Below are positions 1-64,000 of a stretch of 64,000 nucleotides of DNA, in pieces. A program made the translations under genes and the position numbers. The notes beneath the pieces are model-generated. The model was not told the origin of the DNA. It saw only the letters and a list, made by a program, of their open reading frames with translations, and searched no databases. Origin of the DNA: an uncultured SAR86 cluster bacterium (GTDB lineage: Bacteria > Pseudomonadota > Gammaproteobacteria > Magnimaribacterales > D2472); the NCBI GenBank assembly GCA_902599315.1, contig CACKEY010000002.1, positions 151,647 through 215,646 on the forward strand, read 5' to 3'. Positions within the stretch are counted from its first letter, which is position 1. The number at the start of each line of letters is the position of its first letter.

Positions 1-374
1 AAATGAACATCCATAACCTGGTCAAATTCTTCTATAGAAATCTTATGAAAACTTTTATCTCTCAAGATTCCAGCATTATTTACAAGAATATCTATCCGAC
101 CCCATTTCTCCATGGTCTCCTCAATCATCTTTGAAACTCCAGCTTTATCCGCAACGCTTGATCCATTCGATATTGCTTCGCCTCCCTCAGCTTTAATCTC
201 CTCAACCACAGCATTTGCTGCATCGCTGGCTCCTCCAGAACCATCAACGGCTCCACCAAGATCATTAACAACTACCTTTGCTCCTCTTCTAGCAAATTCG
301 AGAGCGTGCTGCTTTCCTAAACCACCACCAGCACCAGTTACGATCGCTACCTTGTCATCAAATCTAATTGTCAT
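1..374 (-). CDS. SDR-family oxidoreductase (MFE-2 / 3-hydroxyacyl-CoA dehydrogenase-like), runs off the left edge
   Basis: Manual translation from ATG at 374: MTIRFDDKVAIVTGAGGGLGKQHALEFARRGAKVVVNDLGG...ILVNNAGILRDKSF, with TGxxxGxG and NNAG motifs. Not in the ORF track. Confidence 0.9.
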   Translation of the reverse strand, partial: MTIRFDDKVAIVTGAGGGLGKQHALEFARRGAKVVVNDLGGAVDGSGGASDAANAVVEEIKAEGGEAISNGSSVADKAGVSKMIEETMEKWGRIDILVNNAGILRDKSFHKISIEEFDQVMDVH

Positions 375-406
375 AATTGTCTCCCAATAGGTTTTGTCTA
401 TTTTAT

Positions 407-1630
407 CTAATTAGAGCCTGAAAAAATTGATTCAGGTTGAAAATTTTCATTTTTTATAAGCTCCATCTCTAATTTAAAGCCATTTGAAAGAGCTCTCTTA
501 AAAAGCATAAATTGCTTAGACTGATTTACACTATCTATAGCAATTAAGTATCCGTCTTTTCCATAACAAGCTATAAATTCTGCCGAGGAAATATCTCCTA
601 GAATATGACATTCATCATAACCACCTGATATGCCTGCCATTTGTAGTTTCAAATCATATTGATCAGACCAAAACCATGGCATCTCATTATTAAAAAGATC
701 ATTTCCAACTATCGAGGAGGATGCCACTTTTGATTGAGCAAGAGCATTGGGAACACTTTCTAACCTTAGCTCTTTATTTAAAAGAGTGTTAAATGAGGAT
801 GTGCAATCGCCGACTGCGAGAATGTTTGGGGAAGAGGTTCTACAGAACTGATCAGTTTTAATGCCATTGTCACAAGCAAGACCAATTGATTCTGCTAATT
901 GAACATTTGGGATTGCTCCAATTCCAACTAAAATCATATCAGCTTCAATTTTTTCACCTGATTCTAAACATACAGTATTAATGTTTTCATTGTCTGCAAT
1001 TAGTTCATTCAATTTTGTGTTGCAGATAATTTTCACACCCATTTTGGAATGAAAATCATTATAAAATTTAGAAAGCTCAGGGCTAGTGACTCTTTTTAAA
1101 ATTCTATCCTCTGACTCCAAAATTGTGACATCTAATCCCAACTCAATCATTGCGGATGCCACCTCCAAACCTATGTAACCACCTCCAATTAAAACTATTT
1201 TTTTACCAGCAGCAATAACTTTTTGCATAGATAAAACATCTGAAATCTGCCTTAAATAGAATAAATTTTTGGCCTGAGCATTTTTCATTGGTAACAATCT
1301 TGCAGAAGCACCAGTAGCAAAAACTAGATAATCAAAATCAAATGAAGCATCATCTGAGCATACTTTATTAGATTCAAGATCGATGGTATGAACTCTCGTA
1401 TTAAGATTTACTAAGATATTTTGGTCATTATAAAAATCTGCTTTTTTAAAACTAAGCTTGTTTTCTTCAATCTTTTTCTTTAAAAAATCCTTAGATAATG
1501 GAGGTCTGTGATAAGGCAAATGACTCTCGTCACATATGATATTAATATTTCCGTCAAACCCATCTTTTCTAAGAGCAAAGGCTGTATTCGCACCAGCATG
1601 CCCTCCTCCAACAATTACTACCTTAGTCAT
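407..1630 (-). CDS. FAD/NAD(P)-dependent ferredoxin reductase (putidaredoxin reductase-like)
   Basis: GGGHAG, PYHRPPLSK, GGGYIGLE, GD and PWFWSDQYD motifs. Confidence 0.88.
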   Translation of the reverse strand: MTKVVIVGGGHAGANTAFALRKDGFDGNINIICDESHLPYHRPPLSKDFLKKKIEENKLSFKKADFYNDQNILVNLNTRVHTIDLESNKVCSDDASFDFDYLVFATGASARLLPMKNAQAKNLFYLRQISDVLSMQKVIAAGKKIVLIGGGYIGLEVASAMIELGLDVTILESEDRILKRVTSPELSKFYNDFHSKMGVKIICNTKLNELIADNENINTVCLESGEKIEADMILVGIGAIPNVQLAESIGLACDNGIKTDQFCRTSSPNILAVGDCTSSFNTLLNKELRLESVPNALAQSKVASSSIVGNDLFNNEMPWFWSDQYDLKLQMAGISGGYDECHILGDISSAEFIACYGKDGYLIAIDSVNQSKQFMLFKRALSNGFKLEMELIKNENFQPESIFSGSN

Positions 1631-1679
1631 TAAATCTACCGATTGGAATATATAAAAACATATTTATACTTACTATTTT

Positions 1680-2276
1680 ATGAACAATGAAATTGTAGCT
1701 CACAACGATCTAAAAATTCGAGTAGAAGAGAATTTTTTTGATTCAAATGAATCCAATGAATTACTTAATAGACTTATAGAAAATCTTCCGTGGGAGTCTA
1801 TGATGATTAAAATGTTTGGCAAAAATTTAAAGATACCCAGATTGCAATGCTGGATTGGTGATGAGGGATGTGATTATAAATATTCTGGCAAAATGCTTAA
1901 CCGACAAAACTGGAATAAAGAACTAATGATAATTCGAGAAAAGATCTTTCAAGAAACAAAAATTGATTTTAATTCTGTGCTTGCCAATTATTATCGGGAC
2001 GGCAAAGACTCTATGGGATGGCACTCAGATGATGAAAAAGAGCTTGGTCCAAATCCAACTATAGCCTCTATTTCTTTCGGTAGTGAACGAAATTTATATT
2101 TCAGAAATAAAATTTCAAAAAAAATAATATCAATTCCTCAAAGACATGGATGTTTAGTAATGATTGATGGTAGAACACAAAAAAATTGGCAACATTCAAT
2201 AAAAAAGACGCAAAAAATCATTGGTCCGCGAATTAATCTAACGTTTAGGAATATAATAGCTTCAAATAAACTTTAA
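1680..2276 (+). CDS. AlkB-family 2OG-Fe(II) dioxygenase (ALKBH2/3-like)
   Basis: NYYRDGKDSMGWHSDDE, WQH, RINLTFR. Confidence 0.9.
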   Translation: MNNEIVAHNDLKIRVEENFFDSNESNELLNRLIENLPWESMMIKMFGKNLKIPRLQCWIGDEGCDYKYSGKMLNRQNWNKELMIIREKIFQETKIDFNSVLANYYRDGKDSMGWHSDDEKELGPNPTIASISFGSERNLYFRNKISKKIISIPQRHGCLVMIDGRTQKNWQHSIKKTQKIIGPRINLTFRNIIASNKL

Positions 2277-2284
2277 GGATTTTT

Positions 2285-3283
2285 ATGAAAGACAGAATCA
2301 AGGTTGTTGTTACTGGAGCCGCGGGTCAAATAAGTTACTCTCTTATTCCCAGACTGATTGATGGACACACCTTTGGAGATAAGATAGTTGATTTAGAGCT
2401 AGTTGAAATCCCTCAAGTGGTTGATAAATTACAGGGTCTGATAATGGAGCTAGAAGACTCTAATTTTCCAAATATGGGAAATGTGAATTACACATCTGAT
2501 TTTGAGTCAGCAGCTAAAGATGCTGATTGGTTCCTGCTAGTTGGAAGCATCCCAAGAGGAATTGTTTTTAATGGTAAAAAAATTGAGGAACGAGCCGACC
2601 TCCTTCAAATCAACGGTGGGATATTTGTTGGGCAAGGACAAGCAATTGGTAAATATGGTAAGTCCGATGCCAAAATCTTAGTAGTAGGCAATCCTGCGAA
2701 TACTAATGCGTTAATTGGAAGACATGCAGCTGGAAATGATTCTCAGCTATGGATGGCAATGACAATGCTTGATTCAAGCAGAGCAAGGTCTGTGCTGTCA
2801 AAGAAACTTAATGTAGGAATTGAAGATATCAATAAAATGATTATTTGGGGTAATCATAGTCCAACTATGTACCCTGACTTTGAAAATATCATCTCAAATG
2901 GAGAATTAGGCAAAAATCTTATCGATGACATGAATTGGGTTAACAATGATTTTCTACCAATCGTTCAGCAAAGGGGAAAAGCTGTAATTGATTCACGAGG
3001 AGCTTCTTCAGCAACCTCTGCAGCAAAAGCAGCATTAGATACAGTCATTGCTTGTGAAAATCCTTCAAAGTCAGGAGAATGTTTTAGTGCCGCTGTTATT
3101 ACAGATGGGAGCTATGATCTTCCGCACGGAATTATTTGCGGAATGCCCCTGATGACTACATCAGAAGGCAGTGTAGAAATTGTTAGAGATATTGTCCTAT
3201 CTGATTTTGCTAAAGAAAAAATAAAAATCTCAACTAATGAATTGATTGAAGAGAGATCTGCTGTTGAAGATCTATTAAAATAA
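2285..3283 (+). CDS. mdh: Malate dehydrogenase (type 2 / cytosolic-like) with an inserted specificity loop
   Basis: VTGAAGQI, VVGNPANTNA, LDxxRA, IWGNHS, QQRG motifs. Confidence 0.85.
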   Translation: MKDRIKVVVTGAAGQISYSLIPRLIDGHTFGDKIVDLELVEIPQVVDKLQGLIMELEDSNFPNMGNVNYTSDFESAAKDADWFLLVGSIPRGIVFNGKKIEERADLLQINGGIFVGQGQAIGKYGKSDAKILVVGNPANTNALIGRHAAGNDSQLWMAMTMLDSSRARSVLSKKLNVGIEDINKMIIWGNHSPTMYPDFENIISNGELGKNLIDDMNWVNNDFLPIVQQRGKAVIDSRGASSATSAAKAALDTVIACENPSKSGECFSAAVITDGSYDLPHGIICGMPLMTTSEGSVEIVRDIVLSDFAKEKIKISTNELIEERSAVEDLLK

Positions 3284-3727
3284 ATGAGCAAAAGTGGTTT
3301 AAATAATTTTCTTCATGAAATTATCAATCGTGAAGAAATAAAAACTGTTCTTGCAATCACTCAAAAAGATTTAAGTTCCTTCGCAGAAATTTGTGAAGAT
3401 AGCCTTGATAGTTTATCTATTTTAAGTCTTGAGCATCTTGATAATAATGCAGCTGAACCTAATGACTTATGCATTATTTTTGATGATATGCCAATATCCA
3501 AAACACAAATTGGTTTAATTAAGAATGTTTTGGCTCAAAAAATACTAATCATTCAAAAAAATACAGATCTTGATCAAAACTTTATTGAGTTAGGCTTCAC
3601 CCATAATGCAGATATCGCCGCAGCAAAGATATATTCCTACAATCTAAAAACTTATAACAACAAGCGAGGTTGGAATAATGCAGAGGGTTGGGCCAATCCA
3701 GAAAATTTTGAAAAATATAGGTGGTAA
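3284..3727 (+). CDS. Conserved hypothetical protein (DUF6231-like)
   Basis: C-terminal YNLKTYNNKRGWNNAEGWANPENFEKYRW resembles the family signature; ATG directly follows the mdh stop. Confidence 0.7.
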   Translation: MSKSGLNNFLHEIINREEIKTVLAITQKDLSSFAEICEDSLDSLSILSLEHLDNNAAEPNDLCIIFDDMPISKTQIGLIKNVLAQKILIIQKNTDLDQNFIELGFTHNADIAAAKIYSYNLKTYNNKRGWNNAEGWANPENFEKYRW

Positions 3728-3731
3728 TTAT

Positions 3732-5222
3732 TTAAGATTTTAATTGAGGAAATAGTATTACATCCCTGATTGAGCTTTGATTAGTTAACATCATAACCAA
3801 CCTATCTATACCCAAACCCACTCCTACTGCGGGCGGCATGCCATGCTCTAATGCTGTAATGTAATCCTCATCAAATCCCATTGCCTCATCATCACCATCA
3901 GCCTTAGCTTTTACCTGATCACGGAATCTTTGAGCCTGATCATCAGGATCATTTAACTCACAAAAACCATTGGCTAGCTCTTTGCCTCCAATGAATAATT
4001 CAAATCTGTCTGCAATTAATGGATTATCATTATTTCTTCTTGACAAAGGAGAGACTTCAACCGGGTACTCGATGACAAACGTAGGTTGAATAAGATTTTC
4101 CTCTACAGTTTTTTCAAAAATTTCTAATAAAATTTTTCCCTCGCCCCACTGATCTTTCACAGAAATCTTAATAGATTCTGCATAAGTTTTTAGTTTATCT
4201 TTGTTAGCTGTATCAGCCTTACTCAATTCAGGGTTATGCTCCAAAACTAAATCATTAAGACTTTTTATCGAGAAATTAGATAAGTCTATTTTGTCTCCAT
4301 CCCACTCAATGTTATTTTTATTACCAATAGCTTCAGAGGCAGTTTGAATTATATTTTTTGTAAAATCTAAAGTTCCGTTGAATGTAGCAAATGCTGCGTA
4401 AAACTCTAACATGGTAAATTCTGGATTATGCCTTGTTGATAAACCTTCATTTCTAAAGCTTCTATTAATTTCAAAAACCTTCTCAAAACCACCAATCAAT
4501 AATCTTTTTAGATGCAGTTCAGGAGCTATTCTTAAAAAAAGTTCTCTATCGAGAGCATTATGTTGAGTGACAAAGGGTCTTGCAACAGCACCGCCAGGTA
4601 TTGAATGCATCATTGGAGTTTCAACTTCCAAAAAACCATCTTCAAGCATAGTGGATCTAACTGAGGAAACAATTCTAGATCTGTTTTCAAATACTTCTTT
4701 TGATTCAGGGCTACTCATTAAGTCTAAATATCTTTGTCGATATTTAATTTCAACATCAACAAGGCCTTTAAACTTTTCAGGCATAGGCCTCAAGGCTTTG
4801 GTAATAAGAATAATTGAATGCGCCTCGATAGTGAGCTCTTCTGTTTTGGTCTTAAATAAATTGCCGCTAACACCAATAATGTCTCCAAGATCCCAGGTTT
4901 TAAAATTTTTATATAAGTCAGGATCTATATTATTTTTAGTTATGTATACTTGAATATCGCCAGATCCATCCCTTATGGTGACAAAACTTGCATTACCCAT
5001 CACTCGCTTTAATACTATTCTTCCAGCCAATGACAAGTTAGTAATTTTTTTAGATTCAAGGTCCTCTTTGTTTAGATGATCATATGCGTCGTGAAGATCC
5101 TTAGAAGAATTTGCTGGAGTATAGTTATTGATGTAGGCAATGTTTCGCTCCCTAAGCTCTTCAAGCTTCCTTCGCCTTTCCTCTAGGATAGAGGATTCGC
5201 CGCTAATATTTGAGTCACTCAT
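3732..5222 (-). CDS. lysS: Lysine--tRNA ligase (class II)
   Basis: YRQRYLDL, FRNEGLSTRHNPEFTMLE, GLGIDRL; lies downstream of prfB. Confidence 0.98.
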   Translation of the reverse strand: MSDSNISGESSILEERRRKLEELRERNIAYINNYTPANSSKDLHDAYDHLNKEDLESKKITNLSLAGRIVLKRVMGNASFVTIRDGSGDIQVYITKNNIDPDLYKNFKTWDLGDIIGVSGNLFKTKTEELTIEAHSIILITKALRPMPEKFKGLVDVEIKYRQRYLDLMSSPESKEVFENRSRIVSSVRSTMLEDGFLEVETPMMHSIPGGAVARPFVTQHNALDRELFLRIAPELHLKRLLIGGFEKVFEINRSFRNEGLSTRHNPEFTMLEFYAAFATFNGTLDFTKNIIQTASEAIGNKNNIEWDGDKIDLSNFSIKSLNDLVLEHNPELSKADTANKDKLKTYAESIKISVKDQWGEGKILLEIFEKTVEENLIQPTFVIEYPVEVSPLSRRNNDNPLIADRFELFIGGKELANGFCELNDPDDQAQRFRDQVKAKADGDDEAMGFDEDYITALEHGMPPAVGVGLGIDRLVMMLTNQSSIRDVILFPQLKS

Positions 5223-6318
5223 TTATACTCCCTGGGTTAAACTTGCTTTGATAAATATATCAATATCTCCATCTAGGATTGATGAAATATTACCACTTTC
5301 AACGTTTGTTCTTAAGTCTTTAATGCGAGATTGATCTAAAACATAGGATCTAATTTGGCTTCCCCAACCAATATCCGACTTGCTATCTTCTAATAGTTGT
5401 TGCTCATCTTTCTGTTTTTGTAATTCTAACTCATAGAGCTTAGATTTTAGTTGCTTGAATGCATTGTCTTTGTTTTTATGTTGAGATCTATCATTTTGAC
5501 ACTGAACCACCGTGCCAGTAGGAACATGAGTTAAACGAACTGCGGAGTCTGTTTTATTAACATGTTGGCCCCCAGCACCGGATGCTCTATACGTATCAAT
5601 CCTAACGTCAGCAGGATTCAATTCAACTTCAATTGATTCATCAATTTCCGGTGAAATGAATACAGATGCAAATGATGTATGTCGTCTGCTGCCAGAATCA
5701 AAAGGAGATTTTCTGACCAATCTATGCACCCCTGTTTCTGTTCTAAGCCACCCGTAAGCATAACTGCCTTTTATCAACAGTGAAGCTGATTTTATCCCAG
5801 CAACTTCTCCGGGAGAATGCTCTATCACGGAAACTGTAAATTCATGCTTTTCTGCCCATCTTGTATACATTCTAAGCAACATATCCGCCCAATCTTGAGC
5901 TTCAGTTCCTCCAGAACCTGATTGAATATCAATAAATGCGGAGTTAGGATCCATTTTGTTAGAAAACATCCTGTTAAACTCTAAATCTTCTACGCTGGAA
6001 ATTAGAGAATTAGTTTCTTGATTTATCTCATTAATAGAGTCCAAATCAGATTCTTCTATGGCAATTTCCAATAAATCAAGATTATCATTTATAGACTCAT
6101 CAACTGAAAGGAAGGAATTTAAAAATTTTTCAAGATCTGCTTTTTCTTTATTGAGTGCCTGAGATAGATCTAAATTAGACCAAGTAGACTCGTCAGATAA
6201 TTTACTATTGATATCAATTAATAATTTTTCTTTATTTGCAACGTCAAAGATGCCCCCGGAGATCAATCATGCGGTCTCTAAGATTGGCAAGAATAGATTT
6301 TAGTTCGCCTGTTTCCAT
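5223..6318 (-). CDS. prfB: Peptide chain release factor 2, with programmed +1 frameshift (join 6318..6247, 6245..5223)
   Basis: SPF and GGQ motifs. ORF1 runs from ATG 6318 (METGELKSILANLRDRMIDLRGHL) and ends in CTT TGA C. Confidence 0.97.
6243..6258 (-). promoter_or_regulatory. RF2 autoregulatory +1 frameshift cassette
   Basis: CGGGGG CAT CTT TGA C: internal SD-like run, 3-nt spacer, then the CUU-UGA-C shift site. Confidence 0.95.
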
Positions 6319-6360
6319 GAGTTCTATTTTAATCTCTTTGTTGGGCCTGTAAAAGAATAA

Positions 6361-6942
6361 TTAGTTACCTGATTCTCTGATCATAGGAAATGCAGGTGGA
6401 GAGTCCTCAAATTGTACTCTTCCAATTTCTACAAAACCATGTCTTTCATACAATGCTTTATTCATTTCATTAGATGCCTCTAAATAGGCTCTATCGCCTT
6501 TCTCGTCAATCATTTGAAGCGCTTCTTTTAACAAAAAAGATCCTATGCCTTGTCTTTGTTGGGAGGGATCAACCGCAATAAATGGCAAATACCAAGCATC
6601 ATTTGGATGATACTTTTCAAATTCTTCAAAAAATTTGATTACAACTTCTATTCTTTCAGCAGGAACATATTCAAATGTTGGAGCCAAAACTGAGCTATCA
6701 AACTCAACTCCAGGAGGATGCCAAAGAGATGAGCCAAAGAAATTTTCTTCTGAATAAACAATGTTATTTTTAAAAGCTATTTTTGAAAATTCTCCCATCC
6801 AAATATCAAAGCATTTAAGATAAGAAGACGCATCAGGGAAGACCCACCTTAACAAGGCATCTGATGAAAAACCTAGCGTAAGAACTCCCTTCACTTTCTC
6901 TAAATCAGCTTGAGATGTCTTAACTATTTTGGGTATATTCAT
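6361..6942 (-). CDS. GNAT N-acetyltransferase
   Basis: WYLPFIAVDPSQQRQGIGS acetyl-CoA motif; AYLEAS; LYERHGF. Confidence 0.85.
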   Translation of the reverse strand: MNIPKIVKTSQADLEKVKGVLTLGFSSDALLRWVFPDASSYLKCFDIWMGEFSKIAFKNNIVYSEENFFGSSLWHPPGVEFDSSVLAPTFEYVPAERIEVVIKFFEEFEKYHPNDAWYLPFIAVDPSQQRQGIGSFLLKEALQMIDEKGDRAYLEASNEMNKALYERHGFVEIGRVQFEDSPPAFPMIRESGN

Positions 6943-6953
6943 ACGTATAATAT

Positions 6954-8330
6954 TTAGTTATTAAGTTTAATGAAGTTTGTGATTTTTTTATAATCTGCAT
7001 CAAAAGTATGCAGATGCTCATCTTTCTTAAAAAGATCTTTTAATGCAACAGGTGACGATTTTATTTCAATATTTAATTCTTCATACACTTTGGGAAATTT
7101 TGCGGGATGTGCTGTGGACAATAAAACATAATGATTTTTTTTATCACTCAGCTTGAAAGCTTCAACTGCTGCAACTGCTGTGTGAGGATCTAGAAGATAG
7201 CCATTTGAACGATGAACTTCTTCAATCATGCCTGTTGTATCCGTGTCATTAACCTTACTTGATGAAAAAAGGTCTTCTTTCTTTTTCCATGTTGACATGT
7301 TTAGATCAATTGGACTGGTTGGGAAATTATCAAACATTTCAGCACACACAGATGCATTTCTATCTAGGAATAGATCATAAATTAGCCTTTCAAAATTACT
7401 TGCCACACTTATATCCATGCTTGGGGATATCGTTTCGTGGACTGATTGTTTTGAATAATCATTTTTCTGGAAGAAACGATGCAAAATATCATTATTGTTA
7501 ACAGCTACGGAAATTTTATTAATTGGCAAACCCATTTTATGAGCAGAGTAACAAGCGAATACATTGCCAAAATTTCCAGTTGGAATTGAAAAACTTAACT
7601 TTCCTTTTTCATGCAATTGATTGTAGGCATAAAAATAGTAACAAATTTGCCCAATAATTCTTGTCCAATTAATTGAATTTACAGCTAATAAATATTGATT
7701 TTTATTTAAAAAATCACGTTCTTTGAAAGCTAGTTTTACTAAATCTTGACAATCATCAAAAGTGCCATTGATTCTTAAGGCGTAGACATTTGGAGACTTG
7801 ATAGTGCTCATTTGTCTTTGTTGAACTTCTGACATGTTTCCATTCGGAAGCATAATAAAGCTCTTAATTCGATTATAGTTTTTGCATGCATCAATTGCTG
7901 CAGAGCCTGTGTCACCTGATGTTGCGCCTAAAACAATAGCAGTTTTGTCCTCTGATTCTAATACCTTATTAAAAAAAGCTGCTGCTAACTGAAGACCAAA
8001 ATCTTTGAATGCTGCTGTAGGGCCATGAAAAAGCTCTAGGACGGAAACATGATTTAAATTTTTTATTCCAACAAGATCTTTATGCTCAAAATCGTGCCAA
8101 GTTGATTCTAGGATATTTAAAGTTTCTTGATGAGAAAATGAAGAGGAGGTAAATAATGGAACTATGCATTTTGCTACTTCAACAAAGGATTGTTTAGATT
8201 TTATTTCATTTAGATCTACTTGTGGCCAATAATTAGGCATAAAAAGACCCCCGTCGTCAGCCAAGCCTTGCATTAGTATCGAAGAAAAATCTCTATCCTT
8301 GTCTTTTCCTCTAGTTGAATGAAAAAGCAT
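6954..8330 (-). CDS. thrC: Threonine synthase
   Basis: LELFHGPTAAFKDFG, ATSGDTG, PTGNFGN, TAHPAKF. Confidence 0.97.
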   Translation of the reverse strand: MLFHSTRGKDKDRDFSSILMQGLADDGGLFMPNYWPQVDLNEIKSKQSFVEVAKCIVPLFTSSSFSHQETLNILESTWHDFEHKDLVGIKNLNHVSVLELFHGPTAAFKDFGLQLAAAFFNKVLESEDKTAIVLGATSGDTGSAAIDACKNYNRIKSFIMLPNGNMSEVQQRQMSTIKSPNVYALRINGTFDDCQDLVKLAFKERDFLNKNQYLLAVNSINWTRIIGQICYYFYAYNQLHEKGKLSFSIPTGNFGNVFACYSAHKMGLPINKISVAVNNNDILHRFFQKNDYSKQSVHETISPSMDISVASNFERLIYDLFLDRNASVCAEMFDNFPTSPIDLNMSTWKKKEDLFSSSKVNDTDTTGMIEEVHRSNGYLLDPHTAVAAVEAFKLSDKKNHYVLLSTAHPAKFPKVYEELNIEIKSSPVALKDLFKKDEHLHTFDADYKKITNFIKLNN

Positions 8331-9583
8331 TAAAGGTCCTCAATTCTGATAATTTTAGAATTTAAAACTTCAGGATGATCTGCCAAACCCTCTAAAGCAA
8401 TTTGCATCTCGCTTTCAATTGTTGGGTCTGTGAATATAACTAAGGGCACACTGCCATTTTGTAGTTGATCTTTTTGAATGACTTTATCAAAACTTATATT
8501 GTGATCAGCAAATGTTTTACTAATTAGGGCTAGGACTCCGGGTTCATCTTTAACCTCTAAATATACATAAAACTTAAATGTTAGATCATTGAAATTTAAG
8601 ATATTGGGCTTGCTTGAGAAATCAGGGTAATTCATCGGTGAGACTTCGTTAGACTTAGATAATGCATGTAAATCAGAAATTAAACCTGATGCAGTTGATT
8701 CTCTTCCAGCGCCAGAGCCTGCAACATGAAATGCTCCTAAAAGATCTGTATCAAATTGAATTCCATTTCTTACTCCCTTTAATCCAGCCAAACTTGAATT
8801 GATATCAAGCATTACAGGATGACTGCGAAGCTCAATTCCGCTAGTTGATAGCTTTGCCACTGCCAAATGCTTAATAGTAAAGTTAAAATCTTCAGCATAT
8901 ATGAAATCCTGAGATTTAATTTCTTCTATACCCTCTATATAAAACTCTGGTGAAGGAAGACCGGTATTAAAAGCTAAAGCAGAAAGAATCCCGATTTTGT
9001 GAGCCGCATCTGTACCATTAACATCTAGGGTTGGGTCTGGTTCTGCATAGCCATTATCTTGAGCTTCTTTTAAAACATCTGCATATGAAGCTCCCTCTTC
9101 CATATTACTAAGAATGAAGTTTGTTGTGCCGTTGAGCATCCCTGCAACTTTTGATATTTTGTTGGCACTTAGATCATTTGACAGCATTTTAATTGTTGGA
9201 GTTCCAGCACAGACCGCTGATTCAAACAGTAATCTCACATTATTTTTTCTTGCCAGCTTTATGAGCTCTTCACCATGTTCAAAGATAACTGCTTTATTCG
9301 CAGTAACAACGTGCTTTCCAGAATTAAGGGCTTCGGATATTAAGTCTCTTGCAGTTTCAACTCCTCCAATTAATTCAATAAGAACATCTACATCTTCTTT
9401 TACTACATCAAATATATCTCTTAAAATTTTTACAGATTCAGGATTGCACCGAGGATTGTCTCGTCGAGCTCCAATACATGATATTTCCCAATCAGAGTAT
9501 AGTTCGTTACCATTTGTTAGTTGCTCATATAAACCTGTTGCAACATTGCCCCAACCACAGATACCTATTTTTAATTTAGCCAT
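8330..9583 (-). CDS. hom: Homoserine dehydrogenase with C-terminal ACT domain
   Basis: VVTANKA, NGTTNFIL, GYAEPDPTLDVNGTDAAHK. Confidence 0.95.
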   Translation of the reverse strand: MAKLKIGICGWGNVATGLYEQLTNGNELYSDWEISCIGARRDNPRCNPESVKILRDIFDVVKEDVDVLIELIGGVETARDLISEALNSGKHVVTANKAVIFEHGEELIKLARKNNVRLLFESAVCAGTPTIKMLSNDLSANKISKVAGMLNGTTNFILSNMEEGASYADVLKEAQDNGYAEPDPTLDVNGTDAAHKIGILSALAFNTGLPSPEFYIEGIEEIKSQDFIYAEDFNFTIKHLAVAKLSTSGIELRSHPVMLDINSSLAGLKGVRNGIQFDTDLLGAFHVAGSGAGRESTASGLISDLHALSKSNEVSPMNYPDFSSKPNILNFNDLTFKFYVYLEVKDEPGVLALISKTFADHNISFDKVIQKDQLQNGSVPLVIFTDPTIESEMQIALEGLADHPEVLNSKIIRIEDL

Positions 9584-9585
9584 AA

Positions 9586-10296
9586 TTAATTTAATCTAGT
9601 TAAAAGCTCCTCAGGTGAAAGATATCCTGGAAGCAACTCTCCGTTGGGTTTAATTATAGCTGGAGTCCCCGTAATACCAATCTTTTGACCTAACATATAA
9701 TGTTTTTCAACTGGATGATCTTCACATACAGATAACGCCACTTCTTTTCCTTGTTTCATTTGAGTCAGTGTTTCTTTTGGATATGAAGAACACCAAGCTG
9801 TAATAATTTTTTTGGAAGAATTAGAGTCTAATCCAGATCTTGGAAAAGCAACATAATTTATAGTAATACCGAGATTATTATAATCTGTAATCTCGTTATG
9901 AAATTTTCTGCAATAACCGCAATCTACATCAGTAAATATTGTTACTTTATATTTTTCATTAGTAGCTTTAAAGCTAATGAAATCATCTCTGCCTAGTCCA
10001 TTATCAAGAATTTTTTTTCGTTTTAAATTAATTTCATCTTTTGTAGTGTTCTCTAGTTGATTACCATTAATTGCATATAACTCTCCATAAAAAAAGAATT
10101 CTCCATCTTTAGACACATATAAAGGCTGCAAATCACCTATGTCGACGATATATAAATTTTCAATTTGAGACTTCTTAATACTTTGAACTGACATACCTTC
10201 GGGTAGAACATTTAAAAGATTAGATACAATTTTTGATTCATCTGATTTTATTTCAAAAGAAAAAACTACCAAAAAAATAAAAAATAATAATTTCAT
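9586..10296 (-). CDS. dsbC: Disulfide isomerase DsbC
   Basis: Signal peptide, FTDVDCGYCRK, GTPA; synteny with xerD. Confidence 0.93.
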   Translation of the reverse strand: MKLLFFIFLVVFSFEIKSDESKIVSNLLNVLPEGMSVQSIKKSQIENLYIVDIGDLQPLYVSKDGEFFFYGELYAINGNQLENTTKDEINLKRKKILDNGLGRDDFISFKATNEKYKVTIFTDVDCGYCRKFHNEITDYNNLGITINYVAFPRSGLDSNSSKKIITAWCSSYPKETLTQMKQGKEVALSVCEDHPVEKHYMLGQKIGITGTPAIIKPNGELLPGYLSPEELLTRLN

Positions 10297-10302
10297 ATCA
10301 AT

Positions 10303-11205
10303 TTAACCTCGAGGATGATGCTCCTTTACCATATCGCTCAATCTTTGTTTTGCAATATGAGTATATATTTGAGTTGTAGATAGATCGCTATGGCCTAATA
10401 ACATTTGAACCGATCTAAGGTCTGCTCCATTATTTAATAAATGTGTTGCAAATGCATGTCTAAGGGTATGAGGTGAAACATCTTTTGAAAGTCCTGTTTT
10501 TGAGAGGTAATGTTTTATCCTATGCCAAAATGCTTGTCTAGTTAATTTCGTGCCTTGCTGACTGATAAAAAAATCCCTCGATTTAAGAGAAAGATTATTT
10601 TTTCTTCTGAATTCTATGTAATCAGAAATCCATGATAATGCATTATCTCCAAATGGAATCATTCGTTCTTTACCACCCTTGCCCATAACTTTAATTAAAG
10701 ATCTGTTTAAATCTATATTGGTATATTGCAAATTGATGAGTTCACTAATTCTAACCCCAGTAGCATACATAAGCTCAAGCATAGCTCTGTCTCTTAATCC
10801 TATGAAATTTGAGCAATCTGGTGCATTTATAAGACTGTTAACATCACTTATTGAAAGAGACTTTGGTAAAGATTTTATATTTTTTAATCCAGAAAAATTT
10901 ATAACTGGATTATTTAGAACATATCTTTTTTTGCTTAAATAAATAAAAAAATGTTTAAGCGATGAAAGCTTCCTATTTATTGATGTGTGCGATAAATTTA
11001 GGCCATGAAGTTTTTTAAGATATAGCTTAATATCATCTTCACCTGTTTTTTTTAAAACTGAATTTCTTTGGACCAAAAGCCAACTTTTAAAGGTATAACA
11101 ATCAGAAGAGTAAGCTTTAATTGTATTTTCAGATAATCCTTTTTCGAGACGAAGGTTAGATAAAAAAGAATCTATGAGCTGATCCCTTTCTAAATCGGAT
11201 GCCAT
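10303..11205 (-). CDS. xerD: Tyrosine recombinase XerD
   Basis: YATGVRISEL, GKGGKER, HTLRHAFATH, LLGH, TQIY, HHPRG; rplS-xerD-dsbC synteny. Confidence 0.95.
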   Translation of the reverse strand: MASDLERDQLIDSFLSNLRLEKGLSENTIKAYSSDCYTFKSWLLVQRNSVLKKTGEDDIKLYLKKLHGLNLSHTSINRKLSSLKHFFIYLSKKRYVLNNPVINFSGLKNIKSLPKSLSISDVNSLINAPDCSNFIGLRDRAMLELMYATGVRISELINLQYTNIDLNRSLIKVMGKGGKERMIPFGDNALSWISDYIEFRRKNNLSLKSRDFFISQQGTKLTRQAFWHRIKHYLSKTGLSKDVSPHTLRHAFATHLLNNGADLRSVQMLLGHSDLSTTQIYTHIAKQRLSDMVKEHHPRG

Positions 11206-11209
11206 AGGA

Positions 11210-12016
11210 TTAGTCTAATCTTTCTTTGATTCTTGCAGATCTACCTGATCTTTCACGTAAATAATAGAGTTTTGCCTGCCGCACATCACCCTTTCTTTTA
11301 ACCTTAATAGAATCAATCATTGGGCTATGAAGCTGGAAAGTCCTTTCAACTCCAATACCACTAGATATTTTTCTTACAATAAATGCAGAGTTTAATCCCC
11401 TACTTTTAATGTTCATTACCACCCCTTCAAATGCTTGAAGTCTAGTTCTTTCACCTTCTTTGACTTTAACAGAGACAACAACAGTGTCTCCAGGTCTAAA
11501 TGATGGTACGTCATCTCTTAATTGATTAGATTCAAAAGCTTTGATAATTTCAGCAGGAGATTTTTCATCCACTGAAATAGGAGCAGCTTCTAACTCAGGC
11601 ACTTCATCAGATGTATCTTTGGAATCTGATAAAGATTCTGCCACAGGCTCTTCGACGGGCTCTTCAGCTGCGGGCTCTTCTGTCACTTCCTCTGCCACAG
11701 GCTCTTCGACGGGCTCTTCTGTCACTTCCTCTGCCACAGGCTCTTCTAATATTGCGTCTTGATTAAAATTAGCGTCCCAAGCCTCTAGTAATTCAGCTTT
11801 AGTTAACTTTATATCTAAATCAACACCTAATTGAGCTGCTTCAGCAACAATATCTGCTTTTTTCATTTTGGAAATCACAGATTTGGACAATTTAGTTGTT
11901 TTGGTTAAACCTAATTCGGCTGATGAACTTTCAGAATCATTATCTGATGAATCAGCTGATCTGCCCAGTAGTCTAGAAAAAAAGCCTTTTTTCTTTGTAT
12001 CTTTTGTATCGCTCAT
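11210..12016 (-). CDS. rplS: 50S ribosomal protein L19 with a ~153-aa N-terminal extension
   Basis: C-terminal ~115 aa is L19 ([37 protein letters not shown]); follows trmD. Confidence 0.95.
11638..11746. repeat. Coding tandem repeats (EEPVAEEVT / EEPVE) in the L19 linker
   Basis: Recurring ctgccacaggctcttc and gggctcttctgtcacttcct blocks. Confidence 0.85.
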
Positions 12017-12036
12017 AAGTTAATGCCTGAAATGTG

Positions 12037-12768
12037 CTACAGGATAGCCTTAGATGACAATTCTTCCAAGAGTTTTTTTTGTTTTTTTGTTAATTTTATA
12101 TTCCTTAAAAGTTCGGGTCTTCTCTCAAAAGTTCTAATTAGTGATTGATTATCTCTCCATTCTTTTATTCTATTGTGATCACCAGACATTAGAACTTCTG
12201 GAACATCATAGGAATTAAAAGTTTCGGGCCTTGTAAATACTGGTCCTTTTAAAAGTCCTTGGCTAAATGAATCTTGTTCTACTGATTTTTTATTCCCTAT
12301 GACTCCTGGAATAAATCTAGAAAGAGTATCTACAAGCGTTAACGCAGCAAATTCTCCGCCGCTTAAAATATAATCTCCTACAGAAATCTCTTCATCTACG
12401 TATTGAGAAATTAATCTTTCGTCAATGCCCTCATATCTTCCACACAAAATTGTTATGTTTTTAAGTATTGATAGTTCTTTTGCTTTTTGTTGGCTTAAAA
12501 GAGTCCCTTGAGGAGATAAATTAATTACTTTTCCTAGGTTGTCTTTAGAGATCTTCTTAATGGCATCTTCTAGAGGCTCAGCCATCAAGACCATTCCCTC
12601 TCCTCCTCCATAAGGCTTATCGTCAACCTGACCATGTTTATTTATTTGATGATCTCGCAGATTAAAGATACTAATTTTAATATCTCCCCTATCTAAAGCT
12701 TGACCAAGCAAACCATATTTCAATGAATCAAAAATTTCTGGAAATAATGTAATAATATTTATATTCAT
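12037..12768 (-). CDS. trmD: tRNA (guanine-N1)-methyltransferase
   Basis: VDDKPYGGGEGM, LSPQG, CGRYEGIDER, SVGDYILSGGE. Confidence 0.98.
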   Translation of the reverse strand: MNINIITLFPEIFDSLKYGLLGQALDRGDIKISIFNLRDHQINKHGQVDDKPYGGGEGMVLMAEPLEDAIKKISKDNLGKVINLSPQGTLLSQQKAKELSILKNITILCGRYEGIDERLISQYVDEEISVGDYILSGGEFAALTLVDTLSRFIPGVIGNKKSVEQDSFSQGLLKGPVFTRPETFNSYDVPEVLMSGDHNRIKEWRDNQSLIRTFERRPELLRNIKLTKKQKKLLEELSSKAIL

Positions 12769-12771
12769 AAA

Positions 12772-13302
12772 TTAATAATCTTCTTGCCAGTCTACAAGAA
12801 TCGAATTTTCTTTTTTATTAATTGAAATAATGACTCTATTTTTAATAAATGGAATTAAAAGAGTTTTATTTTTTTTCTGAACCTTAAGAACATCGTTTGC
12901 CCCAAAATTGTCTACTCTATCAACATTTCCAAGATGTTGACCCTCAAGATTAAGAACCTGCATTTTTTCTAACTCAAACCAATATGCTTCATTTTTTTCC
13001 AATTCTGGAAGCTCGGATTTAAGAACATATATATCTTTTTGCCCAAATGATTTAATACCCTCAATGTCATCAATAGATTTCAATTTAGCAATAATATTGT
13101 TATTGCTTTTTTTAATGTACTCAAAAAATATTTCTTCCATTGTGCATGGTTGAAGTGAGAAGAATTTTTTAAATGATGTGAGGGTTTCTAATTTTTCAGC
13201 AAATGATCTTAGGAAGAATTCTCCTTTTAAACCTCTGGTCTTGCCTATCTTTGCGATAAGAACAAATAGTGATTTATCTATCGAACTATTTTTTTTCATC
13301 AT
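12772..13302 (-). CDS. rimM: Ribosome maturation factor RimM
   Basis: [28 protein letters not shown]; synteny. Confidence 0.93.
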
Positions 13303-13804
13303 CTGAAGACTCTTCTTCAGATTCTTCTGTTGGAGCTTCTTCTGCAGGGGCTTCTTCAGCGGCGGCCTCTTCTGCTGGAGCTTCTTCTTCTGCAGGGGCT
13401 TCTTCAGCGGCGGCCTCTTCTGCTGGAGCTTCTTCTACTTTTGCTTCCTCAGCTTCTTTAGCTTGTGCCTCTAGCTCAGCAACTTTTTTTTCCTTAATTA
13501 GATCTTTCTTTTTTTGTCTTCTATCTTTTTTTCTTTTTAACTTTTCATGCAATTCATCTGAGGAGAGTCTTGCATCTTTAGCGAGTTCATTTACCTTGTC
13601 AGAAAGTTGGGCTCCTTGAGCGATCCAGTGATCTAATCGTTCAATATTAAATCTCATCCTTTCTTCAGATCCCTTCGCTGAAGGATTGAAAAAACCTAGA
13701 CGCTCTATAAAGGCTCCATCTCTAGGTTTTCTGGAATCAGCAACCGTTATAAAATAATAAGGGTTTTTTTTGGCTCCACTTTTTGCAAGTCTTACTATTA
13801 CCAT
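13286..13804 (-). CDS. rpsP: 30S ribosomal protein S16 with a basic then acidic C-terminal extension
   Basis: [17 protein letters not shown]...[13 protein letters not shown]...GAQLSDKV. Confidence 0.96.
13331..13436. repeat. ~45-48 bp coding tandem repeat ([10 protein letters not shown]) in the S16 tail
   Basis: tctgcaggggcttcttcagcggcggcctcttctgctggagcttct occurs twice in tandem. Confidence 0.9.
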
Positions 13805-13905
13805 AAAAATTAATTATTGTATCTTTAGAAAAGTTTGTATTTTAGGTTAAGCTTGAAGAATTTGATAGTGTTAATATATAAAGATTACAAAAAAAGAATT
13901 TACTA

Positions 13906-14469
13906 GTGTTATTCCCTTTTACTACATTAACAGCGCTTATTGGATATTTTATATCCAGAGCTACTCTAAAATCTTCTAAACAGGTCTACATAGGTTTATT
14001 TTTGGCCTTAGTATTAATTCTCACTCTTATGATCTATGAAGAAGGCGTATCTTTGCGTGCAACACATCTATCTGCAACAAGCTTCAGTATTGTGATATTA
14101 ATTGTTACATTTTTTGAAACAACTCTTTTAGAAAGACACATAACAATGATAAAAAAAGGAGAAATTGGCTCAAATTCTAAATCTGTTGAAAGAGAATATA
14201 ATGAAATATTTTTGTTGATTGGTAGCGGGCTTTTAGGCTTAATTCTATCTCTTATCTCAGGCTTTATGGTGATTGGAGAAGTTGAGATAGAATTAATCTT
14301 TAAAATTATTTTTACTTCATTTGCATTAATTGTTTATATGCTGACATTTTTAGGAGTAAAATACGCAAACTTAAAGGTAAGATACGCGGTAAGAGGAACT
14401 ATTCTTTCTTTTGCGATGGTGCTCTTAGCTTATTTTGGTAATTCAATTATATTAATTAACTACATATAA
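13906..14469 (+). CDS. Divergent, shortened YpjD-like inner-membrane protein (cytochrome c assembly family)
   Basis: Multiple TM segments; C-terminal LLAYFG motif; sits upstream of a CNNM gene and divergent from the rpsP operon, as ypjD does. Confidence 0.65.
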   Translation: MLFPFTTLTALIGYFISRATLKSSKQVYIGLFLALVLILTLMIYEEGVSLRATHLSATSFSIVILIVTFFETTLLERHITMIKKGEIGSNSKSVEREYNEIFLLIGSGLLGLILSLISGFMVIGEVEIELIFKIIFTSFALIVYMLTFLGVKYANLKVRYAVRGTILSFAMVLLAYFGNSIILINYI

Positions 14470-14475
14470 ATCTTC

Positions 14476-15738
14476 TTGGGCACTAACTCTCTCTCTTTTT
14501 TATTAATTGTACTTATTGTACTTTTAATCTTTTCTGCCTTCTCATCAGGGTCTGAAACTGGAATGATGGCGTCTAATAAAGTTAAATTACGAAATTTGTC
14601 TAAAGGTGCAAAGGGTGCAAAAAGAGCTTTAAAATTACTTCAAAGACCAGATATTTTACTCTCATCTATATTGATCGGAAATAACTTTGCAAATATTCTT
14701 GCTTCAGCAATAGTAACGATAATAATGATAGATTATTTTGATGGGAATGTTTTAATTGGATCAATTATTTTGACATTAGTCATATTAATCTTCTCAGAAA
14801 TTACTCCAAAAACAATTGCGAGTGTTTATCCGGAAAATTTTGCTACTAAATCTTCTTGGCTTTTGAAGTTACTGGTTATTATTTTTAAGCCTTTAGTTTG
14901 GTTAACAAATATTGTTAGCTCAAGAATTCTTAGGATTTTTAATGTTGATCCTCTAGGATCAGCTTCAAATGATGATCTGAATACAGATGAATTAAGAACG
15001 CTTTTAGATGAGCATGGTGATTTAATACCTAATCAATCTCGGGAGATGCTTTCATCAATCTTAGGAATGGAGGAATTAACTGTTGAAGATATTATGACAC
15101 CTCATGCAGAGATTATTGGAATAGACGTCACAGAAAGCGTAAGCGCTGCAAAAGAAATTATTAAATCATCATATTACAGCAAGCTTCCAGTTTTCAAAGG
15201 ATCTATTGATAGCATTATCGGAGTGCTTCATCTTAAAGATTCGCATCAATTTTTAGAAGCGCTTAAAGGTGGCACTAATGTAAAAGATCTATTATTTGAA
15301 AGTACATTTATATCTCAGAGTACTACTATCTCAATGCAGCTTAATAAATTCCAACAACAAGATAATAATCTCTCTTTAGTTGTTGATGAGTATGGTGAAA
15401 TCCAAGGATTGCTAACGTTAGAGGATATCTTTACGGAAATAGTAGGAAAATTTGGTGGCGAGAAAGAAGAATTAGAGAGAGAATTTACTAAGCTTAAAGA
15501 CGGTTCAATTTTAACCGATGGAAATTCAAAAATTAGAGATTTGAATAATTACGTGAATTGGGAAATTCCAGAAGAAAGCTCCAAGACAATTAATGGCCTA
15601 ATAACTGAATATCTTGATCAAATTCCACAAGCAAATTTATGCATTGAAATAGATGCATATAGATTTGAGATTTTAGAGTTGGAGGATAATTTAATTTCTA
15701 AAATTAAAATTAAAAAGGGAGCTAAAGCTCCCTTGTAA
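14476..15738 (+). CDS. CNNM/HlyC/CorC-family transporter (YfjD-like)
   Basis: FSSGSETG, LIGNNFAN, FSEITPK, CBS pair (VVDEYG), CorC_HlyC tail. Confidence 0.92.
   Translation: MGTNSLSFLLIVLIVLLIFSAFSSGSETGMMASNKVKLRNLSKGAKGAKRALKLLQRPDILLSSILIGNNFANILASAIVTIIMIDYFDGNVLIGSIILTLVILIFSEITPKTIASVYPENFATKSSWLLKLLVIIFKPLVWLTNIVSSRILRIFNVDPLGSASNDDLNTDELRTLLDEHGDLIPNQSREMLSSILGMEELTVEDIMTPHAEIIGIDVTESVSAAKEIIKSSYYSKLPVFKGSIDSIIGVLHLKDSHQFLEALKGGTNVKDLLFESTFISQSTTISMQLNKFQQQDNNLSLVVDEYGEIQGLLTLEDIFTEIVGKFGGEKEELEREFTKLKDGSILTDGNSKIRDLNNYVNWEIPEESSKTINGLITEYLDQIPQANLCIEIDAYRFEILELEDNLISKIKIKKGAKAPL
15712..15734 (-). terminator. Intrinsic terminator for the puuD-like gene, embedded in the last codons of the CNNM gene
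   Basis: Minus strand reads GGGAGC-TTTA-GCTCCC-TTTTT. Confidence 0.7.
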
Positions 15739-15752
15739 TTTTTAATTCTGGT

Positions 15753-16388
15753 TTACAAAAGATCAGTAATTAATTTAAAAATAATCGCCAAAATAAAAGA
15801 CGAAGTAATAACTGCTCTCACACTCGCAATAGGTGGCAGCATTTTTCCCCATATTGCATTTGCTTCAATGGCAAAAATTATTATAAGTCCTAAGATAAGG
15901 CTGGTGCTGCTCCAACTATCAAATGCAATGTAAGAACCGGCAGCGTGAGCCGAATAAACCATATACATTAACATTGGTACTGAAAACAAAGTATTTGTTC
16001 TAGACGCTAAACCAGCTTTTGCTGCAGCAACTGCAACATCACCCTCTTTCATTCCGAGCACAATTTTTTGATTTCTCCATATAATGCCCCAGACATTGAG
16101 CATCATAATAGTTCCCATGGTTGCTCCGAGTAAGATTTCAGTCCCAATTCTTACGGTAATTTGATAAAAAAGTATTAGTCCTGTTAGGAAAGTAAAAAAT
16201 GCAGCCCATCTAAACCACCAAAGTGCATTTGGAGCTAATTTTTTCATAACATCTGCCTTAGCTTCAGGATCAGCGACTTTAACGTATTCTGTTTGAACGA
16301 AATTAAAATAATATAGAAGTCCAATCCATGCTATTCCAAAAAGAACATGAAATGATCTAAAAAAAGCTTGGTCAGTAAATAATTCCAT
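15753..16388 (-). CDS. PuuD / urate oxidase N-terminal-family membrane protein
   Basis: HVLFGIAWIGLLYYFNFVQ, ALWWFRWAA, GTIMMLNVWGIIW, ASRTN. Confidence 0.75.
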   Translation of the reverse strand: MELFTDQAFFRSFHVLFGIAWIGLLYYFNFVQTEYVKVADPEAKADVMKKLAPNALWWFRWAAFFTFLTGLILFYQITVRIGTEILLGATMGTIMMLNVWGIIWRNQKIVLGMKEGDVAVAAAKAGLASRTNTLFSVPMLMYMVYSAHAAGSYIAFDSWSSTSLILGLIIIFAIEANAIWGKMLPPIASVRAVITSSFILAIIFKLITDLL

Positions 16389-16447
16389 TAATACTCCTCT
16401 AAAGTGTGGTAGTTATATATTAATGCAAATTATCTGTTAAATCTAAT

Positions 16448-16476
16448 AAAAAAACGGGGATAAATCCCCGTTTTTT
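16448..16476. terminator. Bidirectional intrinsic terminator after groL
   Basis: AAAAAAA-CGGGGA-TAAA-TCCCCG-TTTTTT, about 20 nt downstream of the groL stop. Confidence 0.9.
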
Positions 16477-16495
16477 AAATGAAAATGACTCGACC

Positions 16496-18157
<1,662 letters not shown>

Positions 18158-18179
18158 CTAATAGTTAATAAATAAATGT

Positions 18180-18467
18180 TTAACTGAAAATGCCGTAAAT
18201 ATCACTTTCACTAAGAATAAGATATTCATCGCCATCAATTTTTACTTCATTGCCGCCGTATTGACCAAATATTACTAAATCGCCTACTTTGACCCCCATT
18301 GGAGAAACATCTCCATTTTCCTGTCTTTTTCCAGGACCGACCGCCACAACTTCACCTTGAGAAGGTTTTTCTGTTGCAGAGCCAGGTAGAACAATTCCCC
18401 CAGGAGTGGTTTGCTCTTCATCTGTTCTTTTAACTAAAACTTTATCGTGTAAAGGTTTCAATTTCAT
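18180..18467 (-). CDS. groS: Co-chaperonin GroES
   Basis: [22 protein letters not shown]. Confidence 0.98.
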
Positions 18468-18520
18468 TGTATTTCTCCTAATTAAAATAACAATAACTCT
18501 ATAAATTAAAGTTATGGATT

Positions 18521-18547
18521 ATTTAGGGTTTAAAAATCCTAATTCAA
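18521..18547 (-). promoter_or_regulatory. Putative sigma32-type heat-shock promoter of groSL
   Basis: Minus strand TTGAA-N14-CCCTAAAT, compared with consensus CTTGAA-N13-15-CCCCATNT. Confidence 0.5.
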
Positions 18548-18894
18548 TACTTAGGATATAAATTCTTAAAAATTTTAATAATCATTAATCCCGCTATTAT
18601 CCCTACGAAATCTGCAAAAATATCTAGATATTCAAAGGATCGATATGGTAAAAACCTTTGAACTATCTCTATCAAAATTCCGTAGGCGAGGACTATAACA
18701 TAAACATGCAAATCCTTGGATAAAATTCGACTAAGCCATGTAATAAGAGTGAGATAGGTGAAACAGAGAAAATGTAATGCCTTATCTAAAAAATTAGGTG
18801 AGGATTCAAGATTAACTTCGTGTATAGAAAGAGTGGTAATTATAGTGACTGATATTAGAAGTATGATTTTAAAACTAAACTGAACGATCCGCAT
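18544..18894 (-). CDS. VanZ-like membrane protein
   Basis: DKALHF, YGILIEIVQRFLPYRSFEYLDIFAD. Confidence 0.8.
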   Translation of the reverse strand: MRIVQFSFKIILLISVTIITTLSIHEVNLESSPNFLDKALHFLCFTYLTLITWLSRILSKDLHVYVIVLAYGILIEIVQRFLPYRSFEYLDIFADFVGIIAGLMIIKIFKNLYPKY

Positions 18895-20119
18895 AAGTCT
18901 TTTTATAAAGAATTATCAGTATCAATGCTGGAACAGACATTGCTGTTGTTGAATAGAAAAAATATGTCCAGCCAGTTTGAAGTGAGGTTAATGAAATGTA
19001 ATAGTCTGCTAAAACTCCGGAAAAGCCACTAAAAAATTTTCCTGGAAGCATCATAAAAGATGTCAATAAAGCATACTGAACAGCTGTGTATTTTTTAGAA
19101 ACCAAACTTGTTAAAAATGCAATATTGACGGTTCCAACCAAGCCAGCAGCAAAACTGTCCAAACCAACTATAATTGATAACAATGATAGGTTCGAATCTG
19201 AACTAGCCACAAACGCAAAAAATAAATTTGTAATCAGCACGCTTATTCCCCCAACTAAAAGAGCGTTAAATAAGGATATTTTTTTTATTAAAAGCCCCCC
19301 AATGAAAAAACCAACAATTGATCCCAAAAGAGCAATGGTTTTTACCAGTGCTCCAATTTCTGTTTTGGAAAAACCTAAATCTAAATAAAAAGGCATTGCC
19401 ATAGGGCCCATTACAATGTCAGTCAGCCTGTATGTAGATATTATTAATAGCAGCAAAGCAGAGGCCCATAGCCCAAAACGACTAAAGAAATCTTTTATCG
19501 ATTCGACAAGAGCCACATCAAATCTCAAGATAACAATCTCATCATTATGTGGTTCATTACAAATTACGGCTCCAGCAGCTCCAATTAACATCAATAATCC
19601 CATTAACTGATAGACATATGACCAATCTAATAAATCAGCAAAAATCAAAGCCATGGATGTGGCCACAAGAATTGCAACTCTATATCCAAATTGATAACTG
19701 GCTGCTAAATTTCCTTGTTCTTTTGCATCGCCAATTTCAATTCTCAAAGCATCAATAGCAATATCTTGAATTGAACCAAAGAAGGCAGCAAGAAATGCCA
19801 CCAAAGCTAAAATTTTTAGATTTTGTAATGGGTCAATCAAACTCATACCTATGAGTGACAAAAAAATCATAAATTGAGAGAAAAGAATCCATCCTCTTCT
19901 CTTACCAAAAATTCTAAAACCAATTACCGAATATCTATCAACAAATGGTGCCCACAAAAACTTCAATGAGTATGTCAGAACCAACCAAGCAAAGAAGCCA
20001 ATTTCAGTTAATGAAATACCTACATCTCTAAGCCATGCACTCAATGTTGAAAAAACAAGCATGTATGGAAGTCCTGAGGCAAAGCCAAGCAGCAAAATTC
20101 CAAATATCTTTTTATTCAT
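18875..20119 (-). CDS. ampG: Muropeptide MFS permease AmpG
   Basis: LGFASGLP, LKFLWAP, GKRRGW, QDIAIDA; start placed at ATG 20119, which forms an ATGA overlap with the ampD stop. Confidence 0.9.
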   Translation of the reverse strand: MNKKIFGILLLGFASGLPYMLVFSTLSAWLRDVGISLTEIGFFAWLVLTYSLKFLWAPFVDRYSVIGFRIFGKRRGWILFSQFMIFLSLIGMSLIDPLQNLKILALVAFLAAFFGSIQDIAIDALRIEIGDAKEQGNLAASYQFGYRVAILVATSMALIFADLLDWSYVYQLMGLLMLIGAAGAVICNEPHNDEIVILRFDVALVESIKDFFSRFGLWASALLLLIISTYRLTDIVMGPMAMPFYLDLGFSKTEIGALVKTIALLGSIVGFFIGGLLIKKISLFNALLVGGISVLITNLFFAFVASSDSNLSLLSIIVGLDSFAAGLVGTVNIAFLTSLVSKKYTAVQYALLTSFMMLPGKFFSGFSGVLADYYISLTSLQTGWTYFFYSTTAMSVPALILIILYKKTYADRSV

Positions 20120-20652
20120 AACATTGATTTTAATAGATTCCAATCAAAATATGGTCCAGGATCTGTTTTTCTTCCAGGAGCAATCTCATTATGGCCAACG
20201 ATATTTTTCTTATTAATTTTTAAATCAGCTGAAATGTGACTGATTAGATTAGACAAAGATTCGTATTGAGCAGAGGTAAATTCCTCAGTATCGCATCCCT
20301 CTAATTCAATCCCAATTGAAAAGTCATTGCAATTTTCACGACCTTGATAATTTGATTTTCCTGCATGCCATGCTCTTTTATCGATAGGAACAAACTGAAT
20401 GAGGCTTCCAGATCGAGAAATTAGAAAATGTGATGAAACTTTAAGATGTTCAATAGATTGCAAAAATTTATCATTACCTGGATCTAGATCATTTAAAAAT
20501 AAGTCTTTTATAAGTTGGGTATTATAATTTCCTTCTGGCAAGCTTATTGCGTGAATCACAAACAAATCGATGTTTGAATTTTCTGATCTATTGTCAAAAT
20601 TGGGCGATGGGCAGAATTCTGCTTCATTAATAATGCCATCTGTGATTTTCAT
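20116..20652 (-). CDS. ampD: 1,6-anhydro-N-acetylmuramyl-L-alanine amidase AmpD
   Basis: SPNFD, IHAISLP, VSSHFLI, RAWHAG, GRKTDPG; start re-placed at MKITDG. Confidence 0.93.
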   Translation of the reverse strand: MKITDGIINEAEFCPSPNFDNRSENSNIDLFVIHAISLPEGNYNTQLIKDLFLNDLDPGNDKFLQSIEHLKVSSHFLISRSGSLIQFVPIDKRAWHAGKSNYQGRENCNDFSIGIELEGCDTEEFTSAQYESLSNLISHISADLKINKKNIVGHNEIAPGRKTDPGPYFDWNLLKSML

Positions 20653-20668
20653 ATTTTTTTCTATTCGG

Positions 20669-21610
20669 TCATCGAAGTTCAGGGGGTAATCTGAAATATA
20701 TGTTCTCCTTATTTTCTCCAAGCTCCTCAGGAATTGCATTGAATTTATTACTTACAACTTTCACAACTTTTTGAACGATAGACTCTGGGGCAGATGCACC
20801 CGCTGTAATTCCTATGCTTTTGAATTGAGAAAGCTTTTCGAAATCTATTTCATTAGCTCCATCAATTAAAATAGATGTGGCTCCACATTTTTCAGCCAAT
20901 TCTTTTAAACGATTTGAATTTGAGCTATTTTTAGAGCCAATAACAATAATAAATTCACTTTCCAAAGCAAGTTGCTTCACAGCATCCTGTCTATTTTGAG
21001 TTGCATAACATATATCATCACTTTTAGGTTTAAGGATTTTTGGAAATTTTTGAAATAATATTTCTACTATGGATATAGTATCGTCAAGACTGAGTGTTGT
21101 TTGAGTGACATAAGTTAAATTTTCTGGTTGTGATACCTCAAGTAATTCAGCCTCTTTCTCGTCCTGCACAAGATATATCTTGCTTTTAGAGTTAATCGGA
21201 TTATGTCTTCCAAGGGTCCCCTCAACCTCAGGATGACCCTCGTGACCAATTAAAATAATATCTCTTCCTGCCCTTGCATGTCTCTTCACTTCATTATGAA
21301 CTTTTGTAACTAACGGGCATGTGGCATCGAAAGAGACTAAATTATATAATTCTGGCTCTTTCTCAACTTTTTCTGAAACCCCATGAGCGCTAAATATAAC
21401 ATATGAAGATTCTGGGACTTGACTTAGCTCATCGACAAAAATAACTCCTTTAGATTTTAATTCGTCAACAACAGCTTGATTGTGAACAACTTCATGACGA
21501 ACATAAATAGGTGGTCCAAACTTATCAAGAGCTTGATTGACTATATCAATTGCCCTATCCACACCCGCACAGAAACCTCTTGGATTAGCGAGAAGGATTT
21601 TTGTTTTCAT
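20669..21610 (-). CDS. ispH: 4-hydroxy-3-methylbut-2-enyl diphosphate reductase
   Basis: PRGFCAGV, DATCPLV, ICYATQNRQ, SSNS. Confidence 0.98.
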   Translation of the reverse strand: MKTKILLANPRGFCAGVDRAIDIVNQALDKFGPPIYVRHEVVHNQAVVDELKSKGVIFVDELSQVPESSYVIFSAHGVSEKVEKEPELYNLVSFDATCPLVTKVHNEVKRHARAGRDIILIGHEGHPEVEGTLGRHNPINSKSKIYLVQDEKEAELLEVSQPENLTYVTQTTLSLDDTISIVEILFQKFPKILKPKSDDICYATQNRQDAVKQLALESEFIIVIGSKNSSNSNRLKELAEKCGATSILIDGANEIDFEKLSQFKSIGITAGASAPESIVQKVVKVVSNKFNAIPEELGENKENIYFRLPPELR

Positions 21611-22107
21611 GGTTCGCTATTATAGAGATATTTCTTTAATTCCATAATTAAAAATAAGGCAGCTCCAACGGATATAAATGCATCTGCTAAATTAAAAACA
21701 AAAAATGAGATGTTTCCAATATGTAAGTATAAAAAATCCGTGACTACCCCATCTATTAACCTGTCTAAAATATTTCCTAATGCGCCAGAAATAATCAATA
21801 TAAATATAATGCGATATATAAATGACTCTTGCTCTCTATATAATTCATGAAGATAGCCAACTATTATTAATCCAAGGATTGAAAGTCCAAAACTTAGTAT
21901 CATATTATTTATATCTAAAATGCTAAAAGCTATTCCAGAGTTATAAACCAAGAGAAAATCTATAATTGGAATCAAGGGTAATACCTGGCCAAACTCTAAA
22001 TATTGCTCTGCAATTGATTTTGATAGCAAATCAATTGCTATTAAAAAGAGCATAAAAAAATAGCCCTTATTTATGCTAAGCAAATTGTCTATCCTCTCCG
22101 GGTCCAT
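21607..22107 (-). CDS. lspA: Lipoprotein signal peptidase (real start possibly TTG at 22083)
   Basis: NSGIAFS, GALGNILDR, VTDF, FNLAD. Confidence 0.95.
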   Translation of the reverse strand: MDPERIDNLLSINKGYFFMLFLIAIDLLSKSIAEQYLEFGQVLPLIPIIDFLLVYNSGIAFSILDINNMILSFGLSILGLIIVGYLHELYREQESFIYRIIFILIISGALGNILDRLIDGVVTDFLYLHIGNISFFVFNLADAFISVGAALFLIMELKKYLYNSEP

Positions 22108-24847
22108 CTATATTTTGCTCGCATCGGTAGCATAACTCAGGATGAAGTTCGCTAGATCCAACAGATTTATGCCTATGCCAGCATCTAACACATTTCGCTT
22201 CATCTAATTTTTTAACAGAAATTTTTAGAGCCTCGCCTTCAGAAACTATGCATTCAGAAACTATAAAAAAGAAATGTATCTCAGTGGCAAATTTATTTAA
22301 AAGCTTAAAATCATCAGCATCAAGGGTTAAGTCTATTGATGCATCCAATGAACCTTTAATAATTCCCTCACTTCTTGATTCTTCAATACTTTGATTAACT
22401 GCTTCTTTTATCTCAATTAATCTAGACCAATTTTCTTTAGATAGTTCACTTTCAAAATCATCTAGATTTCTCAAAGTGGTTAAAAAAACTGATTCCGCGT
22501 TAGCTTTAAGAAAAGCATTACCTTGCCAAATTTCTTCTGCCGTAAATGAAAGAACTGGCGAAACTAGGACAACTAGTTGCTCTATGATAATGCTCATGCA
22601 GGTCTGAGCAGAACGTCTAATTTTAGAATTTTTTTGAGTTGTGTATTGTCTGTCTTTAATAATATCAAGATAGATTCCCCCTAACTGATTAACGCAAAAA
22701 TTGTGAATGCGCTGAATTACTTGATGATAAGAATAAGATTTATATAGCCCAATAAGATCTTCTTGCAAAAAAGAAAGTTCTGACAAAATCCATTTATCAA
22801 GCTCTAATAAATTATCGAGCTCTACTGAATCAATCTTTGCATCAAAGTCATTTATGTTTCCTAATAAAAATCTAAAGGTATTTCTAATTCTTCTATATTG
22901 ATCAGATACTCTCTTAAATATTTCGTCAGAAGCAACCATTTCACTTCTAAAATCAGTAGAGGCAATCCACAACCGAAGAATATCGGCTCCTAATGTATCC
23001 CAAATTTTTTGAGGAGATATTGTATTACCCAGAGATTTTGACTGTTTTTTTCCCTCTTCATCAACAACAAAGCCGTGCGTTAATACTGATCGATATGGAG
23101 CCATTCCCTTCGAGGCAATTCCTGTTAAAAGTGATGATTGAAACCACCCCCTATGTTGATCTGATCCTTCCAAATACAAATCTGCGACAATATTTGAACC
23201 ATAAAGCCTATCTAAAACACTCATGTGTGTAACGCCGGAATCAAACCAAACATCTAATGTGTCATGAACTTTAGAATAAGATTCATGATCATCAATTAAT
23301 TCTTTTAGATTTAAATTATCCCAGCCCTCAATGCCCTCTTGCTCAATTACTTCTGCAATTGGATTAAAAAGTTGATTTTGTTTTGGATGTATTTCTCCCG
23401 TTTCGTTATGAATAATTAATGGGATAGGAACACCCCAATTTCTCTGTCTTGAAATACACCAATCAGGACGATCTTCAAGCATTCCAAGTATTCTTTCTTC
23501 ACCCCAACCTGGTTCCCAGTCTACATTGGCAACTGCATTTACAGCGCCATCAATCAAACCAGATTTTTTCATTGAAATAAACCACTGAGGTGTTGACATA
23601 AAAATAACTGGTGTCTTATGTCTCCAGCAATGAGGATATGAATGATCGTATTGTTTGTTAGCCAGCAAGGCTTTTTTTTCATTTAATAACTCTATTACAA
23701 CAGGATCTCCCTTTTTTGTGCTTAGTCCGCTTAATTGACCATATTCTTCTTTAAAAAGCCCTCGATGATCCAAAGCCTTTATTGACTGTAATCCATTCTT
23801 AATGCAGATAAAGTAATCATCTAGTCCATGTGCAGGAGCTGTATGAACGCATCCTGTTCCACTTTCAGTGGTAACATGGTCAGCATGAAGTATTATTGAT
23901 TCCCTATCATACAAAGGGTGTGCCATTGAAATATTTTCTATATCTTTTCCTTGAACTGATGCAAGAACTTCCAAATCTAAATCCCAGCGTTCTGAACAAG
24001 CATCCAGCAGGTCTTTTGCAATAATAAAATGTTCATTTGAGCTTTTTACAAGTATGTAATCAATATTTTCATTAATGCACACAGCTACATTAGATGGGAT
24101 TGTCCAGGGTGTAGTAGTCCATATAACGAAGTAAGCATCTTTGATATTATTAATTTTGAATGAATTGCAAAGTGATTCAATTGACTGAGGTAATACTTTA
24201 AATTTAACGTCAATTGAATGAGATTTTTTATCTTTGTATTCAACTTCAGCCTCTGCTAAAGCTGATCCACAATCCATACAAAAATGAACAGGTTTCTCTC
24301 CTTTTTCAAGATGACCATTTGCAATAATTCTTCCAAGCGCTCTAACAGTATCTGCTTCGAAAGATTTATTTAATGATAGATAAGGATTCTCCCAGTCTCC
24401 AAGAACACCCAAACGAATAAAATCTTTTTTTTGTTGATTAACTTGAGATTGAGCATATTCTCTGCATGCTTTGATAAATGATTGTTTATTCCTAACAAGA
24501 TCGCTTGTCTTCCCATGTTTCTTTTCAATATTTAATTCAATTGGAAGACCATGACAATCCCAGCCTGGTACATATGGAGCGTCTTTTCCAAGCATGCTCT
24601 GAAACTTTATAGTAATATCTTTAAGGGTTTTATTTACAGCATGACCTAAATGAATGTCTCCATTGGCATAAGGGGGCCCATCATGAAGAATGAATTGCTC
24701 TTTACCATTATTTTGCTCTCTAATTTTGTGATAAAGGTTTATAGAGTCCCAAAATGCAAGAATTTCTGGCTCTTTTTTTGGTAGGCCAGCTTTCATTGAT
24801 AAATCTGTTTGGGGGAGATTTAAAGTATCCCTATATTCTTTACTCAT
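22076..24847 (-). CDS. ileS: Isoleucine--tRNA ligase (type 1)
   Basis: PPYANGDIHLGH, WTTTPWT, GSDQHRGWF, KQSKS, C-terminal zinc finger. Confidence 0.98.
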   Translation of the reverse strand: MSKEYRDTLNLPQTDLSMKAGLPKKEPEILAFWDSINLYHKIREQNNGKEQFILHDGPPYANGDIHLGHAVNKTLKDITIKFQSMLGKDAPYVPGWDCHGLPIELNIEKKHGKTSDLVRNKQSFIKACREYAQSQVNQQKKDFIRLGVLGDWENPYLSLNKSFEADTVRALGRIIANGHLEKGEKPVHFCMDCGSALAEAEVEYKDKKSHSIDVKFKVLPQSIESLCNSFKINNIKDAYFVIWTTTPWTIPSNVAVCINENIDYILVKSSNEHFIIAKDLLDACSERWDLDLEVLASVQGKDIENISMAHPLYDRESIILHADHVTTESGTGCVHTAPAHGLDDYFICIKNGLQSIKALDHRGLFKEEYGQLSGLSTKKGDPVVIELLNEKKALLANKQYDHSYPHCWRHKTPVIFMSTPQWFISMKKSGLIDGAVNAVANVDWEPGWGEERILGMLEDRPDWCISRQRNWGVPIPLIIHNETGEIHPKQNQLFNPIAEVIEQEGIEGWDNLNLKELIDDHESYSKVHDTLDVWFDSGVTHMSVLDRLYGSNIVADLYLEGSDQHRGWFQSSLLTGIASKGMAPYRSVLTHGFVVDEEGKKQSKSLGNTISPQKIWDTLGADILRLWIASTDFRSEMVASDEIFKRVSDQYRRIRNTFRFLLGNINDFDAKIDSVELDNLLELDKWILSELSFLQEDLIGLYKSYSYHQVIQRIHNFCVNQLGGIYLDIIKDRQYTTQKNSKIRRSAQTCMSIIIEQLVVLVSPVLSFTAEEIWQGNAFLKANAESVFLTTLRNLDDFESELSKENWSRLIEIKEAVNQSIEESRSEGIIKGSLDASIDLTLDADDFKLLNKFATEIHFFFIVSECIVSEGEALKISVKKLDEAKCVRCWHRHKSVGSSELHPELCYRCEQNIDGPGEDRQFA

Positions 24848-24853
24848 TGAGAA

Positions 24854-25798
24854 TTATTCCAGTATTTTTTTAGCCTGTGATATGTCTTGTAGAATTTGTT
24901 CTTTTAATAAATCAATATTATCAAATTTCTTCTCTTCTCGAAGTTTATTTATAAATTCTATAGTCAATCTTTGTCCATATATGTTTTCATTAAAACTAAA
25001 AATATGAATCTCAAGTACTGGCTTTGATCCATCAACGGTTGGTCTTATGCCCATGTTGGCAATTCCATTGTATTGCTTTCCTTCCAAAAAGCACTTTACA
25101 GCATAAACTCCTGCGATGGGTAGCCTTTGTTTGGGGATCCATAAGTTTGCAGTTGGAACGCCTATCGTTCTACCCAGTCTCTGACCAAAGACAACTTTTC
25201 CAGAAAAAGTGTACGGTCGCCCGAGCAATCTTTCTGCCAAATCAAAATCATCATTAAGTAATGCTTGTCTAATTCTAGTTGAACTTATTCTTTCCCCATT
25301 ATTAGAAACAGTCTCATGAGCAATAACATTGGTACCAGAATTTCTACCCCAATTTTTGAGCAATTCAAAATCGCCTGCCCTTTGAGCACCAAAACGAAAG
25401 TCATCACCAATAATTAAATGCTTTAAGCGAAGTTGCGCCAAGATATTATCAAGAAAGCTTTCTGGAGTCATAGTTTTTAAGGACTTATTAAATTGAAGAA
25501 AGAATGCAAAATCAATTCCAAAGTTTTTTAAGAGTTTAACTTTTTCTCTCCAAGGGCAAAGTCTTGGCGGAGGCACAGAGTTTTCATCTTTAGAAGCAAA
25601 GTATTCAGATGCATGAGGCTCTGTAAAAAAAACTAAAGATGCACTTGAGCTATCATTGGCTTTTTCAATTACCTGATTCAGAATTGCTTGATGCCCAAGA
25701 TGAAGACCATCAAAATTCCCAATAGTTCCACTCATTGATTGATTGGGAAACTTTTTATGAAAAGTTTCTAAATTACCTATTCCTCTTATTAAATACAT
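24854..25798 (-). CDS. ribF: Bifunctional riboflavin kinase / FAD synthetase
   Basis: GNFDGLHLGHQ, ISSTRIR, GRTIGVPTAN. Confidence 0.97.
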   Translation of the reverse strand: MYLIRGIGNLETFHKKFPNQSMSGTIGNFDGLHLGHQAILNQVIEKANDSSSASLVFFTEPHASEYFASKDENSVPPPRLCPWREKVKLLKNFGIDFAFFLQFNKSLKTMTPESFLDNILAQLRLKHLIIGDDFRFGAQRAGDFELLKNWGRNSGTNVIAHETVSNNGERISSTRIRQALLNDDFDLAERLLGRPYTFSGKVVFGQRLGRTIGVPTANLWIPKQRLPIAGVYAVKCFLEGKQYNGIANMGIRPTVDGSKPVLEIHIFSFNENIYGQRLTIEFINKLREEKKFDNIDLLKEQILQDISQAKKILE

Positions 25799-27345
25799 TA
25801 TCTAAAATCTGATGTTCGAATACCTAAAATAAAACTTACTCCAAAATAAATAAATAAGGAACCAATAATAGCTCCTGAAAGGTGAATCAATCTCTGAAAT
25901 TCTGAAAACATTTCAAAATCAATGTATTGATTAAAAATTGTTAGGAAACCTATTAATGCAAAACTAGCTATAGATACTTTAAAAGTAAAAAAGCTTAAGG
26001 CATGTTGCAGAGAAATCAAACTCTCCCTCCAAAGCAAAAAGGTAAGAATCAATACGCTTGCAAAAGCTGAAATTGAGCTTGCTATGGCTAATCCTACATG
26101 CCCAAATCCATAAAAAAATGCTAGAAGGTAATTAAGAGCTATGTTAAGCAATAAACTTATTAGCGCTACTATCATTGGTGTTTTAGTGTTTTGGCGTGAG
26201 AAAAATGCAGGAACTAAAACTTTCATTGCCATAAAAAAAGGTAATCCAAAAGCAAATCCTATTAAGCTAAAACTAGCCTGTTGAACGTCAACCCATAAAA
26301 AAGCTCCTCTTTGGAAAATAGTTGCAAGAAGAGGAGATGAAAATAAAATGAGGCCAATTACTGAGGGTACGGCTAAAAAAAACATTAATTTAAATGCATA
26401 TTGAAGCTGTGAAATAAAATTTTCAGTATTTTTTTGAGTATATGCTTTTGAGAGACTCGGCAAAAGAACCGTGCCAATTGCAATAGCAAAAATTCCCATA
26501 GGAAACTGTATTAATCGATCAGATACGTATAACCAAGTTGGACTTCCTGTAACTAATAATGAAGCAAAAATGGTATCAACTAGAAGATTTATCTGAGCTA
26601 TACCTCCTGCTATGAGTGCAGGAAGAATTAAAATAAAAAATTTCTTTACTCCGGGATTATTTAAATTAACTTTTGGTAAAGGTATTTTTTTTATAGCTGC
26701 AAGAGGCGCAAGTTGAAAAATGAGCTGTAAAACACCAGCTAGTAATACTCCCCAAGCCAATGCAATAACTGGTATTTCAACATTTGGAGCAATTAGCCAG
26801 GCTGAAACAATTAAGCACAAATTAAATATTAATGGTGTAATTGCAGGAATAGAAAATTTATCATGGGAGTTCTGAATACCAGCTGCAAAAGCAACAAGAG
26901 AAATTAATGCAAGATATGGAAACATAATTCTCAAAAGGCTGACTGCTAACTCTTGTTTTTCAGAATCAAAATAAAAACCAGGGGCAAATATCAAAATGAA
27001 AATTGGAGCAAATAATAATGCTAATGATGTAAAAATAAATAGAGCTGTAAGCAAAATCCCCAACAAAGAATTCAAGAATTCTTGCCCTCCTTTTTCATCA
27101 TTTTTTCCAAGATATTCAGAATAAATTGGAATAAAGGCTTGACTAAATGCCCCCTCTGCAAAAAATTTTCTAAAAACATTAGGAATCTTAAGTACAACAA
27201 CAAAAATGTCGTGAAAGAAACTTGCTCCCAGAAGATTTGTAGTAAATATATCCCTAATTAAGCCAGCGATCCTGGAAACTAAAGTCCATCCACCCACTTT
27301 TATAGTAGAAAAAAAATTTGACTGAGAGAGAGTTTTATTTGTCAC
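25798..27345 (-). CDS. murJ: Lipid II flippase MurJ
   Basis: SRIAGLIRD, FAEGAFSQAF, DRLIQFP. Confidence 0.95.
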   Translation of the reverse strand: MTNKTLSQSNFFSTIKVGGWTLVSRIAGLIRDIFTTNLLGASFFHDIFVVVLKIPNVFRKFFAEGAFSQAFIPIYSEYLGKNDEKGGQEFLNSLLGILLTALFIFTSLALLFAPIFILIFAPGFYFDSEKQELAVSLLRIMFPYLALISLVAFAAGIQNSHDKFSIPAITPLIFNLCLIVSAWLIAPNVEIPVIALAWGVLLAGVLQLIFQLAPLAAIKKIPLPKVNLNNPGVKKFFILILPALIAGGIAQINLLVDTIFASLLVTGSPTWLYVSDRLIQFPMGIFAIAIGTVLLPSLSKAYTQKNTENFISQLQYAFKLMFFLAVPSVIGLILFSSPLLATIFQRGAFLWVDVQQASFSLIGFAFGLPFFMAMKVLVPAFFSRQNTKTPMIVALISLLLNIALNYLLAFFYGFGHVGLAIASSISAFASVLILTFLLWRESLISLQHALSFFTFKVSIASFALIGFLTIFNQYIDFEMFSEFQRLIHLSGAIIGSLFIYFGVSFILGIRTSDFR

Positions 27346-27744
27346 TTACTTGGAAGAAATTTCTTTTTCAAATTCTAAAGCAACTGAGTTTAAACAGTAT
27401 CTTAAGCCAGTTGGCTGAGGTCCGTCAGTAAATACATGGCCTAAATGAGCGTCACATTTTGCACATCGAATTTCAGTTCTTACTCTTGAGAGAGAATAAT
27501 CATCTAGCTCTTTAATATTTTTATTGTCAGCGGCCTGATAAAAACTTGGCCAACCGCAACCCGCATCAAATTTAGCATCGGATTGAAATAATGTTTCTCC
27601 ACAACATATGCATGTGTATGATCCATTTTCAAAATGATCCCAGAATTGCCCAGTAAATGGAGGCTCCGTCCCATTCTCTTGTGTCACATAGTATGACTCA
27701 CTGGAAAGTTCCTTTTTTAAGTCTTCTTTAGATTTGTTAGCCAT
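27346..27744 (-). CDS. msrB: Peptide methionine-R-sulfoxide reductase
   Basis: [29 protein letters not shown]; two CxxC. Confidence 0.97.
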
Positions 27745-27792
27745 GGTTCATATATTTTTTTTACATTATAGTCTATGGAGTATCTATCAAGG

Positions 27793-28515
27793 CTATGTTT
27801 TGATTTCCCAATTTCTTACCCAATAAATAAAAACTGTATCTATAAGCGCAATAAAAACTTTTAGAACATACTTTGCAAAAGAAATAGCAAAAGCCTGAGT
27901 AAATGTTAGATCTGTTGCAAGCACCCATGTAAATTGATAAATGAGGGTATCAATTAGTTGAGAAGCCATGGTTGAAAGATTATTTCTTAACCACAATTTT
28001 TTTCCATTGGTCAGATTTTTAAGATAGTGAAAAAACCATACATCAAACCTTTGACTAACAATATATGCAGTTAGTGAGCCAATAATAAAAATTGGTGAAT
28101 AAAATGCTAAAACAGATATAGCCTCATGAACCTCAGCTGCGGAACCTGTTAATTTTGACGGTAAGAACTTGGTGCTTAGAACGAGTGTGAGCATGACAGC
28201 AATATTTGCCACAAATCCAAGCATGACTGCTCGATTAGCTTCATCTTTTCCAAATTTTTCATTTAGGAGATCAGTAGCAAAGTATATGCCTGAATATAAA
28301 ATGGCTCCCATGCTTACATTAAACTGCATACCTAAAATAGTGAATTCGCTTACCTTCCCGCCTTGCAAATTTCCAAGCACTATCCCAAGTATAACAGCGC
28401 AATACAGACCATATTTTCCAAAAAATCTATAAAGAAAGATTGCTAATGACAAATCATATAGAACTACTAAAAGCCATAAGGTTTCTTGATTTAAATTTGA
28501 TAACAGGGAATCCAT
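27793..28515 (-). CDS. Queuosine precursor transporter (YhhQ / Vut_1 family)
   Basis: FATDLLNEKFG, SLTAYIVSQRFDV, LWLRNNLST...SQLIDT. Confidence 0.85.
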   Translation of the reverse strand: MDSLLSNLNQETLWLLVVLYDLSLAIFLYRFFGKYGLYCAVILGIVLGNLQGGKVSEFTILGMQFNVSMGAILYSGIYFATDLLNEKFGKDEANRAVMLGFVANIAVMLTLVLSTKFLPSKLTGSAAEVHEAISVLAFYSPIFIIGSLTAYIVSQRFDVWFFHYLKNLTNGKKLWLRNNLSTMASQLIDTLIYQFTWVLATDLTFTQAFAISFAKYVLKVFIALIDTVFIYWVRNWEIKT

Positions 28516-28614
28516 TTGGGCGTTATTATTACATAGAAAATTTAATTTTTAGGTTACATTAATGGTTAACCAAAGTTAGAATTATTTATGAGGAATAAAT
28601 AAATTGGAAAAAAT

Positions 28615-30189
28615 ATGAGTGATCTTGGTTTTTATAGATTTGCTAATGCTCAACCTGACGAAATTGCTATTGTTGAGCCATCAGAAAAAATTTGGACAAG
28701 GGGAGAACTGTTAGCTAAAACCAATCAGTTAACGCATGCATTAAAAGATTTTGGAGTGGAAACTGGTGATGTAGTTGCAACCGTTTTGCCAAATTCTGTT
28801 GAGTACTACATAGCATATCTTGCTTGCGCCCAGTCTGGATTTTATATGGTGCCAATAAATTGGCACTTAGCTGGACCAGAAATTGCATACATACTTGAAG
28901 ATTCCGGGGCAAAGGCCTTTATTGCCTCAGGTGAAGTGCCAGCAATGGAGGAAACATGTAAAAAAGCAGTTGCGGCAATTGATTTTCCCAAAGAAGGTTC
29001 TATAAGCACTACTGATATGGATGGCTTTATTCATTTAGATGATTTTGTTGCTCCGCATCCAACAAGCAATCCAGTTGAAAGAACTGCTGGTCAAGTAATG
29101 AATTACACCTCTGGCACAACAGGCAAACCTAAGGGTGTCAAGAGAGCATTGGTTCCAGGTGATCCTGACGATATCTTGAGTATGTTTGCAATGATTTTAA
29201 GCTTTTTTGAAATTCAACCTAATGAAGACAATGTACATATCGTAGGCTCTCCTTTATATCACACTGCTGTATTGGTTCATTCCTCAGCAGCTTTACATTA
29301 TGGGCATTCAGTAGTTTTAATGGAAAAATTCAATGCTGAGAAAATGCTCTATCTAATTGACAAATATAGAGTTACTACCAGTCACATGGTTCCAACTCAA
29401 TTTCATAGATTGCTACAGCTTCCAGATGAAATTAAAAATAAATATGACTGCTCATCAACCAGGGCAATGATTCACGCGGCTGCGCCTTGTCCTATTCATA
29501 CGAAACAAGCAATGATCGAATGGTGGGGAAATTCTATCTGGGAATATTATGCAGCCACTGAGGGTGGTGGCACAGTTGTAGACGCAGAATCTTGGTCAAA
29601 ATTTCCCGGCACAGTAGGTAAAGCTTGGCCAGGAGCTGAAATAAAAATTATTAATGATGACGGAAGTGAAGCCGATACTGATAATCAAGGCACAGTTTAT
29701 ATGAAATTAGGTGAAGCCACTAAATTTGAATACAAAGGAGATCAAGCAAAAACTAAAAAAGAAAGATTAGTTATTGATGAACAAGTTTATTTTACTGTAG
29801 GTGACATAGGGTATTTAAATGATGAAGGTTATTTATTTTTGTGCGACAGAAAAATAGATATGATAATTTCTGGAGGAGCAAATATCTATCCTGCAGAAAT
29901 TGAAAGTACATTTTTAATGCATCCTGCGGTCGCAGATGTGGCTGTTTTTGGAATCCCTAATGAAGAATGGGGCGAAGAAGTAAAAGCAGTGATAGAGTTA
30001 AATTCAGATCAAAAATCCTCAGAAGAGTTACTTGGAGAGTTAATGGGTTTTGCTCAAGAAAATCTTGCAAAAATGAAATTACCTAGAAGTATAGATTTCA
30101 TTAAAAAACTTCCAAGAGATGAAAACGGCAAGTTGTATAAAAGAAGACTTAGAGATCCTTACTGGGAAAATCAATCAACACAAGTCTAA
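28615..30189 (+). CDS. Acyl-CoA synthetase (AMP-forming, FadD-like)
   Basis: YTSGTTGKPKG, YAATEG, GDIG, IISGGANIYPAEIE, GKLYK. Confidence 0.9.
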   Translation: MSDLGFYRFANAQPDEIAIVEPSEKIWTRGELLAKTNQLTHALKDFGVETGDVVATVLPNSVEYYIAYLACAQSGFYMVPINWHLAGPEIAYILEDSGAKAFIASGEVPAMEETCKKAVAAIDFPKEGSISTTDMDGFIHLDDFVAPHPTSNPVERTAGQVMNYTSGTTGKPKGVKRALVPGDPDDILSMFAMILSFFEIQPNEDNVHIVGSPLYHTAVLVHSSAALHYGHSVVLMEKFNAEKMLYLIDKYRVTTSHMVPTQFHRLLQLPDEIKNKYDCSSTRAMIHAAAPCPIHTKQAMIEWWGNSIWEYYAATEGGGTVVDAESWSKFPGTVGKAWPGAEIKIINDDGSEADTDNQGTVYMKLGEATKFEYKGDQAKTKKERLVIDEQVYFTVGDIGYLNDEGYLFLCDRKIDMIISGGANIYPAEIESTFLMHPAVADVAVFGIPNEEWGEEVKAVIELNSDQKSSEELLGELMGFAQENLAKMKLPRSIDFIKKLPRDENGKLYKRRLRDPYWENQSTQV

Positions 30190-31823
30190 TGGAATTTAAC
30201 GCAGCCGACATATTTGAAGGAGTTGTTGATAGAGTTCCTGAAAGAGAAGCAGTTGTTTATGGTTCTACTCGATTAACTTATAAAGAATTAGATGCTCGTA
30301 GCAACAAAGCAGCCAATGCTCTCAAAAAACTTGGCATAAAAAAAGGAAGTCATATTGGAATATATGCTTTTAATTGCATTGAGTGGCTGGAAATTATGCT
30401 TGGTACATATAAGCTCTGCGCCATTCCAATAAATATAAATTATCGGTATGTTGAAGAAGAACTAAAGTATTTAATTGATAATGCTGATGTAGAAGCTATT
30501 TTTTATCAGAAACAATTTTCTACAAAAATTAATAACATTAAAGATGATTTACCATTATTGAAAGACTTTGTCTGTATAAGTGATGGAACTGATGGGGGCG
30601 ATATTGTCGAAAATAACTTAGATTTCGAGGGCTTGATTGCAAATGAAAGCGAATCAAGATTGACGGTCGAAAGATCTGGTGATGATCAATACATACTATA
30701 TACAGGTGGAACTACAGGAATGCCGAAAGGAGTTGTGTGGCGCATGGAAGACGTACTCATGACTCTTGGTGGAGGGATTGATGCTGTGACTGGTGAAAAA
30801 TACCCAACACCTGAAGCCTTCGCAGATAAATGCTTACAAGATCAAACCGTAGCTCTTGCATTAGCCCCTTTCATGCATGGAGGAGCTCAATGGCAGTCTT
30901 TTAATTCATTCTTTTCTGGCTGGAAACTGGTAATCAATGACCAAGCTTCATTTGATGCAGATTATATTTGGGAAATTGTTGCAAAAGAGAAAGTAATGAA
31001 TCTTACCATCATGGGAGATGCAATGGGGCGCCCCCTTTGTGATGCCCTGCCAGGAGCATTAAAAAAAGGCTTAGACCTATCATCATTATTTGTTTTTTCA
31101 AGTACAGCCTCTGTTTTTAGCCCTTCTATTAAAGACACTATTTTGGAATATCTACCCAACTTATTTTTAATTGACGCAGTGGGTTCATCTGAGACAGGCG
31201 CCACTGGCGTAAATATTCACACTAAAGACGGAAAATTAAAAGACTCAGGTGGCGGTCCTAAATTCACCAAGCCAAATTTTAGTGAAATTTTAAATCTCGA
31301 TACACTAGAGATAATTCAACCAGATGATACAGAAACTATTGGTTATCTCGCAAGAAAAGGTCATGTTCCACTGGCTTATTACAAAGATGAAGAGAAATCT
31401 AAAAAAACTTTTATTGAGGTCAATGGTGAGAGGTATTCAATACCTGGAGATATGGCAAAATATGAAGAAGATGGTCAGATGACTCTTCTTGGTAGAGGGA
31501 GTGTTTCAATTAATTCGGGTGGTGAAAAAATATTTCCAGAAGAAGTTGAGATGGCACTAAAAGCACATTCAAATGTTTTTGACTGTTTGGTTGTGGGAGT
31601 AAAAGATGAAAAATGGGGACAAAAAGTAGTTGCTGTGATACAAAGAAGAGATGAGCAGGATCTACTTCTTGATGATTTAAAAGAAAGCGCTTCTAAGTAT
31701 ATTGCTAGCTATAAAATGCCAAAAGAAATTGTCTTTTCCGAAATAATTGAAAGAGCGCCATCAGGTAAACCTAATTATCAATGGGCTCAAAATTATGCAA
31801 ACTCAAAACTTAACATAAAATAA
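30189..31823 (+). CDS. Acyl-CoA synthetase, FadD19-like
   Basis: NINYRYVEEEL, YTGGTTGMPKGVVWR, GDAMGRP, LLGRGSVSINSGGEK, SGKPNY. Confidence 0.85.
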   Translation: MEFNAADIFEGVVDRVPEREAVVYGSTRLTYKELDARSNKAANALKKLGIKKGSHIGIYAFNCIEWLEIMLGTYKLCAIPININYRYVEEELKYLIDNADVEAIFYQKQFSTKINNIKDDLPLLKDFVCISDGTDGGDIVENNLDFEGLIANESESRLTVERSGDDQYILYTGGTTGMPKGVVWRMEDVLMTLGGGIDAVTGEKYPTPEAFADKCLQDQTVALALAPFMHGGAQWQSFNSFFSGWKLVINDQASFDADYIWEIVAKEKVMNLTIMGDAMGRPLCDALPGALKKGLDLSSLFVFSSTASVFSPSIKDTILEYLPNLFLIDAVGSSETGATGVNIHTKDGKLKDSGGGPKFTKPNFSEILNLDTLEIIQPDDTETIGYLARKGHVPLAYYKDEEKSKKTFIEVNGERYSIPGDMAKYEEDGQMTLLGRGSVSINSGGEKIFPEEVEMALKAHSNVFDCLVVGVKDEKWGQKVVAVIQRRDEQDLLLDDLKESASKYIASYKMPKEIVFSEIIERAPSGKPNYQWAQNYANSKLNIK

Positions 31824-31824
31824 T

Positions 31825-32847
31825 ATGAGAATTGAAACATATATACCTGGCCTTTCAAAAAATACGATTGAAATCGTCAAACATGCTGAATCACTTGGAT
31901 ATGATGCCTTGGTTTCAGGCGAGCTTAACAATGAGCCTTTTCTTCCAGTTTTGCTTGGTTTAGAACATTCAAAAAAAATGATAGTTAGAACTGGATTGGC
32001 AATAGCTTTCCCTAGAAGTCCTATGACAGTAGCAAATATGGGTTGGGACCTACAATCTTTTGGTGATGGTCGCTTTCAACTTGGTTTAGGAACTCAAGTA
32101 AAAGGGCACAATGAAAGAAGATTTAGCGTACCTTGGTCTCCTCCTGCACCCAGAATGCGTGAATACATATTAGCGGTTAAAGCAATTTGGAATACATGGA
32201 AAACGGGAGAGAAGCTAGATTTTCAAGGCGAACATTATACTCATACTCTCATGACACCAATGTTTACTCCACCGCCAATGGATTTTGAGGTGCCCCCAAT
32301 TTATGTTTCTGGACTTGGGCCTGGTATGGCAAGAATTGCAGGAGAAGTGGCTGACGGATTACTGCTCCATCCCATGTGCTCTCCAAAATATATCAATGAT
32401 ATTATTGTGCCAGCAGTAATTGAGGGAGCGAAAAAATCAGGAAGAGACCCTAAAGAATGTGAGTTACTCTGGGGTGGTTTTATTGCTACTGGTGAATCTG
32501 AAGAAGATCTCCAAATAGCAAAAAGAAACGTTGCTGCAAGAATTAGTTTCTATGCCTCCACCAGAACATATAGACCAGCATTAGAGTTTCATGGGTGGGA
32601 AGAAATAAATGAGGCCCTTCATAAACTTTCTGTTGAAGGAAAATGGGAGGAGATGTTTTCTCTTGTTACTGACGAAATGGTTGAGACGCTTGGTTTCTGT
32701 GGAACTGGTGAAGAGGTAGCTAATGCCCTAAAAGATAATTTAAGTCCCATATGCAGTGCTGCGATGTGGAATGAAGTTGAGCATTTAGGAGTAGATCATT
32801 CAAGAGATGATCATGTTGGTAATTTAATACAAATTGCTAAAGGATAA
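31825..32847 (+). CDS. Luciferase-like (LLM) oxidoreductase, TIGR03617-like putative F420-dependent family
   Basis: AIAFPRSPM, GRFQLGLGTQVKGHNERRFSVPW, HTLMTPMF, FYASTRTY. Confidence 0.8.
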   Translation: MRIETYIPGLSKNTIEIVKHAESLGYDALVSGELNNEPFLPVLLGLEHSKKMIVRTGLAIAFPRSPMTVANMGWDLQSFGDGRFQLGLGTQVKGHNERRFSVPWSPPAPRMREYILAVKAIWNTWKTGEKLDFQGEHYTHTLMTPMFTPPPMDFEVPPIYVSGLGPGMARIAGEVADGLLLHPMCSPKYINDIIVPAVIEGAKKSGRDPKECELLWGGFIATGESEEDLQIAKRNVAARISFYASTRTYRPALEFHGWEEINEALHKLSVEGKWEEMFSLVTDEMVETLGFCGTGEEVANALKDNLSPICSAAMWNEVEHLGVDHSRDDHVGNLIQIAKG

Positions 32848-34272
32848 ATGGTCCCAATAAAGCCTCATGCTTATGCTGAGCTTCCTGATGAATTTCATAC
32901 TTGTCAAATGTGGCAAGGATTTAAAAATCCTTTGTTGGTTACCCAAAATGTTGAGTTAAAAAAAGAATTGGGGTTTCAAGATGTTGAAACACAAAAACTC
33001 TTAGAAATCTTTAATGGCTCATTTAAAATCAAATCATTAAAACCATTATCTATGGTTTATTCAGGTCATCAATTTGGGCAATATGTTGAGAAATTAGGTG
33101 ACGGACGAGGATTATTACTTGGACAGACAGATTCTGCTGAAGGAGTAATTGATATTCATTTAAAAGGAGCAGGTAAAACTCCTTACTCTAGATTTGGGGA
33201 TGGAAGAGCTGTTTTGCGTTCTGTGATAAGAGAATATTTATGTGGAGAGGCAATGCATGCTCTATCGATTCCAACCTCAAGAGCATTGATGATCATTGGA
33301 AGTGACGAAATAGTTATCAGAGAGAAAAGTGAAACAGCTGCAATGCTTGCAAGAACCTCCAAAACTCATATTCGATTTGGTAATTTTGAATATTTTCATT
33401 ACAACAATAAACCAGAGCATGTTAAAGCTTTAGCTGATTTTTGTATTGATAATTATTCTAATTATTTCTCTAAAACTAAAGATGTTTACGAAGACTTCTT
33501 TAAGTCAATTGTTGATCAAACAGCAAGCTTAATTGCGCAATGGCAAGCTTATGGTTTTAATCATGGTGTTATGAATACTGATAACATGAGTATTTTAGGA
33601 GAAACTTTTGATTATGGTCCCTTTGGATTTATGGAAGATTACCTACCTACTTATGTATGTAATCATTCAGACCATCAGGGTAGATATGCATTTAAGAATC
33701 AGCCATATATAGGTTTATGGAATTGCTCAGCTCTTGGCCATGCTTTATCTTCCTTGATTTCTGAAGAATGCCAAGGCGAGATTCTAAAAACTTATGAATC
33801 TACTTTTCAAGATTGTCTTGCAGAGTTATATAGAAAAAGATTGGGATTAAGAAAATCTAAGAATGGTGATGCTCATTTAATTCAAAGTTTATTGGATATT
33901 ATGGAGTCTGAAAAACTAGACTATACAAATACATTTAGAAATCTTGCGACGGCAGTTAATAAAGATCATACTGCTGAACTTAGTTCAGATGTAGCTAAAG
34001 CATGGATTAAATCCTATCAAAAACGTCAGGAAGTTGAGATTACTTCTTCAGAAAGAAAAATAAAGTTGCTCAATGAAAATAATCCTAAGTTTATTCTTAG
34101 AAATTATATGGCACAAGAAGCAATTGAGGCGGCAGAGGAATCAGATTTCACTGTAATTGAGAAATTTATTAAAGTTATTACAAATCCCTTTAGTGAGTTG
34201 GATGAATATCAACACTATGCAGAGAAGTCACCAGCATGGGCAAAAGATTTAGAAATATCCTGCTCTTCCTAA
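32848..34272 (+). CDS. selO: Protein adenylyltransferase SelO (YdiU)
   Basis: YSGHQFG, LGDGRG, KGAGKTPYSRFGDGRAV, HGVMNTDN, DYGP, terminal CSS. Confidence 0.95.
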   Translation: MVPIKPHAYAELPDEFHTCQMWQGFKNPLLVTQNVELKKELGFQDVETQKLLEIFNGSFKIKSLKPLSMVYSGHQFGQYVEKLGDGRGLLLGQTDSAEGVIDIHLKGAGKTPYSRFGDGRAVLRSVIREYLCGEAMHALSIPTSRALMIIGSDEIVIREKSETAAMLARTSKTHIRFGNFEYFHYNNKPEHVKALADFCIDNYSNYFSKTKDVYEDFFKSIVDQTASLIAQWQAYGFNHGVMNTDNMSILGETFDYGPFGFMEDYLPTYVCNHSDHQGRYAFKNQPYIGLWNCSALGHALSSLISEECQGEILKTYESTFQDCLAELYRKRLGLRKSKNGDAHLIQSLLDIMESEKLDYTNTFRNLATAVNKDHTAELSSDVAKAWIKSYQKRQEVEITSSERKIKLLNENNPKFILRNYMAQEAIEAAEESDFTVIEKFIKVITNPFSELDEYQHYAEKSPAWAKDLEISCSS

Positions 34273-35379
34273 ATCATAAAAAAACTCAATATCTAATTTT
34301 TTATCTAATTGAGTAATCTTTTTAAACGAAAATGAATTGAAGTCGTGCCTTGGCGGATGATTTTCCCTGAGAGATCTAAATCCTCTTTCTATTTCTTCTA
34401 TAGAAAGAGCTTTTAATGAAGCTGAAATAGATTTGAGATCTAGCTCACTATTAAAGAGCGCCAATGGAAATGACATATCATGAACATCTTGAATAATGTT
34501 ACTGATCTCATAAGGCCAATTTGGCATTTTCTCAGTTTTATCTGCTTCAGTTTTCAAGCATTGAAATTGTTTTGCGCAGTTCTCAGCAATTATTTTGGCG
34601 CCATTCAGTTTTCCTTCGATGCTGTAACCTGCAATATGAGGTGTTGCGATGTAAGATTTTTGTATCAATTCTCGAGATGGTGAAGGCTCATTGATCCAAA
34701 CATCGGAAATATAAATTAAGTCTTTTGCTTGCATGACTAATGCTTCTGATACAACTTCACCTCTAGAGGTATTAATAATTAATTTATTAGATAATTTTTT
34801 TATATGAGAATCATTTAGTAAATTAATTGTTGGGTAAGAACCATGAATAGTAAGAGGCACATGCACTGTCACCAAATCACATTCAAGCAAACTTTCTAAA
34901 TCAATTAATTCAGATTTTGAGATAAATGGATCGCATGCATAAACATCAAAGTTTAAAGCTTTGAGAATTTTATATAGCCTTTTTCCGATATTGCCATAAC
35001 CAAGTATGCCAATGCTCTGATTTTTCTGAAAAAGCTTGTCTTTAATCAACTCTCCTATTGCCGCTAATACATAATGAATAACACTATAAGCATTGCAACC
35101 AGGAGCATATGACCAAGCAATATGCTCACTTTCTAAAAAATCTATATCTAAATGATTAACTCCTGCAGTTGCGGAAGCAATAAAACTAACTCCTGTACCC
35201 TCACAAAGCGCACGATTTACAGAGAGTGTTGAGCGAACAAATAAAGCATCAATATTTTTAAGATCAAAAGCTGATACAGTGCTTGAATCAAAAAATTTTA
35301 ATGAATATTTAGTATCTAGTAGATCATCTAATCTAGATTTAATTTCAGGAATTTGGAAATCAGCTGCTATGTTGATCAA
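34249..35379 (-). CDS. pdxB: Erythronate-4-phosphate dehydrogenase
   Basis: LFVRS, SATAG, APGCNA, HVPL, INTSRGEV, TPHIAGYSIEGK. Confidence 0.85.
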   Translation of the reverse strand: MINIAADFQIPEIKSRLDDLLDTKYSLKFFDSSTVSAFDLKNIDALFVRSTLSVNRALCEGTGVSFIASATAGVNHLDIDFLESEHIAWSYAPGCNAYSVIHYVLAAIGELIKDKLFQKNQSIGILGYGNIGKRLYKILKALNFDVYACDPFISKSELIDLESLLECDLVTVHVPLTIHGSYPTINLLNDSHIKKLSNKLIINTSRGEVVSEALVMQAKDLIYISDVWINEPSPSRELIQKSYIATPHIAGYSIEGKLNGAKIIAENCAKQFQCLKTEADKTEKMPNWPYEISNIIQDVHDMSFPLALFNSELDLKSISASLKALSIEEIERGFRSLRENHPPRHDFNSFSFKKITQLDKKLDIEFFYDLGRAGYF

Positions 35380-36095
35380 TGAGATTTATCCCTAAATATA
35401 ATACTTTTTATCCATCCAAATAATGAATTTTGACCTAGTGTATAGCGATCAAGTAAGTCAAAATCTTTTGCAAGCTTAACTGGATTCTTAAAAAAATCTT
35501 TGCGGGTTGTAAATTCGCCTTCATCTAAATCTCTGATAAATATTGCCGGATTGCCTGCATAAATAGTATTTTTAGGAATATCTTTTGTAACTACTGATCT
35601 GGCTCCGACAATACTGTTTTTACCAATTTTTACTCCCTTGCAAATCATTGCATCTTCTCCAATCCAAACATTTTCTTCAAGGGTTACTGGCTTTGGATCA
35701 CCGACAACTTTTGTTCTATCATAAATTCCATGCCAGTCAGCATCAGTGATACAGGCTCCATGCCCAAACATACAAGAGTCTCCAATTACAACCCTATCAG
35801 CTGCCATAATTCTTACACCAGGAGAGATTAAAACGTAATTCCCAATTTCAACCTCTCCATTCCAATCACCAGTGTCCCAACTAGTTATTTGTATATAATC
35901 ATCTGGAGCAGAAATAAACGTAGGAAAATTCCCAACGGAAATATTTGAACCAAAAAGCTTGATATATCTTGGCTTAAAAAAAACTGGTCCCTTTCCTAAA
36001 TTTTTAAACTGAGGTCGAATAAATCTATTGACATATCTTATATTCAACTTAGAGGCAATTCTTTTTAACCAGTATGGGCGACTATCTCTTCTAAT
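35376..36095 (-). CDS. Hexapeptide-repeat (LbH) acyltransferase; start probably ATT at 36095, otherwise TTG at 36047
   Basis: Hexapeptide repeats, ITDADWH, VGARSVVTKD, AGNPA; frame stays open upstream as IRRDSRPYWLK behind a GGAG SD. Confidence 0.8.
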   Translation of the reverse strand: MRRDSRPYWLKRIASKLNIRYVNRFIRPQFKNLGKGPVFFKPRYIKLFGSNISVGNFPTFISAPDDYIQITSWDTGDWNGEVEIGNYVLISPGVRIMAADRVVIGDSCMFGHGACITDADWHGIYDRTKVVGDPKPVTLEENVWIGEDAMICKGVKIGKNSIVGARSVVTKDIPKNTIYAGNPAIFIRDLDEGEFTTRKDFFKNPVKLAKDFDLLDRYTLGQNSLFGWIKSIIFRDKSH

Positions 36096-36126
36096 TTTAT
36101 ATCTCCAATTTTAATTTGGTCCTTGT

Positions 36127-37530
36127 ATGATAAAGTACCGAGGAATTTCTGGGCTTATTTTTTTGAAAAACTTACTAAAAGAATTAAAACAATTACTTAA
36201 GATAGGTGTTCCAATTTATGGTTCACAAATATCTTATATGGGTATGGGAGTTACAGATACCATTGTTGCTGGAAGAGCAAGCGCCCTAGACTTATCTGGA
36301 TTAGCAATAGGTAATGCTCTCTCAATGCCTTTTTATTTTTTGCTTGGCGGATGTCTATTTGCTGTAACACCAATAGTAGCTCAGCTTTTTGGAGCAAAAA
36401 AATATGAAGAGATTGGTCAAAAAGTTCGAGAAATTCTTTGGGTCAGCATAGCTCTTGGACTTATTGGATTTATTCTCTATAGAAATTTAAGTTTTTTCAT
36501 TCCTTTTTTTGATATTGAAGAAAATATTGCTCTAATTTCAGATGGTTATTTGAAAGCTATGTCATATGGTTTTATTGCCAATATGATTTTTACATGTCTT
36601 CGTTGCTACAGCGAAGGTATGGGCCTGACTCTTCCTGTTTTTTGGGTTGCTTTCATTGGGTTGCTACTTAATATTCCACTAGATATTATTTTTGTTTACG
36701 GATATTTTGGAATCCCTCCAATGGGTGGAGTTGGCTGTGGAATCGCAACATCAATAAATATAGTTATTGGAGTCATTGTTTTGGTGCTCGTGATTCTTAA
36801 AAAGAAGGAATATGCGCCAACAAAAATATTTTCAAAATTTTCACCTCCAAACTCAGAAACTACAAAAGAAGCCCTAAAACTTGGGCTGCCTATTGGTTTT
36901 GGAGTCTTTGTGGAATTAAGTATGTTTTCAGGAGCTGCTTTAATACTTGGGTCACTTGGATCATCTGTTATCAGTGGCCATACAGTAGCAATTAATATAG
37001 TAAGTGTTTTATTTATTTTGCCATTATCTTTTGGTCTGGCAGCTGCAACAAGAATAGGAAATCTAGTTGGAGAAGTAGAATTTGAAAAAGCTAAATATGC
37101 TTCTCACGTTGCTATTTTAATCTGTTTAAGTGGAGCTATACTGAACATGGCGGTTATTTTAATATTTAGGGAAAGCCTAGTCTCAATTTATTCCTCTGAC
37201 GTTGCTATTATTTCAATCGCAATTAATCTTTTGCTGTTCGGAGCAATTTTTCAGATTCCTGATGGAATGCAAATGGGAGCGCTAGGCAGCCTGAGAGGTT
37301 ATAAAGATGCCTTCGCTCCTATGCTAATGATAATTTTGACTTACTGGTTTATCGCTCTGCCCTTAGGATATTATTTAACTTATTTTGGAATACTTGGAAA
37401 TCCAATGGGTCCTTCAGGCATTTGGGTTGGCATGATTACAGGATTAACAATATTCGCAAGCATGATAATTCCAAGACTAAATTATATTGCCAATAAGTTT
37501 ATAAGTAGGCCTATCCGAGAACTTCCTTAG
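36127..37530 (+). CDS. MATE-family efflux transporter (NorM-like)
   Basis: Many TM segments; [26 protein letters not shown]. Confidence 0.9.
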
Positions 37531-38376
37531 TTTTAGTTCCAATTTGAAGCAAATTTTCTGCAATATGCACACCACATTCCTTTAACTTCTTAATTTTATC
37601 AGCAGCCGTTCCTTTGCCGCCAGCAATAATTGCCCCAGCATGACCCATCCTCTTTCCAGCCGGAGCTGTTTGGCCAGCTATATATGAAATAACTGGTTTA
37701 GATACATTATCTTTAATGTATTCAGCAGCCTCTTCCTCAGCTGTACCACCAATTTCGCCCACCATAACTATAGCTTTAGTTTGATCATCAGCCTCCAACA
37801 TTTTTAAAACATCAATAAAGGAAGTGCCTGGAATTGGATCTCCACCAATACCAATACATGTGCTTTGACCCAAGCCTAAATCTGATGTCTGTTTAACAGC
37901 TTCGTAAGTTAAAGTGCCAGATCTAGAAATGATGCCAACTGAGCCTTTCATATGAATACTGCCAGGCATAATACCTAACTTTGCCTCACCAGGAGTGATT
38001 ATTCCTGGGCAATTTGGTCCTATTAAAGTTACATCTAGCTCATCAACTTTCTTTTTAACAATCAACATATCTAAAGTTGGAATACCTTCAGTGATACAGA
38101 TAATTAATTTTATCCCTGCATCGGCAGCTTCTAAAATTGAATCTTTGCAAAATTGTGCTGGGACAAAAATAATTGATGCGTTGGGTTCTACCTCTTCAAC
38201 AGCCTCATGAACAGAATTAAAAACTGGTATATCTAAATGTTTCTGCCCGCCCTTTCCTGGGGTAACGCCTCCAACAATATTGGTTCCATATTCTATGGAC
38301 TGTTCAGAGTGCAAAGTTGCTTGCGAACCGGTAAAGCCTTGAACTAAAAGACGTGTTTTTTTATCAACTAATATGC

Positions 38377-38380
<4 letters not shown>
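37511..38380 (-). CDS. sucD: Succinyl-CoA ligase alpha subunit
   Basis: [21 protein letters not shown]. Confidence 0.98.
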
Positions 38381-40952
<2,572 letters not shown>

Positions 40953-40961
40953 CTACAGACC

Positions 40962-42185
40962 TTATAAGTTTAATAAAAGTTTTTCGGGAGATTCTAATTG
41001 ATCTTTAATTGCTATTAGAAAAGAGACAGCTTCTTTTCCATCTAGTAAGCGATGATCATAACTTAAGGCTAGATACATCATTGGACGAATTACTATTTCT
41101 CCGTCGATTGCCACTGGACGATCTTGGATTGTATGCATTCCTAAAATTGCAGTTTGCGGAGCGTTTAGGATAGGAGTAGATAACAAAGACCCAAATACTC
41201 CACCATTAGAAATTGTAAATGTACCACCCTGCATTTCTGAGATTGATAATTTTCCATGCCTTGCTTTTTCTGAATAATCTAAAATAGATTTTTCAACATC
41301 AGCTATCCTTAAATTACCTGCATCTCTTATAACTGGAACAACCAGACCTCTGTCCGTAGAAACAGCAACTCCTATGTCCTGATATCCATGATAAACAATA
41401 TCGTTACCATCAATAGAAGCATTTACAACAGGAAATTTCTTTAACGCTTGTACTGCTGCCAAAACAAAGAAACCCATAAAACCTAATTTCACCCCGTGCT
41501 CTTCTTCAAATTCATTTCCATATTTTGTTCGCAGGTCTTTGATTGGCTTTAGGTCAACCTCATTAAAAGTGGTAAGCATTGCTGTTTCCTGCTTAACAGT
41601 TAGCAATCTATTGGCTATTGTTGAGCGAAGCCTAGACATGGGCACTCTTTCTTCAAGCCTCTCATCAGAAGATGATGCAACCTTAACGGATGGACTCATA
41701 GATTTCTCTTGATCTTGACTAACAGGTTCATCCAAATGATTTACGATATCTGATTTAGTAATTCTTCCATTTTTTCCAGATCCACTAATATCGCTTTCAT
41801 TTAGCTCATGTTCTTTTAAGAGCTTTTTGACTGCGGGTCCATTTTTAATAGATGAATCTTTAATCTCATTGCTGATTTCAACAGATTTTTCTTTTTCAGG
41901 CTCAGCAATAATTTCATTCTTTGAAGTATCAAATGCCTGATTTATATCTTCTTTTCTGAATTCTGCTATTAATTCAGCACTAAGAACAGTTTCTCCAGCA
42001 GGTTTAAGAACTTTTGAAACGACCCCATCGAATGGAGCAACAACCTCTAGTACAACTTTATCAGTTTCAATTTCAGCAATTACTTCATCCTGCTTAACAC
42101 TATCGCCTTCTTTTTTAACCCAGTTCGCAATCGTTCCGTCTGCTACCGATTCAGGAAATGTTGGTGATTTTATTTCAGTTGTCAT
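40962..42185 (-). CDS. sucB: 2-oxoglutarate dehydrogenase E2
   Basis: Lipoyl [14 protein letters not shown]. Confidence 0.97.
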
Positions 42186-42187
42186 TT

Positions 42188-45010
42188 TTATTTCTCATTT
42201 GTTAGAGCTTCTATTACTAGCGCTTCTTGTTGTTGAATATGTAATTTATTTAAACCTACAGCTGGAGCGGATGAAGCTTCACGACTGACCAATCCTATTT
42301 CTGCTTTTAAATTTAACCTATCTATAACTTCTTGCAGTCTATGTCTGTGGTTGTACCAGGCTCCTTGATTTGTTGGTTCTTCTTGGCACCATACAAAGCT
42401 TGTTGCATTTTTATAGGTTTTTAAGATTTTTTCGAGAGTATCGTAAGGAAACGGATAAAGCTGCTCAATCCTAATTATGGCAGTAGAATCCAAACCAAGA
42501 TCATCTCTTTTTGAGGCTAAATCATAGAAAACTTTTCCTGAACACATAATTATTTTGCTTACTTTTTCGGGTGAATCAACCGGATCATCAATTACATATT
42601 TAAAGGAACCTTCTGTTAGTTCGTCTAAAGCAGATACTGCGTTTGGGTTTCTAAGAAGACTTTTTGGCGAAATCACTACAAGTGGTCTTCTCATCATTCG
42701 AATAGTTTGGAGTCTCAGTAAATGATATATTTGTGCAGGAGTGCTAGGAACACAAACTTGAATGTTTTCGTATGCACACAGTTGCAAAAATCTTTCCAGT
42801 CTTGCGCTACTATGCTCAGGACCTTGTCCTTCATAACCATGCGGAAGCAGCATGACTAATCCAGAGAGTCTTTCCCATTTGTGTTCAGCAGAAACAATAA
42901 ATTGATCAATAACAACCTGCGCTCCATTAACGAAGTCGCCAAATTGAGCCTCCCACATGACCAGTCCTTTTGGACTCGTTGCAGAATAACCATATTCAAA
43001 ACCAAGGACAGCTTCTTCAGATAAAAGCGAGTCATATACATCAAATGTTGTATCTGCATTTTTTGCAATATCAACTAAAGGTATGCAGCCTCTTCCATCC
43101 TGTTGATTTAACACAATGGCATGACGATGCGAAAATGTTCCCCGTCTTATGTCTTGCCCAGAAAATCTTATTGGATAGCCTTGATCGAGCAAGGTTGCAT
43201 ATGCCATATTCTCTGCAAAGCCCCAATTAACAGGAATTTTTCCCTCTGCCATTTGGCGTCTGTCAGAAAAAATTTTATCTACCTGCTTTTGTAAAGTGAA
43301 ATCTTTGGGAGGCATAAATGCTTTGTCAGCAAGATCTTTGAATCTTTTCTTACCAAATGAAGACTTGATTTTAACATCTCCTTTTTGATCCATATATGGA
43401 GTCCAGTCAAACCACATTGACTCATTTGGTTTTGTAGCAAGATTATGAACAACAGAGTCTCCCTTTTCTATCGCTGACCTATAATTTTTTTCTATCTCAT
43501 CACACTCAGATTGACTAGTAACTCCTGATGAAATGAGTTTTTCCTGATATGCTCTTTTCACAGAAATTTGCTTAGCAATTTTTTGATACATGATAGGTTG
43601 AGTTGAAGACGGCTCATCAGCCTCATTGTGGCCCCTTCGTCTATAGCAAAACATATCTATAACAATATCTTTTTTAAAGTTGTATCTATATTCACATGCT
43701 AATTTTGCAGCAAAAACTACCATTTCTGGATCATCTCCATTTACATGAAGAACCGGAGCTTCAACCATTTTTGCAACATCAGTTGCATATTGCGTTGATC
43801 GTGAATCTTCCTCATTTGAAGTGGTAAAACCTATTTGATTATTGACTATGACGTGGATGGTGCCTCCAACTCCGTAACCTCTAGTTTGAGACATTTGAAG
43901 GGTTTCCATCACAACTCCTTGCCCAGAAAAAGATGCATCTCCATGAATTAAAATTGGAATTACTAATTCTTTGTTGTTATCTTTGATTCTATCTTGTCTT
44001 CCTCTGACTGAACCGAGGACAACTGGATCGACAATTTCAAGATGAGACGGATTATTTGCTAGTGATACGTGCACCTCTCCATTAGGAGTTAAGATATTGG
44101 TTGAAGAACCAAGATGATACTTTACATCTCCAGTGCTAGCGCCCTCTAGTTCATAATCTTCTTCAAATTCGTTAAATAGTTCTTTTGGAGATTTCCCCAG
44201 AACATTTACCAACAGATTTAATCTACCTCTATGAGCCATTCCAAAACAAATTTGTTCAGCTCCAAATACTCCACAATTTTGAATAAGACTATCGACTAGC
44301 GGAATTAATGATTCAGCACCATCAATTCCGAATCTTTTCATACCTGGATATCTTGATGCCAAGAATTTTGCAAGGCCTTCCGCTGAACTTAAGCGCTTCA
44401 AAATATATTTTTGCTCTTCAGGATCAAAATTTAATTTACCTAAGTTGGGTTCTAGGCGTTTTTGAAACCACAATCTCTCAGGTAATGAGGAAATATGATT
44501 ATATTCAATACCCAAAGTCTGACAATATATTGATTCTAATGCTTTTAAAATTTCTGACAAAGATGCTGATCTTTTGCCTATATTGAATGAATCTAAGTTA
44601 AAAACTTCTGATAGATTTGATGAGTCTAATCCATAAAATTCAATCTCTAAATCATCTGCATGTCTGATCGGTTTTAATCCCAAGGGATCTAAATTTGCTT
44701 TTTGATGTCCTCTATTTCTATATGCTTCAATTACTTGAAATACTTTAGTTTGATTAACATTTGATTGAGTTTCCCCTGAAATATTTTGAATTGAAGGATT
44801 AACTTCGTCTTCTTTAAACCTTTTAATAACTTCTTGATGAGAAATTTCTTCATTTGAACCATTTACTTGAGGCAAGGAATCAAAATATATTTTCCAATCT
44901 TCAGGAATTGAAGAAGAGTCCTCTAAGTAAGACTCATATAGGGATTCCAAATATGCGCTTTGAGCACCTGCGGTATGAGAAGTTGACCGAAGATGTTCCA
45001 TATTATTCAT
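42188..45010 (-). CDS. sucA: 2-oxoglutarate dehydrogenase E1
   Basis: [33 protein letters not shown]. Confidence 0.98.
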
Positions 45011-45013
45011 TTG

Positions 45014-45754
45014 TTATCCAGCCTTATCAGAGGTAATAATATTTTGGTTTTTTTTATTTGAAAGTAGCATTGACTTAATTTCACCAATTGCTTCATTAGG
45101 ATTAAGCCCCTTAGGACAAACACTCACACAGTTCATGATCCCATGACATCTATAAACACTAAATGGATCAGATAGACTTTGAAGTCTCTCTGCAGTTTTT
45201 GTATCTCTCGAATCTGCAATAAACCTATATGCCTGTAAAAGAGCTGCCGGACCAACAAACTTATCAGGATTCCACCAAAAGGATGGGCAGCTTGTTGAGC
45301 AACAAGCACAGAGGATACATTCATAAAGACCATCTAACTTGTCTCTTTCTTCTGGTGATTGCAATCTCTCTCCAATATCAACAGGAGTATCGTTTTGAAG
45401 AAAGGGCTTAATCTTTTCATATTGAGCATAAAACTCAGTCATATCTACAACTAAATCTCTCACAACAGGAAGGCCTGGTAATGGTCTAAGATCTAGCTTA
45501 TTTTTTTTGATAACTGATGATAATGGCGTGATACAAGCTAGGCCATTTTTTCCATTGATATTCATCCCATCAGAACCACAAACTCCCTCTCTACAAGAAC
45601 GTCTATATGAAATGGTAGGATCCTTTTCTTTAAGCTGATTGAGCAGTTCTAACACCATTATGTCTCTTTTAGGCTTTTCAAATTCAAAACTTTGCATATA
45701 AGGAAATTTATCCTTTTCTGGATTGTATCTATATATATTGATGCTAATTGTCAT
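45014..45754 (-). CDS. sdhB: Succinate dehydrogenase Fe-S subunit
   Basis: [34 protein letters not shown]. Confidence 0.98.
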
Positions 45755-45763
45755 TATTTTCTC

Positions 45764-47548
45764 TCAATAAGTTCTTACTTTTGGAGGAAATGCTTCAACT
45801 TGAGAAGGCTCAAAATTAACATGTCTTTTACCTAAAGATTTTGTTGTGGGATCATATAACGAATGGCATAACCAATTCTCATCGTCTCGATCAGGATAAT
45901 CTTCTCTAGCATGCGCTCCTCTACTTTCAGTTCTTTGAAGAGAGGAAATAGCAGTTGCCTCAGCAACCTCAAATAAGTTTTGCAATTCTATAGCTTCTAC
46001 TCTATTTGTATTGAATGCGGCGCTTTTATCTATTAAATGAAGATTCTCAATTTTTTCGCGTATACCATTCAAGGCAGCAACACCTTTTTCCATGTAATCG
46101 CCTCTTCTAAAAACACCAAAGTAATTCTGCATAACTTCTTGAAGTTCTTTTTTTACTGTTGAAACTTCATAACCTGATGAGGATTCATTTAATATATTTA
46201 AATTGTGAAGCGCTTTATCAATGTCATCTTTACCAGCATCTGCAACGCCGCCGCCAGACTTCATAGCTTGATTAATATGAATACCAGCGGCTCTTCCAAA
46301 AACAACCAAATCTAAAAGAGAATTACCACCAAGTCTGTTAGCACCATGAACTGAAACGCATGCAGCCTCACCTACTGAAAAAAGTCCTGGAATATATTCA
46401 TCATTGGAGCTGCTTATTTTAAATGCTTGGCCATTAATATTTGTTGGGGTGCCACCCATCATGTAATGACATGTTGGAACTACTGGAATTGGTTCATAAA
46501 CTGGATCGACAGCTGCAAAGGTTCTAGATAGTTCGCATATGCCTGGTAATTTTGCATTTAATACATCTGCTCCAAGGTGATCAAGCTTAAGAAATACATG
46601 ATCTTTTTCATCACCGCATCCTCGCCCTTCAAGAATTTCTAAAACCATTGAACGAGCAACCACATCTCTTCCGGCAAGATCTTTAGCATTGGGAGCATAT
46701 CGCTCCATAAATCTTTCTCCGTCTTTATTTATAAGATAGCCTCCCTCACCTCTACATCCTTCTGTAACTAGGGATCCAGCGCCATAAATTCCAGTCGGAT
46801 GGAATTGCCACATTTCCATATCTTGCGCAGGGATACCTGCTCTAAGGGACATTCCAAGACCATCACCAGTGTTTATGAGGGCATTTGTTGTTGAGGAATA
46901 TATCCTTCCAGCTCCTCCAGTTGCTAGGACAGTTGCTTGAGACTTTAGATACGCAACCTCTCCAGACTCAATAGAAAATGCAATTACTCCTGTAACTTCT
47001 TTTAATTGATTGAGAACCAAGTCAACTGCAAACCATTCATTTAGAAAATTAGATCCTTCTTTTACATTGTTCTGATATAGAGTGTGCAATAAAGCATGTC
47101 CTGTTCTATCTGCAGCAGCACATGTTCTCGCAGCTTGGCCACCTTTTCCAAAATCCTTAGACTGACCACCAAATGGCCGTTGATAAATTCTACCATTTTC
47201 AGTTCTAGAGAAAGGTAACCCCATGTGTTCAAGTTCAAAAACTGCTTTTGGTCCTTCAGAACACATATACTCGATTGCATCTTGATCTCCAATGTAATCT
47301 GATCCCTTAACAGTATCGTACATATGCCATCGCCAGTCATCTTGAGGATCAGCACTGGCAATTGCACAAGTTATGCCTCCTTGGGCTGAGACAGTATGAG
47401 ACCTAGTTGGAAATACTTTTGAAACAACAGCTGTTTTTAATCCAGATTTGGCTAGTTCAAGAGATGTTCTCATTCCTGAACCGCCTCCACCAATAACCAA
47501 AACATCAAATTCAAGTGTTGTGATATTAGAAGAATTTAAAATATTCAA
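45764..47548 (-). CDS. sdhA: Succinate dehydrogenase flavoprotein
   Basis: [33 protein letters not shown]. Confidence 0.98.
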
Positions 47549-47551
47549 AAT

Positions 47552-47911
47552 TTAACTCCAAATAATAAATAAAGTTGTTGTAACAATTAAAAAGCCCAGA
47601 GCTACAAATATGATTGTGTAGGCGCCTCTAATAAAATCTGCATATCTGATAAGAGTAGGACTTATAAATCCAAGTGTTCTTGAGGTGAAATAATCTGTGC
47701 CTACGGTCCACAAACCAATGAATGCATGAATGAGCATGAACAGAAAAGCAAAGGTAGTTGAAAATTGAAATAGTGATTGATTAGTGAATGAAACCCAAGC
47801 AACATAATCGATGGGCTTGTTAGTTAATATGAAGCTCAATATCCATAGCGAGTATCCCAGCACAAAAAGAGCTGATAAGCGAACAAGATAAAATAGTGTC
47901 GAACCATTCAT
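47552..47911 (-). CDS. sdhD: Succinate dehydrogenase membrane anchor
   Basis: HAFIGLWTVGTDY; synteny. Confidence 0.9.
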   Translation of the reverse strand: MNGSTLFYLVRLSALFVLGYSLWILSFILTNKPIDYVAWVSFTNQSLFQFSTTFAFLFMLIHAFIGLWTVGTDYFTSRTLGFISPTLIRYADFIRGAYTIIFVALGFLIVTTTLFIIWS

Positions 47912-48315
47912 ATGTATAATCCCGACATTACAACAAAAAATAATAAAATCCAGATAAATAAAACAAGATATGAAGATAGCCTTGAGGTGATCAATGATTC
48001 CCCAATATGAATATCCTGAAGCAAGTGTCTAAATCCAGTTAATAGATGATAGAAATAAACAAGGAAGCTAAAAGTAACAAATGTTGAGAATAAATTAGGA
48101 TTATTTAACATATTATAAACAAACATAAAATCATTATAACTTTTTGTTGAAAAGTATAGTAGATATAGGGCAAGAGGAAGAGTTACAAAAAAATTATATA
48201 TTCCGGATAATCTATGCGTGATAGATATAAATGCAGATACAGGTAGCTTAATCTGCATTAGGTTAATAAATACTGGTCTATATACAGGCCTAATTTTATT
48301 TTGATTAGTAGACAA
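47908..48315 (-). CDS. sdhC: Succinate dehydrogenase cytochrome b556 subunit
   Basis: RPV, SITHRLSG, YHLLTGFRHLLQD. Confidence 0.93.
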   Translation of the reverse strand: MSTNQNKIRPVYRPVFINLMQIKLPVSAFISITHRLSGIYNFFVTLPLALYLLYFSTKSYNDFMFVYNMLNNPNLFSTFVTFSFLVYFYHLLTGFRHLLQDIHIGESLITSRLSSYLVLFIWILLFFVVMSGLYI

Positions 48316-48492
48316 AAGTTCCTTTATTGCGTGGTATTAATTATATTGTAACAATTATTTAAGTTATATCCCAAACTATTTTTGTAGCGTGATTTGAAAT
48401 TATATGAGATTAATTGTCAATAAATAAAAAAAGTTTGTTTTTAAAGGGTTTAAAGACTATACATTAAGTAGCTAAACTACAAATATTTAATA

Positions 48493-49881
48493 TTACTTAT
48501 TTTTTTTTGTATATTTTACAAGACGTTTTTTCTTTTTAATTTGCCTGGAAGTTAATTTATTTTTTTTACCGTCATATGGATTATCGCCCTTTTTAAAACT
48601 GATCTTAAGTTCTATGCTTTTTAGATTAAGCTCATTCCTGAAAGAATTGATCAAATATTGTTTAAAATTTAATGGGATTTTAGAAGAAAAATTAGAGTGA
48701 ATTATCAATTTGGTAGGGTGTATTCCGCCAAAATGAACATATCTCATTTTAATCTGTCTTCCAGATATGGTTGGAAGATTGATTGAGCTTGTGAATTTCT
48801 TAAGTAATTTATTTAAGCGTCCAGTAGAAAAATTAGTTTTTGCCAGTTTGTTTACCCTTAAAAGCGTTCTAAAAAGTATTTTGAAACCATTTTTATGTAA
48901 TGCAGAAATTTTAATTACATGCAAATTACTTAAAGCAGAATTTTGAAATTTTTTTGTCTCTATTAATTGATGGATATCTGTTTTCGATAATTCATCAATT
49001 TTATTTAGAGCTACAATTACCGGCTTACCATAACTTCTTACTAGATTTAAAATCCTGAGATCTTGATCTACAACTCCATTTGTAGCATCTATCAACATTA
49101 ACACGATATCTGATTCGTCAACTGAATGCATAGCTCTTACATATGAAAAATACTCAACGGCCTGACTTTGTTTAAATTTTTTCCGAATTCCAGCAGTATC
49201 AATAAAAATGAAATCCTCTTCATTAAAAGAAAACGGGACATGAATAGAATCTATAGTTGTACCAGGTATATTAGATACAATTAAACGGTTTTGTTTTGTA
49301 AATTGGTTTATAAAAGTTGATTTACCAGCGTTTGGCCTACCAATTACAGCAATTTTTGTTCCATTATTCTCATCGTATTCTTCAGCCAAATGATCAAATT
49401 GTTTTGCAATTTGAATTTGCAGTTCTTTGAGTCCTCTTGAATGCTCAGCACTAATTTCAATTATGTCAATTACTCCTTTTTGCATTAAATCGTGTTTTGC
49501 ATTTGATTGTTTTTTTATATCAATTTTATTTAATACAACAAAAAAATTTTTATTCATTTTGCGAATAACTTGAAGTAAATTGATGTCATCAAGTGTTAAC
49601 TCTTCTGAGGCATCAATAACTAACAATAAAAGATTAGAATCTTCTGCAGCTATAATTGCCTGTTTTGTGATCGCCTCAGTGAATTCAGTAACCTCTGAAC
49701 CAATACCGCCTGTATCAATTATTAAATAACGATGATCTTTAATAGATAGATACCCAAAATTTCTGTCTTTTGTAAGACCAGAATAATCTGAAACAATTGC
49801 GTTTCGTGTTTTTGTTAACTTGTTAAATAGAGATGATTTACCAACATTTGGTCTGCCAAGAATTGCTATGGAATTTAACAT
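48493..49881 (-). CDS. der: Ribosome biogenesis GTPase Der
   Basis: Two G domains (GRPNVGKS, GRPNAGKS) plus KH-like tail. Confidence 0.97.
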   Translation of the reverse strand: MLNSIAILGRPNVGKSSLFNKLTKTRNAIVSDYSGLTKDRNFGYLSIKDHRYLIIDTGGIGSEVTEFTEAITKQAIIAAEDSNLLLLVIDASEELTLDDINLLQVIRKMNKNFFVVLNKIDIKKQSNAKHDLMQKGVIDIIEISAEHSRGLKELQIQIAKQFDHLAEEYDENNGTKIAVIGRPNAGKSTFINQFTKQNRLIVSNIPGTTIDSIHVPFSFNEEDFIFIDTAGIRKKFKQSQAVEYFSYVRAMHSVDESDIVLMLIDATNGVVDQDLRILNLVRSYGKPVIVALNKIDELSKTDIHQLIETKKFQNSALSNLHVIKISALHKNGFKILFRTLLRVNKLAKTNFSTGRLNKLLKKFTSSINLPTISGRQIKMRYVHFGGIHPTKLIIHSNFSSKIPLNFKQYLINSFRNELNLKSIELKISFKKGDNPYDGKKNKLTSRQIKKKKRLVKYTKKNK

Positions 49882-49895
49882 TATTCAAATACATT

Positions 49896-51041
49896 TTAAA
49901 AAGAAACTGCAACTATATTAGATTCTTGATCGATTACATATGCAAGATTTCTAAACGATACTATGCTAACAATTGGATTACCAGACACCTTTCTTCTTCC
50001 TACAGTCATACCTGTCAAAGTGTTAATAACATGTATGTACCCTTCTAAATCACCCACAAGCATCAAGTTGTCATACATGGATCCATTTGAAAGTTCTCTG
50101 CGAAGATATTCTTCTGAACTCCATGAAGGAGATAAATTTGTCATTGAAAAAGATAGTATTGAGCCATCATCTTGGATCACCATGAGCATATTGTTACCAA
50201 TAACAGGAGAATGGAAAGAAGATGCTTCTGCATTCCAAACAGGTCTTTTTTGAGCAAGATCAAATGCTGTTAATCTACCTTGGTAATTTGTAGCAAAAAT
50301 TAATTGCTGAGCTATAACTGGCGATGAATCAGAATCAATTAAATTTTCTAGTTCAGATGTGCCTTCAACAAAAGATATTGGCCCATCCCAAAGAAAATAT
50401 CCTGTATCTAAATCAAATGCTCCTATTCTGCCATTATCGAAAGTTGAGTAAACAATATTATTTTCAATAATAGGTTCGCCTGTTCCTCGAACGGTAAGTG
50501 CCGGTAATTGAGATCTAAATGACCACTTTTGCTCGCCAGTTAAGCTATCTAAAGCTACTAATTCTCCTGCTGAATTCTTAACAATTATCAATGAGGGAGA
50601 AATGACTCCATTGATTAGAATTTCTCCTCCAACACTTTTTTCCCATAAGGTTTCTTTGGTAATTGAATCTATAGCTATCACAAAACCATTGGTATCAGAA
50701 ACAATGATCTTACCGAAACCAGATGCAGTTCCAGCAGACAAATTTCTTTTTAGATCTATTTCCCAATTAATTTTGCCAGTACTTGGATTAATCGATACAA
50801 GATTACCATCAGGGTCAGCTACAATCATTTCGTCAGAATAGAAAGATGGTACAAATGATCCTAGATCATTTTCGCCATTAAAAGATCTTTTCCATTTAAC
50901 CTCTATTGGGTATTGATTTTGTATCTTTGTCAGCTTGACAGGTTCAGCAGTCTCTTCCTCTGCATCGTCCGACCAAAAAGCAAGTGTTGAGCATGATGAG
51001 ATAAAAAATAGCGTAATTGCAAAAACTATATTTATTTTCAT
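49896..51041 (-). CDS. bamB: Outer-membrane assembly lipoprotein BamB
   Basis: Lipobox ISSC, PQQ-like repeats, LTVRG; synteny. Confidence 0.9.
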   Translation of the reverse strand: MKINIVFAITLFFISSCSTLAFWSDDAEEETAEPVKLTKIQNQYPIEVKWKRSFNGENDLGSFVPSFYSDEMIVADPDGNLVSINPSTGKINWEIDLKRNLSAGTASGFGKIIVSDTNGFVIAIDSITKETLWEKSVGGEILINGVISPSLIIVKNSAGELVALDSLTGEQKWSFRSQLPALTVRGTGEPIIENNIVYSTFDNGRIGAFDLDTGYFLWDGPISFVEGTSELENLIDSDSSPVIAQQLIFATNYQGRLTAFDLAQKRPVWNAEASSFHSPVIGNNMLMVIQDDGSILSFSMTNLSPSWSSEEYLRRELSNGSMYDNLMLVGDLEGYIHVINTLTGMTVGRRKVSGNPIVSIVSFRNLAYVIDQESNIVAVSF

Positions 51042-51044
51042 TTC

Positions 51045-51680
51045 TTATAACTCAATGGAATTTATTTTTATATTAAGAATAGATTTTTGCGATTCATTAC
51101 GAGCATTTTCTATTGCTAATTCATATTGCTCCATTGCAAGCTCCTCTTTTTTCAAACCAACAAGAGCGTCACCTTTTATCTCATAAACCATTGGATGTTC
51201 TGAATTTGAAGCAAAAGAATCTAAAACTTTTAGGACATTGGTGAAATTCTTATTGCTTAACTCGATTCTTGCAATATTAATTTTAGCTACTGAATTAAGT
51301 ACATCATTTCCAAAATAACCCGAGGTATCATCTAAAAGTAGTCTAAAATTTTCTAATGCCTCAGAAAGATTCCCCTGTCTAGCTAGATTTGAACCATTAA
51401 TCATAATAGCTAGTTGCGCATAGCCCGTACCTGAAAAAGTATCTTGCAATTCATCAAAAATCTCTCTTGCGCTTTCATTATTAGATTCAAGAGCTGTTAA
51501 CCAAGAGTCATATATTGTTGCAGCATCAGAATTTCTTTTTTCCTTGTATGACTGAAAACTGATTATAGAAATTAAAGAAATGAATATTATTGCAAGTGAA
51601 GACAATATAATCGTCTTATAGTCCTTAAAAAAATTTATAACAGCGGCAAATCTTTCTTCATCTGAATTGTACTCTGCCAT
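51045..51680 (-). CDS. yfgM: YfgM (SecYEG ancillary, TPR-like)
   Basis: Single N-terminal TM, GYA, EIKGD; hisS-yfgM-bamB synteny. Confidence 0.85.
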   Translation of the reverse strand: MAEYNSDEERFAAVINFFKDYKTIILSSLAIIFISLISIISFQSYKEKRNSDAATIYDSWLTALESNNESAREIFDELQDTFSGTGYAQLAIMINGSNLARQGNLSEALENFRLLLDDTSGYFGNDVLNSVAKINIARIELSNKNFTNVLKVLDSFASNSEHPMVYEIKGDALVGLKKEELAMEQYELAIENARNESQKSILNIKINSIEL

Positions 51681-51688
51681 GACTTCTC

Positions 51689-52933
51689 CTAAAGATTGAT
51701 ATATTGGTTGATCAACTCTTGCACGCTTAGTATTTCTTGCTCACCTTTTTCACGCAGATCTTTCCATATAACTTGGTTGTTCTTTGATTCTTGTTCACCA
51801 ATAATTACTGCAAAGCTACATCCAGATTTGTTAGCTTTTCTAAGTTGAGATTTTATACTTCCATTACTCAAAAAAGTATTAAGACTAATAGAATTATTGG
51901 CTAATCTTAAATCATTGGCTATTTTATATGTTTTTTTATTAATCTGCTCTTCACTGACAATAAATCCAACTTTTATTTTTTGAGATAAATCATCCATGTT
52001 TATTAGCTGCACAATTCTTTCTACACCAATTGCAAAACCAATAGAATGCATATCTTTGCCACCAAGTTGATTTGAGAGATTGTCATATCTCCCTCCACCA
52101 AGAAAAGCGTCTTGCGATCCAAGCTCTTTAGAAACTGTTTCAAAGACAATTCCAGTATAGTAGTCTAATCCTCTTACTAATGATTGATCAATTTGAATAT
52201 CACATTGATCTTTAAAAGCGCTCACAAGACCTTCTAAAAATACTTTAGACTCCTCAGATATGAAGTCTTGATATTTAGGAGCATTTTTTAATAATTCTAT
52301 GGTAGACGATTCTTTTGAATCCAAAATTCTTAAAGGATTAGAACCAAGTCTTGCTTTGTCTTTTTCATGCAATTCATTTACATTTGGCTCAAGAAATTTA
52401 ACAAGAGATTTACAAAAACTCTCTTTTGCATCCGCATCACCAAGATGGTTTATCTTAAGAGTATATTCGCTAATGCCTAATGATTGATTTATCTGCAGAA
52501 TCATAGATATTAACTCATGGTCTGCAGCTCCTTCATCAAACCCAAGATATTCGACTCCTATTTGATGAAACTGCCTAAATCTTCCCTTTTGAGGTCTTTC
52601 ATATCGAAACATTGGCCCTTGATACCACACTTTATGTTTATCTTGCTCTTGCTTTTTTTGAATAATTGCCCTGATGATGCTGGCAGAACCTTCTGGTCTC
52701 AGACTGATACTTTCTTTATTACGATCTAAGAAAGAATAAAGTTCTTTGTTGACAATATCAGATGAATTACCCACTGATCTTGAAAAAAGTTCTGTAGATT
52801 CTAACAAAGGGGTTCTGATTTCATTAATGTCGAAAGAATGAAAGATTTGAAAGAGCTTTGATTCAAAGTAATGCCATTTTTCTAGATCCTCGGGAAATAG
52901 ATCAGGCATGCCTCTTAATGATTGAATTTTCAA
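51689..52933 (-). CDS. hisS: Histidine--tRNA ligase
   Basis: LRPEG, FRYERPQKGRFRQF, LVRGLDYY, GGGRYD. Confidence 0.98.
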   Translation of the reverse strand: MKIQSLRGMPDLFPEDLEKWHYFESKLFQIFHSFDINEIRTPLLESTELFSRSVGNSSDIVNKELYSFLDRNKESISLRPEGSASIIRAIIQKKQEQDKHKVWYQGPMFRYERPQKGRFRQFHQIGVEYLGFDEGAADHELISMILQINQSLGISEYTLKINHLGDADAKESFCKSLVKFLEPNVNELHEKDKARLGSNPLRILDSKESSTIELLKNAPKYQDFISEESKVFLEGLVSAFKDQCDIQIDQSLVRGLDYYTGIVFETVSKELGSQDAFLGGGRYDNLSNQLGGKDMHSIGFAIGVERIVQLINMDDLSQKIKVGFIVSEEQINKKTYKIANDLRLANNSISLNTFLSNGSIKSQLRKANKSGCSFAVIIGEQESKNNQVIWKDLREKGEQEILSVQELINQYINL

Positions 52934-52936
52934 TGT

Positions 52937-54034
52937 TTAACCTTTAACAATTATTTCAACAGCATTTTTCTTTTGGAGTTGTTCTTTCACTTGCTCTTCT
53001 ATTGTATCAACAAGTTTTTCATTTGAAATTTTCTTTGAGGGTAATCCATCAACGTATAATAAATTGCTAGGTCCTCCAGTTAAACCAACGTCTGCTGCCT
53101 TTGACTCACCAGGACCGTTTACATAACAACCAATTATTGCAACCTCCAGATCTTCAGAAATTCCCTCAAACCTTGTTTCTAATTCATTAACCACCTCAAT
53201 AACATTGAAGTTCTGCCTAGAACAACTTGGACAAGCAACGATTCTGATACCTCGACTCCTTAAATTGAGGCTTTTTAAAATGTCCCAGCCAATTTTAACC
53301 TCATCCACTGGATCAGAAGCCAAAGACACTCTGACAGTATCTCCAATACCCTCTGATAGAAGCATACCTAAACCAATAGAGGATTTAACTGAACCCGCTC
53401 TATAACTTCCTGATTCGGTAATTCCAAGATGTAATGGTTGATCTAGCAGTTCTGAAATCTTCCTATAACTTTCAACAGTCATTTGAATATTTGATGCTTT
53501 TAAACTGAGCTTAAAATTGGAAAAATCATGCTTATCCAAAATATCTACATGTCGCAAGGCCGATTCAACCAAAGCATCAGAATTTGGTTCTCCATATTTT
53601 TTCTGGAGGTCCTTTTCAAGAGAGCCAGCATTCACTCCTATTCTTATTGGAATATTATTATCAGTAGCAGCTTGTATTATTTCTTTAACTTTTGCTTCTT
53701 TACCTATATTACCTGGATTAATCCTGAGGCAATCCGCAGAATCAGCTACAAGCAAAGCAATTTTATAGTCAAAGTGAATATCTGCAACTAAAGGAATTGA
53801 TACAGAGCCTTTGATTTTTTTAAATGCCTTTGCGCATTCATTATCAGGAACTGAAACTCTTACAATGTCAGCACCAGCTGCTTGCAATTGTTCAATCTGA
53901 TTAACAGTTGCTTGAACATCAGCAGTATTTGTATTTGTCATGGATTGAACAGATATTGGATGATCGCCACCAACACCGACATCACCGACAAATATATGAT
54001 CAGTTTTTTTTCTTTTTATCCAAGAATTATTCAT
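52937..54034 (-). CDS. ispG: HMBPP synthase
   Basis: [28 protein letters not shown]. Confidence 0.98.
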
Positions 54035-54606
54035 TCATCAAGCTCTATTGAATAAACATTAACATTGCTTTCATTTGAATCAAGTTTATCTGTATACAAG
54101 AAATCATTGATCTGATTATTTAACTCATTTATTTCAGATTTAAGACTTTGCTCTGGTTCAACATTCAATTCTAATGAGTCTGGCATTACTGGATTTGTAG
54201 AGGTTTCATCACTTTTTTCTTCAATAGAATCACCTAAAATCACAAGAAAAATAATTGCAATTAAAGTGATAACAACTAAAAGAGAAGAAAATATTTTATT
54301 TTTCTCTAAAAAAGGCTCCGGATGATTTCTCAATTTTTCTTCTCTTTCAGCCTTTTCAATTAAATCTAAATTAAAAATATCAAAAAACGTTGCCTCTATT
54401 GAGAGAAAGTTAGCGTATTTTTCGAAATATTTTAGTGCGTATGTTCTTGCAGGAAAAACTGAATAGTCTCCTGATTCTATCGCCCTGATATATTCAATAT
54501 TGATAACTGCTTCAATTGAAACTTCAGTTAGGCTTAAAGATTTCTGCAATCTAGCGTCCTTAAAAATTTTGCCTACTTTTGCAGTTTGAGCTGATTTGAG
54601 GTTCAT
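54031..54606 (-). CDS. rodZ: RodZ-like HTH + TM protein, C-terminally shortened
   Basis: N-terminal Xre HTH (YIRAIESG...YANFL), one TM; sits between rlmN and ispG. Confidence 0.75.
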
Positions 54607-55697
54607 GACGTATTAATAAGATTAATTGAATTCCCTGTATTTTTTCCTCTAATACTCTTAGTAAGCTTGCCAACAAGTTGGCCACAAGCTCCATCTATTG
54701 CATCACCTCGGGTTATTCTTAAAGTCGTGATCATTCCTTTTTGTATTAGAAAATCTTTAAATGCTTGAATAGTGTTATCGGAAGATCTTGAATAATTGCT
54801 GCCATCAAAGGGATTAAAAGGAATCAGATTTATCTTACATGAGACTCCTTTTAATACTTTCACTAACTCTTTAGCATGCTCTATTGAATCATTCACTCCT
54901 TCAATTAATATGTATTCAATGGTTATTGTATGTCGCTTACTTTTATCTTTAAGGTACTTTTTACATGAATTCAACAATTGATCTAATGGATATTTTTTGT
55001 TTATGGGTACTATTTCATTTCTAAGGGTATTATTTGCGGCATGCAAAGAAATGGCTAGAGAAACGTCAGTTCTTGATGAGAGCTTATCTATTTCAGGAAC
55101 TATTCCAGATGTACTGAGGGTAATCCTTCTTTTCGATAAACCATAAGCATTTTGATGCTGCATTAAACTTATTGAATCTAAAACAGGTTCAATGTTAAGA
55201 AGAGGTTCTCCCATGCCCATAAATACAATATTTGAAATTGGTTGAGCAAATTCTTCATTGAAATTTGCTAACCATAGCTGACCTATAATTTCAGCACTCG
55301 ACAAATTTCTTTCAAAACCCTGATGGCCGGTAGCGCAAAAAGTACATTGCAATGCGCATCCTGCTTGAGAAGATATACATAAAGTGAGCCTTTTCTTTTC
55401 CGGTATTTTTACCATTTCTATCATTGATCCTGAATCAAGTTTAATTAAATATTTTTTAGTGCCTTCAGGTGAAGTCAAGCATTCTTCAATTATTGGTGGT
55501 TTTATCTCTGCAACTTCCAAGAGTTGGTTTCTTAGGTTCGCACTAAAGTCAGTCATTTCGTCAAAATCAATAACTCCCCTTTGATGAACCCATTTCATAA
55601 ATTGCGAAGCCTTGAAATTTGGTTCACCTAATGAATTAAAAAAATTAACTAAAGAATCATGAGTTAATCCTAATAAGTTAATTTTTTCTTTTGACAC
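54603..55697 (-). CDS. rlmN: Dual-specificity 23S rRNA/tRNA m2A methyltransferase
   Basis: CALQCTFC, MGMGEP, ACGQL. Confidence 0.97.
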   Translation of the reverse strand: MSKEKINLLGLTHDSLVNFFNSLGEPNFKASQFMKWVHQRGVIDFDEMTDFSANLRNQLLEVAEIKPPIIEECLTSPEGTKKYLIKLDSGSMIEMVKIPEKKRLTLCISSQAGCALQCTFCATGHQGFERNLSSAEIIGQLWLANFNEEFAQPISNIVFMGMGEPLLNIEPVLDSISLMQHQNAYGLSKRRITLSTSGIVPEIDKLSSRTDVSLAISLHAANNTLRNEIVPINKKYPLDQLLNSCKKYLKDKSKRHTITIEYILIEGVNDSIEHAKELVKVLKGVSCKINLIPFNPFDGSNYSRSSDNTIQAFKDFLIQKGMITTLRITRGDAIDGACGQLVGKLTKSIRGKNTGNSINLINTS

Positions 55698-55701
55698 TTA
55701 C

Positions 55702-56121
55702 TTAAAAAATCTCACTATCGTCAAAAAAGTAAGAAATCTCCCTAGATGCACTTTCCACTGAGTCAGATCCATGTACTGCATTTGCATCAATTGTTTCAGC
55801 AAAATCAGCTCTAATGGTTCCTGATTCTGCCTCACTTGGATTAGTGGCTCCCATTAAATCTCTATTTTTTAAAATAGCATTCTCTCCCTCAAGGACTTGA
55901 ACAAAAACTGGAGCTGATGTCATATATTTAACAAGATTTGCAAAAAAGGGCTTTCCATCATGCTCAGCGTAGAATCCTGCAGCTTTGTCTTGGTCCATGT
56001 GAATTAACTTTCCTGCAACAACCCTAAGGCCGTTACTCTCAAATCTATCAATAATTTTGCCAATAATATTTCTTGACGTTGCATCGGGTTTTATGATCGA
56101 TAATGTACGTTGGATTGTCAT
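55702..56121 (-). CDS. ndk: Nucleoside diphosphate kinase
   Basis: [22 protein letters not shown]. Confidence 0.98.
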
Positions 56122-56157
56122 AGAGTGATTCCTAATTTTTGCGACATTATAGTTTAG

Positions 56158-56358
56158 TTAGTCTAATTCATCTATCCAAGCCATTTGAATAGCTTCTAAA
56201 ATTTTCTCATTTGAACTATTCGGGTCACCAATGAAGTGATCCAGGTTGCATATTTTTTTATGCAAATCAGGAAAACTTATCCACTGAGGATCAATTTCAG
56301 GAAAGTTTTCACACAATTCTATAGCAATTTCTTGTATGTCTGTCCAATTAATTTCCAT
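56158..56358 (-). CDS. iscX: Fe-S assembly protein IscX
   Basis: WTDIQEIAIEL...SNEKILEAIQMAW. Confidence 0.95.
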   Translation of the reverse strand: MEINWTDIQEIAIELCENFPEIDPQWISFPDLHKKICNLDHFIGDPNSSNEKILEAIQMAWIDELD

Positions 56359-56696
56359 TAGTGGTCTTCGGAAACCAGGTTAATGGTGTATTTTGGAATT
56401 CTAATGACTGTCATCTCATCAACAGGATATGCCTGACAGCCTAATCTAGAATTTTGCTCAAGCCCCCATGCTTTATCAAGCTGATCCTCTTCCTCATCAG
56501 AAGCATCCTCTAAATTATTAAAACCGTCTTCAATAATGATATGGCATGTTGTACATGCACAAGACATTTCACACGCATGCTCGATCTTAATCTTACTTCT
56601 TAGGCATGCCTCTAAAATACTTTCGCCAGGAAGGGCTTCTATAATAGCACCCTCAGGACAAAATTCTTCGTGAGGTAAAATTTTTATTTTTTTTTT
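56358..56696 (-). CDS. fdx: ISC [2Fe-2S] ferredoxin with no ATG/GTG/TTG start (possible IscA fusion by slippage, or ATA start at 56687)
   Basis: Frame reads KKKIKILPHEEFCPEGAIIEALPGESILEACLRSKIKIEHACEMSCACTTCH...SRLGCQ. The track's Met at 56567 lies inside the cluster motif. Confidence 0.9.
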   Translation of the reverse strand, partial: KKKIKILPHEEFCPEGAIIEALPGESILEACLRSKIKIEHACEMSCACTTCHIIIEDGFNNLEDASDEEEDQLDKAWGLEQNSRLGCQAYPVDEMTVIRIPKYTINLVSEDH

Positions 56697-57076
56697 ACTT
56701 GGGAAGTAACTTCAGAACTAAAGTTTTTATCACTGTCCACAGTGAAACTCTCTCCACATCCACAAACTGAAGTTGCATTTGGATTATGGAATTTAATACC
56801 TTTGTTAAAGCCATCTTCTTCATAATCGACTTTACTACCTTTTAGAAATTCAAAGCTTTTTGGATCAATTAAAAATGTACAATCATCGTGCTTGATTACT
56901 GTATCATCGTGAGCATGAGTTTCTTCGTATTCAAAAAAATATTCATATCCTGAACATCCAGCTTTCTTCACACCAATTCTGATGGATTGATTTACTTTTT
57001 CTTTTTTAAGCAATCCAGAAAAGTGTGAAATCGCTACATCGGAAAATTGAAGTTGCTCAGGCTTAAATTTATCCAT
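56684..57076 (-). CDS. iscA: A-type Fe-S carrier IscA with a ~17-aa C-terminal extension
   Basis: AGCSGYEY, NPNATSVCGCGESF. Confidence 0.93.
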   Translation of the reverse strand: MDKFKPEQLQFSDVAISHFSGLLKKEKVNQSIRIGVKKAGCSGYEYFFEYEETHAHDDTVIKHDDCTFLIDPKSFEFLKGSKVDYEEDGFNKGIKFHNPNATSVCGCGESFTVDSDKNFSSEVTSQVKKK

Positions 57077-57082
57077 ATTTAA

Positions 57083-57487
57083 CTACTGCTTTTGCTCAAA
57101 GTCATCTATTGCCTGTCTAATAGAATCTTCTGCTAAAACAGAACAATGAATTTTTATTGGAGGAAGCTCTAATGCCTCAGCAATTTCAACATTCTTTATT
57201 TCTCTAGCTTCCTCAAGAGTTTTACCGATGAGCATATCAACTATTTCACTTGATGATGCAATAGCTGAACCACATCCATATGTTTTAAATTTGACATCTT
57301 TAATAACGTGAGTATTGCCTTTAGATTCGCACTTTATTTGCAACTTCATAACATCACCGCATGCAGGTGCGCCAACCATTCCGGTACCAACATTGGCTTC
57401 TTTAGGATCGAACCTTCCTACATTGAATTTTTCAGGCTCATTAAGTGTTTTTTCGAACTTATCAATTACTTTTCTACTATATGCCAT
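57083..57487 (-). CDS. iscU: Fe-S scaffold IscU
   Basis: GAPACGDVMKLQ, TYGCGSAIASSS, LPPIKIHCS; GGGAGG SD before ATG 57487. Confidence 0.96.
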   Translation of the reverse strand: MAYSRKVIDKFEKTLNEPEKFNVGRFDPKEANVGTGMVGAPACGDVMKLQIKCESKGNTHVIKDVKFKTYGCGSAIASSSEIVDMLIGKTLEEAREIKNVEIAEALELPPIKIHCSVLAEDSIRQAIDDFEQKQ

Positions 57488-57503
57488 AAATACCTCCCAA
57501 TAT

Positions 57504-58730
57504 TTAATGGGTTTGCCATTCAACTGTATCTAGATCAACCCCATCTAAATACATTTCCCACAATGGAGATAACTCTCTAAGCCTATCAACAGCGTGGTTA
57601 ATCAAAGATAATGTATAATCTACATCCTCTTCAGTGGTAAATCTTCCAAAAGAAAAACGAATTGAGCTTGATGCAAGCTCATCTTTTCTTCCAAGCGCTC
57701 TAAGAACATAGGATGGCTCCAAACTTGCGGAGGTGCAAGCCGATCCTGAGGATACAGCAATGTCTTTCAAAGCCATAATTAATGATTCTCCTTCAACATA
57801 TGCAAAGCTAATATTTAATATATTGCTAACTTTATTATTCATATCGCCATTAACATAAATTTCCTCAATCTTGGAAACAGAATCATAAAACTTGTTATGT
57901 AATGACTGTACTTTTTTTATATCCCTATCCATTTCCTCTTTTGCAATCCTAAATGCTTCTCCCATTCCAACAATCTGGTGAGTAGCCAAAGTGCCAGATC
58001 GCATACCTCTTTCATGACCACCACCATGAATTTGAGCTTCAATTCTTACACGTGGCTTCCTTCGAACAAATAATGCTCCCACTCCCTTAGGCCCATATGT
58101 TTTATGAGCTGAAAATGACATTAAATCTACAGGAAGAGTGGTTAAGTCAATTGGTACTTTGCCAGTACTCTGTGCAGCGTCTACGTGAAAGAATATTCCT
58201 TTTTCTCGAGCAATTTTTCCAATGCTTTCCAAATCATTAATTGTGCCTAGTTCATTATTAATATGCATAATTGAAATCAAAATAGTATCTTCTCTTATTG
58301 CATTCAAAATAGCTTCGTCAGTTATAAGACCACCCTCGTTTGGTTCTAAGTAAGTAACTTCAAAACCATCTCTTTCTAATTGTCTGCATGGATCTAAGAC
58401 CGCTTTATGTTCTATCTTTGACGTAATAATATGTTTACCTTTAGATTGATAAAAATTTGCTATTCCTTTTATAGCTAAGTTATCGGCCTCAGTAGCACCA
58501 GAAGTCCAAACTATTTCTCTAGGATCGCAGCCAACTAAATTTGCGACATGAGATCTTGCTTCCTCAACAGATTCCTCAGCCTTCCAACCGAATTTATGCG
58601 AACGTGATGCAGGATTTCCAAAATTACCATCTAAAGTTAAATGATCAGATATTTTTTTTGCAACTCTTGGATCAACAGGTGTCGTAGAAGCATAATCCAT
58701 GTAAATCGGTAGTGTAACTTTTGTGCTCAT
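57504..58730 (-). CDS. iscS: Cysteine desulfurase IscS
   Basis: [26 protein letters not shown]. Confidence 0.98.
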
Positions 58731-59167
58731 GATTGAATTTCCTTAAGAGTTATATGGGGCCTCTCAGGCTTTTCTACAAGATCTATAATTGATATTTCAC
58801 TTAAAAAATTATCAACTACATTATTTAAGTCATCCCACAGCTTGTGCGAGTTACACTTATTACCAAAATGACATGTTGAAGTACCTGAGCAATTGGTTGA
58901 GTCTAGATTTTCTTCAACTGCTTCCATAATTTTTTTGATGGTTATATTTTTGGGGCTTGTGGCATATACATATCCGCCCTTTCTGCCTCTAACACTCTTC
59001 ACAATGCCTGCTATTCTAAGTTTTCTGAATAATTGCTCAAGATATGTCAGATTGATGCCCTGCCTAGCTGAGATATCTTTTAAAGAGACAGGAGAATCAT
59101 AAGCAGATGAATATTCTAGGTCTGCCAAAGCATTAACTGCATAGTGGCTTTTAGTTGTAAAATTCAT
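58727..59167 (-). CDS. iscR: Rrf2-family regulator IscR
   Basis: [16 protein letters not shown]-x5-C-x5-C-x2-H ligands ([16 protein letters not shown]). Confidence 0.92.
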
Positions 59168-59180
59168 GCAGGTATTATCA

Positions 59181-59205
59181 ATACCTGAGTAAATTAGTCA
59201 AGTTT
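59181..59205. promoter_or_regulatory. IscR type-1 operator overlapping the isc promoter -35 and the purC stop
   Basis: ATACCTGAGTAAATTAGTCAAGTTT closely matches the type-1 consensus ATASYYGACTRWWWYAGTCRRSTAT; minus strand TTGACT-N16-GATAAT. Confidence 0.8.
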
Positions 59206-59913
59206 AATTTGCATTCCAAGGCGTTCGCCAACTTCTCCATACGTTTCAATAACATTTCCAAGGTCTTGACGAAATCTATCTTTATCCATTTTTGTAAGGG
59301 TATCTTTATCCCATAAACGACAACCATCGGGCGTAAACTCGTCAGCAAGCAACATCTTTTCATCAAGTTTTCCAAACTCTAATTTATAGTCAACTAAAAT
59401 TAAATTAGCTTCCATAAAAAAATCTACCAAAATATTATTTATTTTCAGGGTTAAGTCCCTCATTGCATCTGCATCTTCTTGAGTAGCCCATCCAAACGAC
59501 TCAATATGATGATCATTAATTAATGGATCACCAAGATCATCATCCTTTAGAAAAAATTCAAATAATGGTGGATCAAGTATCAGGCCATCCTCAATTCCCA
59601 ATCTTTTACATAATGAGCCTGTTGCCCTATTCCTAACAACACATTCAATTGGAAACATTTCTAATTTATAAACAAGGGATTCATGATTGGATAACAATTT
59701 TATAAAATGTGTTTCTATTCCTTTCGATGCAAGAAACTCCATGACAAATGCATTAAATTGATTATTAACCTTCCCTTTGTTGTCTAAAGCCTCAACTTTT
59801 TTGCCATCAAAAGCAGATGTGTCATCTCTAAACTCCATGATTAACTGATCAGGCTCATTGGTGGTATATAAAGATTTAGCTTTTCCGGTGGTAATTTGCG
59901 ATATTTTTTCCAT
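59194..59913 (-). CDS. purC: SAICAR synthase
   Basis: GKAKSLY, ECVVRN, KDDDLGDP, LVDYKLEFG, DKDRFR. Confidence 0.97.
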   Translation of the reverse strand: MEKISQITTGKAKSLYTTNEPDQLIMEFRDDTSAFDGKKVEALDNKGKVNNQFNAFVMEFLASKGIETHFIKLLSNHESLVYKLEMFPIECVVRNRATGSLCKRLGIEDGLILDPPLFEFFLKDDDLGDPLINDHHIESFGWATQEDADAMRDLTLKINNILVDFFMEANLILVDYKLEFGKLDEKMLLADEFTPDGCRLWDKDTLTKMDKDRFRQDLGNVIETYGEVGERLGMQIKLD

Positions 59914-59918
59914 AATAT

Positions 59919-60920
59919 TTAACTTAGTAATTCATTAATTTTAGATATTAAAGCCTCAGCTTCTTCTTCAGAACCATCCAAAGCCTCAACATAAATGTTA
60001 GTTTTTCCATTCAAGACTTCAAGCTTTATTTTAAATTCAGCTTCTTCCCCTAGCAATAGGGAAGTATTATTTTCATCATTATTAAAATTAAGAAATGAAA
60101 ACCAGCCCTCTTCTTCAGTCTCCACAGCATAACTTACAAAAAATAATCCATTGTCTCTGTCAATATCATTTGAGGTAATTTTTCCTGCATCTAACGCTCT
60201 GCTTACTGCCGACCAGGCTCTATCGAATCCAAGATTTAACTCTATGATTGTTTGATCATTTAAATTAAAAATTTTAGTTTTCTTTCGATCATTTAAATTT
60301 TGTGCTGCTAAAGATGTTCCAGAAAAAGAAGAAACTGAACTAGCAAAAAACTGAACTATATCGCTTAACTGATCTTGTATAAATTCTGGATCCTGCACTA
60401 ACGCTTCAGATGGATCTGTGGCAAAAGTTGAAAGGAATATTTCGGTTGATGCTTCCTTTATACCATGCTCAATTGTAACTTTAAAATTTATATTATCTGA
60501 AAATTCAACAAGTATTACTCCTGTATCAGGATTTGCATCTATGATATTTAAAGAAAGTGCTTCAAAATAATTTTTAGCTATGGGCCATGAAGTTGAAGGG
60601 AGAGTCTCCACATAGACCCACATAAGCTCACCTAATCTACGAAGTTGAATCTCATTAGACTCACCTGAAGAAAAAATTTGCCGAGGAGCTGGAATATTTT
60701 GAACCTCAACAAAATTTTCATTTAAACCAATCGGAGGATAATGATCATCTTTTTGTATTTTAGTACTATCATTTTTTGGCAGAGTAAGATCCTCTGACAA
60801 TTTCTCATCAAAAAAATCATTTTTAGTTTCAGGAAAAAACCCTTCTGGCCCAGTTATATATGAACAACTCGTAAACCAATAAATTAAAAATAAAGAAGAA
60901 AAAAAATTAAGATTTTTCAT
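59919..60920 (-). CDS. bamC: Outer-membrane assembly lipoprotein BamC (NlpB)
   Basis: Lipobox FTSC, FDRAWS...DIDR; dapA-bamC-purC synteny. Confidence 0.85.
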   Translation of the reverse strand: MKNLNFFSSLFLIYWFTSCSYITGPEGFFPETKNDFFDEKLSEDLTLPKNDSTKIQKDDHYPPIGLNENFVEVQNIPAPRQIFSSGESNEIQLRRLGELMWVYVETLPSTSWPIAKNYFEALSLNIIDANPDTGVILVEFSDNINFKVTIEHGIKEASTEIFLSTFATDPSEALVQDPEFIQDQLSDIVQFFASSVSSFSGTSLAAQNLNDRKKTKIFNLNDQTIIELNLGFDRAWSAVSRALDAGKITSNDIDRDNGLFFVSYAVETEEEGWFSFLNFNNDENNTSLLLGEEAEFKIKLEVLNGKTNIYVEALDGSEEEAEALISKINELLS

Positions 60921-61819
60921 ATTAATTCTAATTTTGATAATTCATTGGAAATTTCCTCATGAAAAACTTTATTTAAAGAAACGAGTGGGAGTCTAATTCC
61001 AGAATCAATTTTTTTCATTTTCTCTAGTGCCCATTTTACAGGAATTGGATTAGATTCAACGAATAAAAGGTCATATAGATTAAGAAATCTTTTGTTTAGA
61101 TCGATTGCTTTACTAAATTCTTCGCTCAAATTAAATTTACAGATCTGAGAAATATCTTTAGGAACGACATTTGCAGCAACTGAGATTACTCCGTCAGCTC
61201 CCTTTTCCATGAATAAATTAAAAGTTGGGTCATCTCCAGATAGTATTGAGAAGTTTTTTTTATCTTTTAATTTTTCTTTAATTTCAAGAAGTTCATGCAT
61301 TCTTTGCTCGTCATCTACTGCCTCTTTGATCCCGATAATATTCTGATGATCAGATAGACGAAAGACTGTTTCAGGCTTCAAGTCACATGCTGTTCTCGAA
61401 GGAACGTTATACAAAATTTGGGGAATATTGACTGCATCAGCAATTTTTAAATAATGTTTGAATAGGCCTTCTTGATTAGGTTTATTATAATAAGGTGTTA
61501 CAACTAATGCATAATCAGCTCCAAGGTTAAAAGCTGTTTTGGTTAGTTCTATGGCTTCCTGTGTCGAATTAGCTCCTGTTCCCGCAATTACAGGAACTCT
61601 TCCGTTGGAATATTCTATTGTCTTCTCAATAATTTCTAGATGCTCCACAACATTGACAGTAGCTGATTCACCAGTTGTTCCAACAGAAACGATTCCACTT
61701 ATACCATCTTTGATTTGCCATTCAACAAGATCCTTTAATGATCCATAGTCCAACTCACCATTTGGGAGCATTGGGGTAACTAAAGCTACAAAACTTCCTT
61801 GAAGGGGTTGCATCATCAT
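60917..61819 (-). CDS. dapA: 4-hydroxy-tetrahydrodipicolinate synthase
   Basis: GTTGES, PYYNKP, YNVPSRT, GIKEA, NPIPVK. Confidence 0.97.
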   Translation of the reverse strand: MMMQPLQGSFVALVTPMLPNGELDYGSLKDLVEWQIKDGISGIVSVGTTGESATVNVVEHLEIIEKTIEYSNGRVPVIAGTGANSTQEAIELTKTAFNLGADYALVVTPYYNKPNQEGLFKHYLKIADAVNIPQILYNVPSRTACDLKPETVFRLSDHQNIIGIKEAVDDEQRMHELLEIKEKLKDKKNFSILSGDDPTFNLFMEKGADGVISVAANVVPKDISQICKFNLSEEFSKAIDLNKRFLNLYDLLFVESNPIPVKWALEKMKKIDSGIRLPLVSLNKVFHEEISNELSKLELI

Positions 61820-61862
61820 TGTTTTCAGTAAAAAATAAAACTATACACTTTTTAAGGAAATT

Positions 61863-62336
61863 ATGGCTAAAAATCTAGAGGGAAAGAAATGTCCCAAATT
61901 TGTGGCAGACGCTACAAGCGATAAAACTATTTCAAATAACACATTTAATGATCAAAACTTTGTAATATATTTTTATCCAAAAGACTCTACACCGGGTTGT
62001 ACTACAGAAGGTCAAGAATTTAGGGACAGTTACGAAAAATTTAAAAAATTGAATACTGAAATATTAGGCGTCTCAAGAGAGTCAATTAAATCTCATGAAA
62101 ATTTTAAGTCTAAACAAAATTTTCCATTTGAACTTTTATCAGATCCAGATGAGAAAGTTTGCAAAGCATTTGATGTAATGAAACTAAAATCAATGTATGG
62201 AAGAGAATATATGGGAGTTGACAGAAGTACATTTATTGTAGATACAAAGGGTAAAATAATTAAGGAATGGAGAGGCGTAAAAGTCAAAGGACATGTTGCG
62301 GAAGTATTGGACGCGGTAAAAGAGCTTACTAAATAA
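61863..62336 (+). CDS. bcp: Peroxiredoxin BCP
   Basis: YFYPKDSTPGCTTE, RSTF. Confidence 0.92.
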   Translation: MAKNLEGKKCPKFVADATSDKTISNNTFNDQNFVIYFYPKDSTPGCTTEGQEFRDSYEKFKKLNTEILGVSRESIKSHENFKSKQNFPFELLSDPDEKVCKAFDVMKLKSMYGREYMGVDRSTFIVDTKGKIIKEWRGVKVKGHVAEVLDAVKELTK

Positions 62337-62345
62337 AAAAGTTTG

Positions 62346-63395
62346 CTAAATCTTTTTAGGCCAAGAATTCCAAATAGCTTTTATTAAAGTTGCTATTGGG
62401 ATTGCAAAAAAAATACCCCAAAAACCAAATAATCCACCAAAAACAAATACTGCTAGCATTATTATCACTGGATGCAATTTCACTGCATCTGAAAATAATA
62501 AAGGAGAGAGAAGATATCCATCTAATATTTGTAATAATATATATGCTCCTATTAATAGCCAAAAATCAAAAGTAATGCCAAATTGAAGCAAGCCAACTGC
62601 AGCAACCGGAATGGTTACAGCAAATGCTCCAATAAATGGTATCAGGACTGAAAATCCAACTAAAACTGATAAAAGTGCAATATATTCCAATCCAAATAGA
62701 ATAAATGTAAAAGCTGCAGCACAGCCAACAATGACAATTTCAATTGCCTTGCCTCTTGTATAATTGCTTAACTGCTGATCCATTTCAATCCATACACTCT
62801 TAAGCATTTCTCTTTCTTTGGGTAGAATTTTTAGAAATCCAGAAATTATTTCAGCCCTATCAAATAAAAAGAAAAAAACTAAAATTGGAAAAAGTATTAA
62901 GTTTATTGCTATTGTTGCAGTGTTTTGGATGCCCGCTATCGAGGCTTGAAGAAAGTTTTGTGAAATATCTGTAATTTGGCCTGAAAGGCTTTGTAAAAAT
63001 GCAGTAATTTGATCTGATGATACTAAATCAGGATAATTTTGAGGAATATTTTGAATGAAAATCATTGAAGAATTAACCCATTTTGGAATTTCTAGAATCA
63101 ATGATTGAGTTTGTTGATAGACTAATGGAGCTAGCCAAAGTATCAACGCAATGCCAAGTAATAAGAATAATCCATATGTAAGTACTAACGATATATTGCT
63201 GCTAAGACCAGTGATCTCGAGCCTTTTCTGCATACCAACCAATAAATATGCAAAAATTATACTTATCAGAAAAGGGGTGAGTATATTACCTAGGAAAAAT
63301 AGTATAAAAAAAGCAACGATTAAAAGGATTGCAAAAACTAAAGTCTCCTCATTAGAAAATATTTTTTTTAATAAATTATTTAGATCTTCAAGCAC
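62346..63395 (-). CDS. perM: AI-2E family transporter (PerM-like)
   Basis: LIPFIGA, PLLFSDAVKLHP, GGLFGFWGIFFAIP. Confidence 0.85.
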   Translation of the reverse strand: MLEDLNNLLKKIFSNEETLVFAILLIVAFFILFFLGNILTPFLISIIFAYLLVGMQKRLEITGLSSNISLVLTYGLFLLLGIALILWLAPLVYQQTQSLILEIPKWVNSSMIFIQNIPQNYPDLVSSDQITAFLQSLSGQITDISQNFLQASIAGIQNTATIAINLILFPILVFFFLFDRAEIISGFLKILPKEREMLKSVWIEMDQQLSNYTRGKAIEIVIVGCAAAFTFILFGLEYIALLSVLVGFSVLIPFIGAFAVTIPVAAVGLLQFGITFDFWLLIGAYILLQILDGYLLSPLLFSDAVKLHPVIIMLAVFVFGGLFGFWGIFFAIPIATLIKAIWNSWPKKI

Positions 63396-63483
63396 TTTTT
63401 ATATTTAATTTTGTCATTAAAATGGTATGTTAATTGAAATTACTTAATAGTGTAAGCTTTCAATCAATTCAATAATTTAAGAA

Positions 63484-64000
63484 ATGCTTCATAAAATTTA
63501 TCTTCTAATTCTGTTTATACTCTCTACACCTTTGCTTGCGCAGAACAAAGACCTCAATTTACCAGAACTAGGTGATAGAGTCTCTGGAGTTATTTCCCTA
63601 GAACAAGAAAGAATCCTAGGGCAAGGATTCCTAGAACAAGTCTATGCTCAAGCACCGTTAATATATGATCCAATTATTCAAGAATATACTGAGCTACTCA
63701 TATACAGACTTTCAGAAACATCTCAAGTGGAGGATAGAGAATTTTCAATTGTTCTAATTGATGACAAATCGTTAAATGCTTTTGCAGCACCAGGAGGGAT
63801 AATTGGGGTAAATGGTGGCCTGTTCTTAAATGCTGATAATGAGGCACAACTTGCTTCTGTCTTAGGCCATGAATTAGCACATTTAAGCCAAAGGCATTTT
63901 GCAAGAAATGTATTACGTGGAAGAGACTCAAATTTGGCATCATCATTAGTGATGATATCAGCCATTGCCTTAGCAATAGTTTCTAATAATCCTACAGCTT
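63484..64000 (+). CDS. bepA: M48 metalloprotease BepA/YfgC, runs off the right edge
   Basis: Manual translation: signal peptide, LPELGD, NAFAAPGG, LASVLGHELAHLSQRH (HExxH); divergent from perM. Confidence 0.88.
   Translation, partial: MLHKIYLLILFILSTPLLAQNKDLNLPELGDRVSGVISLEQERILGQGFLEQVYAQAPLIYDPIIQEYTELLIYRLSETSQVEDREFSIVLIDDKSLNAFAAPGGIIGVNGGLFLNADNEAQLASVLGHELAHLSQRHFARNVLRGRDSNLASSLVMISAIALAIVSNNPTA

Follow-up and report, generated by a model that had tools for sequence, protein, structure and literature searches.

Described membrane anchors and extended bL19 proteins

The closest described systems to the locus considered here are the membrane-targeting sequences of FtsY and MinD, the ribosomes held at the mitochondrial membrane and the extended bL19 proteins of organelles. 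The A domain of Escherichia coli FtsY, the receptor of the signal recognition particle (SRP), begins with a K-K-x-G-F-F-S-x-L motif, behind which comes a long region that is acidic and disordered (accessible part of PMC3189734), and in the available sections of another report this domain is described as disordered and as lipid-binding through its N-terminus (PMC5094494). The accessible part of PMC3189734 also lists two experimentally lipid-binding peptides, FtsY(1-18), MAKEKKRGFFSWLGFGQK, with hydrophobicity, hydrophobic moment and charge of 0.277, 0.332 and +4, and MinD(251-269), with 0.287, 0.498 and +3, respectively. The MinD tag KGFLKRLFGG by itself tethers FtsZ fusions to membranes, according to the portion of PMC5471200 that is accessible. 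In mitochondria, mL45/Mba1 is a ribosome-borne or ribosome-bound element which sits at the tunnel exit, binds Oxa1/Oxa1L and holds ribosomes at the membrane without a functioning SRP, and the extension at the N-terminus of bL19m in the mammalian mitoribosome forms an inter-subunit bridge with mS27 (both from the available text of PMC8998825). In the chloroplast ribosome, bL19 lies beside the 3' tail of the 23S rRNA together with uL3, uL13, bL17 and bL32, and the bL19c extension touches the 4.5S rRNA (accessible part of PMC5694952).

The protein described in this work is an extended bL19 encoded in a stretch of 64,000 nucleotides, hereafter the window, and it shows partial likeness to each of these systems. 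As in FtsY, an N-terminal motif of the same type precedes a long acidic disordered region, and the two would be alike also in their role, a component of translation or targeting being brought to the membrane, which on the L19 side is a prediction. The L19 extension differs from FtsY in being fused to a ribosomal protein, in carrying a helix-extended-helix (HeH) domain and in having neither a second anchor at a domain junction nor the NG GTPase domain, PF00448 not being found in the L19 protein. The MinD targeting sequence is C-terminal and belongs to an ATPase whose dimerisation gives avidity; the L19 motif is likewise cationic, amphipathic and placed at a protein terminus, and the family consensus KGFFSRLFGG agrees with the MinD tag at eight of ten positions, too few for homology to be judged statistically, but it is N-terminal, present in one copy per 50S subunit and carried on a long leash. 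The likeness to mL45/Mba1 is an analogy, since the proteins are unrelated, bL19 occupies a site other than the tunnel exit and nothing here points to its contact with an insertase. The organellar bL19 proteins are the same ribosomal protein extended at the same end, whereas no anchor-like motif, HeH domain or acidic repeat array is described for them in the accessible parts of PMC8998825 and PMC5694952. The predicted helix-extended-helix of about 40 residues has profile and fold matches of the SAP/HeH/Rho_N kind, although it differs from these families in having no direct Pfam match and in Foldseek E-values of 0.27 or worse. Many SAP, HeH and Rho_N family members bind nucleic acids. No bacterial bL19 or other bacterial ribosomal protein with a membrane-targeting motif was found described in the open-access papers and bioRxiv preprints covered.

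Structure, translation and motifs of the extended bL19

The rplS gene is the final gene of an rpsP-rimM-trmD-rplS operon on the minus strand, with rpsP at 13286-13804 and trmD at 12037-12768, and it is followed by xerD-, dsbC- and hom-like genes. Its start codon is an ATG located 20 nt past the trmD stop codon. A short spacer separates rpsP from a divergent membrane-protein gene (Table 1). In E. coli, ffh lies upstream of rpsP; a DNA-level search of E. coli genomes for the ffh-rpsP arrangement gave no match. A search of the whole protein against Pfam matched Ribosomal_L19 (PF01245) at aa 157-266 (E 5.3e-47, 158.8 bits, cut-off 22) over profile positions 2-111 of 111, so that the protein is a member of the bL19 family by a full-length match, and the core was folded in the AlphaFold model with pLDDT of about 78-82. 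The same search gave no match above noise for aa 1-156.

Table 1. Positions in the window of the parts of the extended bL19 and of neighbouring features
Feature	Position	Strand	Extent or remark
rplS, extended bL19	11210..12016	-	268 aa + stop codon
Cationic amphipathic MinD/FtsY-type motif, putative peripheral membrane anchor	11960..11995	-	aa 8-19
S/D/T-rich variable linker	11885..11959	-	aa 20-44
Helix-extended-helix (SAP/HeH/Rho_N-like) domain, predicted	11765..11884	-	aa 45-84
Acidic E/P/A/V-rich disordered spacer, tandem-repeat-encoded	11561..11764	-	aa 85-152
Canonical bL19 core	11213..11560	-	aa 153-268
bS16 (rpsP, 172 aa) C-terminal K/E-rich and acidic EEAPAEE-repeat tail	13286..13558	-	
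Spacer of 101 bp between rpsP and divergent membrane-protein gene	13805..13905	.	without ORF

The preliminary description of this DNA had divided the N-terminal extension into three parts, a short motif at aa 8-19, a helical motif at aa 48-80 and an E/P/A/V-rich stretch, and all three were recovered where it had placed them, the last at aa 85-152; the interval it assigned to the extension, 11558-12016, corresponds exactly to aa 1-153 of the rplS product. The linker at aa 20-44 is poorly conserved, differs in length between relatives and has pLDDT below 50. The acidic spacer contains 31% E, has a net charge of -24 and was also modelled with pLDDT below 50. It is encoded by tandem repeats, one of 27 bp in 4.1 copies (11636-11747) and one of 39 bp in 1.9 copies with 100% identity (11671-11746), and the repeat copy number differs among near-identical L19 proteins, whose lengths lie between 235 and 345 aa. 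Acidic E/A/P tails were found on three ribosomal proteins of the genome, bL31, bS16 and bL19; the DNA of the bS16 tail contains a 48-bp tandem repeat in 2.1 copies with 100% identity, and each of the order's four families gave matches to the long bS16 tail.

The module composed of the anchor motif and the HeH motif was aligned from seven genomes of five genera (alignment A1), and its conserved islands are KGFFS(R/K)(L/I)(F/L)xG and MKKADIV..A...G(L/V).LDI..TK..LL..W, the linker between them drifting freely. A codon comparison of the seven genomes showed that 13 of the 15 invariant module residues are encoded by two or three synonymous codons each, and that, where the codons of a pair differ, the change alters the amino acid in a fraction of 0.34 of cases for the anchor, against 0.58 for the HeH motif and 0.90 for the linker. 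Judged from this comparison, both motifs are under protein-level selection in the rplS frame, which implies that the long form of L19 is made. Translation from the core, which the preliminary description had named as one outcome that would speak against its reading, is thus not what the codon turnover at aa 8-19 and aa 45-80 points to. Its remarks on start codons were also borne out by the sequence: no ATG occurs from M51 up to the L19 core, and the nearby GTG at aa 149 (11570-11572) comes after GAAGCTGCTCCTATTTCA, a stretch that contains no Shine-Dalgarno match. The uniqueness of the anchor pattern in the genome, the synonymous codon turnover and the finding of the module, as a single copy each, in 51 of the family's 139 genomes together place the extension above chance, and it is a genuine, translated and lineage-specific feature.

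Contigs from seawater RNA libraries (four studies) cover 11356-11666 and 11717/11756-12089; the former range bridges the junction of extension and core, the latter that of trmD and rplS. What they establish is confined to presence in RNA libraries, strand and starts not being readable from contigs. Three joints of low support are found in these contigs at 11866-12024, with sides of only 20-24 letters.

The first motif, aa 8-19, lies at the very N-terminus of the 268-aa protein and bears an FF..L(L/F) face; 19 sequences show no variation at K10, G11, F12, F13 and S14. A loose MinD/FtsY-type regular expression matched rplS alone among 10,061 frames of the genome (at least 40 aa). The motif has a mean hydrophobicity of 0.163, a hydrophobic moment of 0.386 and a net charge of +5. 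The moment is moderate and higher values exist elsewhere in L19. The motif shares with MinD/FtsY-type elements the terminal position, the net positive charge and the hydrophobic or aromatic face with helical periodicity, and we count its values within the published range. The resemblance to the FtsY N-terminus and the MinD tag, asserted in the preliminary description, holds against the sequences given in the accessible parts of PMC3189734 and PMC5471200. AlphaFold predicted only a three-residue helix here (residues 12-14), with pLDDT of about 53. Amphipathic helices of the MinD/FtsY type usually fold only on lipid.

The profile built from A1 was searched against 1.84 billion representative proteins, and 147 matched at E up to 0.001; they comprised L19 N-termini and proteins called SAP, Rho_N or HeH by Pfam. 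The profile also matched the C-terminus of a Heimdallarchaeota gelsolin and a BamC chain, and arrays of 5-15 copies of the motif, split by acidic spacers, occur in the long proteins P0141, P0145 and P0163, two of which are rich in Sel1 repeats. This recurrence at the termini and in arrays of unrelated proteins suggests that the motif behaves as a portable short amphipathic element. Among the matches listed for the module profile in genome contigs, one locus was confirmed, at the end of a Flavobacterium MAG contig and over residues 1-21. Descent from the FtsY A domain was considered and rejected, the PDB profile match to E. coli FtsY (2yhs_A, residues 3-36) having an E-value of only 7.4. Taken from its sequence, membrane binding by aa 8-19 is plausible.

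The second motif was modelled by AlphaFold as helices at 45-49, 53-62 and 73-82/84 with pLDDT of 82-93, and its invariant residues are K52, K53, A54, D55, I56, A60, T72 and K73. The whole protein gave no direct match to Pfam SAP, HeH or Rho_N at E up to 1. The link to these families is provided by intermediates: in P0191 (residues 7-47) and P0230 (residues 237-290) a Pfam SAP domain overlaps the stretch matched by the A1 profile, while P0178 carries Rho_N, SAP and HeH, but away from its best matched stretch. The nearest named Atlas clusters were Rho_N, SAP and HeH, with scores of 0.78-0.80, which are a lead only. The top Foldseek matches were T4 endonuclease VII, SAP domains and the Rho N-terminus (rmsd 1.0-2.0 Å over about 38 residues, E at least 0.27), the match to T4 endonuclease VII having a probability of 1.00 and an rmsd of 1.1 Å over 38 residues; the poor E-values are attributable to the small size of the HeH domain. 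The HeH/Rho_N-like identity proposed earlier is therefore backed by profile links via intermediates and by the predicted fold, and a SAP/HeH-like fold is accepted for aa 45-84 as a prediction.

Small proteins with a transmembrane helix and the same C-terminal HeH motif were found as well, namely P0175 (on 15 contigs), P0199 and P0230, and their architecture indicates that membrane anchors and HeH motifs have been combined repeatedly. Movement of the module between ribosomal proteins was also considered, P0164 being an L31 with an HeH insert, and was set aside; this protein is a singleton on one contig of 1139 bp, perhaps a chimeric assembly, and no L31 with an HeH insert was found in 139 genomes of family f1.

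Distribution of the extension and of the signal recognition particle

The SRP is usually regarded as universal and near-essential. The window genome (1.44 Mb, 17 contigs, 89.8% complete) nevertheless gave no match to ffh (TIGR00959; control positive in 14 of 14 reference genomes), only P-loop noise for SRP54-type GTPases (PF00448, best 16.2 bits; control 14 of 14) and no match to 4.5S RNA (RF00169; control 13 of 14), which confirms the earlier remark that ffh is missing and adds FtsY and 4.5S RNA to what was not found. IF3 is present in the genome. The YidC protein has just 17 non-basic residues after its last domain, and a ribosome-binding tail in the style of YidC2/Oxa1 is accordingly not the answer.

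The order, which is marine and of small genome size, was sampled by 58 genomes from all four families; 57 reached at least 90% completeness, and some consisted of a single contig. No credible SRP54-type GTPase was found among the 58, PF00448 giving four marginal matches of 22.7-25.8 bits at profile positions 4-65; 4.5S RNA (RF00169) was matched in none of the 58, and ffh was above the cut-off in none of the 41 genomes of a first sample of the order. In the class, ffh was present in 75 of 81 sampled families (one of the 75 is represented by the unpublished genome G206, on which the claim does not depend), and four further gammaproteobacterial families, those of G175, G197, G216 and G222, gave no match to ffh, PF00448 or RF00169. 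Dupont et al. tentatively noted the 'signal recognition protein' and the 'docking protein' as missing from all four SAR86 genomes, in the accessible part of that paper (PMC3358033). If the order examined here is SAR86, the loss of SRP is not new, having been hinted at in 2012, but is now solid; gene-presence tables in papers on SAR86 may already document it.

The extension follows a different distribution. In the three other families of the order (f2-f4), an L19 match was obtained in 30 of 31 genomes, none covering aa 1-120, and the uninterrupted frames measured 116-138 aa; the L19 sequences of f2 start just ahead of the core. In the family of the window genome (f1), 26 L19 loci were examined and none was plain: all 17 complete ORFs were extended (167-314 aa), seven loci were cut by contig ends within or beside the repeats, and two had an interrupted or start-less frame. 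The complete f1 genes take two forms, one with anchor, HeH motif and acidic array and the other with the acidic part only, the latter being found in G011, which belongs to the same genus as the window, in all genomes of genus g11 and in most of g15. A hypervariable, disordered acidic spacer thus precedes the core in every readable f1 L19 gene.

The module profile was matched in 51 of 139 f1 genomes, once in each, and in 11 of the 26 that are at least 90% complete; because of incomplete genomes and contig breaks in the repeats these counts are lower bounds. Seven of the ten f1 genera contain it: g14 (30 of 41 genomes), g10 (6 of 11), g13 (1 of 1), g1 (10 of 31), g18 (1 of 9), g12 (1 of 9) and g15 (1 of 25), with none in g11 (0 of 7), g19 (0 of 3) and g17 (0 of 1). 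Roughly a third to a half of f1 species, the window species included, have a spacer capped by the module. No comparable motif was found elsewhere in f2-f4 with a back-translated pattern, which gave two chance-like matches against four for the reversed control (58 genomes). L19 N-termini were ordinary in the SRP-less families of G175, G197, G216 and G222, and in G222 an acidic tail is found at the C-terminus of L19 instead.

The preliminary description had linked the extension to SRP loss and had proposed an SRP-independent targeting system working through L19. Neither proposal agrees with this distribution, as only f1 has an extended L19 while f2-f4 are equally SRP-less with ordinary L19, four other SRP-less families have ordinary L19, and the module was found in 51 of 139 f1 genomes; the survey of L19 length against SRP presence that it had called for largely returned no association. 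The most parsimonious course of events puts the loss of SRP at the base of the order or earlier and the origin of the acidic L19 extension after it, in f1, with an anchor and HeH module that was lost repeatedly, or is otherwise patchy, within that family. Since the distribution separates the extension from SRP loss, the module cannot be an obligatory substitute for SRP, and the extension is an accessory feature, not an SRP replacement.

Possible roles of the extension

It is tentatively proposed, as the likeliest of the readings considered and from the sequence features described above, that the extension may serve as an accessory and reversible tether between ribosome and membrane, made of a membrane-binding motif on an acidic leash. 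The motif at aa 8-19 would fold into an amphipathic helix on anionic lipid and would reversibly hold 50S or 70S particles against the cytoplasmic membrane on its inner side. The spacer of about 68 residues would keep the cationic anchor off the rRNA. Starting from the bottom of the 50S subunit, where the organellar bL19 neighbours suggest that the N-terminus emerges, close to the interface rather than at the tunnel exit, the anchor would be able, by the length of the spacer, to contact the bilayer. Ribosomes would thereby be more concentrated around SecYEG and YidC in cells without SRP, the HeH domain may contribute a contact to nucleic acid or protein, and the extension would be an adaptation arising after SRP loss. 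In favour of this tether are the conservation of both motifs with synonymous codon turnover while the linker drifts, and the presence, once in the genome, of a terminal motif of charge +5 that is near-identical to the transplantable MinD tag. It is also favoured by the lipid binding of the FtsY and MinD peptides, by the recurrence of the motif at termini and in acidic-spaced arrays of unrelated proteins, by the disordered, strongly negative spacer of variable repeat number, by a cellular setting in which SRP components were not found and YidC has a short tail, and by the precedent of the SRP-less mitochondria that tether their ribosomes through mL45/Mba1. Against it stand the lack of a confident AlphaFold helix for aa 8-19 and its moderate hydrophobic moment, the dispensability of the module (51 of 139 f1 genomes) with only an acidic extension in the same-genus genome G011, and the equally SRP-less families f2-f4, elsewhere in which the motif was not found. 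A single anchor per ribosome is moreover a weak tether; MinD needs dimerisation for stable membrane binding. As bL19 is away from the tunnel exit, such a tether would fail to turn the exit to the translocon. The acidic tails on bS16 and bL31 point, in addition, to a general trend of the lineage unrelated to membranes.

The best-placed rival, which we regard as somewhat unlikely, has the extension, as an acidic, RNA-like arm with its module, acting within the ribosome of an oligotroph that grows slowly; it would work at the subunit interface, during assembly, or when subunits hibernate or are stored, with KKGFF and the HeH domain contacting rRNA, another ribosomal protein or a factor instead of the membrane. 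The organellar extensions are precedents for it, that of bL19m bridging to mS27 and that of bL19c touching the 4.5S rRNA in the accessible parts of PMC8998825 and PMC5694952, and it would agree with the acidic tails on bL31, bS16 and bL19, that of bS16 being order-wide, and with an acidic part in every readable f1 gene next to an optional module. However, the nearest counterparts of the first motif by sequence are helices known to bind lipid, a spacer that is hypervariable and 40-200 residues long suits a leash better than a docking element, and the module is missing in many species with a nearly identical core.

A more specific form of the tether, which the sequence makes conceivable but which we consider unlikely, would have a MinD/FtsY-type lipid anchor built into the ribosome on bL19 by way of the acidic leash, ribosomes gathered in advance at the membrane and membrane proteins inserted by proximity rather than by signal recognition, with the HeH domain coupling the tether to mRNA or to the nucleoid. 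Alternatively, the HeH domain itself might be the working part, binding DNA or mRNA and coupling ribosomes to the nucleoid or to transcripts, while the basic motif assists this binding or brings the complex to the membrane in an arrangement resembling transertion. The links of the domain to the SAP, HeH and Rho_N families and the recurrent pairing of a transmembrane helix with a C-terminal HeH motif in P0175, P0199 and P0230 would be in line with such a role, which is nonetheless distinctly unlikely: the extension has no direct Pfam match, HeH and SAP folds mediate protein-protein contacts too, and the domain was not found in most f1 genomes.

That the extended L19 is a built-in replacement for the SRP pathway of the lineage is very improbable. 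Several observations would suit this idea: neither the genome nor the sampled order yielded Ffh, FtsY or 4.5S RNA, the layout of the extension is like that of the FtsY A domain and YidC has no ribosome-binding tail. But L19 is ordinary in f2-f4 (30 of 31 SRP-less genomes matched, none extended), as are its N-termini in four other SRP-less families, the pattern search of f2-f4 gave nothing comparable to the motif elsewhere, 88 of 139 f1 genomes showed no match to the module, and a tether has no means to recognise signal sequences. In its strict form the idea is largely refuted by the distribution. Finally, a start of translation at the core, with an untranslated upstream frame or an annotation artefact, can be dismissed as having next to no probability, for although a GTG is present at aa 149 it has no Shine-Dalgarno sequence, no ATG lies near the core, 51 genomes conserve the open frame, protein-level selection acts on aa 8-19 and aa 45-80, and an ATG stands 20 nt past the trmD stop codon.

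A whole order of abundant ocean bacteria and four other gammaproteobacterial families show no Ffh, FtsY or 4.5S RNA, and this raises the question of how inner-membrane proteins are delivered in the SRP-less order. The negative result obtained here, that the anchor is optional, matters equally, since an anchor that is optional within the lineage means that these cells must chiefly cope with the loss of SRP by other means. Candidates for such means are ribosome binding by SecA, with its extra C-terminal domain, and the order-wide bS16 tail. If the tether is real, it would be the first described case of a bacterial ribosome with its own lipid anchor and would represent a bacterial counterpart of the membrane-tethered mitoribosome in an abundant free-living marine lineage; the L19 anchor would then offer a simple and testable handle on targeting without SRP.

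Absence of SRP components

None of the components looked for in the pathway of the signal recognition particle (SRP), namely Ffh, FtsY and 4.5S RNA, was detected in the whole genome containing the window (G000), and the same three were not detected among 58 genomes of its order, single-contig genomes included. The loss of SRP in SAR86 is hinted at in PMC3358033. Upstream of rpsP, the gene for bS16, only a short spacer is present. In the same class, the Gammaproteobacteria, four genomes (G175, G197, G216 and G222, one of them a closed genome of 1.8 Mb and 99% completeness) represent four further SRP-less families, 4 of the 81 sampled; neither ffh, nor an SRP54-type GTPase, nor 4.5S RNA was found in them.

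The C-terminal tail of YidC from G000 is short and non-basic, so that no ribosome-binding extension like that of YidC2 or Oxa1 is obvious in this protein, despite the absence of SRP.

Features of genome G000 referred to in the text (C1, the contig carrying rpmE and yidC)
Feature	Location	Description
Spacer upstream of rpsP	window 13805-13905	101 bp only; divergent membrane-protein gene beyond it
rpsP, region encoding the bS16 tail	window 13286-13558	perfect 48-bp tandem repeats within
rpmE (bL31)	C1, about 99703-100200	long acidic E/A/P tail
yidC	C1:176578-178158	C-terminal tail short, glycine-rich, non-basic: KKYGASVNGSDGSGGGG

Acidic tails and irregular ribosomal protein genes

Long acidic tails rich in E, A and P were also observed on two other ribosomal proteins of G000, bS16 (172 aa) and bL31. 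The long bS16 tail had matches in all four families of the order, all of them SRP-less.

In two genomes of the window's own family (loci L036 of G065 and L035 of G074) the L19 frame was broken or start-less inside the acidic repeats, owing either to a frameshift or to misassembly of the repeat array. A further irregular protein, P0164 (264 aa), consisted of an L31 core, a segment resembling the L19 extension and the L31 acidic tail, in this order. The inserted segment comprises the helix-extended-helix (HeH) domain and its flanks; it shares 75-79% identity with the L19 extension found in genomes of genus g1. This protein is a singleton encoded on a single contig of 1139 bp, no counterpart was found among the 139 genomes of the family, and it is to be seen as a rare recombinant or else as an artefact of chimeric assembly.

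Anchor-like motifs and HeH in other proteins

Searching with a profile of the anchor and HeH module also matched three long proteins, P0141, P0145 and P0163, in which a KKGFFxRLFGK-like motif occurs in 5-15 tandem copies separated by acidic spacers. Sel1-type repeats are abundant in P0145 and P0163, and the N-termini of P0141 and P0145 are signal-peptide-like. In three small proteins, P0175 (found on 15 contigs), P0199 and P0230, a transmembrane helix is accompanied by an HeH motif at the C-terminus that closely resembles that of L19. The pairing of a membrane anchor with HeH may thus be a recurring architecture.

Follow-up and report, generated by a model that had tools for sequence, protein, structure and literature searches.

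Slippage at a poly-A run near a premature stop has been shown experimentally in tssM (C. rodentium tssM1 and Y. pseudotuberculosis), as described by Gueguen et al. 2014 (PMC4256274). Specifically, this study reports for C. rodentium tssM1 an A11 run, a shift of about 20% and RNAs with 10–15 A residues. A short and a long protein come from one locus, both products are needed and their ratio matters, and there are neither flanking signals nor an SD-like or structural element nearby. The junction between iscA and fdx described here lies in the window, by which we mean the whole stretch of 64,000 nucleotides analysed, from an uncultured SAR86 cluster bacterium. It resembles tssM in its poly-A run at an early stop, in the short and long proteins that one locus would give and in the lack of a detectable SD-like or structural signal. 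In the published case (PMC4256274), tssM is a single interrupted gene with the run 28 nt before the stop, whereas the window joins two housekeeping genes that were ancestrally separate, with the stop immediately next to the run and with the second gene deprived of its own start codon. In tssM the slippage is an experimental result, whereas in the window we infer it.

A second likeness is dnaX, where a site of lysine codons in an A run yields two products in a fixed ratio (PMC5009743). The same source states that bacterial slippage is efficient at runs of 9 A/T, that Thermus dnaX uses such slippage, that a sole tRNA-Lys(UUU) is what makes E. coli dnaX shift-prone, and that there is a reversed dnaX, with the zero-frame stop right after the site (PMC5009743). 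The window's genome shares the sole tRNA-Lys(UUU) with E. coli, and its relatives, as in dnaX, include both arrangements in which the long product is read in frame and arrangements in which it needs a shift. It differs from dnaX in gene family and in that no stimulatory SD or hairpin was found; moreover, what lies downstream encodes a whole protein that folds on its own and that other bacteria carry as a gene by itself.

Long A runs in small AT-rich genomes, with out-of-frame genes that are still functional, are described for Buchnera and Blochmannia, where rescue of poly(A) frameshifts by slippage is reported in 12–50% of transcripts (PMC5009743). The lesions described there are scattered, lineage-specific and found in bottlenecked endosymbionts (PMC5009743). 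The window, in contrast, has one specific junction, which families of free-living plankton share, and its genome otherwise avoids long runs.

With regard to the function of the two proteins, mitochondrial ISCA1-ISCA2 reportedly works with the ferredoxin FDX2, in a study attributed to Weiler et al. in 2020, and an IscA-Fdx complex is known from E. coli. The likeness to the window lies in the partnership of an A-type carrier with the ISC ferredoxin. The mitochondrial proteins are separate and meet transiently, whereas those of the window would be tethered covalently in a sub-stoichiometric fraction. On ISCA proteins, [4Fe-4S] clusters are made by reductive coupling of two [2Fe-2S] clusters (PMC9313013).

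In the window, the iscA ORF (57076-56684, minus strand, from the sequence and the ORF listing) ends CAA GTA AAA AAA AAA TAA. The frame −1 relative to iscA is open after a TGA at 56714-56712, reads SYFPSKKKIKILPHEEFCPEG... and runs to a stop at 56360-56358. From the TGA at 56714 onward, the first canonical start codon (ATG, GTG or TTG) of this frame is an internal ATG at 56567, and the ORF listing begins the ORF only there, giving a product of 69 aa. Re-reading the sequence confirmed the iscA-A10-fdx junction of the original prediction, namely the ending of iscA, the position of the A10/T10 run, the linker-like tail, the −1 fdx frame and the lack of a start codon before the Cys motif. The features, in the order in which they are transcribed, are:

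58727..59167, minus strand: iscR-like regulator ORF, first gene of the cluster, named from position and sequence
57504..58730, minus strand: iscS (cysteine desulfurase) ORF, name inferred from sequence and operon position
57083..57523, minus strand: iscU scaffold ORF, listed with a TTG start
56684..57076, minus strand: iscA (A-type Fe-S carrier), zero-frame product of 130 aa ending ...TSQVKKK*
56687..56737, minus strand: linker-like IscA tail DSDKNFSSEVTSQVKKK, after the CGCGESFTV core
56687..56696, minus strand: A10 run (T10 on the plus strand), proposed slippage site, KKK in both frames
56684..56686, minus strand: zero-frame TAA stop of iscA, directly 3' of A10, its letters being part of ATA-AAA in the fdx frame
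56358..56696, minus strand: ISC ferredoxin coding region KKKIKILPHEEFCPEG...SEDH with its stop, in the −1 frame, without a canonical start codon
56565..56567, minus strand: first ATG of the fdx frame, inside the Cys motif, where gene callers begin a truncated 69-aa 'ferredoxin'
56158..56358, minus strand: iscX, start overlapping the fdx stop (TIGR03412, 96.8 bits, cut-off 40.4)

The true start of iscU is probably the ATG at MAYSRKV and not the listed TTG. Translated from 56696, the fdx frame matches the ISC ferredoxin family NCBIfam TIGR02007 at 158 bits (cut-off 132.1) over profile positions 2–109 of 110, in agreement with its original assignment, and PF00111 at 48 bits. The TIGR02007 match starts at the third K of the run, so the initiator Met is the only part absent. 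The iscA product carries the CGCGESF motif and matches PF01521 (57 bits) and TIGR00049 (108.2 bits, cut-off 58.8). Because it stays under the equivalog cut-offs for IscA (92.5 bits, cut-off 150.6), SufA and ErpA, the name IscA rests on operon position. Unlike in the canonical iscRSUA-hscBA-fdx-iscX operon, fdx lies directly 3' of iscA with no hscB or hscA in between. In the window's genome (90% complete) there is no match to HscB (TIGR00714), and the best match to HscA (TIGR01991), found on a different contig, has 609 bits and stays under the cut-off of 708.55. A second ISC ferredoxin was not found in this genome, so that the fdx of the window is the sole copy found.

In our reading, the A10 run is probably a conserved recoding site with two products, produced by slippage of either the polymerase or the ribosome. 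We are about equally divided on whether the recoding proceeds through RNA polymerase, which is the reading we prefer. Standard decoding would stop at the TAA after the run and give free IscA with a short tail. An mRNA with one extra A, made when RNA polymerase slips on the T10 template, would be read on into fdx and yield IscA-linker-Fdx (...TSQVKKKIKILPHEE...). The prevalent −1 layout needs one added A, which is the commonest product of slippage. This fusion would be the only route to translation of the single ISC ferredoxin of the genome, and the share of slipped transcripts would set the ratio of IscA to IscA-Fdx. An Fdx tethered to the A-type carrier would hand electrons, or a cluster, straight to IscA.

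It is important to note that the genome otherwise avoids long A runs. Its A/T runs reach a length of 10 in 8 cases and never exceed it, and a pure A9 is found in 10 of 119 KKK windows, where 46.7% would be expected. Seven gene junctions of this genome lie at A/T runs of at least 8, and iscA-fdx alone is without a canonical start codon. We also considered that A10 is merely the longest run to be expected by chance, and rejected this, as other A10/T10 runs exist and are unconserved. Specifically, of two other runs inside ORFs, taken as a control, one keeps its full length in only 2 of 15 orthologues from the genus and the other in only 1 of 27.

For the comparison with relatives, 70 loci were fetched from the 220 Fdx-bearing genomes of the order, and 68 were usable; an IscU tree was built from iscU orthologues. 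In the other 150 genomes, the lengths of the open frames do not tell the layouts apart. A wider search of genome contigs for related loci, which leaves out close relatives, gave mainly distant gammaproteobacteria and betaproteobacteria. A single IscA+Fdx clade comprises 33 of the 68 loci (SH-like support 0.997). Within it the run is kept as A9–A11 in 29 members, and the −1 layout is present in 23, of which 19 have A10 and 4 have A9G. The remaining members are 3 in-frame fusions, 3 loci in the +1 arrangement and 4 with an ATG and no run. The layout is kept across related families; the window's own family includes the SAR86 genus AAA076-P13. In an alignment of 26 relatives, eight columns of the run are A without exception; the run is kept pure even though a change from AAA to AAG would be synonymous in either frame. 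The fdx gene has dN/dS values of 0.03–0.10, which indicates strong purifying selection; of 12 pairs, 9 gave an estimate of dS, in each case above 1, and in the other 3 it was not computable. Judged by the invariant columns, the high dS and the unconserved control runs, A10 is conserved beyond coding needs.

The linker tail is found in relatives only where fdx is without a separate, non-overlapping ATG start. In relatives with an ATG-initiated fdx, IscA ends CGCGESFTI* or the run is lost. Thus tail, run and missing start codon co-occur within one clade. Lineages with the ATG (the L013 group and L034/35) are nested in family f4, which indicates that separate expression of fdx is viable.

The absence of a canonical start would require no recoding if Fdx were initiated at a non-canonical codon, either the AUU/AUA of the Ile in K-I-L-P-H or the AUA at 56687, possibly through reinitiation by ribosomes that have terminated at the iscA stop, their binding being aided by the A-rich leader. 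An AUU/AUA Ile codon two codons 3' of the run is universal among the lineages, the iscA stop lies 1–2 codons upstream of it, and other genes of the operon, such as fdx/iscX and iscS/iscU in the ORF listing, are tightly coupled. Nevertheless, the presence of this Ile codon says nothing on initiation, because the protein requires Ile and ATT together with ATA makes up 86% of the Ile codons of the window's genome. The codon corresponding to ATA 56687 is TTA or CTA in f4. Re-initiation at this AUA, one of the routes considered originally, is therefore disfavoured at that codon, and the universal Ile codon downstream would be the other candidate for a non-AUG start; coupling through an ATAA overlap was rejected as a general mechanism, since the ATA is unconserved. 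Start codons of the AUU/AUA type have an efficiency of about 1% in E. coli. It is unlikely that the loss of ATG from the only fdx copy found, in exchange for a weak start codon, would be kept across families. Moreover, a non-canonical start leaves the pure A9–11 run, the linker tail and the natural in-frame fusions unexplained. We regard this explanation as quite improbable.

Proteins in which IscA and Fdx are joined in frame do exist. ORFs of 236–243 aa with PF01521 and PF00111 are found in clusters of 221 and 109 members, and one is encoded in G124, an apparently complete genome on one contig. Such stable in-frame lineages indicate that a frameshift is not required for function. The in-frame loci that could be read as DNA (L033, L112, L124 and L089) keep A10, so that slippage there would release free IscA. 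An AlphaFold2 model of the L033 fusion, from a 10-sequence alignment, had a mean pLDDT of 54.5 and a pTM of 0.47, too poor for domain contacts. In family f3, PF00111 and PF01521 are fused in the reverse order (Fdx-IscA) with an ATG start. These fusions have in common with the window that both domains would be in one polypeptide, and differ in the order of domains, in having their own ATG and in needing no recoding; the linkers of the two that were read, L029 and L030, contain no long run. Comparison of the orthologous loci, which the original prediction had called for, thus gives both a conserved run and in-frame fusions. Its suggestion that slippage or a −1 shift makes both IscA and IscA-Fdx is favoured by the natural fusions and by the co-occurrence of run, tail and missing start, with recoding itself as the step we infer from them.

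Among 65 metagenome contigs, 59 were classifiable, with 54 in the −1 layout, 5 in frame and 1 in +1; this sample cannot give the frequency of run loss, because the search pattern required at least A8. Contigs from three RNA libraries of three studies span the run with 0 gaps and have A10 as the majority form; these are assembled contigs, in which minor variants are invisible, and RNA libraries can contain DNA. In DNA run X2, contigs end at 56675 and restart at 56701, the method having skipped the intervening repeat. A11 alleles of the window's lineage exist (G006/L003 and L082) and account for about 1 in 10 contigs, with the reservation that A9 and A11 variants could be assembly errors.

The A11 alleles bear on two further explanations. 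The first places the cause in the DNA: either a true A11 has been miscalled as A10, or the run is a phase-variable switch and cells with A10 are without Fdx. In addition to the A11 versions, there is a protein of 239 aa, P0005, that equals IscA and Fdx of the window joined together without a difference, and the 239-aa members of its cluster are on at least 10 contigs. Yet A10 recurs in the assemblies of many studies as well as in the RNA-library contigs, and in cluster 1 the 69-aa call is on at least 106 contigs as against at least 10 for the 239-aa forms, among the 15 of 180 members listed. A phase-off state in most cells does not fit with strong purifying selection on the only ISC ferredoxin found. 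We consider this explanation extremely unlikely. As a general account, the plain fusion with a homopolymer error that was originally put forward as an alternative does not hold against 23 of 33 genomes and 54 of 59 contigs in the −1 layout, together with A10 in three RNA libraries.

The second is that an ancestral in-frame fusion was hit by a homopolymer frameshift and is sufficiently rescued by background slippage at the long run, as in the insect endosymbionts Buchnera and Blochmannia mentioned above, the −1 state being of no benefit in itself. The occurrence of A9, A10 and A11 alleles within one lineage and the small, AT-rich genomes would be compatible with such a defect. However, efficient selection is expected in free-living, very abundant bacteria, and several deep lineages with saturated synonymous sites are mostly in the −1 state. 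A11 alleles recur and yet remain rare, and the in-frame loci read as DNA keep the run too. A tolerated defect therefore seems to us very unlikely.

The main rival to polymerase slippage is a programmed −1 ribosomal frameshift, in which tRNA-Lys(UUU) would slip back one base on A AAA AAA and give the same IscA-Fdx from an unaltered A10 mRNA, while the zero-frame stop (or AAU/AGC) occupies the A site or lies close to it. The slippery heptamer is present in the zero frame in all three junction classes, with the zero-frame TAA 0–2 bases 3' of the run. One tRNA-Lys gene was found in the window's genome, with anticodon UUU, and mnmA is present; the prevalence of A10 in the RNA-library contigs is also in line with a shift on the ribosome. 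Against it, no conserved hairpin or pseudoknot was detected downstream (RNAalifold on 26 junctions gave −0.17 kcal/mol and 2 pairs, and the folds of single sequences are heterogeneous), nor is there a conserved upstream or SD-like block in the 26 aligned junctions. The run is held at 9–11, although 7 would suffice for a ribosomal shift. Lineages that need the opposite shift or none (A9, A11 and in-frame A10) coexist, and a pool of mRNAs of heterogeneous length fits this better than a directional ribosomal shift. A ribosomal frameshift is possible at this site but in our opinion unlikely.

If the shift were ribosomal, it could also act as a sensor: MnmA-dependent thiolation of U34 draws IscS sulfur in competition with IscU, so that at times when sulfur is directed to Fe-S assembly, under-thiolated U34 of the sole tRNA-Lys(UUU) would lead to more frameshifting and more IscA-Fdx, and the isc operon would tune its own ferredoxin supply via tRNA modification. 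It is reported that in E. coli (PMC3296357) modification of tRNA-Lys U34 inhibits frameshifting and that IscU and TusA compete for IscS. We mention this idea as a highly improbable one. Slippage of RNA polymerase stays our preferred reading.

In the literature searched we found no description of an iscA/A-run/fdx recoding layout. If our reading is true, SAR86, which is among the most abundant bacterial groups of the surface ocean, has a conserved recoding site within one of its core housekeeping pathways. It would also mean that slippage can be the sole expression route of a core protein domain in free-living cells; to our knowledge, cases of slippage as the sole route have so far been described chiefly in mobile elements, in secretion systems and in endosymbionts undergoing decay. 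Public gene calls are wrong at this locus on many contigs, the truncated 69-aa 'ferredoxin' (P0121) being on at least 89, and pipelines may consequently score such genomes as being without fdx. Repeated fusion of Fdx with the A-type carrier, in two orders, with and without recoding, and in the case of the window's genome with hscBA not found, speaks for a direct action of the bacterial ISC ferredoxin on IscA. Such direct action would fit the reductive-coupling model of mitochondria.

The minus strand of the iscA–fdx junction reads ...ACT TCC CAA GTA AAA AAA AAA TAA AAA TTT TAC CTC ACG... and contains two features:

57076-56684, minus strand: iscA ORF, 130 aa, with the C-terminus ...CGCGESFTVDSDKNFSSEVTSQVKKK*
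56696-56687, minus strand: A10 run, read from the sequence

The −1 frame is open from a TGA at 56714-56712 (SYFPSKKKIKILPHEEFCPEG...TINLVSEDH*) and ends at 56358. Its earliest ATG, GTG or TTG in the ORF listing is at 56567, within the Cys motif. Thus the sequence bears out what the original prediction described: the iscA end, the A10 tract, the open −1 frame leading into Fdx, the IscA tail and the lack of a start codon upstream of the Cys motif. Of the seven gene junctions of this genome located at runs of at least 8, all but iscA–fdx have a canonical start codon. Public gene calls shorten the ferredoxin to a 69-aa ORF from the internal ATG (56358-56567), a protein (P0121 of the protein collection) present on at least 89 contigs from five sources, and the locus is systematically mis-annotated in this way.

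Read from the run, the fdx frame matches the ISC ferredoxin equivalog TIGR02007 with 158 bits (cut-off 132.1) over profile positions 2–109 of 110. The match begins with the run's third K, and therefore the sole missing piece is the initiator Met. Upstream, the ORF encodes an A-type carrier (TIGR00049, 108 bits, cut-off 58.8, and a PF01521 match); it scores under the IscA, SufA and ErpA equivalog cut-offs, so that IscA is a positional name. The minus-strand gene order is iscR-iscS-iscU-iscA-fdx-iscX (iscX: TIGR03412, 96.8 bits), then ndk, rlmN, rodZ, ispG and hisS. The isc cluster (56158-59167) is without hscB and hscA, and hscB (TIGR00714) had no match in this 90%-complete genome (34.7% G+C). 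The best HscA-model match (609 bits, cut-off 708.55) is on contig C4, not in the isc cluster, and looks like DnaK.

The order was searched in 266 genomes, 220 of which gave Fdx, and junction DNA was read at 70 loci (68 usable: L001-L070 minus L056 and L065). The −1 layout with A10, no start codon and the IscA stop 0–2 bases past the run is found at 19 of the 68 loci, namely in six genomes of genus g1 (window included), two of g14 and 11 of family f4; four further f4 genomes have it with A9 followed by G. Single IscA-linker-Fdx ORFs are found in L003 and L007 with A11 and in L033 with CTC+A10, the last from a one-contig, apparently complete genome (G124). L037 is in the +1 layout, with A9 vs A10 in its closest relatives. 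L034 and L035 (f4) are also +1, keeping A10 and having, shortly before the run, an ATG (ATG CAA AAA AAA AAG ATA); this lineage may represent a stage between recoding and separate expression. In four f4 genomes (L013, L045, L046, L048) the iscA tail overlaps an ATG-fdx and there is no run. All other loci that were read belong to f2 or to the remainder of f1 and have an ordinary ATG-fdx and an IscA ending in CGCGESFTI* or a near variant, with a few extra residues at most. Family f3 (L024, L026, L029, L030, L070) has the reverse order, ATG-Fdx-linker-IscA, as a single ORF of 242–245 aa directly after iscU; no long run was found in the linker of the two loci checked (L029, L030).

In metagenomes, a pattern of at least A8, up to 6 free bases and the conserved fdx start retrieved 65 contigs from many assemblies, six of them cut off or containing N; as the pattern requires the run, this sample is uninformative on the frequency of run loss. 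The −1 layout is present in 54 of the 59 classified contigs (28 A10+T, 16 A10+TT, 10 A9+GC or A9+GT); in-frame layouts number five and +1 layouts one. The linker NIDSEKTDSGKSSEV is found with A9 (L118), A10 (L086, L090) and A11 (L098), and the window's own linker with A10 (L113, L134) and A11 (L082), which means that run length varies inside single lineages. The idea of a plain fusion hidden by a homopolymer sequencing error is contradicted, since A10 assemblies are too many and too varied.

In the protein collection, the 239-aa P0005 is identical to the protein that fusing the window's IscA and Fdx would give. Its cluster has 180 members, and in the 15 of them listed, 239-aa forms occur on 10 contigs and the 69-aa ferredoxin from A10 DNA on 106. 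Two further clusters are nearly all full-length fusions (236 aa, 221 members; 243 aa, 109 members). In-frame loci readable as DNA keep A10 (L033, L112, L124, L089); here, translation of an mRNA with one A more or fewer would stop right after IscA. The collection also holds other ferredoxin fusions (P0011, P0103, P0108, P0114): a 227-aa IscA-Fdx with no linker or run, and Fer2 with IscX (PF04384, 188 aa), with NifU_N/IscU (PF01592, 218 aa) and with an HSP70 domain (356 aa).

A tree was built from IscA core and Fdx (68 sequences, 225 columns, FastTree LG+gamma). In it, the 33 sequences with −1, in-frame, +1 and f4 ATG-without-run layouts form one clade (SH-like support 0.997), inside which the ATG-bearing f4 lineages are nested. 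The layout thus has a single origin in these genes' history, with a few secondary losses. In the trees of IscU and Ndk (L001-L030), g1 genomes with and without the run are together, apart from f4; these flanking genes follow genus, whereas IscA and Fdx of run-bearing g1 and g14 genomes group with f4. This hints that the iscA-fdx cassette may have moved between families, which is suggestive only; alternatively, fusion-specific constraints distort the gene tree.

fdx of −1 lineages has dN/dS of 0.03–0.10, with dS >1 in the nine pairs with an estimate (three more pairs gave none). It is also the sole ISC-type ferredoxin match found in the genome. Such purifying selection contradicts a phase switch leaving most cells without their only ISC ferredoxin. 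At the divergence of these lineages, eight of the run's A columns show no variation in 26 aligned junctions while the upstream linker is free to vary, and AAA to AAG changes in the run would be silent in both frames. The genome avoids long A/T runs: there are 555 of length 8, 87 of 9, eight of 10 and none longer, and pure A9 occurs in 10 of 119 Lys-Lys-Lys windows (ORFs of at least 150 aa) vs the 46.7% that codon usage predicts. A further three A10/T10 runs are located in frame in long ORFs as FFF or KKK (C1:378469-378478, C1:515007-515016, C6:52951-52960). Two of them are not conserved in relatives, being at full length in only 2 of 15 and 1 of 27 genus orthologues. If the polymerase slips at A10, the genes with these three runs should also yield truncated products. 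Across deep lineages the −1 state is in the majority, in-frame alleles keep arising but stay rare, and in-frame lineages keep the run too, all of which is difficult to square with a frameshift that is simply tolerated as in endosymbionts.

Either one extra A in the mRNA or a −1 ribosomal slip would give the same product, ...SQVKKKIKILPH..., and this predicted joined product is identical to natural A11 ORFs. We favour polymerase slippage, because the run is held at 9–11 though a heptamer would serve the ribosome, because no conserved RNA structure (consensus −0.17 kcal/mol) or upstream motif was found at the junction, because what the prevalent layout calls for, one extra A, is also the most common product of slippage, and because close relatives mix layouts needing other shifts or none, which length-heterogeneous mRNA would easily tolerate. 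A −1 ribosomal frameshift is the main competing reading, given the in-frame A AAA AAA heptamer adjoining the stop codon and a single tRNA-Lys (UUU) found in the genome. Non-AUG initiation of a separate Fdx is also conceivable: at every locus an Ile codon (ATT or ATA) comes after the run. However, the protein needs this Ile codon in any case, the ATA suggested as a re-initiation site is TTA or CTA in f4, and this model gives no explanation for the purity of the run, for the linker or for the natural fusions.

Published cases support the feasibility of polymerase slippage here by analogy. The recoding review PMC5009743 states that bacterial runs of 9 A/T slip efficiently, that Thermus dnaX uses such slippage, that some dnaX genes have the zero-frame stop of the short product right after the site, and that endosymbiont poly(A) frameshifts are corrected in 12–50% of transcripts. 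In C. rodentium tssM1, according to PMC4256274, A11 gives ~20% shifted product and RNAs with 10–15 A, no SD-like or structural signal is present, and both products are required. RNA-library contigs from three libraries of three studies span the iscA-fdx run without gaps; the locus is present in RNA libraries with A10 as the majority form, such contigs being blind to a slipped minority and RNA libraries able to hold DNA.

A full-text search of literature outside subscription journals returned no publication that describes a fusion or recoding at iscA-fdx, and iscA, ferredoxin and iron-sulfur do not occur in the first 300,000 characters of PMC5009743. The mechanism class is already known; iscA-fdx would be a further case, with slippage as our proposal. 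The present analysis of this layout covered its distribution among relatives, control runs, tests of selection and contigs from RNA libraries.

IscA and Fdx are fused in both orders within this order of bacteria. [4Fe-4S] clusters are formed on A-type carriers via reductive coupling of two [2Fe-2S] clusters (PMC9313013). With IscA-Fdx made in sub-stoichiometric amounts next to free IscA, the carrier would have the electron donor attached. Mitochondrial electrons for the coupling reportedly come from the ferredoxin FDX2, in work by Weiler from 2020.
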